Assembly: GCA_963745835.1 (NCBI GenBank)
Contig: CAVUZH010000013.1
Span: forward strand, 832,001-896,000
DNA from: an uncultured delta proteobacterium
GTDB lineage: Bacteria > Desulfobacterota > Binatia > UBA9968
Length of the DNA stretch: 64,000 bases
Reading direction: 5' to 3'
Shown here: positions 1 to 64,000 of the stretch, in pieces
How the letters are laid out: every line of letters begins with the position of its first letter
How positions within the stretch are numbered: the stretch's first letter is position 1
Program-made: the position numbers and the translations under genes
The notes under the pieces: model-generated
Seen by the model: the letters and a program-made list of their open reading frames with translations, nothing else
Told to the model about the DNA's origin: nothing
Database searches by the model: none

Positions 1-420
1 TTGATTGATGCCGTCGTACAATGACTTTTCGGTAATCTCCATCAGGCGCTTGGCTTCGTCGCTGACCGTTCCTACACCGACCGTGATCGCAGAGTCGCCG
101 TAGAAGCCCTCATAAATGACACCGTAGTCGAGCCCAACGATGTCGCCCTCCTTAAGCGTTCGATTGGACGGGATGCCATGAACTATTTCTTCATTTATCG
201 ATGCACACAGGCAACGAGGAAAGACCCGTCCGGCGACAGAATAACCTTTAAAGGCCGGAATCGCGTTTCTTTTAAGGGTCAACTCTTCGGCCACTCGATC
301 CAGATCTAGGGTCGTCACTCCGGGAGCTATCTTTGCCTTCAGCTCCTGTAAAACCTCGGCCACGATCAGATTCGCTCTTCTCATGATCTCGATTTCTCGA
401 GGTGATTTGAGCGATATCAA
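1..420 (-). CDS. map: Type I methionine aminopeptidase, N-terminal part (runs off the window start)
   Basis: Read by hand: TTG start overlaps the adk stop; MISLKSPREIEIMRRAN...CASINEEIVHGIP...GDIVGLDYGV...GFYGDSA motifs; canonical position after adk. Confidence 0.93.
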   Translation of the reverse strand, partial: MISLKSPREIEIMRRANLIVAEVLQELKAKIAPGVTTLDLDRVAEELTLKRNAIPAFKGYSVAGRVFPRCLCASINEEIVHGIPSNRTLKEGDIVGLDYGVIYEGFYGDSAITVGVGTVSDEAKRLMEITEKSLYDGINQ

Positions 421-1079
421 CTGACCGGCCTCCCGAGTGCTTCGACGATTCGCTTCTCAATATCTTCCACTTTCCCAACGCCGTTGATTTCCCGCAACTT
501 ACCACGCTCTCGGTAGTAATTAGCTAGGGGCGCAGTCTGGGATTCATAAACCCGTAAGCGAGTGGTGATGGTCTCTTCGCGATCATCATCGCGTTGCTGC
601 AAACCACCGCCACAACGGTCGCAGGTCTCGCCGTTGCTGGGTGGATCAAAATTCACATGATAGAGGGCGCCGCAGTTTTGGCAATTTCGCCGTCCCGCCA
701 GGCGCTGAACTATAACGTCATGGGGAACTTGGATAGACAAGACGGCATTCAATGGCAATGCCATTGTCTTCAAGATCTCCTCCAGGCTTTCAGCCTGCGG
801 CAAAGTCCTGGGAAAGCCGTCCAGAACAAAGCCGTTCGCGCACTCCTTTTGCTTCAGCCGTTCACCGACTAACCTGACTATCACGTCATCGGGCACTAAC
901 TCGCCGCGGCTAAGATAGCTTTCGGCTTCCTTCCCAAGCGGCGTTTTGTCGGCCACAGCTTTTCTTAGGATGTCGCCTGTGGAAATTTGACAGGCCTCGA
1001 AGCGCTCTCGCAAGAGCTTCCCCTGCGTTCCTTTTCCTGCGCCCGGCGGGCCTAGCAGAACAACACGTACACTGGCCAA
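417..1079 (-). CDS. adk: Adenylate kinase (Zn-binding LID type)
   Basis: GPPGAGKGTQ P-loop, LDGFPRT, CxxC...CxxC LID. Confidence 0.98.
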   Translation of the reverse strand: MASVRVVLLGPPGAGKGTQGKLLRERFEACQISTGDILRKAVADKTPLGKEAESYLSRGELVPDDVIVRLVGERLKQKECANGFVLDGFPRTLPQAESLEEILKTMALPLNAVLSIQVPHDVIVQRLAGRRNCQNCGALYHVNFDPPSNGETCDRCGGGLQQRDDDREETITTRLRVYESQTAPLANYYRERGKLREINGVGKVEDIEKRIVEALGRPVS

Positions 1080-1082
1080 GCC

Positions 1083-2393
1083 TTAGCCCCTTCTTCCCCG
1101 CAGTCGGCCTCGCTTCATAAAACCCTCATAGTTGCGGGTAATCAAGTGGCTCTCCATTTGCGCCACAGTGTCAAGCGCCACGCCCACAACGATCAGTAAG
1201 GCGGTTCCACCGAAGTAGAACGGCACGTTAAACTGGCTCACCAAGATTGTCGGCAGCAAGGATACGATGCACAGGTAAATCGCTCCGCTCAGAGTGATGC
1301 GAGAAAGCACCCTCTCGATGTAGTCGGCAGTCTTCTGGCCCGGTCGAATTCCCGGAATATAGCCGCCGAATTTCTTCATGTTTTCCGCGACATCGGCCGG
1401 ATTAAAAACCACCGCAGTGTAGAAGAACGCGAAGAAAATGATCAGCAGCGCGAACACCAAATCGTGCAGCCATTGCCCCGGGCTCAAATAAGTCGCCGCG
1501 GTTTGAACCCAGGGATACTGGGCAAACTGCGCCATGGTTGCTGGAAATATAAGAATTGAAGAAGCAAAAATGACCGGGATGACATTGGCCGTGTTCACCT
1601 TTAACGGCAGATGCGAGCTCTGGCCACCATACATTTTGCGGCCGACAACCCGCTTTGCATACTGAACGGGAATACGCCGCTGTCCGCGTTCAACAAAGAT
1701 AATTGCGCCGACAACGGCGACGATCAAAATTAGCATGAAGAGCGCCACTAACACGTTCAACTCGCCCTCGCGAATAAACTGGAAGGTCGTAGTGATCGCA
1801 GATGGAAGACGCGCCACGATTCCGGCAAATATAATTAGCGATATGCCATTACCCACGCCCCGCTCGGTAATTTGTTCCCCCAACCACATAATAAAAGCTG
1901 TCCCCGACGCGAGCGTAATAACCGTCATGATGTGAAAACTCACGTCTGCATTTAACACAATCGGCTGACCACCGGGCCCTTGCGTGCCGGCCAAGCCCAG
2001 GCTGATCATAGTGCCTTGGATGACGGCAAGGACGATAGTCCCATAACGGGTGTATTGGGTGATTTTTCGCCGCCCTGCTTCACCCTCTTTTGACAATCGT
2101 TCGAGATAAGGAAAAACCACCGTCAAAAGCTGAAGGATAATCGATGCGCTGATATAGGGCATGATGCCCAAAGAAAAAACCGAAAATTGTTCAAGAGCGC
2201 CACCGGAAAAAAGGTTGAACAAGCCAAAGATCGTGCCCTTATACTGTTCAAAGAACGCCGCTAACGCTTGGCGGTCGATTCCCGGCGTCGGCACATGGAC
2301 GCCAAGCCGGTAGACGGCCAGCATCGCCAGTGTAAACAACAAACGTTTGCGCAACTCTGGGATGCGCGAGGCGTTTTGAAAACCGCTAAGCAT
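1083..2393 (-). CDS. secY: Preprotein translocase SecY
   Basis: [30 protein letters not shown] motifs; spc operon position. Confidence 0.99.
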
Positions 2394-2838
2394 GAACCGT
2401 TATCAGTTCGGCCTTTCCGCCGGCCGCTTCGATTTTTTCCTTGGCCTTCGCCGAGAAGCTATGCGCCTTGATCGTCAAACTCTTGCTGAGCGCGCCATCG
2501 CCTAGGATCTTAATCCGGCGATTCTTCCCATGCACTAGTCCTTTTGCCGACATTATCTCCGGATTGATCTCGTTATCCGATGACAATCTTTCCAGCTGAT
2601 CCAGGTTCACGATGGCAAAATCGACTTTGAAGGGATTATTAAATCCTCGCTTCGGCAGACGTCTTTGTAATGGCATCTGGCCGCCCTCAAATCCAGGACG
2701 GGTTCCACCGCCGGCACGGGCGCGCTGTCCTTTGTGCCCCCGACAAGCGGTTTTTCCATGACCGGAACCGTCGCCACGCCCCACACGTTTTTGTTTTTTT
2801 GTCGAGCCGGGAGCCGGCCTTAAATCATCTAGCTTCAT
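2386..2838 (-). CDS. rplO: 50S ribosomal protein L15
   Basis: RVGRGx[12 protein letters not shown]. Confidence 0.99.
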
Positions 2839-2839
2839 T

Positions 2840-3343
2840 TTAACGGATCTCCGCCAATGTTTTTCCGCGCCTTTCCGCGATTTCTTCTGGCGCTCTCAAA
2901 TCGCGCAGAGCTTCGACGGTAGCTTTAACCATGTTGTGCGGATTGTTAGAACCGAGGCACTTGGTCAAGACGTTCTGAATTCCGGCAGCCTCAACCACGG
3001 CACGAACTCCGCCACCGGCGATGACCCCGGTACCATCGGAAGCTGGTTTCAATATAACGTATCCGGCGCCAAATCTTCCGGTCACCTCAAAGGGGATAGT
3101 TCCTGCCATCACTGGAACCCTGATCAGATTTTTTTTTGCTTGTTCCAATCCCTTCCGAATCGCTTCCGGCACCTCGTTGGCCTTACCCATTCCGCAGCCG
3201 ACCACCGAATGATTGTCGCCAACTACGATAAGGGCGCTAAAGCTGAACCGGCGGCCACCCTTAACTACTTTGGCAACCCGGCTAATGTGAACAACTTTTT
3301 CCTTGAGTTCTAATCCATGCGGATCAATGCGTTCCAAAGACAC
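2840..3343 (-). CDS. rpsE: 30S ribosomal protein S5
   Basis: [19 protein letters not shown]. Confidence 0.99.
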
Positions 3344-3361
3344 CTCACTACGCAGGCTGCG

Positions 3362-3727
3362 CTAAAATTCTAAACCACCTTCGCGCGCACCATCAGCAAC
3401 CGCCTTTACGCGCCCGTGGAAGAGAAACCCATTACGATCGAAGACGACATGGCTAATGTTCTTTTCTTTACAAGCTTTTGCCAAATTCAAACCGACTCGC
3501 TTTGCGGCTTCCACACCCTTGATGTTCTTGATTTCATCAGCCAGGCCGGAAGAAAGCGTGGAAGCGGATGCTAAGGTCATTCCCTTGGTGTCCGATATCA
3601 CCTGAACGTAGATGTGCCTACCGCTTTTATAGACGCAGACACGAGGGCGAGCATCGGTCCCCAAAACCTTTTTCCGGACGCGTTGTTGTCGCCGTATGCG
3701 CGCAATATTTTTTTGCTTGGTTGCCAT
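3362..3727 (-). CDS. rplR: 50S ribosomal protein L18
   Basis: VVFDRNGFLFHGRVKA...GLEF. Confidence 0.99.
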   Translation of the reverse strand: MATKQKNIARIRRQQRVRKKVLGTDARPRVCVYKSGRHIYVQVISDTKGMTLASASTLSSGLADEIKNIKGVEAAKRVGLNLAKACKEKNISHVVFDRNGFLFHGRVKAVADGAREGGLEF

Positions 3728-3744
3728 CTCTCTAACCTCAGAGG

Positions 3745-4293
3745 CTATTTGCCAGCCGAACCCACGGCCTTGCCAGCCTTACGCTTGATAACCTCTTCGC
3801 GATACTTAATCCCTTTGCCCTTATAAGGCTCAGGCGCTCGCAAGCTTCTGATTTTTGCAGCAGTTTCTCCAACCAACTGTCGATCAGCACCGGTCAAGGT
3901 GATGATAACCTGCCGTTCGACCGACGCTGTGACGCCTGGCGGCAAGCGAAAAACTACAGGATGAGAGTACCCCAGTGTCATGTGAATCTCTTGGCCTTTA
4001 ACCTCCGCGCGATAACCGACGCCATTGATATCGAGTATACGGTTAAATCCTTTGCTGACACCTTCGGCCATGTTGGCGATCAATTTTCGGGTAAGACCGT
4101 GCAGAGCTCGCATTCTCCGAGCCTCTTCGCCGCGCTCAACATGAACAACAGTCCCATCAACTTTGACCGCGATTCCGGACGGAATCGCGGCGCTCAGCTT
4201 TCCCTTGGGTCCTTCCAGCCGAACTGCATCGCCATCGACTGCGATTTTAACTCCCGAAGGAACCGTGATAGGTAATTTTCCGATGCGTGACAC
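3745..4293 (-). CDS. rplF: 50S ribosomal protein L6 (start moved to GTG 4293)
   Basis: SRIGKLP start after a GAGG SD; PEPYKGKGI. Confidence 0.98.
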   Translation of the reverse strand: MSRIGKLPITVPSGVKIAVDGDAVRLEGPKGKLSAAIPSGIAVKVDGTVVHVERGEEARRMRALHGLTRKLIANMAEGVSKGFNRILDINGVGYRAEVKGQEIHMTLGYSHPVVFRLPPGVTASVERQVIITLTGADRQLVGETAAKIRSLRAPEPYKGKGIKYREEVIKRKAGKAVGSAGK

Positions 4294-4309
4294 GTTTACC
4301 TCGTACAAG

Positions 4310-4714
4310 CTACCAAACCGAACATAGAACCTCGCCGCCAACCTTGGCGCGTTGGGCTTCCCGGTCGACCAAAATTCCTTTGGAAGTAGAGAGTATGTTG
4401 ATACCCAGCCCCTTGCGAATCGGGGTTAACTGCTGGGCGCCGACATACACCTTCAAGCTGGGGCGACTCACTCGCTTTAATCCTAATATGATCGGCCGAT
4501 TGTCCCGATCAAACTTCAGTAGAATGATCAGCTCGTCACCCGCGCCTTCGGCAGCTTTGACTTTCTTGTATTCCTTTACGTAACCCTCTTCAACGAAAAC
4601 CTTTACGATATTTTCCTTGACCCGCGACCACGGCACGGCAACCCTTTGGTGGCGCGCCCTCGAGGCGTTGCGGATTCTCGTCAGCATGTCGGCGATTGGA
4701 TCGGTCATTCCCAT
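4310..4714 (-). CDS. rpsH: 30S ribosomal protein S8
   Basis: DPIADMLTRIRNA, STSKG, GGEVLCSVW. Confidence 0.99.
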   Translation of the reverse strand: MGMTDPIADMLTRIRNASRARHQRVAVPWSRVKENIVKVFVEEGYVKEYKKVKAAEGAGDELIILLKFDRDNRPIILGLKRVSRPSLKVYVGAQQLTPIRKGLGINILSTSKGILVDREAQRAKVGGEVLCSVW

Positions 4715-4727
4715 ATTGCTCTCCGTC

Positions 4728-4913
4728 CTACCAGCTGGCCTTGATAAGTCCCGGGATGTGGCCCTTGCGAGCGTGGTCTCTGAGACAAAGCCGGCACATG
4801 CGAAAGCGTCGGTAAAACGCCCGGGATCGTCCGCAGAGCGGGCAACGATTGTACTCCCGAACTTTGAACTTATTCGGTCTTTCGGCTTTGATTCGTAAAC
4901 ACTTCTTGGCCAA
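4728..4913 (-). CDS. rpsZ: 30S ribosomal protein S14, short Zn-binding type Z
   Basis: 61 aa, CPLCGR...CRLC, ends KASW. Confidence 0.98.
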
Positions 4914-4935
4914 TGGAAATCTCCCTAGTTATAGA

Positions 4936-5487
4936 TCAAGTGCCAAACGGCATTCCTAAGTGCTTCAGCAACGCCCGTCCCTCAGGATCGGTCTTTGCTG
5001 TGGTGGTTATGGTCACGGTCATTCCCCGGGCCTTTTCAACTTTGTCAGGATTGATTTCGGGAAAAATGATCTGTTCTCTAAGCCCCAAGGAATAGTTTCC
5101 CCTTCCGTCAAAAGAGCGATCAGAAACGCCTTTGAAGTCTCGTACTCTGGGCAGAGCTACGTGAATTAACCGGTCCAGGAATTCATACATCCGATCGCGT
5201 CGCAATGTCACCATGCAACCGATCGGCACTCCTTCGCGCAGTTTAAAATTAGCTATCGCCTTCTTGGCCCGTGTAATCACCGGCTTCTGGCCTGCGATAG
5301 CGGTAATCTCCGCGACCGTTGAGTCCAATGCTTTGATATTTTGCGTCGCCTCACCAAGACCGACGTTGATTGTGATCTTTTCTAACTTCGGCACCTGCAT
5401 GGAATTCTTGTAGCCGAATTCCGACTTCATCGCCGGCACCACCTGATCGTCGTATTTCTGTTTTAGACGAACCATCCTTGTCACCAT
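4936..5487 (-). CDS. rplE: 50S ribosomal protein L5 (start 5487 or 5475)
   Basis: GQKPVIT, FKLREG, FDGRGNY. Confidence 0.98.
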
Positions 5488-5804
5488 CAATCCAACGCCT
5501 CGCCGCAGCGTCGGCACACACGAACCTTATTGCCGTCGGTAAGAATCTTTTTTCCGATGCGCACCGGCGCGTTGCATTTATCGCACATGATCATGATGTT
5601 GGATGCGGGGATAGAGGCTTCCTTTTCGACGATTCCGCCGGCTTGCTGCGGCCCTCGCGGTTTTGTGTGCCGCTTCACCACATTGATTCTTTCAATGATC
5701 ACGGCATCCTCTTTCGGATTTACGCGGAGAACTTTGCCAGTCTTGCCCCGCTCCTTGCCGGAAATCACCATGACACTGTCGTTTTTGCGAATCTGCACGA
5801 ACAC
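5487..5804 (-). CDS. rplX: 50S ribosomal protein L24
   Basis: KOW motif, GGIVEKEA. Confidence 0.98.
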
Positions 5805-5819
5805 GTTCTCCCAAACCGT

Positions 5820-6188
5820 TTAGAGCACCTCAGGCGCGAGTGAAATAATTTTCATAAACTTCTTGGCTCGCAGCTCACGCGCCACAGGACCAAAAATTCG
5901 GGTTCCAATCGGCTCCTTCTGATTATCGATGAGCACCGCCGAATTGTTATCGAAGCGGATATAGGTTCCGTCGGAGCGTCCAATCTCTTTTGCGGTCCTT
6001 ACCACGACGGCTTTCATCACTTCGCCCTTTTTCACTTTGGCGTTAGGAATTGCTTCTTTGACTGACACAACAATGATGTCTCCGATCGACGCGTACTTCC
6101 GCTTGCTGCCACCCAAAACCTTGATACATTGGACTTTCCGTGCGCCCGAATTATCCGCAACATCCAACACCGTTCTCGTCTGAATCAT
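5820..6188 (-). CDS. rplN: 50S ribosomal protein L14
   Basis: [26 protein letters not shown]. Confidence 0.99.
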
Positions 6189-6223
6189 GAATCGACCTCA
6201 ACCTACTTGACCTGAACGGACGC

Positions 6224-6517
6224 CTAGACATCGGCTCCGGTGGACTGCTCACCCGCTGTCGTTTGAGTTCGCTGCAATATCTCACTAACGCGCCAACGTT
6301 TGTCACGGCTGAGGGGGCGGCATTCGACGATACGTACCCGATCGCCTACCTGACATTGATTGGTTTCATCGTGCGCTTTTACTCTGCTTCTACGTTTTAG
6401 ATACTTTCTGTACTTCGGATGCATGACGGTTCGTTCAAGCGATACCACGATGGTCTTTTCCATCCGATCGCTGACGACGGTGCCGGTGCGCTCTTTTCTA
6501 AGGCTTCGATTATCCAT
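6224..6517 (-). CDS. rpsQ: 30S ribosomal protein S17 (start moved to ATG 6517)
   Basis: [24 protein letters not shown]. Confidence 0.97.
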
Positions 6518-6518
6518 A

Positions 6519-6722
6519 CTATACCTTCCCGCCTTGGACCGCCTTTTCATTCAAGATCGTCTCGACCCGAGCCAAGTCACGCTTGGTCTGCCGCAACTTC
6601 ATCGGGTTCTCCAACCTGCTGGTTGCCCGTTTTAGCTTCAAATAACCGATCTCTTCACGAAGCTCACTTAACTTACGGGCGAGGTCGGCGGAGCTCATGT
6701 CGCGTAATTCCTTAGCTTCCAT
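6519..6722 (-). CDS. rpmC: 50S ribosomal protein L29
   Basis: ELR...LENP...KRDLARVET; position in S10 operon. Confidence 0.97.
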
Positions 6723-7137
6723 GAACCGCGCCTCTTCTTTCTACGACAATAGTTGGAATGGACAACTTGTGCGCCGCCAGCCGAAACGCCTCGCGCGCGA
6801 GGCTAGCCTCTACGCCTTCCATTTCAAACAGAATTCTTCCGGGTTGAACCACCGCCACCCACATTTCCGGGGATCCCTTGCCTTTTCCCATTCGGGTTTC
6901 GGCTGGCTTTTTGGTCAAGGGTTTGTCCGGGAAGATCCTGATCCAAACTTTTCCGCCTCTCTTGAGATACCGCGTTAGAGCGACTCGAGCTGCTTCGATT
7001 TCTCGCGCGCTCATCCAACCGCGGTCTATCGCCTTCAGTCCGAAATCTCCAAACGCCAGAGTGGAACCTCGGTATGCGGTTCCGCGCCGGCGACCTTTTT
7101 GTAATTTTCGGTATTTTACCTTTTTCGGTTCGAGCAT
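6712..7137 (-). CDS. rplP: 50S ribosomal protein L16
   Basis: ETRMGKGKG. Confidence 0.99.
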
Positions 7138-7162
7138 CTTACCTGTCTCAGATCATTTTGCA

Positions 7163-7825
7163 TCAGCCGCCCAACATGGCTTTCTGCTGTTCTTCTTCTT
7201 CGGTGAGCACCTCACCTCGGAATATCCAAGCCTTCACGCCGATGATGCCGTAGGTCGTGCGCGCCTCGGCAAAACCATAATTGACGTCCGCCCGCAAAGT
7301 GTGGAGCGGAACCCGCCCCTCACGGTACCATTCGGTTCGTGCGATTTCCGAACCGCCCAATCGACCGGCGCATTGAATCTTTACGCCTTGAGCTCCCATA
7401 CGCATTGCCCGCGAAACACTTTCTTTCATAGCGCGCCGAAAAGCCACCCGACGCTCCAGCTGCAGGGCGACGTTTTCGGCCACGAGCTGTCCGTCGAGGT
7501 CCGGCCGCCTGACTTCATGAATGTTGATGTAGGTTTCGCGATTAGTAAGCTTGGCGATTTCTTCTTTTAGTTTTTCGATCTCAGCGCCCTTTTTACCAAT
7601 TACGATTCCCGGGCGCGCGGTATGAATATTAATCTTCGCCTTATTAGCGGCTCGTTCGATTTCAATTTTCGAAATGCCGGCATGGTACAGTCGGCTTTTT
7701 AAAAACTTCTTCACACGGAAATCTTCGTGAAGCAGCTTGGCATAATCGTGGCGTGAGTACCATTTCGAATCCCATGACTCTATGACACCTAAGCGAAACA
7801 TCTTTGGATGTGTTTTCTGACCCAT
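7163..7825 (-). CDS. rpsC: 30S ribosomal protein S3 (start MGQK, 7825)
   Basis: [26 protein letters not shown]. Confidence 0.99.
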
Positions 7826-7826
7826 G

Positions 7827-8171
7827 CTATCTCCTCTCACTCACCTCATCCAACACAATGGTGATATGACTCAAGCGCTTACGAATTCGCGTGGCTCTTC
7901 CCTGCGCTCGCGGCGTAAATCGCTTCCACATTCCGGCCTCATCGACGTTGGCCTGTTTGACATAGAGTTGATCCACGTCGACGCTCTGCGTGCTTTCAGC
8001 GTTAGCGACCGCGGTGCGCAAAGTCTTGGAGACAATTAGGGCGGAGCGCTTCGGTGTAAATTTTAAAATATTCAGCGCCTCTTCAACCCCTTTGCCGCGA
8101 ATCTGATCGACTACCAACCGAACCTTGCGCGGAGATAGCCTGATAAACTTCGTAATCGCGCGAACTTCCAT
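7827..8171 (-). CDS. rplV: 50S ribosomal protein L22
   Basis: [21 protein letters not shown]. Confidence 0.99.
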
Positions 8172-8235
8172 AACTCAGTTACTAACCTTTGGTTCCATGC
8201 GTGTTGAATTCTCGGCCACAGATCGCCAACCGGCG

Positions 8236-8547
8236 CTATCTGGCGGCGCCGCCGGGTCTCGGCCCGGCCTGACCCGATTCGGCCTTTTTGTCTCCCGAAT
8301 GAGCAAAGAAAGTTCGGGTCGGCGAGAACTCGCCAAGTTTATGTCCGACCATGTTTTCGGAAACAAACACCGGGATGAACTTTCGACCGTTATGCACGCC
8401 AATCGTATGACCAACCATTTCCGGCGTCACCGTGGATCGACGCGACCAGGTCCGAATGACTTGCTTCTGACGTGATTCGTTCATGGCCGAAATCTTCTTG
8501 GTCAGATGTTCATCGACGAAGGGTCCCTTTTTTATCGAACGCGGCAT
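8236..8547 (-). CDS. rpsS: 30S ribosomal protein S19
   Basis: [18 protein letters not shown]. Confidence 0.99.
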
Positions 8548-8549
8548 GT

Positions 8550-9377
8550 TTATTTCGCCTTCCTTCCCTTGACGATGTACTTATCCGTGGACTGATTTTT
8601 CCGAGTCTTGTAGCCTTTGGTCGGCTTCCCCCACGGTGTCATTGGATGATTGCCTTTGGACCGTCCTTCGCCGCCGCCATGCGGATGATCGACGGGATTC
8701 TTGGCGATCCCGCGGGTGGTCGATCTAAAACCGAGCCAGCGCATCCGTCCGGCCTTGCCCCAGGAAACATTCTCCTGGTCGGCATTGCCGACCTGACCGA
8801 TGGTTGCGCGGCACTCAGCCAGAACATTACGGAGTTCACCTGAAGGAAGCTTCAGCAATGCATAAGAACCTTCTTTGGCCATTAACTGAATGCCTGAACC
8901 GGCGCTGCGGGCTAGCTGACCACCTTTACCTATTTTAAGTTCAACGTTGTGAACCACAGTACCAACTGGAACAAACTTTAGAGGCAGCGAATTACCCGGC
9001 TGAATGTCGACGTTATCATCCCCAGCTATCACGGAATCGCCCACTTTAAGACGTTCAGGCGCTAGGATGTAGCGCCGCTCGCCATCGGCGTAACAAAGCA
9101 GCGCGATGTTGGCTGAGCGATTTGGATCGTACTCAATCGCTTCAACCTTCGCCGGAACACCTTTCTTGTTACGCTTAAAATCGATAACGCGATAGAGCCG
9201 TTTGTGTCCTCCGCCTCGATGATCAGCGGTAATACGTCCATTGTTGTTACGACCACCGCTATGAGCCAAAGGCGTTCTCAATGCCTTCTCAGGTCGCTTC
9301 TTTGCAACTTCATCAAAGGTCAAGCCCGTTCGGAAACGCATCCCGGCCGATGTCGGTCGATAGGTTCTAATCGCCAT
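8550..9377 (-). CDS. rplB: 50S ribosomal protein L2
   Basis: [20 protein letters not shown]. Confidence 0.99.
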
Positions 9378-9389
9378 GATTTATTCTCT

Positions 9390-9680
9390 CTACGCCGCCC
9401 CGAAAAAGTCGATCTTGTCGCCTTCGCGTAAGGTTACGTATGCCTTCTTCCATTCCGGCCGCCGGCCCGTGCTTTTGCCTACCCGGCGCACCTTTCCCAG
9501 ATAACGGGCCATGCGCACTTTAACGACCTTAACCTTAAAAAGAGACTCAACCGCCTTTTTAACTTCAACTTTGTTGGCATCAGGGCGCACTTTGAACAAC
9601 ACCTGCTGCACCGTTTCGGCAAGCAGCGAGCCTTTCTCCGAAATGACCGGCGCCTTGATGATTTCTTGAGGTCCTCTCAT
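9390..9680 (-). CDS. rplW: 50S ribosomal protein L23
   Basis: PVISEK, WKKAYVTL. Confidence 0.98.
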   Translation of the reverse strand: MRGPQEIIKAPVISEKGSLLAETVQQVLFKVRPDANKVEVKKAVESLFKVKVVKVRMARYLGKVRRVGKSTGRRPEWKKAYVTLREGDKIDFFGAA

Positions 9681-10273
9681 GAAGCCAACCTCTCTTCCAA
9701 CAGCTTCAATGCGCCTTCCATAAGGATCAGGTGATCGTATCGAAGAAGATCGTAGACGTTCAAACCTTCGACTCGAAGCACTTTGATCTTTGGCAAGTTA
9801 CGAGCGGCCCGCTCGATTTTCGCATCGGCCTGTGAAACCACGACCAGGGCGCTTTGGACCTTCAATTCCGCAAGAGCATTGGCCATTAACTTGGTCTTAG
9901 CTTCCTCAAGCTCAAGCTTATCAAGAACGATGAGCTTTCCTTCTTGATTCTTAAGACTTAACGCCGACAGCAAAGCCTCGCGCCGGGCTTTACGCGGCAT
10001 GCGAAAAGAATAATCGCGCGGCTGAGGACCAAAGATCGTCCCGCCTCCGACCCATATCGGTGATCGAATACTGCCCGAGCGGGCACGCCCCGTTCCCTTT
10101 TGACGCCACGGCTTCTTGCCACCGCCGCGGACAAAACCTTTAGACTTGGTTGCAGCCGTACCCGCGCGCCGGCTCCTCAACTGCATGACGACAGCCTGAT
10201 GCAACAGATGCGGCCGTGCGTTGACGCCAAAAATTCGCTCATCAAGCTTGGGCTCTGCCACATGAACTTCCAT
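9677..10273 (-). CDS. rplD: 50S ribosomal protein L4
   Basis: KPWRQKGTGRAR, GGGTIFGP. Confidence 0.98.
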   Translation of the reverse strand: MEVHVAEPKLDERIFGVNARPHLLHQAVVMQLRSRRAGTAATKSKGFVRGGGKKPWRQKGTGRARSGSIRSPIWVGGGTIFGPQPRDYSFRMPRKARREALLSALSLKNQEGKLIVLDKLELEEAKTKLMANALAELKVQSALVVVSQADAKIERAARNLPKIKVLRVEGLNVYDLLRYDHLILMEGALKLLEERLAS

Positions 10274-10279
10274 CGCGAT

Positions 10280-10912
10280 CTATCCCTTTACCGCTCGTTG
10301 TAGAATTACGACGCCTTGTTTGGCCCCCGGAACAGCTCCCTTTACGAGGAGCAGATTCTCTTCGGCGCGAACGTCGATGACTTCCAGATTTTGGATCGAT
10401 ATATTCTCATTGCCCCAGTGCCCAGCCATTTTCTTCCCCTTGCGCACTCGACCTGGGTACGATCGGTTACCGATCGATCCACCGTGCCGAAAATATTCGT
10501 GAGTACCATGGGATCCTGGAAATCCGGCAAAGGACCATTTCTTGATGACCCCCGAGAAGCCATGTCCCTTTGAAACCCCTGAGACATCGATCAGGTCCCC
10601 GATCTTGAATAGATCAGCCACTTTGATCTCTTGCCCCACCTGATACCCTGTCACATCGTCAGAGCGGAATTCCCTCAAAGTCGAAAATGCACCTTTGCCT
10701 GCCTTGGCCATATGCCCTTGAAGGGCCTTGTTGACCCGCTGGCTCTTCTTGCTGCCGAAGCCTACCTGCAGGGCATTGTAACCGTCTATCGCTGTTTCCT
10801 TCTTCTGCACTACAACACAGGGCCCGGTCTCAATGACCGTAACAGGAACCACATTCCCATCCGCAGAATAAAACTGCGTCATCCCAAGTTTTTTTCCGAT
10901 AAGGCCAGTCAT
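10280..10912 (-). CDS. rplC: 50S ribosomal protein L3 (start moved to ATG 10912)
   Basis: GKKLGMTQ, SKGHGF, KGAVPG. Confidence 0.98.
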   Translation of the reverse strand: MTGLIGKKLGMTQFYSADGNVVPVTVIETGPCVVVQKKETAIDGYNALQVGFGSKKSQRVNKALQGHMAKAGKGAFSTLREFRSDDVTGYQVGQEIKVADLFKIGDLIDVSGVSKGHGFSGVIKKWSFAGFPGSHGTHEYFRHGGSIGNRSYPGRVRKGKKMAGHWGNENISIQNLEVIDVRAEENLLLVKGAVPGAKQGVVILQRAVKG

Positions 10913-10955
10913 AATGATTTTCTCAGGCGAAGCTTTTCTAGTAGAGCTGTCTCCC

Positions 10956-11264
10956 TTACTGAAGCTTGATCTCAACATCCACACCCGCAGCGATATCGAG
11001 CTTTCCCAATGCGTCAATGGTCTGCTGCGTCGGCTCCAAGATATCAAGCAGTCTCTTATGGGTTCGGATCTCGAATTGATCGCGAGACTTCTTGTCGACA
11101 TGAGGCGAGCGATTGACCGTATACCGTTCGATCCGTGTCGGCAATGGAATCGGGCCAGCCACTCTGCCACCGGTGCGTTTTACTGTCTCGACGATCTCTC
11201 CCACCGATTGATCCAACACCCGATGATCGTAGGCCTTTAGCCGAATCCTAATTTTCTCGTTCAT
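10956..11264 (-). CDS. rpsJ: 30S ribosomal protein S10
   Basis: [23 protein letters not shown]. Confidence 0.99.
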
Positions 11265-13357
11265 TTTTTGTCATCCGACTTGCCGTCTAACTTGGCAATA
11301 ATCCCCTCGGCAACGTTGGCCGGCACCGGCTCATAATGTGAGAACTGCATCGTGTAGGTTGCTCGTCCCTGGGTCATTGAACGCAGGTCGGTAGCATAAC
11401 CGAACATCTGTGCTAGCGGCACCCGCGCATCTATGGCCTGAGCAGCCGGCCGCGTATCCATTCCCAAAACCTTACCCCGACGCGAGTTGAGATCGCCAAT
11501 CACGTCGCCCATGAAATCTTCAGGCACCACGACCTCCACTGACATAATGGGTTCGAGCAGGACCGGACTCGCTTTGCGCGCGGCCTCTTTAAAAGCCATC
11601 GAGCCGGCGATCTTAAAGGCGATTTCCGATGAATCGACGTCATGATAGCTGCCGTCGAACAACGTGACCTTTACATCAACCATCGGATAACCCGCCAAAG
11701 CGCCATTTTCTGTCGCCTCTTTGACGCCTTTTTCTACCGCCGGAATATACTCGCGCGGAATCGAACCGCCCTTAATGGCGTCGACGAATTCAAAACCAGC
11801 TCCGGGCTGTTGTGGCTCCAATTTGATCCAGACATCACCGTACTGACCGCGGCCACCGGTTTGGCGAATGAACTTGCCCTGCTGCTCGACCGCCTTACGA
11901 ACCGTTTCCTTATAGGCGACCTGCGGCTTACCGACATTGGCGCCGACGTTAAATTCTCTTAGTAGGCGATCAACGATGATTTCCAGGTGAAGCTCGCCCA
12001 TGCCGGAAATAATCGTCTGGCCGGTCTCTTCGTCGGTTCGCACTCGGAACGACGGGTCTTCAGCGGCTAGCTTCTGCAGTGACAAACCAAGCTTTTCCTG
12101 ATCGGCCTTGCTTTTCGGCTCGATGGCAATCGAAATTACCGGCTCAGGAAACTCGATGGATTCGAGAATAATCGGATCGTTTTCATCGCACAAAGTATCG
12201 CCCGTGGTTGCAGTTCGCAGACCCACTCCAGCGGCAATATCACCGGCGTACACTGCTTTTATCTCTTCACGCTTGTTCGCGTGCATCTTCAAAAGACGAC
12301 CTATTCTCTCGCGCTTGCCTTTGGTTGAATTATAAACACTGGCACCCGCACTCAACGATCCGGAGTAGACTCTGAAAAAACTCAACGTTCCAACGAACGG
12401 GTCAGTCATGATTTTGAACGCAAGAGCCGAAAACGGAGCATCGTCCTTGGCGGGGCGTTCGTCGGGCGCCTGGGTGTCGGGATCGATGCCTTTAACCGGC
12501 GGAATATCCAGTGGCGAGGGCAAGTACTCGATTACGGCGTCGAGCAACGGCTGAACACCTTTGTTGCGGAACGCCGAGCCGCACAGCACCGGAATGATCT
12601 TGATCGCCAAAGTAGCACTTCGGATGGCCTTCGTCAGCTCAGCTTCGCTGATTTCGTGGCCCTCCAAGTACTTCTCCATGATTGTCTCGTCCGAATCCGC
12701 AGCTGCTTCGATCAACTTTTCACGATACTCCGCCGCCGCCGATGCTAGCTCCTCCGGTATAGCTTCATCACGAAACTTGGCGCCGAGACTCTCATCCTCC
12801 CAGACAATCGCCTTCATGCGCACCAGATCAATGACGCCGATGAATTTATCCTCGGCACCGATCGGCAACTGCAACGGAACCGCGCGCGCGCCGAGACGAT
12901 CCTTGATCATTTGGACGACCCGGAAGAAATCGGCTCCCAACCGATCCATCTTGTTGACAAACGCGATGCGGGGAACCTGGTACTTATCGGCCTGCCGCCA
13001 AACAGTCTCGGTCTGCGGCTCGACGCCACCCACCGAGCAGAAAACCCCTACGGCGCCGTCTAAAACTCGCAGCGAACGTTCCACCTCGATTGTAAAGTCA
13101 ACGTGTCCCGGCGTATCAATGATATTGACCCGGTGATCTCGCCATAAACAGGTGGTTGCCGCTGAGGTGATAGTAATGCCGCGCTCTTGCTCTTGGACCA
13201 TCCAGTCCATGGTCGCAGTTCCCTCATGAACCTCGCCGATCTTGTAGTTGATCCCCGTATAATAAAGGATCCTTTCGGTGGTTGTCGTCTTTCCCGCATC
13301 AATATGGGCCATGATGCCAATATTGCGGGTTCTATCTAAGGGAACAGTTCTAGGCAT
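11261..13357 (-). CDS. fusA: Elongation factor G (likely start ATG 13357)
   Basis: [31 protein letters not shown]. Confidence 0.99.
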
Positions 13358-13370
13358 TGCTCTACACCGG

Positions 13371-13403
13371 AAAAAAAGGAGGCGGATCAACCGCCTCCTT
13401 TTT
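13371..13403 (-). terminator. Intrinsic terminator-like hairpin between rpsG and fusA
   Basis: Minus strand AAAAAGGAGGCGG-TTGAT-CCGCCTCC-TTTTTTT: perfect stem plus U7 tail. Confidence 0.7.
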
Positions 13404-13422
13404 ACAAATATCTTTTCTAAAT

Positions 13423-14266
<844 letters not shown>

Positions 14267-14364
14267 ACGTCTATTCGATCACCAAATTGAATTTGATATG
14301 GATAAAGCGACGACTTTCTGGGGAACCACTTTAGTTAACAAATTAATCCCACCATGTCAAAAGC

Positions 14365-17300
14365 CTAAGCTCCTGCGGCCTGTGACATGTCCTCCTCGAA
14401 TCCTTCTGGAGCATCAATTTCGATTTCGGCTTTCGAGTATCTCGCGACCCCGGTTCCCGCTGGAATTAGCCGGCCCATGATGACGTTCTCCTTAAGACCG
14501 CAAAGTAAATCAATCTTGCCGTGAATCGCCGCTTCAGTGAGCACTTTCGTTGTCTCTTGAAACGAAGCTGCCGAGATAAAGCTTTCGGTCGATAGCGAGG
14601 CCTTAGTGATTCCGAGAAGCAGTGGCTCAGCCACAGCCGGCTTGCCGCCTCCTGCGATGGCACGCTGATTCTCCTCGTCAAAGCGCCATTTTTCCACCTG
14701 ATCGCCGACCAGGAATTCGGTATCGCCGACCTCTTTGATGCGCACACGACGTAACATCTGTCTGACGATGACCTCGATGTGCTTATCATTGATGCGCACC
14801 CCTTGCAGACGATAAATCTCCTGAACTTCGTCTACAAGGTACTTGGCGAGCGCTTTTTCACCCAAAATATTGAGAATATCATGGGGATTTGAAGAACCAT
14901 CCATGAGAGGCTCGCCGGCGCGTATACGATCGGTTTCGTGCACGCTGATGTGTTTGCCCTTGGGGATCAGATACTCGCGCGGTTCGCCAACTTCGGGAGT
15001 GACGACCACTTTGCGCTTTCCCTTGGTGTCTTTACCAAAGGAAACGGTTCCGTCGATTTCACTTATGACTGCGAACTCTTTCGGCTTGCGCGCTTCGAAC
15101 AATTCGGCTACCCGGGGCAAACCGCCGGTAATATCCTTTGTCTTGGTTGTTTCGCGCGGGATTTTTGCGATCGCATCACCTGCGTAAACCGTCTGACCCT
15201 CTTGCACGTTGATATGAGCGCCCACCGGCAACAGATAGCGAGCTTCCGATGTTGCTGACATCCGCGCCGTCTGTCCACCATCGTCTTTGATTGAAATTCG
15301 CGGCCGCTTGTCAACGTCTTTGGAGTCAATAATTACCTTTGTGGACAGGCCTGTGCGCTCGTCCACCTTCTCCTCCATGGTGATCGCTTCAATGACGTCA
15401 CCAAACTTCACTACGCCGCTCATTTCGGTTAGAATCGGAATCGTGTACGGGTCCCATTCGGCGATCAATTCGCCGGCTTTGATCTTTTCCCCATCCTTCT
15501 TTTTTAGCTTCGCGCCATAAACCACCGGATAACGTTCTCGCTCGCGTTCCCTGCCTTTCTCACCTTCCGGATAATCGACGATGGCGAGTTCGCCGTTGCG
15601 GTTCATCACCACTAGATCCTTCTCCTTGTTGGTGACGGTGCTGACGTTGATGAACTTGATAAAGCCATCGTTGCGCGATTCTAAAGTAGTCTGCTCTGCT
15701 CTCCGGCTCGCAGTACCACCGATGTGAAACGTACGCATCGTCAGCTGTGTTCCCGGTTCGCCAATCGATTGCGCCGCAATAACGCCGATCGCTTCCCCGT
15801 GATTGACCATATGGCCTCGGCCTAGATCACGTCCGTAGCACATCACACATACGCCGCGCTTCGATTGACAGGTCAACACAGAACGAATCTTGATCCGCTC
15901 TAAACCGGCGTCTTCGATGCGTTGCACCAAGTCTTCATTGATTTCTTGGTTGGCTTTGACGATAATGTCGCCGGAGAAAGGATCGCGCACATCCTCGAGC
16001 GCGACTCGCCCGAGCACGCGATCGCCGAGCGGCTCGATAATCTCACCGCCTTCCATGAGCGGCGTAATTTCTATGCCATCCATGGTGCCGCAATCAGGAT
16101 CGGAAATCACCGAGTCCTGAGCAACGTCTACCAGGCGTCGAGTCAGATAACCCGAATTAGCGGTCTTCAATGCGGTGTCAGCCAACCCCTTGCGCGCGCC
16201 GTGGGTTGAGATGAAGTACTGCAAAACCGTCAATCCCTCGCGAAAGTTAGCAGTAATGGGCGTCTCAATAATCTCTCCGGACGGCTTGGCCATCAACCCG
16301 CGCATGCCGGCCAACTGACGGATCTGCTGGGCGCTGCCGCGAGCACCGGAATCGGCCATCATGAAGATCGGATTAAAGCTTGGAATCGAAGTTTCACGTC
16401 CGGTTTCATCAGTAACTTTCTCGGAGCCGAGGTCGCGTAGCATTTCGTCGGCGATTCGATCGGTAACCTCAGCCCAGATATCAACCACTTTGTTGTAACG
16501 TTCACCGTCGGTAATGAGTCCGTTCTTGTATTGCTCTTCGATTTCGCGAACGTCTTCGTGCGCGCTCTTGAGCAAGACCTCTTTATTGGGCGGGATCACC
16601 ATGTCCTTGATGGCGATAGAGATGCCCGCCTTGGTGGCGTGCCGATAGCCGATATCTTTCAAACGGTCGGCGAGAATAACGGTCGCCTTATTGCCAGCCA
16701 GCCGGTAACTGATGTCGATTAGATTTGCCAGCTCTTTTTTCTTCAGAACTCGATTGACTTCCTTGAATGCGATCTCCGGCGGCACAACCTCATAAACCAG
16801 AATTCGGCCGACGGTGGTCTCGACGCGCTCACCATTCATCCGGACGGTGATCGGGGCTTGAATCTCCACCTCTCCCTGATCATAGGCGATACGAACTTCC
16901 GTCGGGCTGCTAAAGATGCGCCCGGCGCCTTTGGCTTGGAAGCGATCCCGGGTCATGTAGTAGAGGCCCAGCACGATATCCTGCGTCGGCACGATGATGG
17001 GCTTGCCATTGGCCGGGGACAGAATGTTGTTGGTGGACATCATCAGGGCGCGAGCTTCAACCTGAGCTTCGACCGACAATGGGACATGAACTGCCATCTG
17101 ATCACCGTCGAAATCTGCGTTATACGCCGCGCAGACCAATGGATGAAGTTGAATCGCCTTCCCTTCGATCAGGATCGGCTCAAAAGCTTGAATCCCAAGG
17201 CGGTGCAATGTCGGAGCCCGGTTGAGCATCACCGGGTGCTCGCGAATCACTTCATCGAGAATATCCCAAACCTCGGGCCGTTCTTTTTCGACCATTTTCT

Positions 17301-18492
17301 TTGCGCTCTTAATCGTGGTGACGAAGCCGCGCTCTTCGAGCTTGTTATAGATAAACGGCTTGAACAACTCCAAAGCCATCTTCTTAGGCAACCCGCACTG
17401 GTGTAGCCGCAGTTCCGGTCCGACAACGATCACCGAACGTCCGGAATAGTCCACCCGTTTACCGAGCAGGTTCTGGCGGAATCTGCCGGTTTTACCTTTA
17501 AGCATATCGCTCAAGGACTTAAGCGGCCGGCGATTTTGGCCGGTGATAGCTCGCCCACGCCGGCCGTTATCAAATAGAGCGTCAACGGCCTCTTGGAGCA
17601 TGCGTTTCTCATTCCGAATGATCATATCCGGCGCGCTTAGCTCCATCAGACGCTTGAGCCGATTATTTCGGTTGATGACGCGCCGGTAGAGATCGTTTAA
17701 ATCCGAGGTAGCGAAACGACCACCGTCAAGCGGCACCAAAGGCCGTAGATCCGGGGGAATGACTGGAACAACTTCCATGACCATCCACTCCGGTCGGTTC
17801 CCCGAAGTCCTAAAAGCGTTGAGGACTTTTAATCGTTTTGCCAACTTTTTGCGCCGAACCTCGGAGTTCGCATCGCGCATTTCTTGGCGCAGATCTTCTG
17901 AAAGTTTTACTACATCGACGGCTTTGAGGATCTTCCGAACCGCCTCCGCGCCCATCTCCGCGGTAAACCTACCGCCAAACTCCTCCATAGCTTTGCGATA
18001 TCGGACCTCGCTCAAGAGCTCCTTGTATTGCAAAGGAGTCTCTCCTGGATCGATAACGATATAGGACTCAAAATAGAGCACCTTCTCGATGTCCTTTAGC
18101 GACATGTCGAGCAAAGCGCCGATCCGGCTCGGCAGGCTTTTAAGAAACCAGATATGGACTACCGGCGTGGCCAGCTCGATATGGCCCATCCGTTCGCGGC
18201 GCACCTTGGATTGAATCACCTCGACGCCGCACTTTTCACAGACAACGCCTCGGTGGCGCATGCGTTTATACTTGCCGCAGTTACATTCGTAGTCTTTGGT
18301 CGGACCAAAAATCTTGGCGCAAAATAAACCATCTCGTTCCGGCTTGAACGTTCTGTAGTTAATCGTCTCCGGCTTCTTCACCTCCCCGTGTGACCAAGAC
18401 CGCACTTTTTCCGGGGACGCCACAGAGACTCGGATCGCATTAAAACTTAGCGGATTTTTCGGTCGTTCGAATAAGTTAAAAAGATCTTCCAT
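14365..18492 (-). CDS. rpoC: RNA polymerase beta' subunit
   Basis: NADFDGD catalytic motif, Zn ribbon. Confidence 0.99.
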
Positions 18493-18539
18493 AAAGATCC
18501 ACCTCCAGCATCAGCGCAGTGGGCCGCCACAAGGCTTAG

Positions 18540-21500
18540 CTATTTTTCCTCGACTAGATCAACATCGAGCCCCAGGCTCTGGAGCTCCTTAACCATCACG
18601 TTAAACGATTCAGGCAATCCTGGTTCGAGGAGATTATCCCCTTTAACAATCGCCTCGTACATTCGCGTTCGCCCAACGACATCATCAGACTTGACAGTCA
18701 GCATTTCTTGAAGAGTATACGCTGCGCCATAAGCCTCTAACGCCCAAACCTCCATTTCTCCGAGCCGCTGGCCGCCAAACTGAGCCTTACCACCCAATGG
18801 TTGCTGTGTAACGAGAGAATAGGGACCGGTGGAGCGAGCATGTATTTTGTCATCAACCAGGTGATGCAGTTTCATGATATACATAATTCCGACTGTGACT
18901 TTACCGTCGAAGGGCTCGCCGCTGCGGCCATCATATAGAGTCACTTGGCCGCTGACCGGGAGATCGGCTTTTCGCAGCAAATTAAAGATTTCATCTTCCG
19001 CCGCGCCATCAAAAACCGGCGACGCCAAACGTACCCCGTCACGATATTTCTCCGCCAGCTTAAATACGTCAGCGTCTTTGGCGCCATCGATAAGCTCGCT
19101 GGCTTCTTTGCTATTGAGATATTCCTTAAGCCGCTTGCGCAGAGCGTCCAGTTCATGGCGGTGTTCGCGCATTAGTTGATCGATCTGATGCCCGAGACTG
19201 CGCGCTGCCCAGCCCAGATGCGCTTCGAGAATTTGGCCCACGTTCATACGTGAGGGGACACCCAGCGGATTGAGCACCACGTCAACCGGAGTGCCGTCCT
19301 CTAAATAAGGCATATCCTCTTCGGGCAGAATTCTAGAAATGACGCCTTTGTTGCCGTGGCGGCCAGCCATCTTGTCGCCAACCTGCAACTTACGCTTGAT
19401 GGCGACAAAGACTTTCACCATCTTAATGACGCCTGGCGGGAGCTCATCGCCGCCTCTGAGTTTTTCGATCTTGTCTTCGAATACCTCTTTAATTAGCTTG
19501 ACCTGTCCGGCCGTGCTTTCAACAATACGGTCGAGCTCCGCTTCCACTGATTCGTTATCGACACGGATCTCGCTCCAGTAGCTCATCGGCAATTGATCCA
19601 GATCTTCCTCGGTGATCTCCTTACCCTTAACTAGCAGCAGTTTTCGACTGTCGTCGCTTAGTCGGTTCGCCAGTTTCCGGCCGACTAGAAGTTTTTTCAA
19701 ACGCCTGAGCGCGCCATCTTGAAGAATTCGGACCTCGTCATGCTGATCTTTGCGTAGCCGTATGATCTCTTCGTCCTCAATCGCCTTGCTTCTCTCATCC
19801 TTGCCCAAACCTTTGCGCGAAAAGATCCGGACATTGATAACCGTCCCTTCAACTCCCGGCGGAACGCGCAGCGACGTATCTCGGACCTCACCAGCCTTCT
19901 CTCCGAATATAGCGCGCAAGAGTTTTTCTTCAGGCGACAACTGAGTCTCGCCCTTGGGAGTGATTTTTCCCACGAGGATATCGCTAGGCTTGACCTCGGC
20001 GCCGATTCTGATGATACCGCTGTCGTCAAGATCGGTCAGCGCTTCGTCGCCGACGTTCGGGATGTCACGCGTGATCTCTTCCGGCCCGAGTTTGGTGTCG
20101 CGGGAAACACATTCAAATTCTTCGATATGAATTGAGGTGTAAATGTCTTCTTTAACGACACGCTCGCTAATTAAAATAGAATCTTCAAAGTTGTAGCCGC
20201 CCCAAGGCATGAGCGCGACAAGAACATTGCGGCCCAGCGCAAGCTCTCCCATCTCCGTGGATGGACCGTCGGCGATAACGTCGCCGGCTTTTACTTGGTC
20301 CCCAATCCTGACGATTGGTCGTTGATTGACGCAAGTATTCTGATTGGAACGCTGGTACTTGACTAAATTGTAGATATCAACTCCCGTGTCCCGGGCACCG
20401 GAAGGCTTGTCAGCCTTAACCACAATGCGAGTCGAATCGACACTTTCGATTACGCCGTCGCGCTTCGCCACAACTGTCACGCCGGAATCCCGGGCGACAA
20501 CTTTCTCCATCCCGGTACCGACCAGAGGAGCCTCGGTCCTTAACAGAGGCACTGCCTGACGCTGCATGTTAGAGCCCATCAGAGCCCGGTTGGCGTCATC
20601 GTTTTCAAGGAATGGAATCAGCGAGGCCGCCACGCTGACGAGTTGATTTGGCGACACATCCATGAAGTTGACTTCCTCAGGTCGCGCCATCACGAATTCA
20701 CCGCCTTTGCGAGCAGAAACTAAATCGAGAGTGAAGACGCCACGGGCATCGATCGGCGCATTGGCTTGGGCTATGACATGATCTTCCTCTTCAAGCGCGG
20801 AAAGATACCGTATCCGATCCGTGACCTTGCCGTTTTCAACCTCGCGATACGGCGTTTCGATGAAGCCAAACTCATTGACTCGAGCATACGTCGTCAAGGA
20901 TGCGATCAGTCCAATATTTGGACCTTCCGGCGTCTCAATCGGGCAAACGCGACCATAGTGCGTCGGATGAACATCGCGCACTTCGAATCCTGCGCGTTCC
21001 CGGGTCAGTCCACCGGGACCCAATGCCGATAAGCGGCGTTTGTGAGTGATCTCCGAAAGCGGATTAGTTTGATCCATGAATTGGGACAATTGGCTGGAAC
21101 CAAAAAACTCTTTAAGCGCAGCGGACACAGGCTTGTAGTTAATCAGTTCCTGCGGCATCAACGTTTCGATATCCTGCAAGCTCATTTTCTCTTTGATGGC
21201 CCGTTCCATACGCACCAGTCCGACACGGAAGTGGTTTTCAACGAGCTCGCCCACGGCGCGTACCCGACGGTTACCGAGATGATCAATATCGTCGACGGTG
21301 CCGTTGCCGTTCTTTAGCTCCATCAGATAGCGAACGACCTCAAGAATATCTTCCTTGCGAAGCGTGCCCTGCTCTAATGGAACGTTCAGCTTAAGGCGGT
21401 GATTCAGCTTAAGCCGACCTACTTTGGAAAGATCATAACGGTCTGGATTGAAGAACAAGTTGTTAAAGAAGTTAGTCGCCGAATCAACCGTCGGAGGATC

Positions 21501-22643
21501 ACCCGGCCTTAGGCGGCGATAAATCTCCAAAATTGCATCTTGAGGTGAGTTGATGCGATCCTGCAACAACGTATTTCGCAAGTAAGGACCGACTGTCGAT
21601 TCGTCGATGAACAGAACTTCGATCTGATGAATGCCCTTTTCCCGGATGAGATCCAGCTTCTCTTGGGTAATGGGATGATTGGATTCAACGATGACTTCTT
21701 TGGTTTGCGGATTGACAATATCATGAGCAGCAATCCGACCCAGGATCTCTTCCCAAACGATTGGGACTTGTTTGACCTTGGCTTGCTCCATTTGACGCAA
21801 GACCGGACGGGTAAACTTTTTACCTTCCTTAACGATGAGATCATTGCTTTTGGGGTCGCGAACATCGCTCGTCACTTTCGCTCCCATCAAATGCGCGGGA
21901 TTGAAAACAAGCGCCGGTTTGCGTCCATCGAAAACGATGGTATCGCTCCGGTAATAGTAATTCAGCAGATCTTCCGTAGTCATACCGAGCGCTCTCAGCA
22001 AAACCGTGGCATGAAACTTACGCCGGCGATCGATACGGACATAGATGATATCTCGGGGATCAAACTCGAGATCAACCCAGGAACCGCGGTAGGGAATGAT
22101 TCGCGCCGAATAGAGCAACTTACCGCTCGCGTGTGTCTTTCCCTTATCATGTTCGAAAAAAACTCCAGGGGATCGGTGCAATTGACTGACAATGACCCGT
22201 TCGGTGCCGTTCACCATAAACGTGCCGTTCTTCGTCATCAGAGCAATCTCACCAAAATACACCTCCTGCTCTTTGACATTCTTGATGCTGCGGGCGCCGG
22301 TTTGGGAGTCGACATCCCATAAAACGAGCTGAACCGTTACTTTGAGCGGCGCGGCGAAAGTCATGCCGCGCTGATGACACTCGTCGACGTCGTATTTCGG
22401 CTCGCCCAAGCTATAGCTGACAAACTCCAGGGACGCCGTTTCATTAAAGTCCTTGATTGGAAATACCGACTTAAAAACCTCTTGAAGGCCGATATTCTCG
22501 CGCTGCGCGGGCGAAGAATCCTTTTGTAAAAACAGCTCATAGGAGTTCTTCTGGATTTCAATTAGATAAGGCAGATCAATGATTCTCTTGATCCTGCCAA
22601 AACTGCGGCGAAATCGTAAATTATTGGCCACTTGAAATGGCAT
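18540..22643 (-). CDS. rpoB: RNA polymerase beta subunit
   Basis: [34 protein letters not shown]. Confidence 0.99.
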
Positions 22644-22705
22644 TGTTTCTCCTTTGGCGATCTAAACAATATTTCCGATTCACAGGATTCTCCGGTGCTG
22701 GTGCG

Positions 22706-23083
22706 CTATTTGATGTCGACCTTGGCGCCCTGTTCCTCGAGCTTTTTCTTGATCGTTTCAGCCTCGGCTTTTGCAATGCCCTCTTTGACGTTCTTGGGTG
22801 CGCCATCGACGAGATCTTTCGCCTCTTTTAAACCGAGACCGGTGAGCTCTCGGACAACCTTGATCACTTGGATTTTCTTTTCGCCCGCTTCTGTAAGAAC
22901 AACATCAAATTCGGTTTTCTCTTCCGCCGCTGCCGCGGGGCCACTAGCTGCCGCAGCCACCGCCATAGGCGCCGCAGCACTGACGCCGAGCTCTTGTTCG
23001 AGTTCCTTGACCAGAGTCGCAGCGTCTAGCAGTGTCATGTTCTTAATGTAGTCCTTAACCTGTTCCCTAGATACCTCTGCCAT
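22706..23083 (-). CDS. rplL: 50S ribosomal protein L7/L12
   Basis: [19 protein letters not shown]. Confidence 0.99.
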
Positions 23084-23127
23084 AAAACGTCCCCCTTTTA
23101 ATTAAATCCACGCACCGATTGTTGTAA

Positions 23128-23670
23128 TTACTCGGCTTTTCCCTTAGCTGCCGCATCGAGCAATCTGACTACCCGAGATCCGGGTTCTTGAATGAGGCGA
23201 AGCAAGTAAGTCGCTGGCCCCTGTATCAGCGCGAGCAACGTCGCCTGCAGCTCAGGTTTACTGGGCATTTGTGAGAGAACTTTGACCCGAGCAGGATCCA
23301 TTAACTCGCCCTCAAACATTGCCCCCTTGATCGTCATTTTTTCATTGGCATCGACAAACTTGACGAGCGTCTTAGAAAGCAGGACCGGATCGTCATATGC
23401 GAACACCCATCCATTGGGACCCTCGAGCATTCGTTCCAATTCGCCGTAAGCGGTATCTTTAAGAGCCCGGCGAACGAGAGTATTTTTGATAACCTGATAT
23501 TCCCCTGCCACATCGCGAATCTCGCGCCGCAACTGCGTCATCTTACCGACCGAAAGACCACGATACTCAGTTGCGATCGCCATCTTTGCTTTCCTAAATT
23601 TTTCATGCACAGCCGCTACCGTCTCGGCTTTTTCGCCGTGACTCGCGCGTGCAGCTTCTAACTCCGCCAT
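23128..23670 (-). CDS. rplJ: 50S ribosomal protein L10
   Basis: EYRGL...LR, VIKNTL; position between rplA and rplL. Confidence 0.97.
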   Translation of the reverse strand: MAELEAARASHGEKAETVAAVHEKFRKAKMAIATEYRGLSVGKMTQLRREIRDVAGEYQVIKNTLVRRALKDTAYGELERMLEGPNGWVFAYDDPVLLSKTLVKFVDANEKMTIKGAMFEGELMDPARVKVLSQMPSKPELQATLLALIQGPATYLLRLIQEPGSRVVRLLDAAAKGKAE

Positions 23671-23717
23671 GCTTCTCTCCCGATCCCCTTGGCTTGAAAT
23701 TTAGCTGAAGAACAGAC

Positions 23718-24422
23718 CTAGGCAGCCATAGCTCGAACCTGCGACAGGTCGATCTTGACTCCTGGGCCCATGGTCGTTGATAGCGTCACCCCGCGAATGT
23801 AGTTGCCTTTAGCTGAGGCAGGTTTGGCTCGGAGAATCGCTGAGAGCACGGCTCTGGCATTGTCTATGAGCTTCTCAGGCTCGAAAGAAGCCTTACCCAC
23901 GGGAACATGAACTATTCCTGCTTTATCGACTCTAAACTCCAATTTGCCGGCCTTGATCTCCTTAACGGCACGTGCAATATCGGCCGAGACCGTACCGGTC
24001 TTAGGATTAGGCATGAGGCCGCGTGGGCCCAACACCTTACCGATCCGACCGACTGCCGCCATCATATCCGGAGTCGCTACAGCTTTATCGAAATCGAACC
24101 ACCCCTCGCTGATCTTTTTAATAAGTTCATCGCTTCCGACGAAATCAGCTCCGGCTTCCTGGGCTTCTTTTTCCTTTTCTCCCTTGGCGAAAGCGAGCAC
24201 CCTAACGGCCTTGCCCATACCGTGTGGCAATGTCACGGTTCCCCTTACATTTTGGTCCGCTTGCCGTGGGTCAACCCCCAAGCGGATGGCGAACTCAACG
24301 GTCTCATCAAACTTTGCCCGGGCGGTTTCCCGTACAAGCTTAACGCCCTCGTCCAATTGATAGCGTTGACTACGATCTACCTTGGCCAACGCAGCGCGAT
24401 ATGATTTTCCAAAACCGCTCAT
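23718..24422 (-). CDS. rplA: 50S ribosomal protein L1
   Basis: [28 protein letters not shown]. Confidence 0.99.
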
Positions 24423-24482
24423 TTGTCCCCCTCATAAAGCTTCAAAGCAGACGGATTTCGAATCGAGTGACTGCGCTCTGAA

Positions 24483-24908
24483 TCATCCCTCAACATCGAG
24501 ACCAAGGCTGCGAGCAGTACCTTCAACTGACTTCTCGGCCGCGGCCAAATCGTTAGCCGTCAAATCCTTGAGCTTCAACTCCGCAATCTGCCGAACTTGC
24601 GCCCGAGTAACTTTCCCAACTTTAGTCTTGCCCGGTTCCTTGGAACCTTTTTCCACGCCCGCAGCCTTTTTTAGCAGTACAGAAGCCGGCGGGGTCTTCG
24701 TCACAAAGGTGAAAGATCGGTCCGCATAGACTGTAATAATCACCGGAGTGATCATACCTTGCTGGGATTGAGTCGCAGCATTGAAGGCCTTGCAGAATTC
24801 CATGATATTAACCCCACGCTGCCCCAATGCAGGGCCGACGGGAGGGCTTGGATTGGCTGCCCCAGCGGGGATCTGCAACTTGATTTCTGCGATGACTTTT
24901 TTGGCCAT
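24483..24908 (-). CDS. rplK: 50S ribosomal protein L11
   Basis: [18 protein letters not shown]. Confidence 0.99.
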
Positions 24909-24923
24909 TTAGTGTCCTTGTAA

Positions 24924-25454
24924 CTAGTTCCGCTCAACCTGAACGAATTCCAACTCGACAGGAGTGGCTCGTCCAAAGATACTGATGAGCACTCGAAGCT
25001 TGCCTTTATCCGGTCTAACTTCTTCAACAACCCCGTTGAAATCTGCAAACGGACCGTCGACAACTTTAACGTTCTCACCAACCGAAAATAGCACCCGGGG
25101 CTTGGGTTTGATTGCGCCCTCCTCCATTTGAAGAGTGATGGCTCTAACTTCCTCCTCCGAAATCGAAGGCGGATTCGTGCTGCCACCAACAAACCCAGTA
25201 ATTTTCGGTGTCTCTTTCACCACATGCCAAGTATCGTCATTGAGCTCCATTTGAACCAGAATGTAACCTGGAAAGAATTTTCTTGAGGAAGTTTTTTTCT
25301 TTCCTTTGACGAGCTCAACGACCTTTTCAACCGGCACAAGGATTTCACCGAAATACTCCTGTTTACCGAGAGTCCTCACCCGCTCCTCGAGAGCTGCCTT
25401 TGCCTTCTGTTCAAAACCCGAGAAGGTGTGAACGATATACCATTGCTTTGCCAT
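24924..25454 (-). CDS. nusG: Transcription factor NusG
   Basis: WYIVHTFSG, FPGYIL, KOW domain, IFGRATPVEL. Confidence 0.99.
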   Translation of the reverse strand: MAKQWYIVHTFSGFEQKAKAALEERVRTLGKQEYFGEILVPVEKVVELVKGKKKTSSRKFFPGYILVQMELNDDTWHVVKETPKITGFVGGSTNPPSISEEEVRAITLQMEEGAIKPKPRVLFSVGENVKVVDGPFADFNGVVEEVRPDKGKLRVLISIFGRATPVELEFVQVERN

Positions 25455-25470
25455 AGGAGAGCTCGGAGAG

Positions 25471-25686
25471 TTAATCGATGATAGCCTGGATCACTGTGGT
25501 CAAGCCCAAGTCTATGATCGCCAAGTAAACCGACACCAGCACGACCACTATAATAACGAGTGCAGTCGCAGCGTACGTTTCCTTCCGCGACGGCCAATGG
25601 ACCTTTTGCAGCTCCTGCCAGGATTCTTTTACAAACTCGACGGTATGGCCAAGAGTATCCTGAACTTTTTGAATCCAATCTGCCAT
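25471..25686 (-). CDS. secE: Preprotein translocase SecE
   Basis: ELQKVHWPS plus one TM helix. Confidence 0.97.
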   Translation of the reverse strand: MADWIQKVQDTLGHTVEFVKESWQELQKVHWPSRKETYAATALVIIVVVLVSVYLAIIDLGLTTVIQAIID

Positions 25687-25703
25687 GGCTAATGATGCAT
25701 TGA

Positions 25704-25781
25704 TGGCGGGTCAGGCAGGATTCGAACCTGCAACAGCCGGATTTGGAGTCCGGAGCTCTAGCCAGTTGGAGCTACTGACCC
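25704..25781 (-). tRNA. tRNA-Trp(CCA)
   Basis: Acceptor GGGTCAG/CTGACCC, anticodon arm CCGGA-CTCCAAA-TCCGG, GGTTCGAATCC, encoded CCA. Confidence 0.97.
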
Positions 25782-25791
25782 CCGGTAATCG

Positions 25792-25944
25792 TTAGACCTT
25801 GATCTCTCGATGAATTGTATGGGATCGACACGAAGCGCAAAATTTCTTAAAAGAAAGTTTATCGGTGGTTTTTTTCTTGTTCTTCGTCGAGGTGTAATTC
25901 TTTCGCTTACATTGGTCGCAAGCAAACCCTACGATATCCCGCAT
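25792..25944 (-). CDS. rpmG: 50S ribosomal protein L33, Zn-binding type (50 aa, not in the ORF track)
   Basis: Read by hand: MRDIVGFACDQCKRKNYTSTKNKKKTTDKLSFKKFCASCRSHTIHREIKV. Confidence 0.97.
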   Translation of the reverse strand: MRDIVGFACDQCKRKNYTSTKNKKKTTDKLSFKKFCASCRSHTIHREIKV

Positions 25945-25967
25945 GAGTGCGCCCCCCCTTGCCCAAG

Positions 25968-27159
25968 TTACTGGATGATCTTCGTGACAACTCCGGCGCC
26001 AACGGTCCGACCACCCTCTCGAATTGCAAACTTCAACCCGTCGTCCATAGCGACAGGAGTAATGAGCTCGATCTCCACATTGATGTTGTCGCCGGGCATA
26101 ACCATCTCTGTTCCTTCCGGCAGTTTCACGACACCGGTAACATCGGTTGTGCGGAAGTAGAATTGCGGCCGGTATCCGTTAAAAAACGGCGTGTGTCGAC
26201 CACCTTCTTCTTTCGTTAGAACATAAGCCTCGGCATTAAACTTTGTGTGCGGGGTTATGCTCGCGGGCTTGGCCAAAACCTGACCTCGCTCAACCTCTTC
26301 ACGCTTGGTGCCACGTAGCAACACCCCAATATTATCGCCGGCCCGGCCTTCGTCCAGAAGCTTGCGGAACATTTCGATCCCGGTCGCTACCGTTTTTTGC
26401 GTCGGCTTAAATCCGACAATTTCAATTTCTTCTCCGACCTTGACGACGCCGCGCTCGACTCGGCCGGTTACAACTGTGCCTCGACCGCTGATTGTGAAAA
26501 CGTCCTCAACCGGCATGATAAATGGCTTGTCGACGTCTCTGGTGGGCTCTTTGATGAAAGAATCAACAGCTTCCATGAGCTTTATGATAGACCCTTCACC
26601 TATGTCGGAGGCGTCTCCCTCTAAAGCCTTTAGAGCACTACCGATCACTATCGGAACTTCGTCGCCCGGGAAATTTATACTTCGAGAGCAGCTCTCGAAC
26701 TTCGAGCTCTACCAGTTCTAGCAATTCCTTGTCGTCAACCATGTCCGCTTTGTTAAGGTAAACAACTATACCAGGAACACCGACTTGGCGCGCTAGCAGG
26801 ATATGCTCGCGGGTTTGCGGCATGGGGCCGTCGGCGGCTGAAACCACCAGGATCGCTCCATCCATCTGCGCCGCTCCAGTGATCATATTTTTCACGTAGT
26901 CGGCGTGTCCAGGGCAGTCGACATGTGCATAATGACGCTTGTCAGTCTCATACTCCACGTGAGCAATATTAATCGTAACGCCTCTTTCTCTTTCTTCCGG
27001 CGCCTTATCGATTTGATCATAGGCGAGAAACTGCGCTTTGCCCTGCTTGGAGAGAACCTTCGTGATGGCCGCAGTTAAAGTAGTTTTACCGTGGTCTACG
27101 TGACCGATGGTTCCGATATTAAGGTGCGGCTTTTTGCGCTCAAACTTTTGCTTGCTCAT
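25968..27159 (-). CDS. tuf: Elongation factor Tu with one extra base near 26665-26676 (probable sequencing error)
   Basis: [18 protein letters not shown] in the first frame; domains II/III in the second; span 1192 nt = 397 codons + 1. Confidence 0.96.
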
Positions 27160-27222
27160 CTCTTCCTCCTGATTGATTTGCCAATCAATTGACTTTATCG
27201 TGCTCGAAAATAAACGGCACCA

Positions 27223-27295
27223 AGCCCAGGAGCGGGATCGAACCGCTGACCTCGTCCTTACCAAGGACGTGCTCTACCGACTGAGCTACCTGGGC
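27223..27295 (-). tRNA. tRNA-Thr(GGT), CCA not encoded
   Basis: GCCCAGG acceptor, GTCC-TTGGTAA-GGAC anticodon arm, GGTTCGATCCC. Confidence 0.96.
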
Positions 27296-27375
27296 AAATC
27301 AGTCGATTACTCTTGGCTGATGGCCTAATTTAAATGATCGGACCACTGCTATTTTGCCACCGGCCATATGCGAAT

Positions 27376-27451
27376 TGGAGCGGGAAACGGGACTCGAACC
27401 CGCGACCCCGAGCTTGGAAGGCTCGCGCTCTACCAACTGAGCTATTCCCGC
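27376..27451 (-). tRNA. tRNA-Gly(TCC)
   Basis: GCGGGAATAGCTCAG...CTTCCAA...GGTTCGAGTCCC...TCCA. Confidence 0.97.
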
Positions 27452-27457
27452 CAAAAA

Positions 27458-27542
<85 letters not shown>

Positions 27543-27628
27543 GATTATCAGCAGTATGTTTGCCGCAATCCCACTGCGACTCCCGAACAGCAAATCCTCG
27601 CCGCCAGGTTAACATCGGAATGCTTGGC

Positions 27629-27703
27629 TGGAGCTGGCGATAGGACTTGAACCTACAACCTGCTGATTACAAATCAGCTGCTCTGCCGTTGAGCTACGCC
27701 AGC
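27629..27703 (-). tRNA. tRNA-Thr(TGT)
   Basis: GCTGA-TTTGTAA-TCAGC, GGTTCAAGTCC, CCA end. Confidence 0.97.
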
Positions 27704-27932
27704 GTCGCAGTGATCGGTCCATACCAATAAGATGATGCATCAAACGGCTACATCATAACGGCAACGACCGCTTCAGCTCAATTTAGTTAACAAGATATTG
27801 GTAGTAAGTTCTTGAAACGCAACGGACAACGACGGCAAAGAGGTCATACCACTTCCGCAAACGGGTATTTAAACCATCTTCGATCTATGATGTCAACAGG
27901 CTGGCCATAGGTCCCGCGCCACCAAACTCCTA

Positions 27933-28694
27933 TTATCTGTCGGGTTTACCCTTGTCAATGCCGCTGTGCTGCCGCGACACCTCATACAACAAGATGGCGG
28001 CGGCAACTGAAACATTGAGACTCGAAATCTTTCCTTTCATCGGAATGCGCACGAGATAGTCGCATTGCTTAGCAATCAAAGGACGAAGACCCCGGCCCTC
28101 GCTACCTAGAACGATTCCGAGCTTCTTCGGGTACTCTTTACTGTCATAAGTCTCCGTAGCGTTTGCATCTAAGCCAACGATCCAGAATCCTGAGCTTTTT
28201 AGTGACATTAAGGCGCGACGCAGATTCGTCAACCGATAGATCCGCAAGTGATTAACAGCTCCTGCGGAGGCCTTGAGAACTACTGGCGTTATCCGCACAG
28301 AGCGATCCTTAGGGATGATGATATCGCCGGCGCCTACAGCTTCGGCGGTGCGCAGAATTGCTCCGAAATTTCTCGGATCAGTAATGCCATCCAGTATCAG
28401 AACCGTCTGAGAGCATGCCTCAGAGGTGGTACTTTCTAATTCCGAGAAAGGGGCGTACGAATACGCCCGGACTCGCGCTAGAGCTCCTTGATGATTTTGC
28501 CCGTGCGCCAAATAATCGAGCTCTTTAGCATCTACGAACTGTATCTCTATCTGAAGTTTTCGCGCGTCCGTTTCCAGTGATTTAAGAATTGGTCGTAGCG
28601 GGCCGCGAGCAAGTAGGATCTTGGAGATCTCTTCCGGCGCAGCCCTGAGCTTCTCTAGAATAGGATTGACACCGAATATTAGATCCTGCTCCAT
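27933..28694 (-). CDS. rlmB: 23S rRNA Gm2251 methyltransferase (TrmH/SpoU family)
   Basis: NHQG, DPRNFGAILR, GSEGRG, SLNVSVA. Confidence 0.92.
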   Translation of the reverse strand: MEQDLIFGVNPILEKLRAAPEEISKILLARGPLRPILKSLETDARKLQIEIQFVDAKELDYLAHGQNHQGALARVRAYSYAPFSELESTTSEACSQTVLILDGITDPRNFGAILRTAEAVGAGDIIIPKDRSVRITPVVLKASAGAVNHLRIYRLTNLRRALMSLKSSGFWIVGLDANATETYDSKEYPKKLGIVLGSEGRGLRPLIAKQCDYLVRIPMKGKISSLNVSVAAAILLYEVSRQHSGIDKGKPDR

Positions 28695-28759
28695 ATCGTT
28701 CTAGTAGAAGCGGGCCTATCGTTTACAACAAAAGAATCACCGGTTAACATGAAAAGGTT

Positions 28760-29950
28760 GTGAAGCGCAGAACTCTTAGTTGTTATCTTCTTTCGGAAAT
28801 TCTCCCGCCTTTCTTGCTCGGGCTACTCACTTTCACTTTCATTCTTCTGATCGCAAGAATCTTAAAGTTGGTCGAACTTATCGTAACTCGTGGCATACCC
28901 CTGACCCAAGTCGGAAGACTACTTGTCTTGATTCTGCCAACGTTCTTGGAATTAACGCTTCCAATGGCGTTTCTTTTGGCCATTCTCTTGGGGCTCGGCA
29001 GACTATCAGGCGATCAGGAGCTTCTCGCCCTGAAATCATCCGGAGTAAGTCCGGTGCAGATTCTGCTACCCCTTATTTTTATGGCGGCGAGTGTCGCCAT
29101 CATTACCTTTCTCCTGACAACCTGGGTGAGACCGGCGGCGCAAGTGGCTCTTAAAGACGAACTTTACAACATCGCTAAGACTCGCGTCGGGACAGTCCTT
29201 AGGGAGAAGGTATTCAACGATGACTTTCCAAACATATTGATCTATGTCGAAGAGATAATACCTCCTGGCAATGTTGGGCAAGGCATTCTAATCATCGACA
29301 AACGCGAGACCGCGAAGGACAATATCATCGTGGGCAAGGTCGGCCTGATCAACACCGAGGAACAGACCCATACGCTCTCATTGAGATTGTTCGATGGCTC
29401 CATCTATGAACGAGATCGAACACGCTCAGACTTCAGCCAAACTAACTTCAACATCTATGATTTCAAGCTCGATTTGGACGAGTTCATCGGACCCGTAAAA
29501 ATGAAAGATGCCGGACCGAAGGAGATGTCTTTAAATCGTCTGCTTAAAACCATCGAGGAAAAGCAAGATGCCGGCATAAACGCCAGACCTGAACTGATGG
29601 AGCTTCATCAACGGATTGCGTTCTCCTTTGCGCCTATCGTGTTCTGTCTGCTAGGTGTCTCTCTATCGCTTCTACCGCGCACATCACGGGCCAATAGATC
29701 GTGGGGAGTGGCTTTATGCGTCGGCTGGCTCGTGGTCTATTATGCTCTGCTTTCCCTGGGAAAGGCATTGGGAGAGAGGGGTGCTTTTCACCCGTTCGTC
29801 GCCTTGTGGTTTCCAAACATCGTAATCGGTGTCATTTCATTTCATCTATTCCGGAAGGCGCTTTACGAATCTCCATTACTGTTGCAGACCAGGTTCGACG
29901 CCGCATCTCTGTGGCTCGGGCAGAGACTGACGAAATTCGAAAACCGCTGA
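28760..29950 (+). CDS. lptF: LPS export ABC permease LptF
   Basis: YjgP/Q architecture, RLSGDQELLALKSSGVS, ELHQR, WFPN. Confidence 0.9.
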   Translation: MKRRTLSCYLLSEILPPFLLGLLTFTFILLIARILKLVELIVTRGIPLTQVGRLLVLILPTFLELTLPMAFLLAILLGLGRLSGDQELLALKSSGVSPVQILLPLIFMAASVAIITFLLTTWVRPAAQVALKDELYNIAKTRVGTVLREKVFNDDFPNILIYVEEIIPPGNVGQGILIIDKRETAKDNIIVGKVGLINTEEQTHTLSLRLFDGSIYERDRTRSDFSQTNFNIYDFKLDLDEFIGPVKMKDAGPKEMSLNRLLKTIEEKQDAGINARPELMELHQRIAFSFAPIVFCLLGVSLSLLPRTSRANRSWGVALCVGWLVVYYALLSLGKALGERGAFHPFVALWFPNIVIGVISFHLFRKALYESPLLLQTRFDAASLWLGQRLTKFENR

Positions 29951-29957
29951 TAGAACC

Positions 29958-31070
29958 ATGCCACAGAAGCCGCGATTTGCCCTTTTACCGTTTGGCAGCA
30001 TCGTTGATCGCTATATCGCCAGCGGCTTTGTCCGGGTATTTGTCGCCAGTTTGCTTTGTTTCACTGCGATCTTTGCCATCATCGAGTTTTTTGAGCGGAT
30101 CGGCACGTTAGTGGAATCTGGAATTTCCGTTACCACGGCACTTCGCTACGTCTTGTACAAGATTCCGTTATCAATATCTCGGGTGATCGGTTTTGCCACA
30201 TTATTTTCGACTCTCTTCTGCCTAGGAATGCTTTATAAAGCTCAGGAGATCACAGCCATGCAGGCTGCCGGTCTGAGCACCCGAAGATTGTCATTCCCGC
30301 TACTTTGTCTCTCGTTGTTAATCTGCATGACGAATTTCATCTGGAATGAAGGACTGGTACCGGCTTTTGCTCATCGTGCCGAGACTATCTATAAGACTGA
30401 GATTAAGAAGAGACAGCAACAGAGTTTATTCGGAACAAAAGATATCTGGATCCGTGGGGAAGGTGGCTTTGTCAATATAGATAACTTTGATCCGAGCAAC
30501 AATGTTCTGGAGGGAATCACGTTCTTTGTTCTAAGCCGCGACTTTACATTACAGTCTACGATTGGCGTTCCCAAAGCACAGTGGGTGAGAGAACAATGGG
30601 AATCACCAAGTGGCATCGAATGGCAGTTTCTATCGGACGGAAAGCTCAGGCAACGAATCGTGAGCACGCCGCCGACAATCTCTGAAACACCCGGCGACCT
30701 CATGTTACTCGCTCGGGATCCCGAAGAATTCACGTTCTTTGATCTGCAAAAACAAATACTCGAAATGAAGGCCAAAGGCATGGATGCCACAGCTTATGAG
30801 GTCGATTTACAGGTAAAGCTCGCAGTTCCATTTATTTCGCCCCTGATGGTTCTAATCGCCATTCCTCTCGCGTTAAAAAGACGCATTGGCAGTGGGTTAG
30901 CCATGAGTTTCGGCATCGCAATGCTGATCGCCTTCGGTTACTGGGTGCTTTCCGCCTTCTGCTTTTCCTTGGGACATAGCGGCGCCTTGCCGCCGACAAT
31001 CGCAGCGTGGTTGCCAAATTCGATCTCCGCGCTCCTAGGGATTTATCTTTTCACTGCTGAAGAATATTAG
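29958..31070 (+). CDS. lptG: LPS export ABC permease LptG
   Basis: EITAMQAAGLS, AWLPN; second YjgP/Q gene of the pair. Confidence 0.9.
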   Translation: MPQKPRFALLPFGSIVDRYIASGFVRVFVASLLCFTAIFAIIEFFERIGTLVESGISVTTALRYVLYKIPLSISRVIGFATLFSTLFCLGMLYKAQEITAMQAAGLSTRRLSFPLLCLSLLICMTNFIWNEGLVPAFAHRAETIYKTEIKKRQQQSLFGTKDIWIRGEGGFVNIDNFDPSNNVLEGITFFVLSRDFTLQSTIGVPKAQWVREQWESPSGIEWQFLSDGKLRQRIVSTPPTISETPGDLMLLARDPEEFTFFDLQKQILEMKAKGMDATAYEVDLQVKLAVPFISPLMVLIAIPLALKRRIGSGLAMSFGIAMLIAFGYWVLSAFCFSLGHSGALPPTIAAWLPNSISALLGIYLFTAEEY

Positions 31071-31139
31071 GGAAGAATACTGATATAGCCGCGTTGGGTC
31101 GTCCACTCCGCCGTAGAATCTCAAATTAACTGAATCCGG

Positions 31140-31179
31140 TCGAACGCTTTTGCGCCTTAAATCGCGCAAAAGCGTTCGA
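31140..31179. terminator. Perfect 16-bp hairpin between convergent lptG and rpsI
   Basis: TCGAACGCTTTTGCGC-CTTAAATC-GCGCAAAAGCGTTCGA; no long U tail. Confidence 0.6.
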
Positions 31180-31195
31180 AATTCGTTCTGAATCG

Positions 31196-31588
31196 CTAAC
31201 GCTTTGAGTACTGTGGTCGTTTTCGCGCCTTGTGTCGACCGTACTTTTTGCGCTCTACCCCGCGCGGATCACGCGTGACAAAACCGGCCTTTTTCAACGA
31301 CGATCTAAAATCCGGATTGAGCAACATGAGCGCTCGCGTAATGCCATGGCGAATGGCACCCGCTTGCCCTGAACTACCCCCTCCATCAACATTGACTTCG
31401 ACGTCATAATTACCGGTGGTCTGAGTTAACTCGAAAGGCTGCATGACAATCATGCGAGCAGTCTCCCGGCCAAAATACTCATTGAGCGTTCGATCATTGA
31501 TAGCGATGGAGCCCTTTCCCAGACGTAAAAAGACGCGAGCTACAGAGGTCTTTCGTCTCCCAGTTGCAGTGATCACTTTTTCTGCCAT
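31196..31588 (-). CDS. rpsI: 30S ribosomal protein S9 (start moved to ATG 31588)
   Basis: [23 protein letters not shown]...QYSKR. Confidence 0.99.
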
Positions 31589-31598
31589 TTGATAACTC

Positions 31599-32024
31599 CT
31601 AAGCTCGGATCGCCAGCGGTTTTGGTTTTTGTGCTTCGTGAGGATGCTCGGCACCTGAATACACTTTGAGCTTGGCGGCCAATTTTCTACCCAAACGGTT
31701 TTTGGGCAACATTCCTTTAACAGCTAAGTGAATCAAATCCTCCGGTTTGTTCTCGAGAAGGTCCGCGGCCGTGCGGGAACGAATTCCTCCAGGATAATTG
31801 GTGTGACGATAATAGATCTTATCATCCAATTTGTGTCCCGAAAGCCTCACACCTTTAGCATTGATGACGATGACAAAATCGCCGGTGTCCGCGTTGGGAG
31901 TGAAAATCACCTTGTTCTTACCGCGCAGAACCCTGGCGATCTCGCTAGCCATGCGGCCCAAGATTTTTCCATCCGCATCAACGATGTACCACTCCCGTTG
32001 GGCAAGCGCTTCTTTGGTATTCAT
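31599..32024 (-). CDS. rplM: 50S ribosomal protein L13 (start 32024, alternative GTG 32054)
   Basis: WYIVDA, LRGKNK, GMLPKN, HPHEAQ. Confidence 0.97.
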
Positions 32025-32066
32025 ACTCCTATCCTCGCAATATCTCTGTGCCACTTCGAGAAAAAA

Positions 32067-32143
<77 letters not shown>

Positions 32144-32160
32144 AAGTGATAAAATACGAT

Positions 32161-32235
32161 TGGTGGGCGGTACAGGATTTGAACCTGTGGCCCCCGGCTT
32201 GTAAGGCCGATGCTCTCCCGCTGAGCTAACCGCCC
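32161..32235 (-). tRNA. tRNA-Val(TAC)
   Basis: CGGC-CTTACAA-GCCG, CCA end. Confidence 0.97.
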
Positions 32236-32290
32236 TTCTCCAGATTACCTCTGGTGTATACACCAGCTCGGATTTGCACGATAGGGTGTT

Positions 32291-32563
32291 CTAGCTGAGG
32301 GCCTCTTTTAAGAGCTTACCGGCCTTGAATTTAGCGACCCTAGAAGGAGCAATCTCGATTGCTTCCCCGGTCTTCGGGTTTCTCCCGGTTCGCCCTTTAC
32401 GCTCCGAGATCGAAAAAGTCCCGAATCCGGAAACATTTATTTTATCCCCGTTCTTTAAAGCGACAACAATATCATCAAGAAATCCATTGACAATTTCTTC
32501 TGCTTTCTGTCGGGGCATCTCAGCGCGTCTTGCTAATGAATCGATTAAGTCTGCCTTGGTCAT
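32291..32563 (-). CDS. HU family DNA-binding protein (start ATG 32563)
   Basis: MTKADLI, GFGTF, GRNPKTGE, FKAGK. Confidence 0.95.
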   Translation of the reverse strand: MTKADLIDSLARRAEMPRQKAEEIVNGFLDDIVVALKNGDKINVSGFGTFSISERKGRTGRNPKTGEAIEIAPSRVAKFKAGKLLKEALS

Positions 32564-32669
32564 TACTCTTCCATTCAAGCAAATCTGTCTAATCAGACGT
32601 TGCGAGTTTATAACAGTCGGCCAACCGAGTGTCAAATCACACGGCTGGCCGAAGTATCGGAACAATTAT

Positions 32670-35138
32670 TTACTGAGGAAGAATCTCAGCGGGAGCGTTA
32701 TCCTCGATCTTTTCCCCGAACGGAGTTGGCCCCTCTTTCGATTCGATCGTTACCGGCGGGCGCTTGAAAAGATTTTCTGGATTGTCAATGACTAACGCCT
32801 TCTTCAGCACGTCATCCATGTGAGCGACCAATTCAAGCTCCACAGTCTTCAAAACCGCAGCGGGAATCTCCTCTATGTCTTTCTCGTTTTCGGCAGGTAT
32901 TAACACTTTCTTGATTCCTGCCCGATGCGCAGCCAATACCTTTTCCTTGAGCCCGCCAATCGGCAGGATGGTGCCACGCAGAGTAATTTCGCCGGTCATG
33001 GCAAGATCATTTCGCACTGCAACTGTCGTCAGTGCCGAGACTAGCGAGGTCGCCATCGTTATCCCAGCCGAAGGCCCATCTTTAGGGATAGCTCCTTCCG
33101 GAACGTGAATGTGAACATCGATTTTTTGATAGAAGTCTTTGTCCAACCCAAGCTCCGTCGCTCGAGACCGCACGTAGCTCATGGCAGCCTGCGCGGACTC
33201 TTGCATGACGTCGCCCAGTTTTCCGGTGATGATCAGCTGACCTTTTCCTGGCATAACGGTCACTTCGGTTGCCAGCAATTCACCGCCAAGTTCAGTCCAC
33301 GCCAAACCGGTCGTTACTCCGACCTTCTGCTCATCTTCAGCCTTGCCGTAACGGTACTTCACGGGTCCCAAATATTTATGGAGGCTCTTTGTCCCAACCT
33401 GCATATGGGTATTACGATCTTTCTTGACTACCTCAACGGCAACCTTTCGGCAGATCGCTGCGATCTCTCGCTCAAGGCTTCTTACCCCGGCTTCTTTGGT
33501 GTAGTGCCGAATGACTCCCAGTAAAGCATTATCGGTAAACGTGACGTTTTCGGGAGTGAGTCCATTGGCTTCTTTCTGCTTCTCCAAAAGATACCGCTTA
33601 GCAATACTGAGCTTCTCGAGTTCCGTATAACCAGCGATTCGAATAATCTCCATGCGGTCCTGCAGTGGCCGTGGAATACGATCAAGAGTATTTGCCGTCG
33701 TAATAAACATCACCTTGGACAAGTCATAATCCAAGTCGAGGTAGTGATCATTAAACGCGGTATTCTGCTCGGGGTCTAAGACCTCGAGCAATGCAGATGA
33801 TGGATCACCTCGGAAATCAGTCGACATCTTGTCGATCTCATCCATCAAAAACACAGGGTTGCTGGACCCCGCTTTTTTCATCGACTGGACAATTTTTCCA
33901 GGCAAGGCGCCAATGTATGTGCGGCGATGGCCGCGGATTTCCGCCTCGTCCCGCACGCCTCCCAAAGACACTCGAACAAATTTTCTCCCGGTTGCGCGCG
34001 CGATCGAACGTCCCAATGAAGTTTTTCCAACTCCGGGAGGCCCGACTAGACACAGAATTGGCCCCTTGATCTTACCCACGAGACTTTGCACCGCAAGATA
34101 TTCGAGAATTCTCTCCTTTACCTTTTCGAGGCCATAATGATCTTCTTCCAAAACCCGTTCCGCTTCGGTGATATCAAGCTTATCATCGGTAAATTCATTC
34201 CAGGGCAAGCTCAAGATCCAGTCGATGTAGTTCCTGACCACTGTCGCTTCCGCTGACATCGGTGACATCATCTTCAGCTTCTTAAGCTCCTTATCAATCT
34301 TCTCGCGAGCTTCCGCGGACAGCTTTTTCTGCTTGATTTTCTCCTCGATTTCTTGGATTTCGTTTTTGAACTCGTCCTTCTCACCAAGTTCTTTTTGAAT
34401 CGCGCGCATTTGCTCGTTCAGATAATATTCTTTTTGTGAACGCTCCATCTGCTTCTTGACACGCGAGCGAATACGACGCTCGACCTCAAGTATTTCGATT
34501 TCCGCACGCATATGCCCTAACACCTTCTCCAGGCGTTCGGCCGCATTGAAAGTTTCGAGCAGATTTTGGCGGTCTTCTAACTTGATTCCCAAATGAGCCA
34601 CAATGGTATCCGCTAGTCGTCCCGGATCATCGATCGAGGATACCGACATCACCATCTCGGGAGGAATCTTCTTCTTGAGCTTGACGTAATTCTCAAACGT
34701 GGTGTGAACCTCGCGCGTCAAAGCCTCCACTTCAGTATTCCGCTCGTTAACTTCCGGAGCTTCCTCTACGTCTACTAAGAAAAACTCAGGATTATTTACA
34801 AACCGCGCGATCTGAGCGCGCCTTTTTCCTTCAATCAAAACTTTGACCGTGCCGTCCGGAAGTTTTAGCATCTGGACAACAGTGCCTAACGTGCCAATTT
34901 TATAAATGTCGTCCTCGGCCGGTTCGTTCGTCTTTGCATCCTTCTGCGAGGACAAGAAAATTGGCCCTTGTTTTTGCGTAGCTTCTTCCAATGCTCGAAT
35001 AGAACGTTGGCGGCCGACGAAAAGCGGCACGACCATATGTGGGAAGACAATAATGTCCCTCAAAGGTAGCAACGGGACGCGGGTGGAGCCACCCGACTCT
35101 TTTTCCTTTTCGTCCTTTTTATCACTGCGAAACAACAT
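32670..35138 (-). CDS. lon: Lon protease
   Basis: LPLRD N-domain, [17 protein letters not shown]. Confidence 0.99.
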
Positions 35139-35150
35139 ACGTTTCCCTTC

Positions 35151-36404
35151 CTAAGCGCTTTCCGCCGCTTTGGTGTACACAACAATAGGAGGTTCGTTTT
35201 TGTTGACCACTTCTTCGGAAATCACGACCTCCTTGATGTTGGGCTGCGAGGGCATGTCATACATAATATCGAGCATAATATTTTCCATGATTGCTCTTAG
35301 CCCTCGCGCGCCGGATTTACGTTTCATCGCGTCCCGTGCGATCGATCTAAGTGCCTCTTCCGTGAATTTAAGATGCACGCTTTCCATTTCGAAAAGCTTG
35401 GAATACTGTTTTGTCAGCGCGTTCTTTGGTTCCTTTAGTATACGCACTAGGGCGAATTCATCCAGTTCGTCCAAGGTAGCTATGACGGGCAATCTCCCAA
35501 TAAATTCTGGAATCAATCCGAACTTAAGCAGATCCTCCGGCCGCGTTTCATGCAACAGCTCAGTGGGCCGTTTGCCATCTTGTTCATCGAGATGGCCGCC
35601 GAAGCCCATGCGTTTTTTCCCAGTCCGCTTACGGATGATATCTTCAAGACCGACGAAAGCGCCGCCACAGATAAACAAAATGTTCGTCGTGTCTACCTGT
35701 AAAAACTCCTGCTGCGGATGCTTTCTGCCGCCTTTTGGTGGAACGCTCGCCATGGTTCCTTCGATGATCTTCAGCAGAGCCTGTTGCACCCCCTCGCCGG
35801 AGACATCGCGGGTAATCGACGGATTGTCCGATTTTCGAGAAATCTTGTCGATCTCGTCAATATATACGATTCCCCGCTGAGCCTTTTCAACGTCATAGTC
35901 CGCCGCTTGCAGCAGGTTAAGGATTATATTTTCTACATCTTCGCCAACGTACCCCGCCTCCGTGAGACTGGTTGCATCAGCTATGGTGAAGGGCACTTGC
36001 AGAAAGCGTGCAAGAGTCTGCGCCAAGAGGGTCTTTCCGGAACCGGTAGGCCCAAGCAGTAGGATATTACTCTTCTGCAATTCAACATCGCCCGTTACCA
36101 TCTGGCTGTCAATGCGTTTATAATGGTTATGGACCGCGACGGCGAGAATCCTTTTCGCTCGCTCCTGGCCGATCACATACTGATCTAGAACTCTTTTGAT
36201 TTCAGCTGGCTTTGGAACGTTAGATGAGGCCGTAAGAGTTTCATCGTGATCGCACTCTTCGGCAATGATGTCGTTGCATAAATCGATGCATTCGTCGCAG
36301 ATGTATACGGTCGGTCCAGCAATCAACTTGCGAACCTCGTCTTGACTCTTTCCGCAGAAAGAGCAAACGAGATTCCCGGATCGATCATCCCCGTGCTTTG
36401 GCAT
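35151..36404 (-). CDS. clpX: ClpX ATPase
   Basis: CSFCGK Zn domain, [18 protein letters not shown]. Confidence 0.99.
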
Positions 36405-36425
36405 AGAACCCCCGCTTCATTTGAA

Positions 36426-37028
36426 TCACTTTTTCAAAATGCCTTCAGGTCGAGCCGCGATCACCTCGTCAACCAAACCGTATTCCTGCGCCTGCTTACC
36501 TGACATGAACATGTCCCGATCGGTATCCTTCTCGATCTTCTTTAAGCTTTGCCCGGTGTGTTTCATGAGGATGTTATTCAACTCTTCACGCATTCTAAGA
36601 ATCTCGCGCGCTTGAATATCAATATCCGCCGCCTGCCCCTGGAATCCACCCAGCGGCTGGTGAATCATAATCCGCGCATGGGGCAGCGCATACCGTTTGG
36701 TTTTACTGCCGGCGGCAAGGAGCACGGCGCCCATGCTCGCAGCCTGCCCGACACAAACCGTGGAGATCTGTGGTCGGACGTACTGCATCGTATCATAGAT
36801 CGCTAATCCTGCAGTCACAGATCCGCCCGGAGAATTGATGTAGAAGAAAATATCGCGTTCAGGATCTTCCGATTCGAGAAAGAGGAACTGAGCGGTAATC
36901 AGATTCGCCACATCATCGGTCACAACGGACCCCAAAAACACAATGCGATCCTTAAGCAAGCGAGAATAAATGTCATAGGCTCTCTCGCCGCGGCCGGTTT
37001 GCTCGACGACCATGGGAATAAAATTCAT
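36426..37028 (-). CDS. clpP: ClpP peptidase (start ATG 37028)
   Basis: [25 protein letters not shown]. Confidence 0.99.
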
Positions 37029-37058
37029 CCTGGCAAACTCCTTTATTACCAAGGCATT

Positions 37059-38384
37059 CTAACTTTTTTTATTTTCGTCATCAACCTTATTTAAAGAAGG
37101 ATCAACCTCTTCCACAGTCGCTTGTTGCAGCAAGAAATCGAGAGTGCGCTCAAAGGCTATTTGGGTTCGCAGATCGGCGCGCGCCTCGGATCTGGAATAA
37201 AAATCGCGCAGGGTCTTCCCACGTTCGCCAGCAGCTCTCACGAGCTTATCGATTCTCTCTTGAACGTCACGATCTTCGACATCTATTTTTTCTAGCTGTG
37301 AAATCTTCTCAACCAACAATGTTGCTTGCACCTGACGGATTGCACGGGTCTCGAGCGCTTTTCTGGTTTCTTCTGTGGTGGGAGCCGTTTCCGGTTCAGG
37401 CGAGTTGGGAACCGCACTTGCGTTTCGTTCCAAAAGATATCGAGTCTGACGCTCGACCATCGAGGCGGGCGGCTCAAACGAATGACTCTCGATCAAGTGG
37501 TTTAAAATTTGTTCCTTGAGCTCTTCTTTTTGGTATTGTGCGAGTTCGGCTTCGAGCCGTTGACGAATGACTCGCTTCAATTCCTCTAGCGAGGAGCATT
37601 CGCCATGATCTTTGGCGAACTCGTCATCGATCGTCGGAAGTACTTTCTGCTTGATCTCACGCACGACGACTGAGAACTCGGCAGTTTTGCCGGCAAGACC
37701 ACGACTGGGGTAGTCTTCAGGGTAAGTGACCTTGATTTGTTTTTCCTCACCCTGCTTGGCTCCTTGCAGAGCATCATCAAATTGCGGCAATGCCTGGCCG
37801 GCTCCTATCTCGATAACATAGTTTTCGCCTTTGCCCCCGGAGAAAGGCTTGCCGTCCACAGAGCCGGCAAAATCTACTGCGATGAAATCCCCCCGCTCGG
37901 CAACCATCCGATCGGTAACGGGCTCTAAACGCGCATGGCTCTGCTGCAAACGTTTTAGCGCTTCATCAATCTGATCGTCGGTCACAGCTATTCGCGGTTT
38001 CTTGACCTCGATGCCGAGGTAATTCTTAACATCGATTTCGGGCTTAACCTCAAAAACAGCTGAAAAGGAAAAGTCTCCGTTCTCTTGGAGCTCGGCGGCC
38101 TCTATCTCCGGGCGGGAAACTAGTTGCAAGCCTCGGTCTTTGATTACTTCACCGAGTGAATGTTCGACTAGTTGTGAACGGACTTGCTCTCTTATCTCAC
38201 CTCCATAAATTCCCTGGAGAACACTCCGCGGGGCCTTCCCCGCGCGAAATCCCTTGATGCGAACACGTTTGCCAAGGTCCTGATAGGCGCGAGAGAATTC
38301 ACCGGCGACTTCGTTTGCCGGTAGCTCGATGTGAACCTTGCGTTGTACTGGACTTAGCTCAGCAAGATCTATTTTCATAACCAT
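37059..38384 (-). CDS. tig: Trigger factor
   Basis: GFRAGKAP, FKBP domain; upstream of clpP. Confidence 0.97.
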   Translation of the reverse strand: MVMKIDLAELSPVQRKVHIELPANEVAGEFSRAYQDLGKRVRIKGFRAGKAPRSVLQGIYGGEIREQVRSQLVEHSLGEVIKDRGLQLVSRPEIEAAELQENGDFSFSAVFEVKPEIDVKNYLGIEVKKPRIAVTDDQIDEALKRLQQSHARLEPVTDRMVAERGDFIAVDFAGSVDGKPFSGGKGENYVIEIGAGQALPQFDDALQGAKQGEEKQIKVTYPEDYPSRGLAGKTAEFSVVVREIKQKVLPTIDDEFAKDHGECSSLEELKRVIRQRLEAELAQYQKEELKEQILNHLIESHSFEPPASMVERQTRYLLERNASAVPNSPEPETAPTTEETRKALETRAIRQVQATLLVEKISQLEKIDVEDRDVQERIDKLVRAAGERGKTLRDFYSRSEARADLRTQIAFERTLDFLLQQATVEEVDPSLNKVDDENKKS

Positions 38385-38472
38385 AAAGCGGTGATCCGCA
38401 GCTGTCTCTGCGGCTTAGCATCGACACGATCACCACACAACATCCCCTTCCTTGTTTCACGACGGACAACGC

Positions 38473-38557
38473 TGGTGCGAGAGGGGGGACTCGAACCCCC
38501 ATGGTGTGACCCGCTAGATCCTAAGTCTAGTGCGTCTGCCAGTTCCGCCACTCTCGC
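38473..38557 (-). tRNA. tRNA-Leu(TAG)
   Basis: CTAGA-CTTAGGA-TCTAG, long variable arm, CCA end. Confidence 0.97.
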
Positions 38558-38822
38558 TTCTAGAGAACAAATTGTCGACAGTGTTTTGCCATCTGGACCA
38601 GCAAAACAGAGTAGGAAAGGCATCACACTAAGTCAAGCATTCACACTGTCTATTTAGTTTCAAAGCGATGTGAGCGCGGCAAGAACAATTTGATTCGACT
38701 GTACTGCTGCTCGTGGGCTTACGCGGAAATTTAAGCACGGGAGTCCTGGCGCTTCGCTGAACCAGCCGCTATTTGAAAGGACTAGTTCCTGATAAATCCA
38801 AACAAACTAATGCCGTTAGTTA

Positions 38823-39143
38823 TCAACTGCGATCGTCTGAAGAATCGCACTCTGGACACGGACAGAGAGACCGGAGATAGTCATAGGTGTAGATGCCGGT
38901 ACTATGACCATCGTGCCAGCGAAATTCTATCGCGTAGTTTCCTATTGGCTGGATGTCAATCAACTTAGCATCCGGAACGGAGATAAACTTCCGGGTGGCG
39001 CCGTGCCCTTGGCAAAGAGCGCAAGGGCAGTAACCCCTCAGGTACGTTTCTGGATAGTTCCCTGCATGGTCATCATTCCACAGGATCCTGACGACGCCCT
39101 GGGCTTTGATGTGATTGATCTCGGTTGGAAATCGGCTAGTCAT
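38823..39143 (-). CDS. DUF971 / GBBH-like N-terminal domain protein
   Basis: WxDxH...LRxxCPCALC...GNYA...WxDGHSTGIYT. Confidence 0.88.
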   Translation of the reverse strand: MTSRFPTEINHIKAQGVVRILWNDDHAGNYPETYLRGYCPCALCQGHGATRKFISVPDAKLIDIQPIGNYAIEFRWHDGHSTGIYTYDYLRSLCPCPECDSSDDRS

Positions 39144-39166
39144 TTGGGCTTACTTGCCTTTTACCA

Positions 39167-39688
39167 TTAAAGCTCAACCAGACCGTCCCCTACGGCTGTC
39201 ATGCAACCAATCTTTGTGCGATTCACTAGATAGGTGCGTGATGCTATGTCGGGCCTGCCGATCAAAGTGGCGTCGGTAATCGGGAAAAAACGTGTCTTGC
39301 CCAATAGGAGCTCATGCAGCGGAGCGCCCGGAACGACATGAATGTCGCCTTTCAGCCAATAGGGTCCTACGCTGATCAAGGCTTTGTTTGATTCCTTTTT
39401 CACGTAAAGATGTTCGTACCCGGACCGATCTGAACTGAGTTGCGGGCTCAAATCGCCGATGAGAAATACCTCCTGCATATAGATCAAATATTCGGCTGAG
39501 CCGGCCGCCATCGTTTTTCCTTGCAAATCGTCAAGAGTGGCATTTGTGATTGAGAGAACTTCATCTCCCTCGCGAAGTATCAGGTAATTACTTAAACGAT
39601 CCTGATTTGTAACGAGCACTCCCCGCAGAACCGCGGACTGCAAGTAGACCTCCAAAGTCATGGAATACGTCGTTGCCGTCAGATCCAT
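39167..39688 (-). CDS. Hypothetical protein with two tandem DUF6812-like domains
   Basis: Two repeats: G.L...RLS.YL...ITNAT and G.IH...L.ELL...FFPITDAT...VNR; family recalled from memory. Confidence 0.6.
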   Translation of the reverse strand: MDLTATTYSMTLEVYLQSAVLRGVLVTNQDRLSNYLILREGDEVLSITNATLDDLQGKTMAAGSAEYLIYMQEVFLIGDLSPQLSSDRSGYEHLYVKKESNKALISVGPYWLKGDIHVVPGAPLHELLLGKTRFFPITDATLIGRPDIASRTYLVNRTKIGCMTAVGDGLVEL

Positions 39689-39972
39689 CAAATCCTTCCC
39701 TGCTGGCAAGCTGCGTCGTTCGCATATGCGAACAGAACCATGAATCATTATCTCACTACGGAGAAGCCTTAACAATTGATTTCTGCGCGACCACAACGTT
39801 ACGAAGATAAGGCACCGCCGCTATGCGAGAAGCCGCAAGGAACACACAGAGGAAAAGTCGAAATCCTGATACAACGCAGGTTCAAAAACGCCAAGGGCCG
39901 ACTAGGTTTTTAGCCGAACGGCTCACTGTCACCGATTTGGGCTAAAGAGATGGCGTCGGGGCTAAGAAGATT

Positions 39973-40048
<76 letters not shown>

Positions 40049-40103
40049 AAACAAACTATTACTCGTACTCGGCAGCTACGATCCTTACACCGAACTAAGA
40101 ATA

Positions 40104-40180
40104 TGGGGTGAGTGAAGGGATTTGAACCCTCAACCCCTGGAGCCACAGTCCAGTGCTCTAACCGTTGAGCTACACTCACC
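40104..40180 (-). tRNA. tRNA-His(GTG), with G-1
   Basis: CTGGA-CTGTGGC-TCCAG, C discriminator, CCA end. Confidence 0.97.
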
Positions 40181-40194
40181 ATATTACCCCACAC

Positions 40195-40271
40195 TGGCGC
40201 GCCAGAAGGGATTCGAACCCCTGACCTACGGCTTAGAAGGCCGTTGCTCTATCCAACTGAGCTACTGGCGC
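40195..40271 (-). tRNA. tRNA-Arg(TCT)
   Basis: ACGGC-CTTCTAA-GCCGT, CCA end. Confidence 0.97.
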
Positions 40272-40339
40272 CAAAAACAACAGCGAGTAATAAGTGATGA
40301 GTTAACCTAGACTCAACACTCATTACTCAGCAGTCTTTA

Positions 40340-40416
40340 TGGTCGGGGCGAGAAGATTTGAACTTCCGACCCCCTGCGCCCAAGGCAGGTGCGCTACCAG
40401 GCTGCGCTACGCCCCG
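40340..40416 (-). tRNA. tRNA-Pro(TGG)
   Basis: CGGGGCG acceptor, CCTGC-CTTGGGC-GCAGG, CCA end. Confidence 0.97.
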
Positions 40417-40457
40417 TCAAATGAACAGGATCGATTCTACATGGCTAAAGAACTAAA

Positions 40458-41078
40458 TCAAGGTTTTCCAGCTAGATCGAAACATGCCGGCAGAACCTCG
40501 GCGAGCTTTTTAAGCGCTTTGCCGCGATGACTGACGGTTATCTTCGTCTGCTGATCGATTTCGCCGAAGGTCTTCCCTAATGGCGGGTAGAAAAAGACCG
40601 GATCATACCCGAAGCCATTCTTTCCTTTCGCAGCAAACCCGATGAATCCTTCGCAACTACCCCGCACGGTGCACTGCTTACCACCATGCGATCTCGGGAG
40701 GCACAAGGCCAAAACACAAACAAACCGCGCGGTTCGTTTTTCCTCGCAAATGTCCCTCAATTCCTCGAGGAGCTTGCTATTATTGCCCGTGTCATCAGCC
40801 TCAGGGCCGCTAAATCGCGCCGAAAGAATCCCAGGCCTACCATCGAGAGCATCCACTTCCAATCCCGAATCATCGGCCAATGTGCGGTAGCCGGACCACT
40901 CCGCAAGCGTTCGCGCCTTTTTTAGAGCATTTTCTTCGAACGATTGCCCATCTTCAGCAATCATGGGTGGATCGTGTAGGTCATTTAAAGAGATAATATG
41001 AAGCGGCGAGTGTTTCAGAAACGCTTTGATCTCCCTCAATTTCCCGCTGTTGGTTGTCGCGACAAGTAGATCGAACAT
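40458..41078 (-). CDS. rdgB: XTP/dITP diphosphatase (HAM1 family; start about 41078)
   Basis: ATTNSGKLRE, ADDSGLEVDAL, GFGYDPVF, SHRG. Confidence 0.96.
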   Translation of the reverse strand: MFDLLVATTNSGKLREIKAFLKHSPLHIISLNDLHDPPMIAEDGQSFEENALKKARTLAEWSGYRTLADDSGLEVDALDGRPGILSARFSGPEADDTGNNSKLLEELRDICEEKRTARFVCVLALCLPRSHGGKQCTVRGSCEGFIGFAAKGKNGFGYDPVFFYPPLGKTFGEIDQQTKITVSHRGKALKKLAEVLPACFDLAGKP

Positions 41079-41091
41079 TGCATAGACGACT

Positions 41092-41817
41092 TCAAGAAGT
41101 GAACGCGAGAGCTTGTTTCTGCGCCCTGAGCAGCTCCTTGATGCCCTGTTCGGCAATCTCCGACATCTTATCCATTTGTTTCTTGGTAAAAGGTGCACTC
41201 TCCGCAGTACCTTGAACTTCGACGAACTTACCGGACCCTGTCATAACGACATTCATATCGACGTCCGCTTTGCTATCTTCCTCGTAACATAGATCTAGCA
41301 GGATCTTGCCATCGACGATTCCGATGCTTACCGCGGCAACGGAATCTTTGATTGGCTCTTGCGTGATGATTCCACGCTTTTGCCAACTACGAATTGCTTG
41401 GCACAGAGAAACGTAAGCGCCGGTAATCGAAGCGGTGCGGGTGCCACCGTCCGCCTGGATCACATCGCAATCGATCCAGACCGTACGCTCACCGAGATTG
41501 GTCAAATCCGTGATCGCCCGCAAACTGCGGCCGATCAAGCGTTGAATCTCGTGGGTTCTGCCACCCACTTTGCCGCGGGAGGATTCACGGCCGATGCGCG
41601 CCTGTGATGAACCCGGCAACATGCCATATTCCGCGGTAATCCAACCCTTACCGCTATTGCGCAGGAAAGGCGGCACACGGTCTTCCAATTTAGCAGTGCA
41701 AATTACTTTCGTGTCGCCCATCTCGATCAACACCGAACCATCGGCAGTCTTTAGGTAGCTCGGCGCTATTTTTATTGATCGCAGTTGTTTCGGTTTTCGC
41801 CCATCGCTTCTCATCAT
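41092..41817 (-). CDS. rph: Ribonuclease PH
   Basis: [27 protein letters not shown]. Confidence 0.98.
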
Positions 41818-41880
41818 GGTTCCAGTGTTTGCAAGCCTGTTTAACTCTGGTGTTCGCTGGTTGCCAAGCTGTTTGTAAGA

Positions 41881-43299
41881 TCAGCTGTTCAGGTGAAATA
41901 CCACCATCTTGAGCTCGGTCATTTCTTCCACCGCATACCTTGGACCTTCTTTGCCAAAGCCTGAGTCCTTAAGTCCGCCGTAAGGCATGAGATCCACGCG
42001 CCACTGCGGGCCCCAGTTAACATGCAGATTGCCGGCTTCGGCTTCGCGCGCGAATTTCATGGCCCATTCCACATTTTCCGTAAAGATGCCCGCTGCCAAA
42101 CCGTAAATACTATCGTTGGCAAGCGCAATGGCCTCTTCGATGTTTTCAAACGGAGTCACCGCCACCGCCGGACCGAATAGCTCATCGCGCGAGATGCGCA
42201 TATCTGGCGTAACATCGGCCACCACTGCTGGCATGTAGATCGCGCCGCGCCGACCACCACCGGCCGCCAAGCGCGCACCGCCGGCGACCGCTTCTTCGAT
42301 CCAGTCTTCGACGCGGACCGCCTCGCTCTCCTTTACCATCGGCCCGACTTTTGATTTTTCATCGAGTTGATTGCCGGTGCTGAGTGCTTCAACTTTGGGT
42401 TTCAAAGCATCAAGGAAGTCGCCGTAAACTTTTTTTGCCGTAAGCACCCTTTGAGTCGAGATGCAGGTTTGCCCGGCATTGCCGTAACCGGTCGTCGCCA
42501 CCGCGGCCGCCACTCTGTTTAAATCGGCGTCAGGCATGATGATAAGCGGGCTGTTGGAGCCGAGCTCCATCGTGACTTTTTTTATTCCCGCCATTCGGCA
42601 AATTCGATCGCCAATTTCACGGCTGCCGGTAAATGTGATTTTTCGCACACGGCGGTCTTTGACCAGAGTATCACCGATCTCACCGCCCGACCCTGTGATG
42701 CATTGAATCCCTTCCGGCGGGAGTCCGGCTTCCAAAAGAATTTCCGTGAGCTTCAAGGCCGACAGCGGCGTATCGGAAGCCGGTTTGACGATCACCGAAT
42801 TTCCCGCCGCGAGCGCCGGACCGACTTTGTGACAGACGAGATTCAATGGAAAATTAAACGGCGCGATGGCTGCAACGACACCGCAGGGCACGCGTAGCGT
42901 GAATCCTAACTTCTTACCCCCGGTAGGATCCGCATCTAGCGGTACGGTTTCCCCGTGTAAGCGCTTGGCCTCCTCGGCAGATCCCATCATAGTTTCCACC
43001 GCTCGGCCTGCCTCTCCCCGCCCCTCGGCGATGATCTTTCCTTCTTCTTTAGATATTGTCCGGCCCAGCTCTTCGTTGCGCGCCGCCATCAGATCCGCCG
43101 CAGTGCGCAAGATTTTCCAGCGCTGATAGCTGGTAAGTTTGGCCATCACCTTGGCTCCACGTTCGGCATAAGCCAGCGCCTTTTCAACATCGCTCGCATC
43201 CGCTTTGGGAACCGTATCGACGACGGAATTATCGAAAGGGTTTTTGACCTCGATCTTGTTGGCCTTATCAACCCAGCGGCCTTCTAAAAAAATCTTCAT
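41881..43299 (-). CDS. NAD(P)-dependent aldehyde dehydrogenase
   Basis: PFNFP, FTGS, ELGSN, GQTCIS catalytic Cys, ELFGP. Confidence 0.95.
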   Translation of the reverse strand: MKIFLEGRWVDKANKIEVKNPFDNSVVDTVPKADASDVEKALAYAERGAKVMAKLTSYQRWKILRTAADLMAARNEELGRTISKEEGKIIAEGRGEAGRAVETMMGSAEEAKRLHGETVPLDADPTGGKKLGFTLRVPCGVVAAIAPFNFPLNLVCHKVGPALAAGNSVIVKPASDTPLSALKLTEILLEAGLPPEGIQCITGSGGEIGDTLVKDRRVRKITFTGSREIGDRICRMAGIKKVTMELGSNSPLIIMPDADLNRVAAAVATTGYGNAGQTCISTQRVLTAKKVYGDFLDALKPKVEALSTGNQLDEKSKVGPMVKESEAVRVEDWIEEAVAGGARLAAGGGRRGAIYMPAVVADVTPDMRISRDELFGPAVAVTPFENIEEAIALANDSIYGLAAGIFTENVEWAMKFAREAEAGNLHVNWGPQWRVDLMPYGGLKDSGFGKEGPRYAVEEMTELKMVVFHLNS

Positions 43300-43408
43300 G
43301 AGAACAATCTCCCTTAATGAATAATGCCGAAACTAAGATATGAGGCGAACAGTCTTCGTTCTCTTAGGTTCAGACGTCACTAGTCCTTGCTGTGGCCAGC
43401 GCCGCGGT

Positions 43409-43453
43409 AAAAACTACGGCCGCCGCGCGATTGGCGAGACCAATGCGGCCGTA
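43409..43453 (-). terminator. Probable terminator after yggT
   Basis: Minus strand TACGGCCGC-ATTGG..CCAAT..-GCGGCCGTA followed by GTTTTT. Confidence 0.45.
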
Positions 43454-43523
43454 ACAGCGGGTCGAGCATTCGATTCACGCGAATATCGGCCGTTTAAAGA
43501 TTTCACTAAAGCATCCCTGGCAA

Positions 43524-43823
43524 TTACCTCAATGTATAAGCAAGGTCGTAAAGCGACCGAACCAGAAATCCTTTGATAAACCAAATGGCCAAAGAAACAA
43601 CGATCGGTGAAAGATCAAAACCGCCTGCGAATAAAGGTAATCTCTCACGAACTTTTTCGAGTACTGGTTCTGTCAAGTTGTAAATGAAGCGAACGATCGG
43701 GTTATATGGGTCTGCATCGATCCACGACATCACCACGCGGGCAATCAAGATCCATAAGTAAGCCCAGAGCAAGAAGTCCAGAACCTGGGCCGTGGCAATG
43801 ATAAAATTAGCAAGAATAAACAT
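43524..43823 (-). CDS. yggT: YggT family membrane protein
   Basis: SWI...DPYNP...TEP...DLSPI. Confidence 0.93.
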   Translation of the reverse strand: MFILANFIIATAQVLDFLLWAYLWILIARVVMSWIDADPYNPIVRFIYNLTEPVLEKVRERLPLFAGGFDLSPIVVSLAIWFIKGFLVRSLYDLAYTLR

Positions 43824-43828
43824 TCAGG

Positions 43829-44521
43829 CTACGTTCTTCTCGGACCAAACAAGGCTGTGCCAATTCGCACAATGGTTGCGCCTTCTTCAACAGCAATCAG
43901 ATAATCATGCGTCATGCCCATCGATAGCTCCCTAAGGTCGACGTTCGGCAATTTCAAACTGTGCAGTTCATCTCGCAACCGGCGCAGGTCACGAAAGTAA
44001 GGCCGAGTCTCTTCAGAATTTTCGCGAAAAGGCGGAACAGTCATAAGCCCTTCGATGCTGAGATGGTCGAGCTCGCCGATAGTGCGTAAAAGCTCCTCGA
44101 CTTTGGGCTTGGCAATCCCCGACTTGGTCTCTTCGCCGCCTATATTGATCTCAATGAACGCCCGCACTCGGACATTTCTTTTTCGGCCTTCCTTATCCAG
44201 CGCGCGCGCCAATTCAGCGTTATCGAGAGACTCAATGACGTCGAAGATTTCCACTGCCGCTTTTGCCTTGTTGCGTTGCAAGTGACCAATCATGTGCCAT
44301 TCGACGTGATCGGAAAGACTCTTTTTTTTGAGGCTCGCCTCCTGAACGTAATTTTCCCCAATGAGCAAGACACCAGCCATGATGGCCGCTTCGATTGCTT
44401 TGATATCTTGTGCTTTGGCGGCCGCAAGTATTTTAACATCGCGCGGGTCTCGTCCCTTCGAAACCGCGGCCCGCCTGATCTGTTCAGCGATCTCTCGATG
44501 GTTCGCCGCCACATCCGCCAT
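43829..44521 (-). CDS. yggS: PLP homeostasis protein YggS (start ATG 44521)
   Basis: GENYVQE, WHMIGHLQRNK, LSMGMT, RIGTALFG. Confidence 0.96.
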   Translation of the reverse strand: MADVAANHREIAEQIRRAAVSKGRDPRDVKILAAAKAQDIKAIEAAIMAGVLLIGENYVQEASLKKKSLSDHVEWHMIGHLQRNKAKAAVEIFDVIESLDNAELARALDKEGRKRNVRVRAFIEINIGGEETKSGIAKPKVEELLRTIGELDHLSIEGLMTVPPFRENSEETRPYFRDLRRLRDELHSLKLPNVDLRELSMGMTHDYLIAVEEGATIVRIGTALFGPRRT

Positions 44522-44659
44522 AAGGTGAAAATGCTTATCACATCCACCTTTGTAAATCACTCCGGTCGTTACAAGTGAGGGTGAAAAGGAGCCGTCAAAG
44601 GCGAGTTTGTCACCTCCTTCTGATTACGCATCGAGTGCCAGATATTATATCTGCAACCG

Positions 44660-45115
44660 TCATTGGTTTTCAGGTTCCTGAACGCAATCAGGCGCACGGC
44701 TCTCGAGGATCAAACTACCCAGAGTACAGCGGATCGAGGTAAAGTTGAGCCGCACCGGCCAACCGTTATCGGCAAGAAGGGCATCAACATCAAACACGAG
44801 CATCCCGTTTCGATTTACGATATTCGTTCCAGAAGTAATACGATTCAGAAGATACTTTTTTAAGAAGCCTATACTTATAAATCCTGCTCTCACTCGCTCA
44901 ATGCGCGCGCCGAGCTTGCCTTCGGAAACTGATAATTGCCAGAGCATCTGGAAGGGAATCCAGATAAATTGTTGATAAATCCCCGTGACCCGAACGCCTT
45001 CCGGCGTGACAGCGAGATCAACATCACGGATAGCGTCGGGCCAGAGGAAAATTCGAGATGCCAGTTGGTTTAGGTCCGCGTCGCTCACGATAAGCTTCAA
45101 TAACTGTATCTCCAT
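44660..45115 (-). CDS. Hypothetical protein
   Basis: 151-aa ORF filling the gap, protein-like composition; family not recognised. Confidence 0.6.
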   Translation of the reverse strand: MEIQLLKLIVSDADLNQLASRIFLWPDAIRDVDLAVTPEGVRVTGIYQQFIWIPFQMLWQLSVSEGKLGARIERVRAGFISIGFLKKYLLNRITSGTNIVNRNGMLVFDVDALLADNGWPVRLNFTSIRCTLGSLILESRAPDCVQEPENQ

Positions 45116-45416
45116 GGCGCTAAACTAGCAGGCGCGGTCGCAATACTACACAGATCTGATTGCATCTCGGTTCGCGGGAGATGGAAGCGCCGAGAACGGT
45201 CAGAAGAGACCTAGCGTAAACCGGCTTATTTCTGATCGTGTTTTCACCAACGGCTGCTCGCCATCCAAGGAGTCTGACGGACCGCAAATCAAAGCACCCA
45301 TGAAAGCTAGTTCATCAGATTCGAAATGAATCAGCTGCAGCCGAACCGAAAACCAGTGATGTCTTTTAACTGAAACACAATAAACGAAAGGTTATTGATT
45401 CCCCTGTAAAATCTTC

Positions 45417-45432
45417 GGGCACCGCATTTGCG
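45417..45432 (+). promoter_or_regulatory. Possible sigma54 -24/-12 promoter
   Basis: GGGCACCGCATTTGCG with canonical GG-N10-GC spacing, just upstream of the NTF2-like gene. Confidence 0.4.
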
Positions 45433-45445
45433 TCCGCGATTCCGG

Positions 45446-46042
45446 ATGGCTGCGGAAGTAAAAGTCTCTTACAAATCATGGGCGGCGTTTGCGCTGTCGG
45501 CTGTTTTCTTATCAGCTTTCGCCTTTGTCGTTACACAGCAAACCCGCAACCCACCGGCAATTGAAGAAGCAAAGACCACGGCTCCTGCCAAACCGTCGGA
45601 TGAGACTCCTGAGGTTGCGGGCCAGGGCAAGGACGTGGCGCCGCAAATTTGGGAACCTGCGCCTAGAACCGACGAAGCTCCCGAGTCCACTGTGAAAGAA
45701 TTGGTGCAGGCATGGAATAAGGGCGATCCCAACAAGATCGCTGAACTGTTTTTGCCCGATGGTGTGCTGTTTCTTCCCACCGGCGCGGAAATCAAATCTC
45801 GTGAGGAAATCAAGAACACGATAGCCAAACACCACGACGGGATGCTGAAAGAGACAAAACTAACTAATAGGATCGAGGGGGTTTCTACCGATGGCGAGAA
45901 GGCGATCGTTAAAGGCAACTACCAATTAGACGGCATAAAGGTACTGGGGTTTAGCACGAGTGCAACGGGCAGCTATGAATTTCACGGAACCAAACGAGAT
46001 GGTCGCTGGCTGATTGCCAAAGCTGAAGTGACTTGGGAGTGA
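45446..46042 (+). CDS. Membrane-anchored or exported NTF2/SnoaL-like (DUF4440, SgcJ/EcaC-like) protein
   Basis: N-terminal TM, Pro/Ala-rich linker, AWNKGD...AELF..DG...DGRWLI. Confidence 0.75.
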   Translation: MAAEVKVSYKSWAAFALSAVFLSAFAFVVTQQTRNPPAIEEAKTTAPAKPSDETPEVAGQGKDVAPQIWEPAPRTDEAPESTVKELVQAWNKGDPNKIAELFLPDGVLFLPTGAEIKSREEIKNTIAKHHDGMLKETKLTNRIEGVSTDGEKAIVKGNYQLDGIKVLGFSTSATGSYEFHGTKRDGRWLIAKAEVTWE

Positions 46043-46126
46043 CGGGGTCGGCCTCACGGAACATTAACGCAGAGCGGAGCAATCGGCTGCTTAACGATTC
46101 TTGCTCGATTGCTCCGCTTGGCCCTG

Positions 46127-46522
46127 TTAACTGACTGGACTGCGCACACTACAATGCTTTCTGTGGTTCTCGAGATCCGAGTGCAAACTAAATTTACTAT
46201 CGCAGAACTCGCAACTGTAATCACCCATGGGTTCATTCATGATGCCGCGATCGTACCGGTCGTGGCCTTCCAGTTTAACCATTTTGTTATAGACGCCGAA
46301 GATTAACCAGGTGGGCACCCACTGCGCTATGAAATTACCCCACTTCCCCCGGCCGGTGATCTGACAGAACAAGGAAAGCGCCATGGCTCCAACCGCCACG
46401 CCCAGGTAGGCTGAGGAGGGTATAGCCGCCGTATACGATTCGATATTCTTTGTGACTCGATCTTCACTTTCGATGTTATTCGGTAAACCATTCGTTTGCG
46501 TCGGTACATCATACGTTTCCAT
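46127..46522 (-). CDS. Small membrane protein with a C-terminal C2H2/C2HC-like zinc finger
   Basis: Hydrophobic segment, QW.P..LI.GVYNK.VK motif, then YSCEFCDSKFSLHSDLENHRKHC. Confidence 0.75.
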   Translation of the reverse strand: METYDVPTQTNGLPNNIESEDRVTKNIESYTAAIPSSAYLGVAVGAMALSLFCQITGRGKWGNFIAQWVPTWLIFGVYNKMVKLEGHDRYDRGIMNEPMGDYSCEFCDSKFSLHSDLENHRKHCSVRSPVS

Positions 46523-46570
46523 TAATCATGCCTCCGTTTGCTAATCGCGCATGGTCGTTTTCGGAATACT

Positions 46571-47017
46571 TTAGCCTGCCTTGCGCTCCCGGTTTCCTTT
46601 GGCGGCCTCCAGTTCCGCTCCGAGTTGCTGCAGCTCGGTCGCGCTAAAAAGCTTCCGCACCTTCGGAAACATCTTTCCTTCCTCCTCTTCCTCCGCATGA
46701 TGCTCGACGTTTTCTTTGAGCACCTTGAGCTTCGGCTCGAATTTCTCACTATCCTTTGACAGATTATCCATTTCTCGCAGCAGAGTCTTAACTTGTTTAT
46801 GCTCTTCGATGGATTCGAGAACCATGTCTTTGAGCTCTTCGTTTTTCTGCACCGCGGGATAGAACACGTTTTCTTCGATTCGCGCATGAGTTTCTAATTC
46901 AGTTTTGATTTTTTCGAAGATGTCGGTGCGTTCTTTGCCTTGTTCCGCGCTTTCCGCCTTCTCCAGCAGCTCTTTAACTTTCGCGTGATCCTGTTTTAAG
47001 AGTTCGAGCGCATCCAT
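46571..47017 (-). CDS. Hemerythrin/HHE domain protein (start ATG 47017)
   Basis: LLKQDH, HARIEE..FYP, EEH, HHAEEEE...FP; AAGGAGG SD. Confidence 0.92.
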   Translation of the reverse strand: MDALELLKQDHAKVKELLEKAESAEQGKERTDIFEKIKTELETHARIEENVFYPAVQKNEELKDMVLESIEEHKQVKTLLREMDNLSKDSEKFEPKLKVLKENVEHHAEEEEEGKMFPKVRKLFSATELQQLGAELEAAKGNRERKAG

Positions 47018-47047
47018 TGTTTGTTCCTCCTTTGCCGTGGGGTTTAA

Positions 47048-47063
47048 CGCAAGAGCAAGGCCA
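47048..47063 (-). promoter_or_regulatory. sigma54 -24/-12 promoter for the hemerythrin gene
   Basis: Minus strand TGGCCTTGCTCTTGCG, canonical spacing, 30 nt before the ATG. Confidence 0.6.
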
Positions 47064-47241
47064 GGCTTCGCCAAGAGCCGGCTGAGATAGACTTGTATGA
47101 GATGTGAGACATGCAATACGCGCTTGTCTCAGAATTGAATGCCATTGTGATGATTGAGGTCATCAGATATTCGTATGCTGCGTCCAAAGAGTTGAAGACG
47201 ATCACGGAGTGAATAATCCTCCGACCGTGAGCGGTAGAACT

Positions 47242-48030
47242 ATGTCGTTCGAATATCTTCCCATCATGGCTCAGGCCGGCGCGCCTAAGCCGCCGCGCGT
47301 TCTAGTCCCGCCATCAAAGCAAGCTTGGTCGCCTGTCACCAAGCCAGTCAACCAATCAACAATTGCTCTTTTGTCCAGCGCAGCCCTGCGGCTGCTAGAT
47401 CAGGAGCCCTTTGTGCCGCGCGAAGACTTGAGCTATCGGCGCATTCCGGCTGATGCCGCTGGCGCGTTTATTATCGATCACCACTCCGGAATCGGCCGGG
47501 TACCCAAACAGGATCCCGAAATTGTTTTTCCACGCACCGCGCTCGCCTCTCTGGCGCAGCACGGCACCATCGGCGAAATTTCGCCGTTTCATTTCTCTTT
47601 CATGGGCGGCGTTCGCCGCCCGCAAGAAATCGAACATGAGCTGGCTACCGCGATTGCAGATGATTTAAAAAAGATGGCGGTGGATCTCGCCTTGCTGGTG
47701 CCCTACTGACCATTTTGCCATGAGACCGTCGGTCTCATCGCCCACGTTATCGAGGGGCGCGGCATTCCAACCCTGGTAATCGGTACCGCTCTAGACATAA
47801 TGATCAAGGTGACTCCACCGCGAGCTGTTTTTGTCGATCATCCGGTAGGCCGGACCTTCGGTCCACCACATGATCGCGATCGCCACGAAGCGGTTCTAAA
47901 AACCGCGCTCAATGAGATACCCAAATTTACCGAGCCCAACCAGATCCACGATTTACAATGCCGATGGCAAATCGACGGCAGCCGGGCTTGGGAGGCGGAG
48001 CTTCGGGCTGAGATGCTGCGCGACCGTTGA
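47242..48030 (+). CDS. PrdB/GrdB-like selenoprotein, Sec at TGA 47707-47709 (UxxC motif)
   Basis: GrdB-family N-terminal half (D.SYR.IP, QDP..VFP, HFSFMG); frame continues through the TGA as VPY-U-PFCHETVGLIAHVIEGRGIPT and joins ORF 47800..48030 in frame. Confidence 0.88.
47717..47741 (+). promoter_or_regulatory. Bacterial SECIS element
   Basis: ATGAGACC-GTC-GGTCTCAT perfect 8-bp stem; loop begins GU, 18 nt after the UGA. Confidence 0.8.
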
Positions 48031-48087
48031 CAGCGCAGCTTAAACATAATAATTCCCGCAGACTATAATCTCACTAGAGGAGAGTTT

Positions 48088-49110
48088 ATGTTCAAGTTCC
48101 TGGGCAAGGGTTTTTCGGCGCTTATACTTAGCTTCCTATTGGCCGTCCCGGCGGGCGCCGCGGCTCCTTATTATGAGGGCAAGGCAATTAGGGTGATCGT
48201 GGGTTTTTCCGCTGGCGGTGGTTTCGACACCTACTCTCGTGTGATTGGACGTCATATCGGCAGACATATACCAGGCAATCCCTCGATTGTAGTCGAGAAT
48301 ATGACGGGAGCCGCCAGTCTGGTGGCGGCTAATCACGTCTACAAGGTCGCCAAGCCCGACGGATTGACAATTCTAAATTTCCACGGCAACCAAGTGATCA
48401 ACCAGATCATCGGCAAGCCAGGCATAGAGTTTGATGCTCGTAAGTTCGAGTACATTGGTATTCCGACGCAGGACAATGTTGCGTGCGCGTTTACCAAAGC
48501 CAGCGGCATCACCTCGGTCGATGCGCTGAGAAATGCCAAGACGCCGGTCAAAGTCGGCGGCGTAGCACCCGGAGATACGACTTACAATACAGCAAAGCTG
48601 TTAATTGCCGCGCTGAAACTGCCGATTCAGCTGGTCGCCGGTTACAAAGGCACGGCTGAAGTTCGCCTCGCCGCCGAAGCTGGAGAAGTCGCCGGCGGTT
48701 GCTGGCAATGGGAATCAATCAAGTCTATCTGGCGTCAGGGACTTGATTCGGGCAATGTCTCCGTGGTTTTGCAAGTCAATCCCAAACCCCATCCGGAGTT
48801 GCCGAACATAGCCAATGCCATCGATTTCGCTCCCAACGAAAATAGCAAGCAGCTTCTGAAATACGGCGGCCATGATCCTGCCGCGATAACCAGACCCTAC
48901 GCACTCGGGCCGGGAACACCCAAAGACCGTGTGCAGGTCTTGCGCAAAGCATTTGTCGATACTCTCAAGGACCCGGAGTTTCTCGCTGACGCAAAAAAAT
49001 CGAGGCTGGACACTGATCCGCTGACCGGCGAGGACATCGAGAAAATCGTCACCGCGCTCTTCAAGATGGACTCCAGCCTGGTAAGCCAATTGAAAGAGAT
49101 CTTGCAATAA
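48088..49110 (+). CDS. Bug/TctC-family tripartite tricarboxylate transporter substrate-binding protein
   Basis: Signal peptide, GGGFDTYSR, VENMTGA, KPDGLT, GYKG. Confidence 0.92.
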   Translation: MFKFLGKGFSALILSFLLAVPAGAAAPYYEGKAIRVIVGFSAGGGFDTYSRVIGRHIGRHIPGNPSIVVENMTGAASLVAANHVYKVAKPDGLTILNFHGNQVINQIIGKPGIEFDARKFEYIGIPTQDNVACAFTKASGITSVDALRNAKTPVKVGGVAPGDTTYNTAKLLIAALKLPIQLVAGYKGTAEVRLAAEAGEVAGGCWQWESIKSIWRQGLDSGNVSVVLQVNPKPHPELPNIANAIDFAPNENSKQLLKYGGHDPAAITRPYALGPGTPKDRVQVLRKAFVDTLKDPEFLADAKKSRLDTDPLTGEDIEKIVTALFKMDSSLVSQLKEILQ

Positions 49111-49139
49111 AGACAACTCGAGGTAAACGGGGAGGTCTT

Positions 49140-50171
49140 ATGGCTCGAACGCCGATGATGTTGATCATGGGTTTGCTAACCCTTTCGTATTCCAGTTTTA
49201 CGTATGCTCCCGCGCACGCGCAGGATCCGTTCTATAAGGGCAAGACCGTACGAATCATCGTCGGAGCCTCTGCCGGCGGCGGTTACGACACTTACTCCCG
49301 CACGATTGCCCGCCATATGGGCAAACACATCCCCGGCAATCCCACCTTCGCTGTGGAAAACATGCCAGGAGCCGGATTTCTGATCTCTGCCAACCACATG
49401 TACAACGTGGCAAAGCCCGATGGACTAACTATCGGTCATTTTATCGGCGGTCTTTTCTTGCAGCAGCTTTTGGGTAAGCCGGGAGTCGAATTCGAGTCGA
49501 CCAAGTTCCAATTTATCGGCGTGCCGGCGCAAGACAATTACATGTTAGGTGCGGCAAAGAGCACGGGCGTCACGACCATTGAACAATGGTTGTCTTCCAA
49601 GACCCCGGTTAAGCTGGGCGGGGTTGGCGCAGGTTCGGCGACAGATGACATCCCAAAGGTTTTGGCGGCGACCATCGGCCTACCGATGCAGCTGGTCAGT
49701 GGCTATAAAGGAACTGCCGATGTGCGACTCGCCTTCAACAGCGGCGAGATCACCGGCATCTGCAACTCCTGGGAATCCTTCAAAGCCACCTGGAGTAAGG
49801 AGCTTAGTTCAGGCGACGTGACGATCGTATTACAAAATATTGCCAAGCCGCACGCGGAACACCCGAAACTGCCCTTGGCCATCGATTTCGCCAAGACCGA
49901 GGAAGCAAAAAAACTGATCATCGCTTTGGTCCACAGTGTCGGGCCGACGGCGCGGCCGTATGTGCTACCTCCTGGGACGCCAAAAGACCGGGTGCAGATC
50001 CTGCGCCGCGCCTTCATGGAAACCATGAAGGATCCGGAATTTCTGGCAGATGCGACCAAAGCCAAGCTCGACATCAATCCCCTCGATGGCGCTGAACTGG
50101 AACGCAATGTCCATGAGGTGTTCAACCTGGACAAGTCGCTCATTCCGCGGGCTAAAGAGATTTTGAAGTAG
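49140..50171 (+). CDS. Bug/TctC-family substrate-binding protein (second paralog)
   Basis: Signal peptide, GGGYDTYSR, VENMPGA, KPDGLT, PPGTPKDRV..LR.AF. Confidence 0.92.
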   Translation: MARTPMMLIMGLLTLSYSSFTYAPAHAQDPFYKGKTVRIIVGASAGGGYDTYSRTIARHMGKHIPGNPTFAVENMPGAGFLISANHMYNVAKPDGLTIGHFIGGLFLQQLLGKPGVEFESTKFQFIGVPAQDNYMLGAAKSTGVTTIEQWLSSKTPVKLGGVGAGSATDDIPKVLAATIGLPMQLVSGYKGTADVRLAFNSGEITGICNSWESFKATWSKELSSGDVTIVLQNIAKPHAEHPKLPLAIDFAKTEEAKKLIIALVHSVGPTARPYVLPPGTPKDRVQILRRAFMETMKDPEFLADATKAKLDINPLDGAELERNVHEVFNLDKSLIPRAKEILK

Positions 50172-50535
50172 GCTGCAACGACTATGTCATCGTGGATGTC
50201 AGGTGGCGCTGCGAATCCTAATCAGACCCGGCAGAGCTGTTCGTTATGAATCCCGGAATCTAGCGATAGGGCTGTTGTTTTCGGTACTGCCCATCGACTC
50301 TGTCGATCCAAAGTATTGGAAACGACGGTCGGAGCAAAGTTCACTTGCTAGGCAGCCTGGAATCCTGGCACAAAAAAACGTCCAACCGTCATCTCATCGA
50401 GACTTGACAGAAGCTAAATTCACCGGCTGCCTGTGTGGCTAGACTTCAAAAAATTTTAATGAGCATAAGTTTCAGCGTCCCGCCTAGAACGATGCTGATC
50501 GCGGACCAGCCTCATGGACTTAGGCTTGGTGCAGG

Positions 50536-50970
50536 TTAGAATCCGCAGTCTGCCGAGGATATGTCGATGGTCGCGATGTGTTGCTTGTCTTTGTCGTAAT
50601 ACGCATAACTCAGAGTCACGCCGTGTTTCAATAAGTCGTCACGAGTCTCAGGGCGATTGCAAACGCCTTGCGTGACCCGCTCTTTCGCCCCGGCGGCGAA
50701 CTTGGAGGCATTCAACTGCGAAACCGAATAACTCACCAGCCGGTAGTTATAAGTCAGCATCCCCTCTGTACCGACAGCAGCTAGCAATTCGGTCTCTTTG
50801 TCGATCATAACCGGCACACCGCGATTAATTTGGTCGGCCAGCCGATTAAGAGAAGACTGGGACCGCGGGTTTTCTCCATCGGAAGGTTTCGGGACTGCCC
50901 ACCAGATCGCAGCGCCGAACAAGAGCGCCGCAACAACCAAGGTAAATATTTTCGTCCGTGACATGATCAT
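50536..50970 (-). CDS. Membrane-anchored periplasmic protein, possibly AspS/PA3611-like fold
   Basis: N-terminal TM; P.MID..T, VC...R..LL..GVTL.Y.Y, C-terminal Cys; fold call from pattern memory. Confidence 0.55.
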   Translation of the reverse strand: MIMSRTKIFTLVVAALLFGAAIWWAVPKPSDGENPRSQSSLNRLADQINRGVPVMIDKETELLAAVGTEGMLTYNYRLVSYSVSQLNASKFAAGAKERVTQGVCNRPETRDDLLKHGVTLSYAYYDKDKQHIATIDISSADCGF

Positions 50971-51200
50971 CTGAAATCCAGCTGTACTTTAATCCTGTGA
51001 CCTTGCTAGATGCGATTCGGTGCTCGGCAGGCGCCGCAATCCGAAACCCATATACAACCATGGAACGAAAAAAAACAAACATGGGAACACCAGAGGCATC
51101 GGGGGGATTGGCGCATGAGCGAAATCGCAGGCACCTGAGCAGTGCGATGCCGACTGGAAGGCCGCCCAGTACGTCGTCGCTTTGAGCCGATAATCGGACT

Positions 51201-51236
51201 AAAAAAAACGGGGAACAGCATAAAGCCATTCCCCGT
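51201..51236 (-). terminator. Intrinsic terminator of the porin gene
   Basis: Minus strand ACGGGGAATGGC-TTTAT-GCTGTTCCCCG followed by a T8 run. Confidence 0.85.
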
Positions 51237-51261
51237 CCCGCACTAGGAGGAGGCAATCGTC

Positions 51262-52479
51262 CTAGAACGTATATATTAGCTGGCCGGCGAGGGTCGTCTG
51301 ATTTTTATCGGCTGATGATGCGCCCTTCCTATAGAACGTTTCATCAGACCAATCCTGCCGAACCTCAACTCGGCCCAAGAACATTTTGGTAAATTTGTAA
51401 GCACCGGTCAGTGTAACTTCGGCGACCGTGTTGTTGGCATGGGTTCCGCTAAAGTTGCCGCCCAAGCGAGCACCATCCCGATCGTTGAAAAACTCGCCTC
51501 TCAAGGCCGTCGTTAAACGATCAGTCCAACCGTATGACGCAATACCGGCAAGGCCTTGCCATACGGCGTCCCTCGTTCCACCTAAGGAGGCATTTTCTTC
51601 CCTGCCATAAGTATACTCAAGAATCAGAGCGACAGGGTCAGCAGGCTTATAAGTGGCTACGTGACTCATGGTAAAACGCTGATCGCCGGTATTGCTGAAT
51701 TGCTCGGGACCGTAGATCACGTTGCTGGCTAGCGCGAATTGTTCCGTAGGGGTAAACCCAAGGCCCGCCATAAACGACGGCTGCCGATTGTTGTCATGAG
51801 GATTATCCCAACCCGTCACCACTCCAGCATTAACCGACAATGTTTTCAAAATCGGGTAGCTAAAGAGCGCTCCCACATGGCGCAGCGGGATTGCATAATT
51901 GAACAGGAAAGACCTCGAAATATTGTCGTTGTAAGCTCCAGGATTGGGAAGAATCTCAGTGCCCAGGGTGGTGACGAAAAGTCCTCCTTTGACGCTAATA
52001 CCTGCGCCGACAGGAATCGTCGTTGTCAGGTACGCTTCGCGCACTTCAGCCGAAGGCTCATCGTGAAAATTGTGACCCCACAGCGTGGCCTCTCTCAGAA
52101 GCTCGCCCCCGCGGCCGAAATCGCCGGAGAGGCGAAAACCAACGCCCCAATCCTTTTCAGGTTTCTCCACCGCCACATGAAAGTAATTGAAAACGAGTTT
52201 GTTGTAATCCTTATCGAAGTATCTGCCGGAAATGTTTCTCGGGTTCTTCGGGTGATTCGAACTCCACTGGTAACTAGTATCGAGAAACCCGCTGATGCCG
52301 ATTCCCAAAGCGCCATCTATAGCGGATTTGCCATCCGCAATGTTTTTATCGAGCACTCCAACGCTATCGTCCAAGCTCAACCAGCCGGGACCTAAGGGCT
52401 TGTCTTGCGCCTGTATCGCCGGCGGCTCAAAAGCAGCGATAGCCACAGTAAGAATCAGTCCAAGTAAACTTTTCTTCAT
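51262..52479 (-). CDS. Outer-membrane beta-barrel porin (BBP2/DUF1597-like; start ATG 52479)
   Basis: Signal peptide, ISGFLD, N.SRSFLF, GWD, amphipathic strands, C-terminal YTF. Confidence 0.85.
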   Translation of the reverse strand: MKKSLLGLILTVAIAAFEPPAIQAQDKPLGPGWLSLDDSVGVLDKNIADGKSAIDGALGIGISGFLDTSYQWSSNHPKNPRNISGRYFDKDYNKLVFNYFHVAVEKPEKDWGVGFRLSGDFGRGGELLREATLWGHNFHDEPSAEVREAYLTTTIPVGAGISVKGGLFVTTLGTEILPNPGAYNDNISRSFLFNYAIPLRHVGALFSYPILKTLSVNAGVVTGWDNPHDNNRQPSFMAGLGFTPTEQFALASNVIYGPEQFSNTGDQRFTMSHVATYKPADPVALILEYTYGREENASLGGTRDAVWQGLAGIASYGWTDRLTTALRGEFFNDRDGARLGGNFSGTHANNTVAEVTLTGAYKFTKMFLGRVEVRQDWSDETFYRKGASSADKNQTTLAGQLIYTF

Positions 52480-52543
52480 CAAGACACTCCTATCTATTAC
52501 GACACATATTCGAACGTAAGTTACTCGATCAAGTCCCCGAATG

Positions 52544-52559
52544 AGCAATAAAAATGCCA
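52544..52559 (-). promoter_or_regulatory. sigma54 -24/-12 promoter of the porin gene
   Basis: Minus strand TGGCATTTTTATTGCT, canonical spacing. Confidence 0.75.
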
Positions 52560-52711
52560 TTAAGCGGTCACCACTAACTCCATAAAATCAAATGCAACCC
52601 TCACTTCTAGCTAGATATGCACAGAGTTTGTTCAAAGCGATGATTATTTGCTAGGCATTTGCCTGCACATCGAGGCCAGCATCAATCTCAGTAACTCATG
52701 CTGACGCGACT

Positions 52712-52936
52712 TCAAGCAATAATGACGTTACCTAGAAATAGAAGACTCGCTTCGTCTTGCACCCTCACGGGACCGCCGAGAACAATTAGCGCCTTAACCT
52801 CGTTCTCAACACGCTGTGGGCGTTCTCTCCATGAAACAAGCGGATAACCCGATAACCTCCGCCTGTCGCTCCAAGATCTCAGCGAGTACACCCAGATCTT
52901 CGAAAGGATCGTTTTGGAAACCAAGATTTCTTCCAT
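52712..52936 (-). pseudogene. Decayed 5' fragment of a class I glutamine amidotransferase
   Basis: Consecutive motifs in shifting frames: MEEILV / QNDPFEDLG..AEILERQ / GYRVIRLFHGE / ALIVLGGP..V.DE; no convincing GICLG half. Confidence 0.65.
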
Positions 52937-53101
52937 CACACTGAGTTTGAATGATTTGATGCTGGATCTCAGATTACATCCGAGACCTCGAGTAGCATGG
53001 GAAAGACCAGCGAAAAATTACTTGATCGAACTCGAATCTAAATACTTCAGCAAAACAAGCCGCGCTCCGGAAGATCCTGATGTCGAATCTCACACGAGCT
53101 C

Positions 53102-54712
53102 TTATAATGCGGCCTCTTTTGAAAGCGCAGGCTGGTGTTCGCGCACCACCGCTTCTCCTGAGGCTCCGGTGGTCGTGCCCGCGATGATCGTGCTGCTTCT
53201 CGAGGTTACCGTCACAAAATCGGGGTATGCGACATTGCCATGTTCATTGACATCGAGCCCTTCGATCTCCTCTTCCGTCGACACTCGAACGCCAAGAGTC
53301 GCATCGATGATCTTCCAGACGATGAGCGAAAACGGGAAAACGAAAACTCCCACGCCCACTACACCGGCAAGCTGCGCCATCAAAAGTCCAGCACCACCAC
53401 CGAATAGCAGACCGTTCCCTGTGGTGTTGGGAGTAAATTCGGCCTGCGCAAATAAGCCAACGCAGATCGTCCCGAAAATGCCGCAAACTAAATGCACTGA
53501 AGTCGCTCCAACGGGATCGTCTATTTTGATTTTGTCAAAAAATAGAACCGATAATACGACCAACGCTCCGGCAACCAAGCCGATTATTAGTGAGCTTGGG
53601 ATACTGACAAAGGCGCACGGCGCCGTGATCGCCACGAGTCCAGCCAACGCGCCGTTAAGAATCATCGTTAGATCTGGTTTACCTAGAAGCATCCAGGCTG
53701 TGATGGACGCCGAAATAGCCGCTGCGGCTGCCGCCGTATTGGTTGCTACCGCGATTCGACCGATGGCTCCGGCGTCTGCCGCCATAGTGCTGCCGGGATT
53801 AAACCCGAACCAGCCGAACCAAAGAACGAATACACCGATGGTTGCCAATGCGATACTGTGACCCGGCAGTGGCAGCGCCTTTCCATCTTTACTGTATTTG
53901 CCAATGCGCGGGCCCAGAACCATCGCTCCAGAAAGGGCAGCCCATCCGCCCACGGAGTGAACCACTGTCGATCCTGCAAAGTCGAACATACCTAATTTCG
54001 CCAGCCAGCCTCCGCCCCATATCCAGTGGCCTACGATCGGATAGATAAGACCCACCATTAAGAAACTGAAAATATAGAAAGATCCAAACTTGATTCTCTC
54101 CGCCACCGCGCCGGAAACAATCGTCGCTGCAGTGCCGGCAAATACAAGCTGAAAGAAGAACTTGCTCCACAATGGGACGCCGGTCCAATTAATTGATGAA
54201 TAGACACCCTTATAAGCATCCCCCATCGCCGGGCTGTTGTCGGCGCCGCCGACAAACCATAAACCCTGAGTGCCGAAAAAAAGATTGCCATCGCCGAACA
54301 TGAGACCCCAACCTAGAACTAAAAACGCAATCGACGCCGCGGCGAACACAACAAAATTCTTCGCCAGAATCGTCACCGCGTTTTTGGCGCGGCATAGGCC
54401 GGATTCGACCGTTGCAAAACCGAGGTTCATAAAAAACACCAGCATGCCGGCAATCAACACCCACATGGTGTCTATCGCGACTTTAGCGCCGCCGATTTGT
54501 TGCAGCAGTCCTTGAGTAAACTGCGCCGGCGTGGCGCCGGGATCTTCTTTTTTGGCTTCAACACCTGGAGCCGCGGACGAGGTCGCCGGGGTTTCTATTT
54601 TAGTTGGCTCCGGCGGAGCAGGGTTTTCTTGCGCCGAAAGCGAAGTCAAAAGAACAATTCCCACGACCAAGCTCAATGAGGCATACACGAACATTTTTTT
54701 CACCTTCTTCAT
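53102..54712 (-). CDS. amtB: Ammonium transporter
   Basis: FQLVFA, SGAVAER, DFAGSTVVH, WFGWFGFN, NGALAGLV, DDPVGATSVH (twin His). Confidence 0.97.
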   Translation of the reverse strand: MKKVKKMFVYASLSLVVGIVLLTSLSAQENPAPPEPTKIETPATSSAAPGVEAKKEDPGATPAQFTQGLLQQIGGAKVAIDTMWVLIAGMLVFFMNLGFATVESGLCRAKNAVTILAKNFVVFAAASIAFLVLGWGLMFGDGNLFFGTQGLWFVGGADNSPAMGDAYKGVYSSINWTGVPLWSKFFFQLVFAGTAATIVSGAVAERIKFGSFYIFSFLMVGLIYPIVGHWIWGGGWLAKLGMFDFAGSTVVHSVGGWAALSGAMVLGPRIGKYSKDGKALPLPGHSIALATIGVFVLWFGWFGFNPGSTMAADAGAIGRIAVATNTAAAAAAISASITAWMLLGKPDLTMILNGALAGLVAITAPCAFVSIPSSLIIGLVAGALVVLSVLFFDKIKIDDPVGATSVHLVCGIFGTICVGLFAQAEFTPNTTGNGLLFGGGAGLLMAQLAGVVGVGVFVFPFSLIVWKIIDATLGVRVSTEEEIEGLDVNEHGNVAYPDFVTVTSRSSTIIAGTTTGASGEAVVREHQPALSKEAAL

Positions 54713-54745
54713 TTGTCTCCCTCCTCGGAAATAAACTCGATCGTT

Positions 54746-55183
<438 letters not shown>

Positions 55184-55230
55184 TCATCAGCTTGAAATAG
55201 CGAGTAAATTCTGTCGAGACGATAGCGTGA

Positions 55231-55372
55231 TGCAAAAGATCCGGGCAACGTGCTTAAGGAGTAGGCGCTCAGCTTAGTTTCTAAGCAGGTCTGACATCGG
55301 CAACTAATTGGCATAGCGCTTAGTCGATGAAGGTGTGCTTAAGAAATGAACGTGTGCTTAAGAATGGAAGCA
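55231..55372. promoter_or_regulatory. Array of NtrC-like enhancer sites
   Basis: TGCnn-N7-nnGCA-like 17-mers start at 55231, 55251 and 55271; GTGCTTAAG repeats at about 55335 and 55354. Confidence 0.6.
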
Positions 55373-55495
55373 TAAATCTTTGACCCGGCGCCTTATAAGG
55401 AGGGCCGAGATTTAGCTCTTCGCTTCTGCTTGTTACGACGTCGCGACCTAAATAGAATGTGACGTAGTCTTGATCGACTCAACCGGGGAGGAACC

Positions 55496-56161
55496 GTGAA
55501 ACACAAGCTGCGCGAGTATGGCCTTTCGATAACGTTGCTCGGTTTGTTTTTCGTGATCCAGGTGGGGTTAAGTCTGGTGGGTCAGCGGCAGTACAACCAT
55601 GAGCAAGCTGATCATGGCCAACCCACGGTCAGCTATCTCGAGTATGTGCGCGGTCCGGCATTTCTTGAAGCCACGATGGAGAACTGGGAAAGCGAATTTC
55701 TGCAAATGTTCGCCTATGTTCTGTTAACAGCATTTCTTTTTCAGAAAGGATCTGCCGAATCCAAAGATCCCGAGAAGCAAGAGGCTGTAGATCGAGATCC
55801 GCGTCAATACAGGGACGTTGAAAACGCTCCGTGGCCAGTGCGCAAAGGCGGCATCGTCCTTAAGCTTTATGAGAACTCTCTCTCGATCTCGTTGTTTCTA
55901 CTCTTTGCCATAGCATTCGTGTTGCACGCGGTAGGCGGTGCCAAAGAGTACAGCCAGCAGCAAACAGCCCACGGCGAACAAGCAGTTACCGTCGTGCAAT
56001 ACTTAGGAACCGCGCAGTTTTGGTTTGAATCCTTGCAAAACTGGCAAAGCGAGTTTTTTTCGATTGCCGTCCTGGTGCTGCTGAGCATTTTTCTGCGCCA
56101 AAAGGGATCACCTGAATCTAAACCCGTCGATAGTCCTCACAGCATGACCGGCCACGAATAG
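55496..56161 (+). CDS. DUF6766-like membrane protein with an internal duplication
   Basis: ENWESEFLQ...KGSAESK and QNWQSEFF...KGSPESK repeats; GGAGG SD. Confidence 0.8.
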   Translation: MKHKLREYGLSITLLGLFFVIQVGLSLVGQRQYNHEQADHGQPTVSYLEYVRGPAFLEATMENWESEFLQMFAYVLLTAFLFQKGSAESKDPEKQEAVDRDPRQYRDVENAPWPVRKGGIVLKLYENSLSISLFLLFAIAFVLHAVGGAKEYSQQQTAHGEQAVTVVQYLGTAQFWFESLQNWQSEFFSIAVLVLLSIFLRQKGSPESKPVDSPHSMTGHE

Positions 56162-56429
56162 AGATGCACACGATTCGTATAGAGTGAGCCAGTCTTCGCA
56201 TCACAGCGTGAACAGTTAGTCGATCAGTTCTGTAGCCTTCGGATTATATTCGACGTCTTCTCTGGTCGTGAGCTGATCGCGGGCTCCGTCCCGCGGAAAG
56301 AATTTCACTTTCTTGTTGTCGGTCTTTTTACGTCGTCCAAATTATTGCAAAGCAATCCGAGGCACTTGGATCACCACTCCAAGTGAGGTCCTCACCGCTG
56401 ACCGATATTTTAGCAGAAGGAGAAAAGCG

Positions 56430-57236
56430 CTAACTCAGCCGCCGGTGTGCAAGACAGGGCAGCTCGCGGCGGACTCGGCTGAGATAATCGAGATCGATGT
56501 CGCCGATGACGAAACCCGGACCATCGGGAAGTACGGCAACAATCTCACCCCACGGATCAACGATCATCGAATGACCATAAGTCTCGAAGCTCTGAGGATT
56601 CTTCCCGAACTGATTCGGCGCGATGATGTAAACTTGGTTCTCGATGGCGCGCGCCCGCAGCAGCGGTTCCCAATGCGCTTTTCCTGTATAGGCAGTAAAC
56701 GCGGACGGAACGAAGATCAGATCAGCCTGACGGCGAGATAGCTGGCGATAGAGCTCGGCGAATCGAAGATCGTAACAGACGCTCAGGCCCATCTTGCAGA
56801 GCTCCGTTTCGGCGATGACTACCGTTTCGCCGGCGGCCCGGGTATCGGACTCCCGCGCGGAAACCTTGTTAGCTAGGTCTACGTCAAACAGGTGAATTTT
56901 ACGGTAGCTCGCGATTAGTTTGCCGGAAGGATCGAACAACAGGCTGGTATTGAAAGCTTTTGCGCTGCCGGGAATTTCTTCCAAGATGGATCCCGCCAGC
57001 AGATAGATACCAAGCTCTCGCGCAAGTACAGCCATTGCTGTTGAGGCAGGTCCGGGTATGGGCTCAGCGGCTGCGCGTTCGCGTCTCTTGTCGCCCCGCC
57101 AAATGAAAACTTCCGGCAGGGCGATCAGTTTGGCGCCGGCGGCGGCGGATTGGCGAATCCATCGTGCCGCTTCCGCCAGATTAGCCGCTTTGTCATCCGA
57201 GGCAAGCATTTGAATTGCAGCCGCGGTGAATTTCAT
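56430..57236 (-). CDS. Carbon-nitrogen hydrolase (Nit1-like)
   Basis: LPE, YRKIHLFDV, VCYDLRF catalytic triad, RARAIEN. Confidence 0.93.
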   Translation of the reverse strand: MKFTAAAIQMLASDDKAANLAEAARWIRQSAAAGAKLIALPEVFIWRGDKRRERAAAEPIPGPASTAMAVLARELGIYLLAGSILEEIPGSAKAFNTSLLFDPSGKLIASYRKIHLFDVDLANKVSARESDTRAAGETVVIAETELCKMGLSVCYDLRFAELYRQLSRRQADLIFVPSAFTAYTGKAHWEPLLRARAIENQVYIIAPNQFGKNPQSFETYGHSMIVDPWGEIVAVLPDGPGFVIGDIDLDYLSRVRRELPCLAHRRLS

Positions 57237-57270
57237 TGAGTTTCCTTGAACAGATTCTCTGACCCAATTG

Positions 57271-58107
57271 TCAGCGTGTAAGAAAGACAGGGCATGAACT
57301 GTTTCTCAGTACGAACTCCGTCGTGCTGCCAAGAACCATTTCGATGATGCGCCGATGACCGTAAGCACCAATGAATAGAAGATCATGATTGAAATTGACC
57401 AGATGATCGATGATCTTCTGTTCCGGATAGCCGCGCGCTTTTTCATAATGAACATCAATCGCATACGAGTTTAAGTACGATTTTGCCTGATGCAAGGTTC
57501 CTTCAGCCAGCTGATCTTCTTTGGCGATGGTTAAGACACTGAGGGGTAGATTCAATACAGTACAGAACTCCGCCGCAGATTCCATCGCCGCGCATGCGCG
57601 CTGGCTGCCGTCATACGCTAGCAGCGGGCTCTCGACAGGCTTGAATTTTTTTGTCGAAACAAACACCGGACGCGGGCATTTGCGCGTGATGCTTTCGGCG
57701 GTCGTGCCCAAAAGCCCGGTGGTAAAATCCTCATTGATCCCGCGATGACCAATCACGACCAGATCAGCAATCTTAGAGCGCTCGCAGATCTCGTTGGCGA
57801 TTAGGCCCATGTCCAAAACAGTTTGATGTTTGATGCCGCTCTTCCGGCACCGTTCAGCGAATTCTTCGAGTATCAGCTTGCCACGCTCCTCCAGGGCTTC
57901 GCGCATCTTCGTGGAGAAGTCCAGGTATGGCTCGAACCCCATGGATCCGGAAATGTCGTGAAAAAATGTTCCTTCAATCGAAATGGTATCGATGACGTGT
58001 TGACCGAAGAGCGTTCCGTCGAACTTTTCCGTCATCCACAGAGCATAATCAAAGGCTGCATTCGAGTGTTCCGAACCATCGAGGGGAAGCAGAATATTCT
58101 TAATCAC
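57271..58107 (-). CDS. Tandem-domain universal stress protein
   Basis: ILLPLDGS, LVVIGHRG...LGTT, AYDGS, GAYGH...LGSTT. Confidence 0.93.
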   Translation of the reverse strand: MIKNILLPLDGSEHSNAAFDYALWMTEKFDGTLFGQHVIDTISIEGTFFHDISGSMGFEPYLDFSTKMREALEERGKLILEEFAERCRKSGIKHQTVLDMGLIANEICERSKIADLVVIGHRGINEDFTTGLLGTTAESITRKCPRPVFVSTKKFKPVESPLLAYDGSQRACAAMESAAEFCTVLNLPLSVLTIAKEDQLAEGTLHQAKSYLNSYAIDVHYEKARGYPEQKIIDHLVNFNHDLLFIGAYGHRRIIEMVLGSTTEFVLRNSSCPVFLTR

Positions 58108-58297
58108 GTTTCCCTCCTGAAGCCGTGAGCGGCGAGCCTGATGTACATCAGCGCAATGGCTTTGGTTACGAGCGGCGTTCTCCGGATTAACCGCGGGCTA
58201 CGATAACAACCTGCGCGGTTTTTGCAAGCAGGAAATGGCTCAATCGTTTTACAAATCAGCACGTTTAGCAGATAATAATATAGCGTTTAATTCAGCC

Positions 58298-58546
58298 ATG
58301 GCACAGCTAAAACACAAGCAGCAATTGCGTCTACAGGAATTAATCGGCGCCGCCAAACAAATGAACATCGAGGTGCGCACCGAAAAATTATTGCGGGAAG
58401 TAGGATACAAGCCGCGCAGCGGCCGTTGCCGTATCAATGGCCAAGAAGTAATATTGATCGATAGAGACGCGCCGCTTAGCGAGCAAATTGATTTTCTGTC
58501 AGCGCTGCTCGCTGAAGAGGAACGTCAACCATCCTGTCGAACATGA
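58298..58546 (+). CDS. Small conserved-looking hypothetical protein
   Basis: IEVRTEKL...SGRCRINGQEVILID pattern; function unknown. Confidence 0.6.
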   Translation: MAQLKHKQQLRLQELIGAAKQMNIEVRTEKLLREVGYKPRSGRCRINGQEVILIDRDAPLSEQIDFLSALLAEEERQPSCRT

Positions 58547-58654
58547 TTCAACCCCAAGAGTATGTAAGTCATTTCAGCGCTGATCATGTCCGCTTCAATC
58601 CGGCTCTTCTACCGTTGAAGGTCAGGTAGGGCTGGCACTAAACTCGATCCGGTA

Positions 58655-59362
58655 TCAGTGCACGCGGATTTTTTTCGCCGCCTCAATGCCGAGCGAAAAC
58701 TCGCCGCCATTGACCGTTAGAGTCATCATGCCGAGGGACGGCGCGACATCGACCACGTGGACTTTCGCACCCGGTCGTAACCCATGCGTTTGTAGGTAAC
58801 TGAGCAAGCGCACGTCGCGTTCTCCACCTTCCGTAATATAATCGAGTTCAACGTCCTGTCCATCGACCACTTCGCTAAGCGGCATTGTCTTCGGTGCCGG
58901 CGTCTTGCTTGCTCCGGGGATCGGATTTCCGTGCGGGCAAGTAGTTGGATAGCTCAGCAACTTCGCCAACCGCTCCTCTACTTCCTGGGAAATCGCATGC
59001 TCCATGCGGTGCGCTTCTTGGTGTGCCTTGACCCAATCAAGACCGAGCAGGTCCGTGAGAAACCGTTCGGTTAGGAAATGCCGGCGAACAATATTCTCCG
59101 CCACTCTCGTACCCTCACGGGTCAGGTGAATTTCCTTGCGCCGGTTGATCGTGACGTAACCTTCCTTCGCCAAACGCCGCAGGGTGGCGAAGATGGTCGA
59201 CGGCGACACGCCGGTTTCGTCGGCGAGTCGGGCTGCGATCACTGGGTGCGATTCTTCTGAAAGCTGATAGATCGCTTTCAGATAGTCTTCCAGCGCGTGA
59301 GTTACCTTGTGCGTTTCCATAGGAGCGGCAAATTCTTTGTTGAAGAACGAAGGGCTTTCCAT
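58655..59362 (-). CDS. DtxR/MntR/IdeR-family metal-dependent repressor with a FeoA domain (start uncertain)
   Basis: EDYLKAIY, RRHFLTERFL, EAHRMEH, CPHGNPIP, C-terminal FeoA-like GLRPGA. Confidence 0.93.
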   Translation of the reverse strand: MESPSFFNKEFAAPMETHKVTHALEDYLKAIYQLSEESHPVIAARLADETGVSPSTIFATLRRLAKEGYVTINRRKEIHLTREGTRVAENIVRRHFLTERFLTDLLGLDWVKAHQEAHRMEHAISQEVEERLAKLLSYPTTCPHGNPIPGASKTPAPKTMPLSEVVDGQDVELDYITEGGERDVRLLSYLQTHGLRPGAKVHVVDVAPSLGMMTLTVNGGEFSLGIEAAKKIRVH

Positions 59363-59544
59363 CCTCGTCAAACAACAAGCGCATGTTATTTCAGGAATCC
59401 GGGAACTTCAAGTTTGCTGTAAAAATTATGGACGATTTTATCGCGGCCGAAGCGCGCAACGCCACGGACGATTTGCGCAAGGCGTCGGCGCTCATCTGGA
59501 ACTGTCTATCTGTTTCAGGTATTTATCCGGGACGGAGAAAACCT

Positions 59545-60600
59545 ATGGCCGTCATCGAAGTCAACCGCATCACCAAGCGCTTTAACCAAACAGTCGCGGT
59601 AAAAAGCTGCGACTTGCAGGTTGCGTCCGGTGAGATTCTCGCACTGCTGGGACCCTCTGGCTCGGGCAAAACGACATTGCTCAGAGTAATTGCTGGATTC
59701 GAGCGGCCCGACGACGGACAGATTGTAATCAGCGAGCGCACCGTGGTCGACGTTGCGGGCTCAGTCTGGGTCCCGGCCGAGGAGCGCGGCGTCGGCATGG
59801 TCTTTCAAGATTATGCCCTATTTCCTCATTTGACCGTGGCGCAAAACGTCCGCTTCGGCCTGCGCAATGGCGACAAAAGCGCTCGTCAAAGCCGGGTCGA
59901 AGAGCTCCTTCGACTGACGGAGTTGTTTTTGTGCGGCGACCGCTACCCGCACGAATTATCCGGTGGCCAACAGCAGCGCGTCGCGCTGGCGCGAGCTCTG
60001 GCGCCGCGTCCACCGGTGGTCCTGCTCGACGAACCTTTTAACGGGCTCGACCCTGAGCTACGTCCGCAGATGCGCCGCGAGGTGGCGGGTATCTTGCGCC
60101 AGTTAGGTACCGCAGCAGTGCTGGTCACCCACGACCAGGAAGAGGCGTTGGGGATGGCAGATCAAGTCGCGGTCATCCGTAATGGTGAACTGCAACAGAT
60201 CGGCACGCCCGAAGACATCTATTATTCGCCGACGACTGCCTTTGTCGCGGGCTTTGTTGGCCACGCTGATTTCATTCCGGGTGTCGTCATCGGTCCGCAC
60301 ATCCAAACCGAAATCGGCGTGTTTCCCTGCCCAGCCGGCGTTCCGACGGGACCCGTAAAGGTGATGATCCGCCACGAAGCCGTGAATGCCAAAGCAGGTG
60401 GAATATTGGCGACGGTCGAAGAGCGCGAATTCCTCGGCGGCGAAATCCTTTACCGCCTGCGCTTGCCCTCAGGAGCGACCGTCCATTTGGAACAGCGTCG
60501 GCCCGTGCATTGGCCGGTAGGGCACCAAGTGCCCGTTGAAGTGCATCTCCCTAATGTGGTCGTCTTCCCCATCTCCGCCACTGACAACACCGACGACTAG
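59545..60600 (+). CDS. Fe3+ ABC transporter ATP-binding subunit (FbpC/FutC-like)
   Basis: GPSGSGKTT, FQDYALFPH, LSGGQQQR, LLDEP, TOBE-like C-terminus. Confidence 0.92.
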   Translation: MAVIEVNRITKRFNQTVAVKSCDLQVASGEILALLGPSGSGKTTLLRVIAGFERPDDGQIVISERTVVDVAGSVWVPAEERGVGMVFQDYALFPHLTVAQNVRFGLRNGDKSARQSRVEELLRLTELFLCGDRYPHELSGGQQQRVALARALAPRPPVVLLDEPFNGLDPELRPQMRREVAGILRQLGTAAVLVTHDQEEALGMADQVAVIRNGELQQIGTPEDIYYSPTTAFVAGFVGHADFIPGVVIGPHIQTEIGVFPCPAGVPTGPVKVMIRHEAVNAKAGGILATVEEREFLGGEILYRLRLPSGATVHLEQRRPVHWPVGHQVPVEVHLPNVVVFPISATDNTDD

Positions 60601-60807
60601 GTTCATCTATGCACCCGCTAGATTTGTGCACGTAGCCCACCAGCAAACAAGCTGACGAAGGGCACCTCTTTTCAGAAATCCGAGCTTCGGTTGAGATCAG
60701 GAAATCGGCTCCCTAAGCTTGTCGGCAGCGTTTCAGCCTCGTTTTGAAAAGCGATCGGCGACGTACTTGAGCCAGCAAAAGGAAGTATAGCAAAGTTTTA
60801 GTCGGTC

Positions 60808-60868
60808 TTGACAAAGATATTTTATTTCACTATTCGAATATTTGAATTTTGTTAGTACAAAACTTCAA
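60808..60868 (+). promoter_or_regulatory. sigma70-like promoter region with an AT-rich palindromic operator
   Basis: TTGACA at 60808; TTGAA-TTTTGT-TAGT-ACAAAA-C-TTCAA at 60842-60868. Confidence 0.5.
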
Positions 60869-60932
60869 CGCAACAAGGCTGACTTATAAGAATATCCGTT
60901 TCTAGTGGCGGACAGCTTTAGGAGAAACAACG

Positions 60933-61977
60933 ATGCAGCTTTTTGGTGGAGCGTGCGCTAAAACCATTCTCGCCGGACTTTCTCGCGACGTTCTTGCTCG
61001 GTGAATCGGCGGCTCAAGAGAAAGTGCTCAATTTGTACACGGCCCGTCACTATTCGACCGATGAATCATTTTACACCGGCTACACCAAGGCCACCGGCAT
61101 CAAGATCAATCGCATCGAGGGTGGGGAGGATGCGCTCTTCGAGCGCATCAAAGCCGAGGGCGCCAACAGCCCGGCGGACGTCTTCCTGACCGTTGACGCG
61201 GCGCGCTTATGGCGCGCCGAGCAAGCCGGCATCTTCGCGCCGCTAAAATCTGCGGTGCTTGACAAGCGAATCCCCACCGCCTCGCGCGGCGCCGACGACA
61301 AGTGGTTCGGATTCTCCGCGCGCGCGCGTGTGATCGCTTACGATAAGAGCAAAATTAAACCCGCCGAGCTGGCGCGTTACGAGGATGTGGCCAATGCCAA
61401 GTGGAAAGGACAGATTTGCGTGCGACCGAGCAGCCATCCCTATAATCTCTCCTTGATATCCAGCCTGATCAATCACCTCGGCGAAGAAAAGGCCACGGAC
61501 TGGGCGCGCGGCGTGACCGCAAATCTCGCGCGGCCGCCTCGCGGAGGCGATACCGACCAACTCAAGGGAGTCGAGGTCGGGGAGTGCTCCATCGCGATTT
61601 CCAACCATTACTATTATCTCCGGCTCATGCGCTCGGAAAAACCTGAAGAGCGAGCGCTGGTCGAAAAAGTGGGCATCATTTGGCCCAACCAGGCGGACCG
61701 CGGTACCCACATCAATATCTCCGGCGGAGGTCTGTTACAGAATGCGCCGAATCGGGACGCCGCGCGTCAAGTTCCTCGAATACCTGGCGAGCGACTGCGG
61801 CGCAGACATTATTCGCCAACGGCAACAACGAGTGGCCAATCGTAAAAGGCGCCAAGTTGAACAATCCGGCGCTCGAATCGTTGGGTCAATTCAAAACCGA
61901 TTCCGTTGCCGCTGGCGAACCTCGGCAAATCCCAAGCCGCCGCTCAGCGCATCGCTGACAAAGTTGGTTGGAAATAG
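60933..61977 (+). CDS. Fe3+ ABC substrate-binding protein (FutA/FbpA-like), several frameshifts in this sequence
   Basis: LYTARHY, EGANSPAD, GGDTDQ, NHYY iron-ligand Tyr pair, GTHINISG; C-terminus NNEWP...DKVGWK spread over frames. Confidence 0.85.
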
Positions 61978-62010
61978 CGCCATACGTCGGCTCGGACTTG
62001 CAGCGGAGCT

Positions 62011-63699
62011 ATGACCGGCGCCGTCGCGGTCCTTACCGGATATCCAACGGTCTCACTGCCGCTCGGCTCGGCTGGCTCGGCTGGGCGTCGGTGATTATCG
62101 CGTGCCTTAGTACTTGCTCCCATCGCCGCGGTGGTTGTTTAACGTTTTTTTACCGAGCGAAGCCACCTGGTCTCACCTCGCTGTCCACCGTTTTACCCGA
62201 GTACATCTGGAACACAGCTGCTGCTCGATTTGCCTGGTGGCCTTAGGCGTGGTTTTTTTCGGCGTGAGCGCGGCTTGGCTCGTCAGCGCCTATCGTTTTC
62301 CCGGCCAACGCGTTCTTGAATGGGCCCTGGTCCTGCCTCTGGCGATGCCGGCTTACGTCATGGCTTACGCCTATACCGACTGGCTGCAGGCAGCTGGACC
62401 GGTCGCAGACACTGCTGCGCGAACTTACCGGTTGGAAGGTTCGCGAATATTGGTTTCCGGAGATCCGTTCCTTGCCTGGCGCTGCGGCGATGCTGTCGTT
62501 CGCGCTTTATCCCTATGTCTATTTGCTGGCGCGCACTGCGTTTCTCGAACAGTCGCGCACGACTATGGAGGCGGCCCGCCTCGCCGGGTACGGCGGCTTG
62601 GGGCAGATTCTTGGCGCGTCGCGCTGCCTCTGGCCCGCACCGGCATCGTTGCCGGTACCGCTTTGGCCCTGATGGAGGCGCTTGCCGATTTCGGCACGGT
62701 TTCCTATTTCGCCGTAAATACGTTCACTGCCGGCATCTATCGCGCTTGGCTTTCCCTTGGTGACCCGGTGGCAGCCGGCCAGCTCGCCACCTGCCTGCTG
62801 ATTTTCGTGCTGCTGATGTTTTCATTGAGCGCCGCCATCGCGGCGGCGCTCGCTACGCCGCTAAGCGCACGCCCATGCCGCCGCAGCCACTGCATGGCGC
62901 TGCCGGCCGCAATTGCTTCCATCATATGCGCCGTGCCGGTCACGTTTGGTTTTTTAGTACCGGCCGTCATTACTGATAAAGCTCGCCGCTGCCGATCCCG
63001 GAGGCCCAGTTCGGCGCGCGTCTTTACGGCCTGGTACTGAATACATTCACTTTGGCCGGGGTCGCCGCCCTCGCCGCTGTAGCTATGGCTTTGCTTCTGG
63101 CGTATGCGGCGCGAACAGTCAAACATCCGCTGGTCCATGGCGCTAATCGTTTTGCCGTGCTCGGTTATGCTCTGCCTGGAGCGGTGATCGCTGTCGGAAT
63201 TCTTTTGCCGCTTGGGTAAATTCGACAACGCCATAGCCGCCTGGATTCGAAGAGCAATTCGGCATCAAGACCGGCCTGCTGCTCACCGGTTCGATCACGG
63301 CGCTGATTTACGCTTACGTCGTGCGCTTTCTTGCCGTCGCCTTTCAGACGCGTTGAAGCTGGACTTACTCGGGTGACGCCCTCGATGGACGACGCCGCGC
63401 GCAGCCTCGGTCTCTCTCCCGCGCGTACCCTTGCGCGTGTACACGTGCCGATCATATGGGGCAGTCTTGCCACCGCGGCGCTGCTCGTCTTCGTCGACGT
63501 CATGAAAGAACTGCCCGCGACGTTCGCCATGCGCCCGTTTAACTTCGACACTCTGGCGGTCGAAGCCTACAACTTGGCCAAGGACGAACGGATCGCCGAG
63601 GCCGCAGTGCCTTCGCTGGTCATGGTCGGCATCGCCCTGCTGCCGTTAATCCTGCTGTCCCGCCAGATCGCCCGCTCGAGCCTGAACAGGTCGTCCTAG
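62011..63699 (+). CDS. Fe3+ ABC permease (FutB/FbpB-like), many frameshifts in this sequence
   Basis: LPLAMPAYV, YPYVYLLAR, MEALADFG, MKELPAT..MRPFNFDTLA motifs in different frames. Confidence 0.82.
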
Positions 63700-63899
63700 C
63701 GCCGGACTCAGCCGAGCGAGTTGACACTCGCGAGATTGCTCTTTGGTCGGCAGCTCTAACAATTCACCCGAGAACGTGGAGGCGCATCGTTCACACGGCA
63801 TCCCAACGGGCAAGCTAAGAGCGAAAAAGAGCACCAGTTGTGAAGGCGGGATGATTTGACAAACTTTTTTCAGTTGCATATACGAAGATCGTGAATTCT

Positions 63900-64000
63900 A
63901 TGGTGCCAACTATTTTTCCGCGCAGCGGCTACATAAAGGGGCTCCTCGGCGCCGCCCTTCTGCTGCTCTTGGCGCCTGGCCCTGCTTTGTGGGCAGCGGA
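63900..64000 (+). CDS. Start of an exported protein (signal peptide), runs off the window end
   Basis: MVPTIFPRSGYIKGLLGAALLLLLAPGPALWAA; TTGACA at 63856 upstream. Confidence 0.5.
   Translation, partial: MVPTIFPRSGYIKGLLGAALLLLLAPGPALWAA

Follow-up and report, generated by a model that had tools for sequence, protein, structure and literature searches.

In bacteria, selenocysteine (Sec) is inserted when SelB, carrying Sec-tRNA(Sec), binds a hairpin and delivers Sec at a UGA codon. The bacterial SECIS element is a stem-loop directly 3' of the UGA; near the start of its apical loop it has a G, approximately 16-37 nt from the UGA. The best described relatives of the gene reported here are PrdB and the selenoproteins of the GrdB, GrdF and GrdH type. 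According to PMC11229817, D-proline reductase depends on the pyruvoyl protein PrdA, whose gene lies in the same cluster; PrdA-bound D-proline is attacked at its alpha-carbon by the Sec of PrdB, and the U151C variant is inactive.

PrdB-type selenoproteins of environmental bacteria have been counted in print since 2005. In the accessible parts of the two marine surveys, 42 PrdB-type selenoprotein genes with UxxC are given for the Sargasso Sea, outside the clostridia (PMC1088965), and 235 Sec and 110 Cys forms of PrdB type for the GOS collection (PMC2398784). Those parts hold counts and describe no partner-less clade, whereas the loci treated below come from soil-type metagenome-assembled genomes (MAGs). 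A search of titles and abstracts found no literature that treats PrdB-like proteins lacking the partner or selenoproteins of Binatia.

The DNA analyzed here is a stretch of 64,000 nucleotides (the window) from a Candidatus Binatia genome. The following features were assigned in and around the codon of interest:

47242..48030, + strand: complete coding sequence of a PrdB-like selenoprotein, 262 codons plus a TGA stop at 48028-48030; matches TIGR04483 and has 20 colinear orthologs
47707..47709, + strand: in-frame UGA assigned to Sec156 (U156); the TGA column is common to the orthologs, holds Cys in most distant homologs (78/102) and aligns with the U of three paralogs (L041, L043 and L044)
47716..47718, + strand: codon of Cys159, the partner of Sec in UxxC; invariant in the 20-ortholog alignment, with CxxC in 67/102 distant homologs
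47720..47738, + strand: SECIS-like hairpin with an 8-bp stem (47720-47727/47731-47738) and the loop GUC (47728-47730), assigned from its fold, frozen synonymous sites, pairing and paralog geometry

The product resembles PrdB of Clostridioides difficile and Clostridium sticklandii in its whole-length homology, in the placement of Sec within UxxC at about residue 150-156 and in the SECIS hairpin after the UGA. C. difficile PrdB is a protein of 25.7 kDa with Sec151 in the accessible part of PMC11229817, compared with 262 residues and Sec156 here. Unlike PrdB, the window gene has no adjacent prdA, its neighbours encode solute-binding proteins and not prd products, and the records of its hosts bear the title Candidatus Binatia, with the DNA found in soil and rhizosphere runs and not in an amino-acid-fermenting clostridium. 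With GrdB, GrdF and GrdH it shares the Sec column and the motif ...T/Y-U-x-x-C/S...E..G-I/L-P, when aligned with the GrdB-like genes of its own genome, as well as the hairpin geometry after the UGA. However, only the C-terminal 115 or so residues match TIGR01918, and GrdB proteins are of about 435 residues and encoded beside grdE-type genes, neither of which is true of the window gene. The Cys-type proteins named [quoted passage not shown] (e.g. P0145) are alike in fold family and in the position of CPxCH, but carry Cys for Sec, are at most 33-36% identical and in some cases reach 380-415 residues.

Reading frame, family placement and conservation of the UGA

The open reading frames 47209..47709 and 47800..48030 share one frame, in which the sole intervening stop is TGA 47707-47709; the ORF check and the translation thus confirmed the claim of an earlier note on this DNA that one intact frame is split by this codon only. 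Read through from ATG 47242, the product has 262 residues (...LALLVPY-U-PFCHETVGLIAHVIEGRGIPTL...), and the UxxC motif around Sec reads ...LALLVPY-U156-P-F-C159-HETVGLIAHVIEGRGIPTL. The gene's own terminator (48028-48030) is also TGA. The start at ATG 47242 was favoured over GTG 47209 based on the orthologs, all of which open with M/V-x-[FL]-x-Y-L-[PS] at this point; one of them (L022) has an in-frame stop two codons 5' of the start point.

That the gene had been hidden, as the same note proposed, is evident from the databases. In a collection of 5.8 billion proteins, 119 of the 120 closest relatives are stumps of 155-156 residues covering 59% of the query. Only one of these 120, P0003, is full-length, and it carries W at the Sec column. 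The names attached to the 120 are "D-proline reductase (dithiol) PrdB" at JGI and "hypothetical protein" at NCBI (two named). Sequence comparison strongly supports the view that 47242..48030 represents one intact, putative selenoprotein gene which gene callers halve at the UGA. The genome bin is 97.1% complete, with an estimated contamination of 9.33%, and a tuf gene in the window is split over two frames, so that the assembly may carry indel errors. These caveats leave the TGA untouched, because it is shared by 60 other genomes.

The top NCBIfam match was TIGR04483 (PrdB; E 4.2e-33, 114.8 bits), with residues 25-239 aligned to positions 16-231 of 238, and the equivalog cut-off of 300 bits was missed, both by this score and by the 108.9 bits obtained in the genome search. 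GrdB-type models matched residues 88-204 only, at 24-26 bits; TIGR01918 gave 25.3 bits against a cut-off of 65.45 (residues 89-203 on positions 280-396 of 431), and Pfam PF07355 (GRDB) gave 15 bits against a cut-off of 22. The Cys homologs behave alike, scoring 112-178 bits with TIGR04483. The earlier assignment to a PrdB/GrdB-like enzyme therefore holds as far as an end-to-end match to the PrdB model (E 4e-33) is concerned, and fails at the curated cut-offs of PrdB, GRDB and TIGR01918. "PrdB-like" is the correct wording because the scores fall short of these cut-offs; by its profile matches the protein belongs to a PrdB-like branch of the GrdB/PrdB superfamily and not to the PrdB equivalog. 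For the same reason, its chemistry could differ from that of PrdB and GrdB.

A six-frame search of the genome itself and of 40 relatives gave 20 full-length orthologs, 93-44% identical, each with one TGA within the match. In 20/20 the TGA occupies the identical column, within VPY*PFCHETV, TPF*PYCHETV or VPY*PYCHETV. A scan of bacteria and archaea, each species represented by a single genome, returned 61 public-genome loci; it finds only proteins with the motif P[VA]GRTFG[PR]P[HRG], which defines the clade and not its outer limits. All 60 loci that hold the region have TGA at the Sec column (PY*PFCHE in 36, PY*PYCHE in 20 and PF*PYCHE in four); the 61st, L127, ends before it and was left out. 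Since the relatives are not independent, these conservation counts are descriptive. In the 20-ortholog alignment, 32 of the 106 residues after U are invariant versus 31 of the 155 before it, and the protein is most conserved over the 30 codons that separate the TGA from ATG 47800. Invariant residues also occur at a distance from the motif, e.g. D79-H80, R98, H117, G203-R204 and F206-G207.

A profile search of 1.84 billion representatives found 1923 relatives at E <= 0.001. Among the best 150 of these 1923, 102 are at least 200 residues long, and these full-length distant homologs have Cys at the Sec column in 78 cases, CxxC in the same columns in 67, and W at the Sec column in three. The W entries are most simply explained as gene calls made under a table in which TGA is W. 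A further 17 of the best 150 stop at profile position 155/156, at most one residue from their own last residue, and are more Sec forms cut at the UGA. Within the genome, three paralogs have their U in the same column, namely a second PrdB-like gene (L041) and the GrdB-like genes L043 and L044; these three were used for the comparison and L042 was left out. The L041 protein, 35% identical, keeps Sec and has Tyr in place of the motif Cys. The two expectations raised earlier, namely that the UGA would align with Sec or Cys and that the TGA would be conserved in related genomes, were both borne out by these alignments. Judged across its relatives, UGA 47707-47709 is thus shown to behave as a sense codon maintained by selection.

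The hairpin and the selenocysteine machinery

The hairpin is perfect, with ATGAGACC (47720-47727) and GGTCTCAT (47731-47738) flanking the loop GTC (47728-47730). It starts 10 nt past the UGA, and its loop GUC begins 18 nt after the UGA (counting from the A of the TGA to the loop G), within the range given above for bacterial SECIS elements. The 71 nt from 47700 to 47770 fold with -24.5 kcal/mol (z = -2.13), and 7/200 shuffles fold equally well or better; by itself, the fold energy is moderately unusual.

The strongest argument for the hairpin is the pattern at synonymous sites. Across the 60 loci the stem codons are fixed as GAG (60/60), ACC (59/60), CTC (59/60) and GGT (40/40, with AGT for Ser in the remaining 20), and the loop codon is variable (GTC in 35, GTG in 21, GTT in three and GTA in one). 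The flanking codons are free: the Glu ten codons downstream is GAG in 27 loci and GAA in 33, and a Thr and a Leu located farther downstream use four and six codons, respectively. As the stem is at the same time coding sequence for the invariant peptide E-T-V-G/S-L, its conservation is partly at the level of the protein.

In the 61-sequence alignment, 91.3% of the cells of the 8-pair helix are paired, compared with 27-40% when the partner is slid, and five of the eight pairs never vary. Pair 15-31 is C-G in 20 sequences, U-A in 16, U-G in two and unpaired in 22, while pair 21-25 is open in 20 sequences of a single clade, giving a 7-bp stem with the loop CGUGA. The loop residues G22 and U23 are invariant in all 61. 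In the paralog L041 the hairpin recurs at this position with 8 bp in the stem and GUC in the loop, two of its pairs being altered on both sides. There is, accordingly, some compensatory change in the orthologs and in L041, and the covariation suggested by these alignments can be called real but thin. The perfect 8-bp hairpin with its GU loop 18 nt from the UGA, described in the earlier note, was found as claimed, and its frozen synonymous sites show the putative SECIS to be constrained at the RNA level. The combination of UGA and hairpin is beyond chance because the TGA column is 60/60 and the stem sites are frozen, the comparative evidence being decisive.

The five GrdB/PrdB-type genes of the genome all have a 3-nt loop with G first, at position 22 from the U of the UGA. 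The selD gene of the same genome, which has one in-frame TGA, is predicted to form a hairpin of a different shape with the loop CCU, and there is consequently no single SECIS consensus for the organism. An Rfam scan of 47500-48100 (E <= 10) returned three chance-level matches, none of them related to SECIS.

A search of the genome for the Sec genes, on which the selenoprotein reading depended, found tRNA-Sec, selA, selB and selD. The tRNA-Sec (74.2 bits, cut-off 47; anticodon tca by ARAGORN) is on contig C13, the window's own. Homologs of selA (608.6 bits), selB (394.3 bits) and selD (383.4 bits), all above the family cut-offs, lie side by side on a different contig (C22:65479-70161). Of the 41 genomes searched, 39 exceeded the selA cut-off, among them all 20 that have an ortholog; the 41 include the unpublished genomes G012 and G018, both of which are without one. 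The table-11 ORFs around the gene are of normal length, and UGA is otherwise a normal stop in this genome, since the gene itself ends in TGA and the neighbouring ORFs are of normal length. The conserved TGA, the Sec/Cys column, the constraint on the hairpin and the presence of the Sec machinery all argue for the selenoenzyme proposed in the earlier note.

Partner proteins, gene neighbourhood and expression

Pfam searches found no PF09338 (GrdE/PrdA) gene near the selenoprotein within 41881-53861 of the window, and none adjacent to the gene in any of the 12 Pfam-annotated neighbourhoods. The genome has five PF09338 genes, all on contig C3 and beside GrdB-like genes, in keeping with the description of the enzyme as stand-alone in its neighbourhood. 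TIGR04480 (PrdA) gave no match at E <= 0.001 in this 97.1% complete genome, a weak negative as control genomes also gave none, and no PrdC was found over the cut-off in the genome, the best match having 44.4 bits against 490. Because there is no adjacent prdA or grdE and neither PrdA nor PrdC was found in the genome, the protein is, as judged from gene content, no true D-proline reductase B subunit.

Three neighbouring genes were assigned:

46571..47116, - strand: divergent hemerythrin-domain gene (PF01814, 62.6 bits), seen also at L055 and L056; a neighbour only within the genus
48088..49110, + strand: TctC-like (Bug family) solute-binding protein, 57 nt downstream (PF03401, 21.5 bits, short of the cut-off of 27); a conserved neighbour in the window's clade
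49140..50171, + strand: second TctC-like solute-binding protein (PF03401, 31.1 bits, above the cut-off of 27)

The first TctC-like product has an apparent signal peptide, as seen by eye, and none is apparent in the selenoprotein. If this is right, contact between the two would not be expected. NCBIfam searches of the neighbours gave YggS as the sole family above its cut-off.

Neighbours were clustered from the ORFs of 61 loci (the window and 60 others). Since high G+C produces spurious overlapping frames, only families also annotated by Pfam are quoted. The 340-aa TctC-like family is present at 28/37 loci of the window's clade (A), 2/4 of clade B and 4/20 of clade C. In 22/24 loci of clades B and C, an Amidohydro_2 gene on the same strand ends about 30 nt 5' of the selenoprotein gene, and clade C has in addition an ornithine-cyclodeaminase-family gene (17/20 loci) and a 748-aa xanthine-dehydrogenase-type gene (16/20). 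Glyoxalase-type and gentisate-dioxygenase-like genes are also recurrent near the orthologs. The context points loosely to the catabolism of an imported carboxylated compound, with no pathway named. It is little informative on the substrate, because it differs among the clades.

A scan of 46900-50600 for promoters and terminators gave counts not in excess of those in shuffled sequences (4 vs 2.6; 5 vs 4.4), and found neither between the selenoprotein and TctC-like genes. Contigs covering parts of the gene were present in 4/4 soil metatranscriptome runs, including one over 47694-47957 at 99% likeness. Two contigs from the RNA libraries, 47960-48189 and 47964-48135, bridge the selenoprotein and TctC-like genes, which is a weak indication. 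No contig in the four soil runs had 31 letters on both sides of the UGA. These contigs are short, some come from relatives 90-95% alike and DNA carry-over is possible; they are not proof of transcription or read-through. Gaps in cover are meaningless.

Alternative explanations and proposed function

An AlphaFold2 model based on the 20-sequence alignment gave an alpha/beta fold with a mean pLDDT of 85.7 and a pTM of 0.89. A strand (149-153) is followed by a helix (157-172), with Sec156 predicted to cap the helix. Among solved relatives, phmmer found none at E <= 1 and the profile of the ortholog alignment gave only chance-level values (E 0.4-1.7). Foldseek returned nothing against the PDB at E <= 0.001, and the best VIA-align score among 48,161 chains was Z 8.2, within a background of Z 7-8. 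The top VIA-align matches were to LacI-type/periplasmic-binding-like, SDR and CheY-like alpha/beta folds. There is no informative structural relative, and no new fold is claimed.

Gene callers treat TGA 47707-47709 as a real stop, which would leave either a pseudogene or two small genes, 47242..47709 and 47800..48030; 119/120 of the closest relatives end at 155-156 residues and C-terminal pieces stand as separate entries (e.g. P0164, P0177 and P0255). A nonsense mutation, however, is not expected in 60/60 loci down to 44% identity, the 30 codons from the TGA to ATG 47800 are the most conserved, and the column is Cys in 78 of the 102 uninterrupted homologs (from the best 150 of 1923). The pseudogene and two-gene readings are excluded because conservation is higher downstream of the UGA than upstream of it, and the chance that the codon is a true terminator is put at practically nil. 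It is hardly more credible that a changed code or suppression leads to Trp, Gly or Cys at the UGA in place of Sec. P0003 and three of the 102 distant homologs are indeed deposited with W at the column, but we infer that these are most simply calls made under a TGA=W table, and the gene's own TGA stop, the normal lengths of the table-11 ORFs and the full Sec machinery all argue for Sec.

The function of the protein allows two further explanations. Redox CxxC motifs usually lie at the N-terminus of a helix after a beta-strand, and the predicted model places UxxC in this very setting. A general thiol/selenol-disulfide oxidoreductase, in which UxxC shuttles electrons in the manner of thioredoxin and forms no bond to a carbon substrate, would also agree with the lack of a nearby gene for a substrate-activating partner and with the plain CxxC in 67 of the 102 distant homologs (best 150 of 1923). 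Against this, L041, with Sec but Tyr for Cys, is ill-suited to a pure dithiol shuttle, the invariant residues far off the motif (D79-H80, R98, H117, G203-R204 and F206-G207) suggest a specific substrate pocket, and the homology extends over the whole length of PrdB, whose Sec is a carbon-attacking nucleophile in the accessible part of PMC11229817; a shuttle of this kind is considered unlikely. That the protein is a true B subunit of a D-proline or glycine/betaine-type reductase, with its pyruvoyl partner among the five genes of contig C3, is more doubtful still and regarded as highly improbable. Five PF09338 genes next to only three adjoining GrdB-like genes would leave spare partners, the best family match is PrdB, and an ornithine-cyclodeaminase/pyrroline-2-carboxylate-reductase-family gene, which would suit proline-related chemistry, lies near the ortholog in 17/20 clade C loci. 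Yet its 114.8 bits fall far short of the 300 set for the equivalog, TIGR04480 gave no PrdA match (a weak negative), no PrdC exceeded its cut-off, and none of the 12 Pfam-annotated neighbourhoods has an adjoining PF09338 gene.

The explanation preferred here, and considered very probable, is an intact cytoplasmic selenoprotein of the GrdB/PrdB superfamily acting as follows. SelB with Sec-tRNA(Sec) would bind the hairpin at 47720-47738 through its apical GU, and Sec would be inserted at UGA 47707-47709; UGA 48028-48030, which is without such a hairpin, would lead to termination. By homology to PrdB and GrdB, Sec156, at the N-terminus of a helix and straight after a beta-strand, would serve as the nucleophile of a reductase. 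Cys159 would then resolve the intermediate to give a selenenyl-sulfide, and a thiol-type electron donor would re-reduce it, again by analogy with these enzymes.

The neighbouring genes suggest that the substrate may be an imported carboxylated compound. As a tentative possibility, the Binatia clade may represent a PrdA-independent, stand-alone Sec/Cys reductase of soil bacteria, possibly paired with the Amidohydro_2 protein encoded directly 5' of it in clades B and C, and acting on an imported carboxylated compound, perhaps an N-heterocyclic one or a cyclic amino acid. If true, this would be an undescribed selenium-dependent catabolic activity, and its host lineage is not known to carry out Stickland-type metabolism.

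As an addition to a known selenoprotein superfamily the gene is sound but fairly ordinary, and the knowledge of Sec decoding and of the superfamily is unchanged by it. It corrects a recurrent database error, in which 119/120 of the closest entries are stumps that break off at the Sec codon; the JGI label "D-proline reductase PrdB" is unsupported by the evidence here. An uncultured soil lineage, which also has several GrdB-like selenoproteins and a Sec-containing SelD, gains a well-supported selenoprotein. The gene also marks a PrdB-like clade without a pyruvoyl partner, the substrate of which is worth finding.

Of the 61 public loci, nearly all come from MAGs whose titles name Candidatus Binatia, a delta proteobacterium, a Syntrophobacter-type organism or Thermodesulfobacteriota. 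DNA of the window was present in soil, rhizosphere and winery metagenomes, with 14 runs from five studies holding at least half of the sampled words.

Neighbours of the selenoprotein gene

Two genes on the minus strand lie 2.7-5.4 kb upstream of the PrdB-like selenoprotein gene, and were found to be kept beside it within the genus (neighbourhoods L055 and L056), but not further out.

Window 41881-43299, minus strand: aldehyde dehydrogenase
Window 43829-44560, minus strand: YggS-family PLP protein (187.6 bits, above the YggS cut-off)

A different neighbour was identified in the sister clades B and C: in 22 of the 24 loci the selenoprotein gene is preceded on its own strand by an Amidohydro_2 gene, whose end lies about 30 nt upstream; no NCBIfam model gives this Amidohydro_2 gene a name. 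Its product is a candidate functional partner of the selenoprotein, and the gene is absent at the selenoprotein locus in the window's own clade.

Amidohydro_2 genes of the sister clades: L059, 6821-7978; L060, 6821-7978; L061, 4689-5873; L062, 3488-4915

Other selenoprotein genes of the genome

A second PrdB-like selenoprotein gene (L041) was identified in the same genome, G000, its product being 35% identical to that of the main gene. The TGA column is shared, and the motif reads U-P-A-Y-H, with Tyr at the place of the expected resolving Cys. The hairpin (8 bp, GUC loop) occupies the same position as in the main gene and carries two compensatory pair changes. As for the main gene, no prdA neighbour was found; the neighbours were a LysE-type exporter, a BrnT-domain gene, NMT1-like binding proteins and a glyoxalase-type gene.

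G000, contig C14, 594133-594900 (L065, 6001-6900): second PrdB-like selenoprotein gene
G000, contig C3, 673743-676325, 759875-762658 and 1194803-1203229 (loci L042-L049): GrdB-like and GrdE/PrdA-family genes
G000, contig C22, 69235-70161 (locus L018): selD, directly after selA and selB

Contig C3 encodes three GrdB-like selenoproteins (436-455 aa, one in-frame TGA in each gene), adjoined by five GrdE/PrdA-family genes, which together are a Stickland-type reductase set. In two of the three the motif is U-G-T-S, position +3 being Ser, not Cys. Relatives of the genome hosting this set bear the title Candidatus Binatia.

The selD gene has a single in-frame TGA (context SVKAAG*AAKLGP) and therefore encodes a Sec-containing SelD. 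The hairpin predicted downstream has the loop CCU, unlike that of the GrdB/PrdB-type genes.

The split tuf gene

Window 25968-27264, minus strand: EF-Tu gene (tuf), two overlapping frames
Window 25704-27703: tRNA-Trp, Thr, Gly, Tyr and Thr genes, flanking tuf

One part of tuf is carried by ORF 26638..27264 and its continuation by ORF 25968..26648, the apparent frameshift near 26640-26660 being either an assembly indel or the mark of a broken copy.
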